This document shows positions 1-23,591 of a stretch of DNA of 23,591 nucleotides, piece by piece. Source of the stretch: Eledone cirrhosa (lineage: Eukaryota); NCBI GenBank assembly GCA_964016885.1, contig CAXHJY010001466.1:1-23591 (forward strand), read 5' to 3'. Under the pieces are notes generated by a model. The model saw only the letters and a list, made by a program, of their open reading frames with translations, did no database searches and was not told where the DNA came from. Position numbers and translations under genes: made by a program. Every line of letters starts with the position of its first letter. Position 1 is the stretch's first letter.

Positions 1-1884
1 CTACTCGAACTACAAAACCTGAGTTCCAAATGTATGGTACATTGTAAATGTTGTATGTAAAATGGAGAGCTGTGACTTATCTACTCGAACTACAAAACCT
101 GAGTTCCAAATATATGGTACATTGTAAATGTTGTATGTAAAATGGAGAACTGTGACTTATCTACTCCAACTACAAAACCTGAGTTCCAAATGTATGGTAC
201 ATTGTAAATGTTGTATGTAAAATGGAGAAGCTGTGACTTATCTACTCCAAACTACAAAACCTGAGTTCCAAATGTATGGTACATTGTAAATGTTGTATGT
301 AAAATGGAGAGCTGTGACTTATCTACTCAAACTACAAAACCTGAGTTCCAAATGTATGGTACATTGTAAATGTTGTATGTAAATAGAGAACTGTGACTTA
401 TCTACTCAAACTACAAAACCTGAGTTCCAAATGTATGGTACCATTGTAAATGTTGTATGTTAAATAGGAGAACTGTGACTTATCTACTCAAACTACAAAA
501 CCTGAGTTCCAAATGTATGGTACATTGTAAATGTTGTATGTAAAATGGAGAGCTGTGACTTATCTACTCAAACTACAAAACCTGAGTTCCAAAATGTATG
601 GTACATTGTAAATGTTGTATGTAAAATGGAGAGCTGTGACTTATCTACTCAAACTACAAAACCTGAGTTCCAAATGTATGGTACATTGTAAATGTATGTA
701 AAATGGAGAGCTGTGACTTATCTACTCGAACTACAAAACCTGAGTTCCAAATGTATGGTACATTGTAAATGTTGTATGTAAAATGAGAACTGTGACTTAT
801 CTACTCGAACTACAAAACCTGAGTTCCAAATGTATGGTACATTGTAAATGTTGTATGTAAATGGAAAGCTGTGACTTATCTACTCAAACTACAAAACCTG
901 AGTTCCAAATGTATGGTACATTGTAAATGTTGTATGTAAAATGGAGAGCTGTGACTTATCTACTCAAACTACAAAACCTGAGTTCCAAATGTATGGTACA
1001 TTGTAAATGTTGTATGTAAAATGGAGAGCTGTGACTTATCTACTCGAACTACAAAACCTGAGTTCCAAATGTATGGTACATTGTAAATGTTGTATGTAAA
1101 TGGAGAACTGTGACTTATCTACTCGAACTACAAAACCTGAGTTCCAAATGTATGGTACATTGTAAATGTTGTATGTAAAATGGAGAGCTGTGACTTATCT
1201 ACTCGAACTACAAACCTGAGTTCCAAATGTATGGTACATTGTAAATGTTGTATGTAAAATGGAGAGCTGTGACTTATCTACTCAAACTACAAAACCTGAG
1301 TTCCAAATGTATGGTACATTGTAAATGTATGTAAAATGGAGAGCTGTGACTTATCTACTCGAACTACAAAACCTGAGTTCCAAATGTAATGGTACATTGT
1401 AAATGTTGTATGTAAAATGGAGAACTGTGACTTATCTACTCGAACTACAAAACCTGAGTTCCAAATGTATGGTACATTGTAAATGTTGTATGTAAAATGG
1501 AGAGCTGTGACTTATCTACTCAAACTACAAAACCTGAGTTCCAAATGTATGGTACATTGTAAATGTTGTATGTAAAATGGAGAGCTGTGACTTATCTACT
1601 CGAACTACAAAACCTGAGTTCCAAATGTATGGTACATTGTAAATGTTGTATGTAAAATGGAGAGCTGTGACTTATCTACTCGAACTACAAAACCTGAGTT
1701 CCAAATGTATGGTACATTGTAAATGTTGTATGTAAAATGGAGAGCTGTGACTTATCTACTCAAACTACAAAACCTTAGTTCCAAATATATGGTACATTGT
1801 AAATGTTGTATGTAAAATGGGGAGCTGTGACTTATCTACTCGAACTACAAAACCTGAGTTCCAAATGTATGGTACATTGTAAAT
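1..1884. repeat. 80-bp tandem repeat, about 23.5 copies, running off the left edge of the window; probably intronic
   Basis: The unit CTACTCRAACTACAAAACCTGAGTTCCAAATGTATGGTACATTGTAAATGTTGTATGTAAAATGGAGARCTGTGACTTAT repeats with only scattered 1-3 bp indels. Confidence 0.98.
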
Positions 1885-2232
1885 CATCATCATCATCAAC
1901 GTTTAACGTCCGTGTTCCATGCTTGCATGGGTTTGGACGGGGGTAGTCCCACTTGAGGCAAGAGTGATTGTCTTGCTCGCATAGGACTGTCTGGCAGGTT
2001 TTCTACAGTTGGATGCCCTTCCTAACACCAACCACATTTACAGTGTGGGTCTGGGAGGTTTTTACCGTGTTGCCTACACGGCCACATTACAGCGTGGACT
2101 GTGTGTTTTTTTGTCGTGACACCTACACGATCTCATTTGTTTCGGCCTGGATGGCGCGGCACCAACATAACTTTACATAGAACGGGGTGGTGTGGATGGG
2201 GTGGGGGTGGTGGCGGGACGGGGTGTATTTTG

Positions 2233-5200
2233 TTAGAGATGCCTACTGGCAAGGCGGGTCTTCTCTGTTACTGAGTACCGCCAAAGGTCTCGGTCCAGTG
2301 ACATTGTCTTGGAGAGGTGTAAGTGTGTGAGGTCGGAGTTTATCAGCTCATCCCAGGTTTTTCTAGGTCTGCCTATTCCGTGGCTACCGTCTATCTTTAT
2401 TGCCCTGCACTTTGTTATACAGCTATCGACTTTCATGCGCATCACGTGTCCATACCAACGCAGCCTTCTCTCGAGTAAACAACATCTGATCCCTCTTATC
2501 TCTAATTTTTTCCTTAGTTCGTTTATGCTTTGCTGTTCACGTATATTACTGTTACATATCCAGCGGAGCATGCAAGCTTCGTTCCTCTCTAGTCTGCGTA
2601 TATCCTCTGCACACAATGCCCAGGTCTCACTACCATGCAACATTGCTGTTCGTATGCAGGCATCGTACAACCTGCCTTTCATTTTTAGGGAGAACCCTTT
2701 AGCAGCTAATAGTGGTATAAGCTCTCTGAACTTTTTCCAACCAGTTCTGACTCTAGCTACAGTACTTTCAGAGCACCCTCCCCCACTGCTGATTTTATTG
2801 CCCAGGTAACGGAAGCTGTCCACTATTTCTATAGAACCCTCTGCGCAATTGAAAGAGCTAGTATTTTGTGGGCACTTGCTGCTACTTATTGCACCAGAAC
2901 ACCGGCCACATGTAAAATCTATGTTCTTAGTTAGCTTACCTGTGATCCCACTACATCTTTTATGCACCCATACTTTGCATTTAGGACATAAAATGGAGTT
3001 TCTACCTACGCCTTTCCTACACACCGAGCACGACCATTTCCCAGAAGGGACCGCCGCCTTGTTTTCTTTCCTACAAACTAGAACTTTGGTCTTAGCCAGG
3101 TTAATTTTAAGTCCTTTTGACTCTAGGCCGTGCTTCCATGTTTGGAATTTCTTCTCTAGCTCGGCCATTGATTCCGCTATGAGTGTCAGGTCGTCTGCGT
3201 ATAGGAGTTCCCATGGGCAGCCTGTCTTGAACTCCTCTGTTATAGCCTGAAGGGCAATAATAAATAGTAGGGGGCTGAGAACAGAGCCCTGATGGACGCC
3301 AACTTTTACGCTAAACTCTTCACTATATTCGTTGTTAATTCTAACCTTGCTGACTGTTTCTTTATACATGGCTTGTATAGCCCTCACAAGCCATTCGTCA
3401 ATGCCTAGTTTTCTAAGAGCCCACCAGATAATGGAGCGGGGGACTCTGTCGAAGGCTTTCTCCAGGTCGACAAAAGCTAAGTAGAGGGGTTTACCTTTAG
3501 CTAGGTACTTCTCCTGTAGTTGTCGTACTATGAAAAGAGCGTCTGTGGTGCTTTTGCCTGACACAAACCCGAACTGCATTTCATCTAGGTCAATTCTCTC
3601 TCTGATTAGCTGCGCTATTACTTTTTCCGTGACCTTCATGACCTGGTCGATTAATTTAATGCCTCTATAGTTACTCCTATCTAGGGCGTCTCCTTTACCC
3701 TTATAACAGTTAACGATGATGCTGCTATGCCAGTCCTTCGGAACAACCCCATTCTGTACGACTTGGTTAACTATGCGGGTGACCATGGTGTGTCCTACCG
3801 TGCCAGATGCCTTCAGCATCTTAGCAACTATTTCCGAAGGCCCAGCCGCCTTACCCGTCTTCATATCCTTGATTGCCTTACTTATTATACTCCCCTCGAC
3901 TAACACTGCTGGTCCCTCTATTGGGTCGATATGGGGGAGACTGTCTTTCTCCCATTTATTCTCCTCATTTAGTAGCCTTTCATAGTGACACTTCCAAGCT
4001 ACCTTCTTATCAGTGTCGGTGATGGCAAGTATGCCATCATCGTTAAGTACACACTTCTCCCCGACAATATCACGGTTTTCCTTGACGCATTGCCTAGCAA
4101 TCCTGAACACCTCACGTTTTTGGTCATCGCGTTGTAGAACATGCTTGAACTTTCTTTCCTCAGCTTCCCTTCTTGCTAAGTACACTTCTCTCCTAGCTTC
4201 CCTCCTGGCCACTTGATAGTCTACTCTACTTCCCCCATCCCGCCATACTTTCCAAGCCTGCTTTTTGGCCTTAATTGACCCCTCCACCCTACTGTTCCAC
4301 CACCATGTTACTCTCCTCCTGCCTACAGGCCTGCTCCAGCCACAGACTTCGTCTGTCGCCAACAGCAGGTTTGCTTTCAGAAATTCCCACTGTCCCTCTA
4401 TATTGTCCGATTCTAGATGCTCTTCCTTACTGTCGTAAGCATCAAGTAATATGCTTTGAAATTTATTTCTGGCTGTGGGGTCCTTTAGTTTCCATATTTT
4501 CCTCCTGAGGATAGTCCTCTTCTGCTGTCAAGTACGTCTCGTCCTGACTATGAGGTCGCTAATTATCAGTCTATGTTGGGAGGTGCATTCTTCATGGGGG
4601 AGGGATTTAGTGTTTACAACAGACACTCTGTCACGTCTTCTGGTAAGGATATAATCTACTTGTGTGTTCCCCGGATCTATAGGTGATCAGGTGATTGTCA
4701 CGTTTTTTGAAGTTAGTGTTACAGATAGTTAGGTTATTTGCATCACAGAATTCCAGGATTCTGGAGCCTTCCTCATTTCTAGTACCAAACCCATAGCCTC
4801 CATGGATTTCGTCGTAGCCGTCACAATGTTGTCCAACGTGACCATTTAGGTCGCCTGCAATAATTATATAGTCACTGTCAGATATTTGGGAGGTAGTTAG
4901 CAACAGTGTCTCATAGAATCTGTCTTTTATAGTGCCGGGCAGTCCGGATTGGGGTGCGTACGCAGATATTACTGTCACCGTAGTTCTATTGAGGACAAGT
5001 CGTATTTTAATTATTCTGTCGTTCACTCTATTTACGTCTATTATCTTATCTGCCCACTTTTCTGCTACCATGATTCCTACTCCACCCAGCCCATCGTCGT
5101 TTCCCACCCAGAAAAGCTTATAACATCGTTTTTTACCCTCAATGAATCTAGCAGACCCACCCCTCCACCTGGTCTCTTGAATACAACAAACATCGACCTC

Positions 5201-5394
5201 CTTACGTTCAAGCATTTCTACAACCTCGTTAGCGCGACCCTTTAGGGTGCCTACATTTATGGTACCAACTCTGAAGTTTTGGGTTGCGTTTGGAGGGCGG
5301 GGGGAGATAGGGTTATGTTAGCCATCCGCGGACGAAACAAAGAGGAGTGCTCGCATTGTCGTCCACGAGGTGAATTTGACTTTAACTTTGGCAT
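2233..5394 (-). pseudogene. RTE polyprotein (APE endonuclease + reverse transcriptase + PHD-type finger), about 1050 aa when reconstructed, with 3 disablements
   Basis: APE motifs: FRVGTINVGTLKGR, VCCIQETRW, ISAYAPQ, AGDLNGH, QVDYIL, SQHRL. RT motifs: NYRGIKL, QFGF, FVDLEKAFD, GVHQGSVLSPLLF, LLYADD, FRYLG, RLRWYGHVMR. Frameshifts lie near 5275 and near 4660, with an in-frame TGA at 4528-4530. The start ATG at 5394 (MPKLKS...) is inferred. Confidence 0.9.
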
Positions 5395-5512
5395 TTTCGC
5401 TCTGAGCGTCCAGATTTTTCTCTCCCTTCCACTCTCCAGGATTCCGCAGTCCGTCCATCCATCCATCCATCCATCATATATCGAAGGCAACCGGGCAAGC
5501 GATAGTATAGGC

Positions 5513-5625
5513 CTCTGGCTTATGATTGGTCCGCGTAATAATAATAATGGTGATGCGTGGGGGGGGGGGGGGGCTCTGGCTTATGATTGGTCCCCGTATT
5601 AAGAATGGTGGTGTGTGGGGGCGGG
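5513..5625 (-). promoter_or_regulatory. Putative internal Pol II promoter of the RTE: two CCAAT boxes in a 61-bp-spaced duplication plus a GC box
   Basis: CTCTGGCTTATGATTGGTCC occurs at 5513 and 5574 (minus strand GACCAATCA, which fits the NF-Y consensus RRCCAATCA). GGGGCGGG lies at 5618-5625. Confidence 0.45.
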
Positions 5626-5720
5626 TGGGAGGGTTGTGGGGTAGCTAGCTGGAAGGTTATGAATGTTTAACAAGCGATTTAACAAAAAGCAAAACTGCAA
5701 GATTTGTTCTGTTCAATACG

Positions 5721-5892
5721 ACAAAAACACCGTATTTAAACCTTAAATAGATAACAAAAAATACAGATTTCGGATTTTGCGAGATTGGATGTTTGGACTA
5801 TGTACGAAATTGAGCGTGGAGTGGATAGAGAAAAATTTGTACTTTACGATTTACATGGTACACCGTGTAAGGTTTAAATACGGTGTTTTTGT
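5721..5892. repeat. Perfect 25-bp inverted repeat at the 5' end of the RTE
   Basis: ACAAAAACACCGTATTTAAACCTTA (5721-5745) is the reverse complement of TAAGGTTTAAATACGGTGTTTTTGT (5868-5892). Confidence 0.93.
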
Positions 5893-5901
5893 AACATGTT
5901 T

Positions 5902-6016
5902 TTGTAAATGTTGTATGTAAAATGGAGAACTGTGACTTATCTACTCAAACTACAAAACCTGAGTTCCAAATGTATGGTACATTGTAAATGTTGTATGTAA
6001 AATAGAGAACTGTGAC
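5902..6016. repeat. Resumption of the 80-bp tandem repeat (about 1.4 units)
   Basis: The same unit continues in register from where it was interrupted at 1884. Confidence 0.96.
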
Positions 6017-6085
6017 CTCTTGGTGCAGTTTATTGCTATTTTGCAATGTAAATATTTATGTTCTTTCTGTCTGTCTTACTCGAAG

Positions 6086-6248
6086 GTTTATGAGAACAAC
6101 GAGAACACACCCCTGGTCTTAAAACATTTCCAAAGACCAGTCATTATGTCTAATAACAACAGTGTACAGTTAGTCTTCTACACAGGAGTTAGACAAACTT
6201 CAGACAGTAAAAATATCGGATTCAAAGCTTCTTTCAAATATTTGTCAG
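6086..6248 (+). CDS. Host gene exon A: C-terminal half of a CUB domain
   Basis: Acceptor ctgtcttactcgaag| and donor |gtatgt. Encodes VYENNENTPLVLKHFQRPVIMSNNNSVQLVFYTGVRQTSDSKNIGFKASFKYLS, with a CUB-like 'S..N.V.L.F.......GFKA.F' pattern. Ends in phase 1. Confidence 0.85.
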
Positions 6249-6292
6249 GTATGTAGTATTTTGGATATAAACTATTTGTGAAAGATTTATGT

Positions 6293-9009
6293 AGAGAAGG
6301 GGTAATGGAGTGGGTAGATTGTTGACAGTAGGGGTGGATGGGCTGGGTAGATTGTTAAGAGAAGGGGTGGATGGACTGGGTAGATTGTTGAGAGAAGGGG
6401 TGGATGGGCTGGGTAGATTGTTAAGAGAAGGGATGGGTGGACTGGGTAGATTGTTGACAGTAAGGGGTGGGTGGACTGGGTAGATTGACAGTAGGGGTGG
6501 ATGGGCTGGGTAGATTGTTAAGAGAAGGGGTAGATGGGCTGGGTAGATTGTTAAGATAAGGGGATGGACTGGGTAGATTGTTGACAGTAAGGGTGGATGG
6601 GCTGGGTAGATTAAGAGAAGGGGTGGATGGACTGGGTAGATTGTTAAGAGAAGGGGTGGATGGACTGGGTAGATTGTTAAGAGAAGAGGTGGGTGGACTG
6701 GGTAGATTGTTGACAGTAGGGGTGGATGGGTTGGGTAGATTGTTACGAGAAGGGGTGGATGGACTGGGTAGATTGTTGACAGTAGGGGTGGATGGGCTGG
6801 GTAGATTGTTAAGAGAAGGGGTGGGTGGACTGGGTAGATTGTTAAGAGAAGGGGTGGATGGACTGGGTAGATTGTTAAGAGAAGGGGTGGGTATACTGGG
6901 TAGATTGTTAAGAGAAGGGGTGGGTGGACTGGGTAGATTGTTGACAGTAGGGGTGGATGGGCTGGGTAGATTGTTAAGAGAAGGGGTAGATGGACTGGGT
7001 AGATTGTTGAGAGAAGGGGTGGATGGGCTGGGTAGATTGTTAAGATAAGGGGTGGATGGACTGGGTAGTTTGTTAAGAGAAGGGGTGGATGTACTGTGTA
7101 GATTGTTAAGAGAAGGGGTGGATTTACTGGGTAGATTGTTAAGAGAAGAGGTGGGAGGACTGGGTAGATTGTTAAGAGAAGAGGTGGGAGGACTGGGTAG
7201 ATTGTTAATAGAAGGGGTGGATGGACTGGGTAGATTGTTGAGAGAAGGGGTGGATGGACTGTGTAGATTGTTGAGAGAAGGGGTGGATGGACTGGGTAGA
7301 TTGTTAAGAGACGGGGTGGATGGACTGGGTAGATTGTTGAGAGAAGGGGTGGATGGACTGGGTAGATTGTTAAGAGACGGGGTGGATGGACTGGGTAGAT
7401 TGTTGAGAGAAGGGGTGGATGGACTGGGTAGATTGTTAAGAGAAGGAGTGGATGGACTGGGTAGATTGTTAAGAGAAGGGGTGGATGGACTGGGTAGATT
7501 GTTAAGAGAAGGGGTGGGTGAACTGGGTAGATTGTTGACAGTAGGGGTGGATGGGCTGGGTAGATTGACAGTAGGGGTGGATGGGCTGTGTAGATTGTTA
7601 AGAGAAGGGGTAGATGGCCTGGGTAGATTGTTGAGAGAAGGGGTAGATGGGCTGGGTAGATTGTTAAGATAAGGGGTGGATGGACTGGGTAGTTTGTTAA
7701 GAGAAGGGGTGGATGTACTGTGTAGATTGTTAAGAGTAGGGGTGGATTTACTGGGTAGATTGTTAAGAGAAGAGGTGGGAGGACTGGGTAGATTGTTAAG
7801 AGAAGAGGTGGGAGGACTGGGTAGATTGTTAATAGAAGGGGTGGATGGACTGGGTAGATTGTTAAGAGAAGGGATGGGTGGACTGGGTAGATTGTTAAGA
7901 GAAGGGGTGGATGGACTGGGTAGATTGTTAAGAGAAGGGGTGGGTGAACTGGGTAGATTGTTGACAGTAGGGGTGGATGGGCTGGGTAGATTGTTAAGAG
8001 AAGGAGTGGAGGCACTGGGTAGATTGTTAAGAGAAGGGGTGGATGCACTGGGTAGATTGTTAAGAGAAGGGGTGGGTGGACTGGGTAGATTGACAGTAGG
8101 GGTGGATGGGCTGGGTAGATTGTTAAGAGAAGGGGTAGATGGACTGGGTAGATTGTTGAGAGAAGGGGTGGATGGGCTGGGTAGATTGTTAAGATAAGGG
8201 GTGGATGGACTGGGTAGTTTGTTAAGAGAAGGGGTGGATGTACTGTGTAGATTGTTAAGAGAAGGGGTGGATTTACTGGGTAGATTGTTAAGAGAAGAGG
8301 TGGGAGGACTGGGTAGATTGTTAAGAGAAGAGGTGGGAGGACTGGGTAGATTGTTAATAGAAGGGGTGGATGGACTGGGTAGATTGTTGAGAGAAGGGGT
8401 GGATGGACTGGGTAGATTGTTGAGAGAAGGGGTGGATGGACTGGGTAGATTGTTAAGAGACGGGGTGGATGGACTGGGTAGATTGTTGAGAGAAGGGGTG
8501 GATGGACTGGGTAGATTGTTAAGAGACGGGGTGGATGGACTGGGTAGATTGTTGAGAGAAGGGGTGGATGGACTGGGTAGATTGTTAAGAGAAGGAGTGG
8601 ATGGACTGGGTAGATTGTTAAGAGAAGGGGTGGATGGACTGGGTAGATTGTTAAGAGAAGGGGTGGAGGCACTGGGTAGATTGTTAAGAGAAGGGGTGGG
8701 TGGACTTGGTAGATTGTTAAGAGAAGGGGTGGATGGACTGGGTAGATTGTTAAGAGAAGGGGTGGGTGAACTGGGTAGATTGTTGACAGTAGGGGTGGAT
8801 GGGCTGGGTAGATTGTTGAGAGAAGGGGTGGATGGACTGGGTAGATTGTTAAGAGAAGGGGTGGAGGCACTGGGTAGATTGTTGAGAGAAGGGGTGGAGG
8901 CACTGGGTAGATTGTTGAGAGAAGGGGTGGATGGACTGGGTAGATTGTTGAGAGAAGGGGTGGATGGACTGGGTAGATTGTTAAGATGGGTGGATGGGCT
9001 GGAGAGATT
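6293..9009. repeat. 33-bp G-rich intronic minisatellite, about 82 units, with higher-order duplications
   Basis: Unit GGGTAGATTGTTAAGAGAAGGGGTGGATGGACT. Strings of variant units recur from about 7052, 7676 and 8201. Confidence 0.97.
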
Positions 9010-9010
9010 T

Positions 9011-9104
9011 GTAGTGGTGGTGGTGGTAGTAGTGGTAGCAATAGTAGTGGTGGTGGTGGAGGTAGTGGTAGCAATAGTAGTGGTGGTAGTAGTGGTAGCA
9101 GTAG
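9011..9104. repeat. (GGT/AGT)n trinucleotide microsatellite
   Basis: Read directly from the sequence. Confidence 0.9.
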
Positions 9105-9197
9105 AAGGTATAGAAGACCACAGTTTGACAACAACAACAACACTTGCAAGGAACAACTAATTAAGAAAAAAAAACTAATTAATATTGATTTAGTGTT

Positions 9198-9300
9198 AAT
9201 AATTGTTTCTACCTTTGGCACAAGGCCAGCAATTATCCCAGTGTATTACTGGTACTTTATTTTATCGACCCTGTAAGGATGAAAGGCAAAGTTAACCTCG
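9198..9300 (-). mobile_element. 5'-truncated SINE (Meta-domain-like family) with a 20-bp target-site duplication
   Basis: Its reverse complement is nearly identical to 12651-12753. It is flanked by exact copies of ATTAATATTGATTTAGTGTT at 9178-9197 and 9301-9320. Confidence 0.88.
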
Positions 9301-9365
9301 ATTAATATTGATTTAGTGTTCATTTCATATAGAATCTACAATTTTCTCCTTTTCATATTTTCCAG

Positions 9366-9392
9366 AAAAGATTAAAGGAAAAACCAAATTTG
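9366..9392 (+). CDS. Host gene exon B: 27-nt microexon, linker between the CUB domains (EKIKGKTKF)
   Basis: Strong acceptor ttttcatattttccag| and donor |gtaagt. Phase 1-1, keeping the frame between exons A and C. Confidence 0.75.
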
Positions 9393-9454
9393 GTAAGTCT
9401 AAATATTTTTATCTCCCTTGATAAGAGAGGGTGGGGTGGAGGGTCGGATCCAGA

Positions 9455-9838
9455 CAACTGTGGCGTGAGGGGAGGTCATACAACTGTCGGAGGAAGGGCA
9501 GAAGGTTATACAACTGTGGGGGAGGTCATACAACTGTGTGTGTGTGTTGGGGGGGGGTGTCATACAACTGTGGGGGGAGGTCATACAACGGTGGGAGGGG
9601 GAGGAGGTCCTACAACGGTGGGAAGGGGAAGAGGTCATACAACTGTTGGGGGAGGAGGTCATACAACGGTGAGATGGGGAGGAGGTCATACAACTGTGTG
9701 TGTATGTGGGGGGTCTTACAACGGTGGGGGGGAGGTCATACAACTGTGGGGGGAGGTCATACAACGGTGGGAGGGGGTCGTTCAACTGTGGAGGAGGTCA
9801 TACAACGGTGGGAGGGGAGGAGGTCGTACAACTGTGGG
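9455..9838. repeat. About 21-34-bp G-rich minisatellite, about 16 units
   Basis: Core GGAGGTCATACAACTGTGGG with a variable G/TG spacer. Confidence 0.92.
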
Positions 9839-9890
9839 AAAAATTAAGTTTCCTAAGAAATCTAATATCTTCTGTTTGGTTCCTTTCTAG

Positions 9891-10058
9891 ATTGCAGTGC
9901 TACGTTCCCCACCAGTGTTGGGGGAGTGATATCCTTCCATGGGTTATCTCCAATGGATCCTGTCTCCTATGATTGTGTTTGGGTTATCCGGAAGATTCCC
10001 AAGAAAACATATACTTATAAAATTCATTTACACCTGAAGGAAATATCAATGAAAGATG
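9891..10058 (+). CDS. Host gene exon C: N-terminal half of the second CUB domain
   Basis: Acceptor cctttctag| and donor |gtgaga. Encodes DCSATFPTSVGGVISFHGLSPMDPVSYDCVWVIRKIPKKTYTYKIHLHLKEISMKD, with the CUB 'C......G.I' and 'C.W.I' patterns. Phase 1-1. Confidence 0.88.
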
Positions 10059-10105
10059 GTGAGATTCTGTTGAGGGTTTTCAATATATTAAATAGACTTT
10101 TCATT

Positions 10106-10476
10106 ATCACCACCACAACCACAACCACCACTACTACAACCACCACCACTACAATCACCACTACAACCACAACCACCACTACAACCACAACCACCACCAC
10201 TACAATCACCACTACCACCATCACTACAACCACAACCACCACTACAACCACAACCACCACTACTACAACCACCACCACTACAATCACCACTACCACCATC
10301 ACTACAACCACAACTACCACTACAACCACAATCACCACTACTACAACCACCACCACTACAACCACAATCACCACTACCACCATCACTACAACCACAACTA
10401 CCATCACTACCACCAGAACCATCATCATCACCACCACCACCAGCACCACCACTACAACCACCACCACCACCACCAC
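10106..10476. repeat. (ACC/ACA/ACT/ATC)n compound trinucleotide tract, intronic
   Basis: Read directly from the sequence. Confidence 0.96.
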
Positions 10477-10516
10477 GTGTATATATATATATATTGTTTT
10501 GTATTTTCCAATAAAG

Positions 10517-10732
10517 GCTGGCGACCTCAACCAAATAACAGTTTAGAAATTCACAATGGAATCAGCTCCATTGATCCACTAATTGCTCGTTACACGTCAA
10601 CTGAATATAGTCAATACCTTTCCTGGAATACATCTTTACAGAGTGAAGGATTTTATATTAGACTTCGAGGAAACTTCTACCATTTTGACAGACTAGAATT
10701 TTCTTACACAGCAGCTGTAATGATGACCACAG
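10517..10732 (+). CDS. Host gene exon D: C-terminal half of the second CUB domain
   Basis: Acceptor ttttccaataaag| and donor |gtcagt. Encodes GWRPQPNNSLEIHNGISSIDPLIARYTSTEYSQYLSWNTSLQSEGFYIRLRGNFYHFDRLEFSYTAAVMMTT, with the CUB 'LEI..G......L...Y' pattern. 216 nt, phase 1-1. Confidence 0.85.
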
Positions 10733-10905
10733 GTCAGTTGAAATTTACATCTATGTGGTGTGTGTGTGTGTGTCTATATGTATGTGTATGTGTGTCTGTA
10801 TATGTCTATATGTATGTGGTGTGTCTGTCCATATGTATGAAGTGGATTTCTTCATCACACAGCCATAACCGCACCTTTCTTTATCTTCAATATATATATA
10901 TAATA

Positions 10906-11241
10906 GAGGCACATGGCTTAGTGGTTAGAGCATTGACCTTGCAATCGATAGGTTGTGAGTTCAATTCTCAGACCGGGTGATGTGTTGTTTCCGTGAGCAA
11001 GACACTTTATTTCACATTGCTCTAGTTCACTCAGCTGTAGAAATGAGATGATAGGGACTGGGGACCGTATCATTCCACTGCAAAGTGGTCGTGGAGGTGC
11101 CACGTCAAAAATGCACCCAGCCCACATCTGTAAAATGAGGTTGGTGTTAGGAAGGGCATCCAGCTGTAGAAATCAAGCCAGAATCAGTTCCCGTCCCACC
11201 CTTGCAAGCAGGGAAAAGTGGATGTAAAATGAAATGATGAT
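10906..11241 (+). mobile_element. tRNA-derived CORE-type SINE with an RTE-derived 3' end, inserted in (TA)n
   Basis: A box TGGCTTAGTGG at 10914-10924 and B box GAGTTCAATTC at 10957-10967. CORE-like segment TGAGCAAGACACTTTATTTCACATTGCTCTAGTTCACTCAGCTGTAGAAATGAG. The 3' part GGTTGGTGTTAGGAAGGGCATCCAGCTGTAGAAA matches the RTE 3' UTR, and it ends ATGATGAT. Confidence 0.85.
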
Positions 11242-11437
11242 ATATATATATATATCTATATATATAATAATAGGGTTAAAGTATTGTAGGAGAGGATGAA
11301 GTGGAGAGATACAAAGAGGTGCGATACAGAATACTAAATACCAAAAGCCGAAACATAGTGTGCTCGATGCTTGGGTTGGCAGAGTTCAATATTAGAGAAG
11401 GTTAATACTTTGCGTAGGTTTAAGCAGAGCTAGAATA

Positions 11438-11792
11438 GGCAATTGAATGAATGAATGAATGAATGAAAGAGTTACAAGCCATTAAAACATTTCTTTATAT
11501 AGCTCTTACATGTGGTTCACCCAGCTGGGGTTGGTCAAAAGTAACCCAGTGACATCCAACAGGCATCGAGTAATTACCTCTCTTAGCAAGTTATATCCCT
11601 TTCACTGGCGGCAATGCATTTCCTATCTTAGAACAGGATGCATGGGGATGTGAAGTTGTGATATCCTCTCAACGATTTGTAATTAAGGACCTAGTCATTG
11701 GAATTTCTGCCTCCGACAAGCCCTTCTGGGCGAAACACGTGTAAGAGCTATATAAAGAAATGTTTTAACAGCTTGTAACTCATTCATTTGCC
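11438..11792 (+). mobile_element. Penelope-like remnant (or MITE) with inverted termini and a degenerate hammerhead motif
   Basis: Inverted arms 11469-11514 and about 11737-11781 (GAGTTACAAGC..TAAAACATTTCTTTATATAGCTCTTACA) extend out to GGCAA...TTGCC. The motif CCGACAA-GCCC-ttct-GGGC-GAAAC-acgt-GTA lies at 11713-11743. Confidence 0.6.
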
Positions 11793-12171
11793 TATATATA
11801 TATATATATATTGAAAAAAAAGGTGGACGAAGACAACAGAAACTCAGGGCAGTCCCTTCTCATCAGTCAACCACTGGACGTCAACATGGTTTCAGTAATT
11901 AAGATCGATACCTCTAGCTCCAGTGCACATGGGGACAGTAATAAATCTACACAAGACAGGACAACTGATCTTTCAACTATTTACAAATAAAATAAGGTGG
12001 ACGAGATGTAAGCCTTATATGGACAAACACTACATGGAAGGAGCAGAGAGAGAGAGAGAGACAAAAGACAGGACGATTGGTCTTTTGACTGTTTACAAAT
12101 AAATATTTATTTCTTTGTTAATATGTTTATTTATTTGAATAAAAAGTTGGAGGTTTCATCCTATTTTCCAG

Positions 12172-12303
12172 ATGGTTGTCCAGAAAACTTCAGATTCCCT
12201 TGTTTCAATCTATTGTGTATTTCTGAGTCATTGCAATGTGATAGAATTGATCATTGTGGAGATAATTCCGATGAAAGTCCGGCCTTGGAATGTAATTATG
12301 ACA
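12172..12303 (+). CDS. Host gene exon E: LDL-receptor class A module 1
   Basis: Acceptor ctattttccag| and donor |gtaaga. Encodes DGCPENFRFPCFNLLCISESLQCDRIDHCGDNSDESPALECNYD, with 6 Cys and CGDNSDE. Phase 1-1. Confidence 0.93.
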
Positions 12304-12363
12304 GTAAGAAACAACATTATTTCCTTCATTTATTTGCCCAGAACCAGCACTATTATTATTACA

Positions 12364-12804
12364 GTGGATTGGCAGTATCGGTAGGAGGTCAGATGCCTTG
12401 CTTTGCAGCATAGAGTTACGGCCCTTGCCATTCTGAGGTTAACTTTGCCTTTCATCCTTACGGGGTTGGTGTAATAAAGTACCAGGAATACACCGAGATC
12501 AATTTAATTGACTTTCCCTTCCTCCCCAAATCGTTGTCCTTATGCTTGAATTAGAAACCATTAGGTGGATTGGCAGTATCGGTAGAGGGTCGGACGCCAT
12601 GCTTTGAAGCATAGAGTTACGGCCCTTGCCATTCTGAGTTCAAATCCCGCCAAGGTTAACTTTGCCTTTCATCCTTACGGGGGTCGATAAAATAAAGTAC
12701 CAGTAATGCACTGGGTAATTGCTGGCCTTGTGCCAAAAGTAGAAACAATTATTATTATAATTATTGGTTGGTGGATTGGCAGTAATTGGTAGAGCGTCGG
12801 ATCA
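12364..12804 (+). mobile_element. Three head-to-tail copies of a tRNA-derived SINE (Meta-domain-like): 12364-12563, 12564-12765 and head-only 12770-12804
   Basis: Each copy starts GTGGATTGGCAGTA(A)TYGGTAG. Copy 2 has a B box GAGTTCAAATCC, which is deleted in copy 1. Central domain GGTTAACTTTGCCTTTCATCCTTACGGGG..ATAAAGTACCAG, with an (ATT)n tail. Confidence 0.85.
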
Positions 12805-12982
12805 GTTCCAGGTGGTTTGATATCAAAAGGGTTTAAACCGGGGCAGTTTCAGATGGTTTGACACCAAAAGAGTTAATCAGATGTAGTAAACCTATTATTG
12901 TTGACCATCAGTAAATACTCTGCTTGTTTCCATAACATCTCATGTCTCTAAAATGTGGTTCTGTTTTGTTGTTTTTTAATAG

Positions 12983-13108
12983 ATAGCAAAACTAAAGTCA
13001 ACATCTGTACAGAGTTTCTCTGTGATAACGAAGTCTGTTTAGACAAATCTTACCTCTGTAACAACATCCAAGACTGTTTTGATGGAACTGACGAAAAATT
13101 CTGTAATG
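12983..13108 (+). CDS. Host gene exon F: LDL-receptor class A module 2 (absent from the supplied ORF track)
   Basis: Acceptor gttttttaatag| and donor |gtaaga. Encodes NSKTKVNICTEFLCDNEVCLDKSYLCNNIQDCFDGTDEKFCN, with 6 Cys and DCFDGTDE. Phase 1-1. Confidence 0.92.
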
Positions 13109-13136
13109 GTAAGATATTTTATTTGATGGAATAGTA

Positions 13137-13846
13137 TTGTTGCTGTGGTGGTGGTTGGTGTTGTGGTGGTTGGTGTTGTTGTTGTTGTGGTGGTGGTGGT
13201 GGTCGGTGGTTGGTGTTGTCGGTGTTGTTGTGGTGGTGGTGGTGGTGTGGTGGGTGTTGTGGTGGTGGTGGTCGGTGTTGTGGTGGTTGGTATTGTTGCT
13301 GTGGTGGTGGTTGGTGTTGTGGTGGTTGGTGTTGTTGTTGTTGTGGTGGTGGTCAGTGTTGTCGGTGTTGTTGTGGTGGTGGTGGTGTGGTGGGTGTTGT
13401 GGTGGTGGTGGTGGTGTTGTGGTGGTTGGTGTTGTTGTTGTGGTGGTGGTGGTTGGTGTCGGTGTTGTGGTGGTGGTGTTCGGTGGTTGGTGTTGTTGTT
13501 GTGGTGGTGGTGGTGTGGTGGGTGTTGTGGTGGTTGGTGTTGTTGTTGTGGTGGTGGTGGTTGGTGTTGTCGGTGTTGTTGTGGTGGTGGTTGTGGTGTG
13601 GTGGGTGTTGTGGTGGTGGTGGTGGTTGGTGTTGTTGTGGTGGTGGTGGTGGTCGGTGGTTGTTGTTGTTGTGGTGGTGGTGGTGGTGTGGTGGGTGTTG
13701 TGGTGGTTGGTGTTGTTGTTGTGGTGGTGGGTGTTGTTGTTGTGGTGGTGGTGGTCAGTGTTGTGGTGGTGGTGGTGGTGGTGGTTGGTGTTGTTGTTGT
13801 GGTCGGTGTTGTGGTGGTTGGTGTTGTTGTTGTTGTGGTGGTTGGT
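13137..13846. repeat. (GGT/TGT)n compound trinucleotide tract, intronic
   Basis: Read directly from the sequence. Confidence 0.96.
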
Positions 13847-14200
13847 TTTGTTTCTGGCCAGAGACAGTGGATTGATGGAATTGTTAGTGACAGGTGAAAT
13901 GTGGTCATCTGCTGCCATAGTTGAAGGATGGCCAGAGCTGACCACAACTGTGGTCATCTAATGAAAGATACAATCTAGGATTTTGAAATAATCAAGAATT
14001 TTGAGGAATTTCAGTAATATAACTAACTTTCTCATTATTAAGCGGATGTTTGGAACATAACTTAACAAAGGTTCTTACATAAAATTCTGTAGAACCAGGG
14101 GTGGGTTCAGGCATTTTGTTTTTAATAAAAAGGGTTAAACAAACTTCCAGATTGTTTCAAAACCTTTTTACCAATTTCAAGATTTCTTTTCTTTTTCCAG

Positions 14201-14295
14201 ATACGACACCAATAAGCATAGGACAGACATTTTTTGAAGATAAGACTGTTCTATACTTTTTACTTTGCTTTTGTATATCCAAAGAATTTGTTTGA
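14201..14295 (+). CDS. Host gene exon G: probable terminal coding exon with a short hydrophobic tail
   Basis: Strong acceptor ttcttttctttttccag|. In frame with exon F it encodes DTTPISIGQTFFEDKTVLYFLLCFCISKEFV*, with TGA at 14293-14295. Confidence 0.72.
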
Positions 14296-14759
14296 AGAAT
14301 CCATATTTTGCTTATTTTGGAAGGTTTCGAGTTTTGTTCTTACAAAATTTCATTATGGGAACCAATTCCCAAAGTTGCCAAACTCTTTCAGTAGCTGTTG
14401 AACGAACGAGATCACCAGAGGAAGCTGAGATTTCTACTGGAAGATGCTGTTACCTGTACCATTGAAGCAGATGCAAGCACCGCACCAAATTTACCTGTAA
14501 TTTGGTGACATAATTAACATATTCTGCAGGTAAACATGAGCAGGTGAATTCACGAGTTTAATGAAGTAAAAAAAAAAAAAAGCATGTTTTCACACACACA
14601 CATATATGTATATATATACACATATACATACATACACACACATATATATACACACACACATATACATACATGTATATATACATACACACACACATATATA
14701 TATATATACACACACACACATATATACACACACACACACACACATAAATATGGATACAT

Positions 14760-14800
<41 letters not shown>

Positions 14801-14860
14801 TATGTATGTATATATATATATGTATGTATATATATATATGTATATATATATATATGTATG

Positions 14861-14939
<79 letters not shown>

Positions 14940-17304
14940 ATATATACATATATATATGTATACATATATATACATATATATATGTATACATATATATACA
15001 TATATATATGTATACATATATATACATATATATATGTATACATATATATACATATATATATGTATACATATATATACATATATATATGTATACATATATA
15101 TACATATATATATGTATATATATATATACATATATATATGTATATATATACATATATATATGTATATATATACATATATATATGTATATATATACATATA
15201 TATATGTATATATATACATACATATATGTATATATATACATATATGTATATATATACATATATATATGTATATATATACATATATGTATATATATACATA
15301 TATATATGTATATATATACATATATGTATATATATACGTATATATATACGTATATATATATGTATATATATATATGTATATATATACATATATATATGTA
15401 TATATATACATATATATATGTATATATATACATATATATATGTATATATATACATATATATAAGTATATATATACATATATATAAGTATATATATACATA
15501 TATATAAGTATATATATACATATATATATATGTATACATATATATATGTATACATATATACATATATATACATATATACACATATATACATATATACATA
15601 TATACATATGTATACATATATACATATTTATACATATATACATATATATATATGTATACATATATACATATATATATATGTATACATATATACATATATA
15701 TATATGTATACATATATACATATATATATATGTATACATATATACATATATATATATGTATACATATATACATATATATATATGTATACATATATACATA
15801 TATATATATATGTATACATATATAGATATATATATATGTATACATATATACATATATATATATGTATACATATATATATATATGTATACATATATACATA
15901 TATGTATACATATATACATATATATATATGTATACATATATATATATGTATACATATATACATATGTATATATATGTATACATATGTATACATATATACA
16001 TATGTATACATATATACATATGTATACATATATATATGTATACATATGTATACACATATACATATGTATACATATATACATATGTATACATATATATATA
16101 TGTATACATATGTATATATGTATACATATGTATACATATATATATATGTATACATATATATATATGTATACATATATATATATGTATACATATATATATA
16201 TGTATACATATATATATATGTATACATATATATATATGTATACATATATATATAAGTATACATATATATATATGTATACATATATATGTATACATATATA
16301 TATATATGTATACATATATATATGTATACATATGTATACACATATACATATGTATACATATATACATATGTATACATATATACATATGTATACATATATA
16401 CATATGTATACATATATATATATATGTATACATATATATATATGTATACATATATATGTATACATATATATATATGTATACATATATATATATGTATACA
16501 TATATATATATGTATACATATATATATATGTATACATATATATATATATGTATACATATATATATGTATACATATATATATATGTATACATATATATATA
16601 AGTATACATATATATATATGTATACATATATATATATGTATACATATATATATATATGTATACATATATATATATATGTATACATATATACATATGTATA
16701 CATATATACATATGTATACATATATACATATGTATACATATATACATATGTATACATATATATATATGTATACATATATATATATGTATACATATATACA
16801 TATGTATACATATATATATATGTATACATATATATATATGTATACATATATATATATGTATACATATATATAGATATAAATATATATATATATACATACA
16901 TATATATACATATATACATAAATACATATATACATATATATACATATACACATATATATACATATATATACATATATATACATATATACACATATATACA
17001 TATATATACATATATACATATATATACATATATATACATATATATATATGTATACATATATGTATACATATATATATATATGTATACATATATATATATG
17101 TATACATATATATATATATATATGAATACATATATATATATATATGTATACATATATATATATATATGTATACATATATATATATATGTATACATATATA
17201 TATATATGTATACATATAGATATATGTATACATATATACATATATATATATATACATATATACATATTTACATATATATATATACATATTTACATATATA
17301 TATA

Positions 17305-17349
17305 TCATCATCGTTTAACGTCCATGTTCCACGCTTGCATGGGTTTGGA
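17305..17349 (-). mobile_element. About 45-bp RTE 3'-terminal fragment, copy 1
   Basis: TCATCATCGTTTAACGTCCATGTTCCACGCTTGCATGGGTTTGGA matches the tail of the RTE at about 1890-1937. Confidence 0.9.
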
Positions 17350-17383
<34 letters not shown>

Positions 17384-17419
17384 CATATTTACATATATAC
17401 ATATATATATATATATATA

Positions 17420-17464
17420 TCATCATCGTTTAACGTCCGTGTTCCACGCTTGCATGGGTTTGGA
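17420..17464 (-). mobile_element. About 45-bp RTE 3'-terminal fragment, copy 2
   Basis: Same as copy 1 apart from one substitution, with the same truncation point. Confidence 0.9.
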
Positions 17465-17541
17465 TATATATATATATACATATATACATATATATATATA
17501 TATACACATATATATATATATATACACATATATATATATAC

Positions 17542-17604
<63 letters not shown>

Positions 17605-17652
17605 CATATATATATATATACATATATATATATACATATATATATATACATA

Positions 17653-17698
<46 letters not shown>

Positions 17699-17699
17699 C

Positions 17700-17764
<65 letters not shown>

Positions 17765-17820
17765 CATATATATACATATATATATATAATACATATATAT
17801 ATATATACATATATATATAC

Positions 17821-17883
<63 letters not shown>

Positions 17884-17914
17884 CATATGTATATATACAT
17901 ATGTATATATATAC

Positions 17915-17945
<31 letters not shown>

Positions 17946-18426
17946 CATATGTATATATATATACATATATATATATACATATATATATATACATATATAT
18001 ATATACATATGTATATATATATACATATATATATATACATATGTATATATACATATATATATATACACATATATATATACATATATATATATATATACAT
18101 ATATATACATATATATATATATACATATATATACATATATATATATATACATATATTTACAAACATATATATACATATATACATATATATACATATATAT
18201 ACATATATACATATATATACATATACATATATACATATATATACATATATACATATATACATATATATACATATATATACATATATATATACATATATAC
18301 ACATATATACATATATATACATATATATACATATATATACATATATACATATATATACATATATACATATATATACATATATACATATATATACATATAT
18401 ACATATATACATATATACATATATAC

Positions 18427-19005
<579 letters not shown>

Positions 19006-19008
19006 TAC

Positions 19009-19091
<83 letters not shown>

Positions 19092-19092
19092 T

Positions 19093-19209
<117 letters not shown>

Positions 19210-19225
19210 CATATATATATATATA

Positions 19226-19343
19226 CGTGGGAAAGTGAAAAATCGGAGAATAGACCGTTAAAACATGTTTATTGAAAATATCACCTACGTACGTTTCGCC
19301 CAGTTGGGCTTCTCAAGGGCATAAACAGTCACAAGTGTTCCTT
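19226..19343 (-). mobile_element. Penelope-like pLTR 3' fragment with a hammerhead-like motif and poly(A) signal
   Basis: Minus strand reads atgccc-TTGAGAA-GCCC-aact-GGGC-GAAAC-gtac-GTA-ggtgat, then AATAAA (plus strand TTTATT at 19268-19273). Embedded in (TA)n. Confidence 0.7.
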
Positions 19344-19382
19344 ATATATGTATATACATATATATATATACATATATATACA

Positions 19383-19414
<32 letters not shown>

Positions 19415-19449
19415 CATATATATACATATATATATATACATATATATAC

Positions 19450-19535
<86 letters not shown>

Positions 19536-19545
19536 ATACATATAC

Positions 19546-19576
<31 letters not shown>

Positions 19577-19854
19577 CATATATATACATATACATATATA
19601 CATATACATATATATATATACATATATATATATACATATACATATATATATATATATACATATATATATTTCTTTTATTTGCCACTATATATATATATAC
19701 ATATATATACATATACATATATATTTTATTTGCCATATATATATATATACATATACATATATATATATACATATATATATATACATATACATATATATAT
19801 ATACATATACATATATACATATACATATATACATATATATATATATACATATAC

Positions 19855-19904
<50 letters not shown>

Positions 19905-19916
19905 ATATACATATAC

Positions 19917-20004
<88 letters not shown>

Positions 20005-20012
20005 ATATATAT

Positions 20013-20123
<111 letters not shown>

Positions 20124-20146
20124 CATATATACATATACATATATAC

Positions 20147-20279
<133 letters not shown>

Positions 20280-20298
20280 CATATACATATATATATAC

Positions 20299-20329
<31 letters not shown>

Positions 20330-20366
20330 ATATATATATATACACATATATATATATATATACACA

Positions 20367-20532
<166 letters not shown>

Positions 20533-20581
20533 CATATATACATACATATATACATACACATATATATACATATATATATAC

Positions 20582-20613
<32 letters not shown>

Positions 20614-20827
20614 ATACATATACATATATATATACATATATATATACATATACATATATATATATAGTATTAGTTATACTATTTATGGTTATGTAAACAC
20701 AAAACCTTAAGCAGTTGTAAGTATTTTACACACACCCTAAATAGTGGTAGGCAGTAATGTATTACTACCTTATTACCAGTAAGTTAAGTAGCTCAATGTA
20801 AAAACATCAGATGATTTACAGAGCAGT

Positions 20828-21149
20828 TATATGAAATATAAGAATCAAAGAACTGTTCAAAACATTATTGTGCTTACAGCTGTTTCCTCCAAACCGAGGT
20901 TTGTACCTATTAATATAAATGTAATCTCGAAGTGTGTACTGCCACTCTAAATTCTGTAATGAATGTTGACCCACAATGTTTGAATATGTATCAATGTTTG
21001 AATATGTATTGGTATGTCTCTCGGCTGAAAAGGAGGTCATATAACTGTCCATGCATTAATAAATTGCTCCGAAGAATCCAAACCTCGGTTTGGAGGAAAC
21101 AGCTGTAAGCACAATAATGTTTTGAACAGTTCTTTGATTCTTATATTTC

Positions 21150-21154
<5 letters not shown>
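20828..21154 (+). mobile_element. Penelope-like remnant with a perfect 76-bp inverted terminal duplication and a hammerhead-like motif
   Basis: 20828-20903 is the exact reverse complement of 21079-21154. The motif TGCT-CCGAAGA-aTCCAAAC-ctcg-GTTTGGAg-GAAAC-agct-GTA-AGCA lies at 21065-21111. Confidence 0.7.
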
Positions 21155-21234
<80 letters not shown>

Positions 21235-21251
21235 CATATATATATATATAC

Positions 21252-21388
<137 letters not shown>

Positions 21389-21487
21389 CATATATACATA
21401 TATATATATACATATATACATATACATATATATATATACATATATATATATATACATATATACATATATATATATATACATATATAC

Positions 21488-21576
<89 letters not shown>

Positions 21577-22299
21577 CATATATATATATACATATATATA
21601 TATACATATTTACATATACATATATATATATATACATATATACATATATATATATACATATATACATATATATATATATACATATATACATATATATATA
21701 TATACATATATACATATATATATATACATATATACATATATATATATATACATATATACATATATATATATATACATATAGATATATACATATATACATA
21801 TAGATATATACATATATACATATATATATATATACATATATACATATATATATATATACATATATACATATATATATATACATATATACATATATATATA
21901 TACATATATACATATATATATACATATATACATATATACATATATATATATACATATATACATATATATATATACATATATACATATATACATATATATA
22001 TATACATATATACACATATATATATATATATATACATATATACATATATATATATATATACATATATACATATATATACATATATACATATATATATATA
22101 CATATATACATATATATATATACATATATACATATATATATATACATATATACATATATATATATACATATATACATATATATATATACATATATACATA
22201 TATATATATACATATATACATATACATATATACATATATACATATATATATATACATATATACATATACATATATACATATACATATATACATATATAC

Positions 22300-22360
<61 letters not shown>

Positions 22361-22437
22361 CATATATATATATATACGTATATATATATATACATATATA
22401 TATATATACATATATATTTATACATATATATATATAC

Positions 22438-22522
<85 letters not shown>

Positions 22523-22639
22523 CATATATATATACATATATATATACATATATATATATACATATATATATATACATATATATATACATATATATATACA
22601 TATATATATATATACATATATATATACATATATATATAT

Positions 22640-22670
<31 letters not shown>

Positions 22671-22699
22671 TACATATATATATACATATATATATATAC

Positions 22700-22746
<47 letters not shown>

Positions 22747-22785
22747 CATATATATATACATATATATATATACATATATATATAC

Positions 22786-22832
<47 letters not shown>

Positions 22833-22876
22833 CATATATATATATATACACATATATATATATACATATATATATT

Positions 22877-23292
22877 AGAAAGTGAGGTTTTTTTTACAAA
22901 ATGAAAAAATAACCGAGGTGTCCTACACGAGTGGAAGTATAAAGAAAAAGGGATGAAATCGAAAATGCAACTGAAGTCTTATTTTTTTAAAAAATATATA
23001 TATTTATTTGGTTCCTTTACCGGTTTCGCAGTTCTTCTGCTTTTCAAAAGGTGAGTTGAGATGGAGGGTCTGTGCTTTTTCTCACATCTGGTTGGTCTCT
23101 AAATGTTAATTGTTTTATATGGAAAAAGTGGCTCGAAAACCAGGTTTTTCGAGAAGTAATTTGATTGGTTTGTCAATAATTATAATAAATTTCGCGCCAG
23201 TTCGCGTTACAATAGTTCTTCAAATAAGAGAGGGGGGGGTGTCACAGGTTGTTTTTTCATATATGAGTGTTTGAATTTCTTTTTACTTGAAA
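22877..23292 (-). mobile_element. Penelope-like pLTR fragment inserted in (TA)n
   Basis: A non-repetitive island containing a minimal hammerhead followed by AATAAA on the minus strand. Confidence 0.6.
23014..23051 (-). ncRNA. Minimal type I hammerhead ribozyme, U3-A8 core variant
   Basis: Minus strand reads CCUU-UUGAAAA-GCAG-aagaa-CUGC-GAAA-C-cg-G-UA/AAGG. Stem I (CCUU/AAGG) and stem II (GCAG/CUGC) are perfect, stem III is the palindrome ACCGGU, and the cleavage triplet is GUA. Confidence 0.72.
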
Positions 23293-23367
23293 ATATATAT
23301 ATGTATATATACACATATATATATATATACATATATATATATACATATATATATATATACACATATA

Positions 23368-23399
<32 letters not shown>

Positions 23400-23591: not shown

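What the first reader, a model, noticed from the sequence alone, without database searches (positions are those of the whole stretch)
23014..23051. Structurally intact 38-nt minimal hammerhead ribozyme with a compensated U3-A8 core, hidden in a (TA)n field
Seen: the minus strand reads CCUU UUGAAAA GCAG aagaa CUGC GAAA C CG G UA AAGG, followed by AAUAAA about 5 nt later. Stems I and II pair perfectly. The canonical C3-G8 pair of CUGAnGA is replaced by U3-A8, so a search for CTGANGA would miss it. Established: Penelope-like retroelements carry minimal type I hammerheads in their pLTRs, with a short palindromic stem III associated with cleavage as dimers. Inference: this is a self-cleaving RNA of a cephalopod Penelope-like family, cutting between 23018 and 23017.
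Basis: partly seen in the sequence, partly recalled or inferred. Interest (0 to 1): 0.8.

Follow-up and report, generated by a model that had tools for sequence, protein, structure and literature searches.

The report
Hammerhead ribozyme of a Penelope retrotransposon
This 38-base motif has the layout of a small self-cutting RNA and sits at the end of a jumping gene copied thousands of times in this genome; such motifs are already known in this class of jumping genes, and the ends of the copies suggest that most of its RNA likely stays uncut.

Summary
The 38-mer is at 23051->23014 as described. It is not an isolated curiosity: there are 6,009 exact copies genome-wide (control 0). The 417-nt island is a 5'-truncated pseudo-LTR of a young Neptune-like Penelope element: ORF1, a conserved UUUUUUA -1 overlap, RT plus C-terminal GIY-YIG, and (TA)n targets. 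U3-A8 is a published PLE variant (PMC4209133), and positions 3 and 8 covary genome-wide.

Three corrections. Stem I is weak across subfamilies. AAUAAA shows no poly(A) use. U3 can pair with the cleavage-site A17, analogous to the inhibitory C3:G17 trap.

In 104 sampled copies, 85 run through the cut site, and 40 begin about 71 nt upstream of it, 30 nt below a TATA box. Uncut transcripts therefore likely are the main template. A roughly threefold excess of 5' ends near the cut site is only suggestive.

Verdict: new member of a known kind; cleavage untested; cephalopod origin untested.

The parts
23014..23051 (-). Minimal type I hammerhead motif: stem I CCUU/AAGG, core UUGAAAA (U3-A8), stem II GCAG/CUGC, GAAA, GUA triplet; predicted cut 23018|23017
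   Evidence: Sequence; 6,009 exact genomic copies; covariation
23019..23024 (-). Palindromic stem III region ACCGGU, the predicted dimerisation helix
   Evidence: Sequence; modelled double hammerhead -18.9 kcal/mol against -12.8 for two monomers; CCGG in 9 of 11 in-genome family representatives
22871..23292 (-). 5'-truncated pseudo-LTR of a Neptune-like Penelope element (-274 to +147 relative to the cut site); no ORF in this copy
   Evidence: 97.9% identical to the pLTR of the complete element L032; 40 of 40 scored genomic matches 97-100% identical, 1,748 first-look candidates
23113..23119 (-). TATAAAA, likely the TATA box of the pLTR promoter (inferred)
   Evidence: Exactly 30 nt upstream of AGATGTGAG in all 40 regex matches in L001-L030
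23085..23090 (-). 5'-end hot spot of genomic copies (-72 to -67); likely transcription start, modal A at about 23089 (CCAGATG)
   Evidence: 40 of 104 copies begin here, 0.36 expected; depth step at 23090 in contigs of runs X1 and X5
22938..22945 (-). 3' end site 1 (+80, ...CTTTATA), likely an internal reverse-transcription start
   Evidence: 45 of 104 copies end here, joined to (TA)n; loose TA ends at 22938 in runs X1, X4 and X5
22871..22880 (-). 3' end site 2 (+147, ...TCTAATATAT); the 67 nt between the two sites is the PLE 'tail'; in complete elements ORF1 starts 169 nt after the cut site
   Evidence: 58 of 104 copies end at +145/+147
23003..23008 (-). AATAAA; no evidence that it acts as a poly(A) signal
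   Evidence: Sampled copies end at +80, +134 or +145/+147 without A tails; absent from families C and D and from L187
14602..22875 (.). (TA)n/(TATATG)n field downstream; insertion target type
   Evidence: 26 of 30 best copies are followed by TA repeat, the other 4 by ORF1
23293..23591 (.). (TA)n field upstream, running to the contig end

Best explanation
The 38-mer is the minimal type I hammerhead motif in the pseudo-LTR of a young, high-copy Neptune-like Penelope retroelement, and it likely cleaves after GUA only slowly, as a dimer and probably with help from the element's protein. Shown: the window island is a truncated pLTR; complete elements carry the motif in both pLTRs around ORF1 and RT-GIY-YIG; copies end at two TATA-ending sites (+80, +147) fused to (TA)n; 40 of 104 copies start about 71 nt upstream of the cut, 30 nt below a TATA box; 85 of 104 run through the cut site. 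Inferred: RNA polymerase II starts at about 23089; the GIY-YIG cuts (TA)n and the two DNA ends prime reverse transcription at +80 and +147, giving head-to-head pairs; the uncut transcript is the usual template; the U3:A17 pair keeps monomers in an off state; rare cleavage of both hammerheads and re-ligation would give a circle whose more-than-unit copying puts the TATA box, which lies outside the transcript's 5' end, back in front of ORF1.
For: 6,009 exact copies, control 0. Complete element L032: pLTR(HHR)-ORF1-ORF2-pLTR(HHR), the two motifs 4,679 nt apart on one strand; GIY-YIG above the Pfam cut-off, RVT_1 E 4.9e-06 but below it. 3-8 covariation: excess over control 79,334 for paired (C-G plus U-A) against 5,814 for mismatched cores (counts dominated by a few families). 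Stem II keeps pairing with different letters in families whose flanks are close to shuffled identity. On 20 aligned motifs 80% of cells pair, 0 of 500 shuffles reach this, and all slid controls are lower. Dimer model favoured by about 6 kcal/mol. Related PLE contigs from other samples carry hammerheads: 34 descriptor hits in 97 loci, 6 of them U3-A8. All 40 head-to-head pairs (hand count) have one +80 and one +145/147 end, as expected from the two RT start sites shown in vitro for PAc (PMC11167929). That paper also found the PAc hammerhead protein-assisted and uncut RNA the dominant substrate.
Against: No cleavage assay and no RNA reads. Stem I is only 2-4 bp across families, and the outer two pairs are unpaired in 13 and 10 of 20 rows. 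In the -71..+147 transcript stem I forms with probability 0.08. U3:A17 is predicted in the monomer fold, whereas all 6 external U3-A8 motifs have U or C at 17. L031 has the same stem II-breaking change (-20 C) in both pLTRs, so at least one more-than-unit element arose or persisted with an impaired motif. Motifs were chosen by a core pattern, so their core conservation is partly circular. Neptune placement rests on motifs, not on a tree.
Confidence: 0.72

Rival explanations
1. The motif is a catalytically dead or nearly dead hammerhead, kept as a protein-binding or dimerisation structure (stem II plus the ACCGGU kissing palindrome) that helps bring two priming sites or two RNAs to the two ends of the target break.
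For: U3:A17 trap; weak stem I; 85 of 104 copies run through the site; hammerhead mutants did not affect PAc insertion in vitro (PMC11167929); L031 carries a broken stem II in both pLTRs.
Against: Purely structural use would not explain why G5, A6, A9, G12, A13, A14, the 3-8 pair and the 2.1-1.1 pair are kept across diverged families (partly circular). There is also a modest excess of copy 5' ends at the cut site.
Confidence: 0.17
2. It is an efficient ribozyme that routinely defines the ends of the transposition RNA: cleavage and circularisation is the main route, as proposed for PLEs and retrozymes.
For: Hand tally (100 of 337 listed): truncations at -3..+3 run at about 41 per position genome-wide with the mode at +1 (18 of 85), against about 14 per position at -18..-13. 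There are 18 5' ends at +1..+41 against 3.9 expected. The two pLTRs of L031 and of L142 share private variants, as single-template copying predicts.
Against: A circle has no special end at -71, yet 40 of 104 copies begin there. Only 3 of 104 begin within 3 nt of the cut site. The downstream excess is broad and coincides with the TA microhomology and an AT palindrome at +8..+30. L032's pLTRs differ at 6 of 408 sites, as much as unrelated copies do (mean 7.0).
Confidence: 0.09
3. It is a chance hammerhead-like string in an AT-rich repeat, amplified passively.
For: Fold z-score -0.94; no Rfam hammerhead hit; copy number alone reflects amplification.
Against: It lies in the pLTR, where PLE hammerheads are known to lie. 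The same core with different, still-pairing stem II sequences recurs in diverged families and in PLE contigs from other samples.
Confidence: 0.02

Closest known systems
Minimal type I hammerheads of metazoan Penelope-like elements, including the U3-A8 variant of Schistosoma mansoni (Cervera and de la Pena 2014, PMC4209133; read parts 1-2 of 4, figures not seen)
   Same: Located in both pLTRs; short helix I; palindromic 15.2/loop 3/16.2; G10.1-C11.1; U3-A8 core (about 1,300 hits reported there); mostly single truncated copies; pairs on opposite strands 100-700 bp apart; predicted dimer.
   Different: Stem II is only 4 bp, with no extra base between 9 and 10.1. N17 is A, so U3 can pair with it (N17 of their variant could not be seen). 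The family is very homogeneous (6,009 identical copies), like D. virilis rather than their variable families.
Neptune clade of EN+ Penelope-like elements (Craig et al. 2021, PMC8557442; passages and supplement passages read)
   Same: RT then C-terminal GIY-YIG; CX4CxxC linker followed by a long spacer as in Neptune1_Nv; DKG motif; helical ORF1 separated by a frameshift; (TA)n targets; inverted 5'-truncated partner; tail at one end.
   Different: Tail is 67 nt rather than 30-40 nt. No RT tree was built, and no pseudoknot was shown after the slippery site. I could not see which clades carry the ORF1 frameshift in their Fig. 1.
Poseidon_Ac (PAc) of Anolis (Frangieh et al. 2024, PMC11167929; read parts 1-2 of 4)
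   Same: Two internal RT start sites that define a tail; AT-rich targets; hammerhead apparently bypassed by most templates.
   Different: PAc starts lie inside the ORF at sites without target homology, and its core is C3-G8. Here both sites lie in the 5' UTR/pLTR and end in TATA, matching the target.
Drosophila virilis Penelope promoter (Schostak et al. 2008, PMC2377424; abstract and Discussion read)
   Same: Promoter in the pLTR; expression needs a partial tandem; pLTR regeneration is unexplained.
   Different: Theirs is TATA-less and internal, with an intron. Here a TATAAAA lies 30 nt upstream of the inferred start, outside the transcript's 5' end; no intron was seen.
Non-LTR retrozymes (PMC7229834, passages; bioRxiv 10.64898/2026.07.22.740005, part 1 of 5)
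   Same: Type I hammerhead, non-coding short copies, PLE-related.
   Different: This family is dispersed or in inverted pairs, not in head-to-tail arrays, and has an autonomous parent. True retrozyme-like arrays in this genome belong to other, C3-G8 families.

Membership tests
Minimal type I hammerhead | Core N3 U4 G5 A6 N7 N8 A9 ... G12 A13 A14 with a Watson-Crick 3-8 pair | tested here: met
   UUGAAAA...GAAA, U3-A8; paired cores exceed mismatched ones 79,334 to 5,814 above control
Minimal type I hammerhead | Stem II closed next to the core | tested here: met
   4 bp with G10.1-C11.1; pairing probability 0.84 in the UTR; different pairing sequences in other families
Minimal type I hammerhead | Open stem I flanking the core and the cut site | tested here: met
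   4 bp here; inner pair kept in 20 of 20 and second pair in 15 of 20 rows, with changes on both sides; outer pairs weak
Minimal type I hammerhead | A15.1-U16.1 with a short palindromic stem III | tested here: met
   ACCGGU; A-U and C-G kept in 20 of 20 rows (partly fixed by the search pattern)
Minimal type I hammerhead | NUH cleavage triplet with N17 free of pairing to N3 | tested here: inconclusive
   GUA meets NUH literally, but U3:A17 is predicted to pair, by analogy with the C3:G17 trap (PMC3884650); the effect on activity is unknown
Minimal type I hammerhead | Site-specific self-cleavage | not testable with these tools
   Needs an in vitro assay or RNA ends
EN+ Penelope-like element | PLE-type RT with GIY-YIG endonuclease | tested here: met
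   L032:3371-5695, 775 aa open: GIY-YIG 27.6 bits (cut-off 22.6), RVT_1 E 4.9e-06 (26.8 bits, cut-off 29.6); 769 homologues
EN+ Penelope-like element | Partial-tandem pLTRs with hammerheads, inverted 5'-truncated partners, one-sided tail | tested here: met
Neptune clade | C-terminal EN preceded by a CX2-5CxxC linker and the CCHH motif | tested here: met
   CGRSNCGTC...C...C..C...H...H; spacer long as in Neptune1_Nv, unlike Nematis and Poseidon rows (compared by eye)
Neptune clade | Placement in the RT phylogeny with reference Neptune elements | not tested
   No reference set available as stored sequences
Naiad/Chlamys | N-terminal GIY-YIG and no canonical hammerhead | tested here: not met
   EN is C-terminal (residues 682-772)
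Non-LTR retrozyme | Head-to-tail tandem repeats of 170-400 nt, each with a hammerhead | tested here: not met
   One copy in the window; sampled genomic copies are dispersed or in inverted pairs

The most novel reading that the evidence does not exclude
The U3-A8/A17 combination is a built-in off switch. Most transcripts stay uncut and litter the genome as promoter-less copies starting at the transcription start, while a few percent are cleaved, leaving a fossil peak of 5' ends at the cut site. Only those yield circles whose rolling copying rebuilds the upstream TATA promoter and founds new active elements. This would be genomic evidence of in vivo cleavage by a PLE hammerhead and an answer to how pLTRs are regenerated.
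Probability: 0.2. Interest if true: 0.72.

Novelty: new member of a known kind. Interest (0 to 1): 0.4.

Why it matters
As a motif it is ordinary: hammerheads, including U3-A8 cores, are documented in Penelope-like elements. The value lies in the family. It is young, present in thousands of near-identical copies and includes an open-framed complete element, so insertion ends can be read as a record of the RNA templates (start site, two priming sites, cut versus uncut). That makes two open questions directly testable: what PLE hammerheads do in vivo, and how the pseudo-LTR promoter is rebuilt. The U3:A17 pairing offers a one-base test of an off-switch idea. It also shows that CUGAnGA-only searches would miss roughly 20,000 motifs in this genome (25,540 hits less 5,234 control).

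Tried and rejected
Rfam scans: only spurious miRNA hits on the TA fields and no hammerhead family in the island. A loose core pattern was uninformative. RNA evidence: no RNA holder listed, and the four runs laid were contigs of unrecorded kind, so they say nothing on expression or ends. AAUAAA as a poly(A) signal: rejected, no A tails and not conserved. The -71 hot spot as a splice acceptor (CAG|ATG): disfavoured, since many copies include the CAG, there is no common upstream exon and no pyrimidine tract. The hot spot as an RT stall at a hairpin: disfavoured, since the ends lie on the far (5') side of the predicted hairpin. A sharp cleavage footprint: (38 junctions) showed no single peak; some searches gave a mode at +1 but broad and confounded; these tallies are by hand. 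ORF1 as a gag/capsid: an Atlas lead under 0.9; no Pfam family shared by more than 1 of 103 members; the AlphaFold model is all long helices (pLDDT 89.8) with only generic helical matches, best Z 8.5; not supported. A frameshift pseudoknot was not shown; plain folding gave only weak hairpins. One search used mis-counted columns and is superseded. The bacterial promoter scan is not applicable. No earlier scan findings for this genome. Lunse et al. 2017 on PLE hammerhead variants was not held and may already describe U3-A8/A17 motifs. Literature searches turned up no report of this family, but they cover only the held library; supplements of the bioRxiv paper and all figures were not seen.

Full report
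Observation. It lies in a 417-nt non-repetitive island between two (TA)n fields (14602-22875 and 23293-23591). The window is the whole of contig C1493 of a 3.0-Gb genome. The 38-mer alone is not unusually stable (z -0.94). Its best fold has stems I and II but adds a fifth pair, U3:A17. Rfam has no hammerhead match in the island. Positions below are relative to the predicted cut, +1 being the first base after GUA.

It is part of a repeat. The island has 1,748 first-look candidates; all 40 scored match at 97-100%. The exact 38-mer occurs 6,009 times, control 0. Of the 30 best loci, 26 continue into TA repeat and 4 continue into an ORF.

The parent element. Locus L032 holds pLTR - ORF1 - ORF2 - pLTR, with the hammerhead in both pLTRs on one strand, 4,679 nt apart, and the ORF1 ATG 169 nt after the cut site. 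[quoted passage not shown] It carries ADKG and a CX4CxxC linker with the long spacer seen in Neptune1_Nv in the supplement of PMC8557442 (by eye). ORF1 overlaps ORF2 in the -1 frame at TTTTTTA. Of 21 closer relatives chosen from 97 outside loci, 13 had upstream sequence; 5 of these have the same in-frame heptamer and 8 an overlapping upstream ORF. A frameshifted ORF1 is an already described PLE option (PMC8557442 Fig. 1 legend). ORF1 has 516 relatives, no shared Pfam family and folds as long helices. The window island is a 5'-truncated pLTR (-274 to +147), the only copy in the window. Neptune placement rests on motifs; no tree was built. The host was not identified, so 'cephalopod' is untested.

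Is the motif under selection? Genome-wide descriptor counts are 59,611 for C3-G8 (control 583), 25,540 for U3-A8 (control 5,234) and 93,000 for any Y3/R8 (control 7,852). That leaves an excess of 79,334 paired against 5,814 mismatched cores; a few families dominate, so these are not independent events. Several diverged families share UUGAnAA...GAAACCGGUA with different but pairing stem II (GCAG/CUGC, GAUG/CAUC, GCAU/AUGC) while their flanks approach shuffled identity. One of them lies next to an ORF1 homologue (L179, 41%). On 20 aligned motifs, 80% of cells pair for stem I, 3-8 and stem III; 0 of 500 shuffles reach this and slid controls give 26-49%. The motifs were picked by a core pattern, so core conservation is partly built in; stem I and stem II pairing are not. 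Against: the outer two stem I pairs fail in 13 and 10 of 20 rows, and subfamilies of the focal element have 2-4 pairs. A descriptor scan of 97 outside PLE loci gave 34 hits, 6 of them U3-A8 and one A3-U8. U3-A8 itself was reported in S. mansoni PLEs in 2014 (PMC4209133), so the variant is not new.

One real difference. All 6 outside U3-A8 motifs have U or C at position 17; this family has A (my in-genome pattern required A17, so it cannot show how general that is here). G17 is thought to inactivate minimal hammerheads by pairing with C3 (PMC3884650); U3:A17 is the analogous pair and appears in the folds. The double-hammerhead dimer via ACCGGU scores -18.9 kcal/mol against -12.8 for two monomers, but the dimer's best fold (-20.3) keeps one U3:A17 pair, and in the -71..+147 RNA stem I forms with probability 0.08. 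The inference is low intrinsic activity.

What the copy ends record. I mapped 104 copies found in 70 loci around most of the first 100 of 4,486 matches to a k-mer at +40..+67, all on contig C1. 3' ends: 58 at +145/+147, 45 at +80, 1 at +134; both main sites end in TATA and are fused to (TA)n. All 40 head-to-head pairs (hand count) combine one +80 with one +145/147 end, and partner arms differ less than unrelated copies (1-7 substitutions in 9 inverted pairs, mean about 2.6, against 7.0). This matches the two RT start sites and tail shown in vitro for PAc (PMC11167929). 5' ends: 40 of 104 at -72..-67 (0.36 expected), 9 at -66..-54, 3 at -53..-4, 3 at -3..+3, 16 at +4..+41 and 33 further upstream (arms of a pair are not independent). 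TATAAAA lies exactly 30 nt upstream of that peak in the window (23119 against 23089) and in all 40 regex matches in L001-L030. Older relatives also begin near -70, and contigs of runs X1 and X5 show a depth step at 23090 and loose TA ends at 22938 (X1 may be the assembly's own sample). I infer a polymerase II start at about 23089 and uncut, linear RNA as the commonest template: 85 of 104 copies run through the cut site.

Is there a trace of cleavage? Copies truncated within -3..+3 number about 41 per position genome-wide (337 hits; of the 100 listed, 15 were internal indels and dropped; starts at -3..+3 were 8, 9, 16, 10, 18, 11, 13 by hand). The control window -18..-13 gives about 14 per position (168 hits, about half internal indels). 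One search also had its mode at +1 (12 of 51 unique loci by hand); one search showed no single peak. The excess is broad, and the only TA dinucleotide and an AT palindrome lie at or just after the site, so microhomology can explain it. At most a few percent of copies would derive from cut RNA.

Mechanism. Shown: position, parent element, end sites, covariation. Inferred: transcription from the pLTR TATA promoter; a GIY-YIG break in (TA)n; priming at +80 and +147 from the two DNA ends; mostly uncut templates; slow, dimer- and probably protein-assisted cleavage. Because the TATA box lies upstream of the start, a simple copy loses its promoter, and more-than-unit copying must restore it; cleavage and circularisation, proposed in PMC4209133, would do so. 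Evidence here is mixed. The two pLTRs of L031 and of L142 share private variants; L032's differ at 6 of 408 sites; and L031's shared variant breaks stem II. How pLTRs are regenerated is stated as open in PMC2377424.

Papers seen: PMC4209133 parts 1-2 of 4; PMC11167929 parts 1-2 of 4; PMC3884650 part 1 of 5 and passages; PMC2377424 abstract and Discussion; PMC8557442 passages and supplement passages; PMC6765202, PMC6155905, PMC7229834 and PMC12602865 passages; bioRxiv 10.64898/2026.07.22.740005 part 1 of 5. Hammerhead numbering, the TATA/initiator spacing and UUUUUUA as a -1 slippery site are recalled knowledge.

Verdict. A real minimal hammerhead motif in a Neptune-like PLE pLTR: a new member of a known kind. 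Interest 0.4, carried by the testable U3:A17 off switch and the end map of a young family.

Noticed in passing
window:2233-5317 (-): Near-intact APE endonuclease (4631-5317) and RT (2233-4527, 764 aa open) frames of a non-LTR retrotransposon, RTE-like by eye; unrelated to the hammerhead element.
   Followed up: no
window:9866-10090, 10560-10760 and 12200-12400 (+): Short coding-like stretches (CUB-like 'DCVWVIRK' and LDL-receptor class A-like 'CDRIDHCGDNSDE', recalled motifs) suggest exons of a host gene between simple repeats.
   Followed up: no
window:1-1884 and 6293-8986: 80-bp satellite (23.6 copies, 96%) and 33-bp minisatellite (82 copies, strongly G-skewed).
   Followed up: no
G000:C1:1239857-1244284 and C1:5388706-5392670: Arrays of about 310-nt units, each with a C3-G8 hammerhead, arranged as two diverging arms: non-LTR retrozyme-like; C3-G8 motifs total about 59,000.
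   Followed up: partly
L032:3390-3400 and L189, L190, L194, L197, L200: Conserved TTTTTTA heptamer at the ORF1/ORF2 overlap (ORF1 ...FL..., ORF2 ...FF...), a likely -1 frameshift; ORF1 is a large helical family without Pfam entry.
   Followed up: partly
L017, L028 and window:14602-22875: Some copies are followed by more than 1.5 kb of TA/TG repeat (8.3 kb here); whether the element inserts into long arrays or extends them was not tested.
   Followed up: no
G000:C1:152839360-152839413: A copy that begins with several head-to-tail repeats of the 9 nt right after the cut site, as if RT re-copied an RNA 5' end there.
   Followed up: no
L269-L285; P0012, P0037, P0041, P0056: Animal-type PLE RT/GIY-YIG sequences sit in bacterial MAGs and are labelled as symbiont proteins, probably host contamination.
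   Followed up: no
window:23132-23153 (-): Perfect 8-bp hairpin in the pLTR just upstream of the TATA box; role unknown.
   Followed up: no
L234:1969: A PLE-linked hammerhead with an A3-U8 core in a metagenome contig.
   Followed up: no
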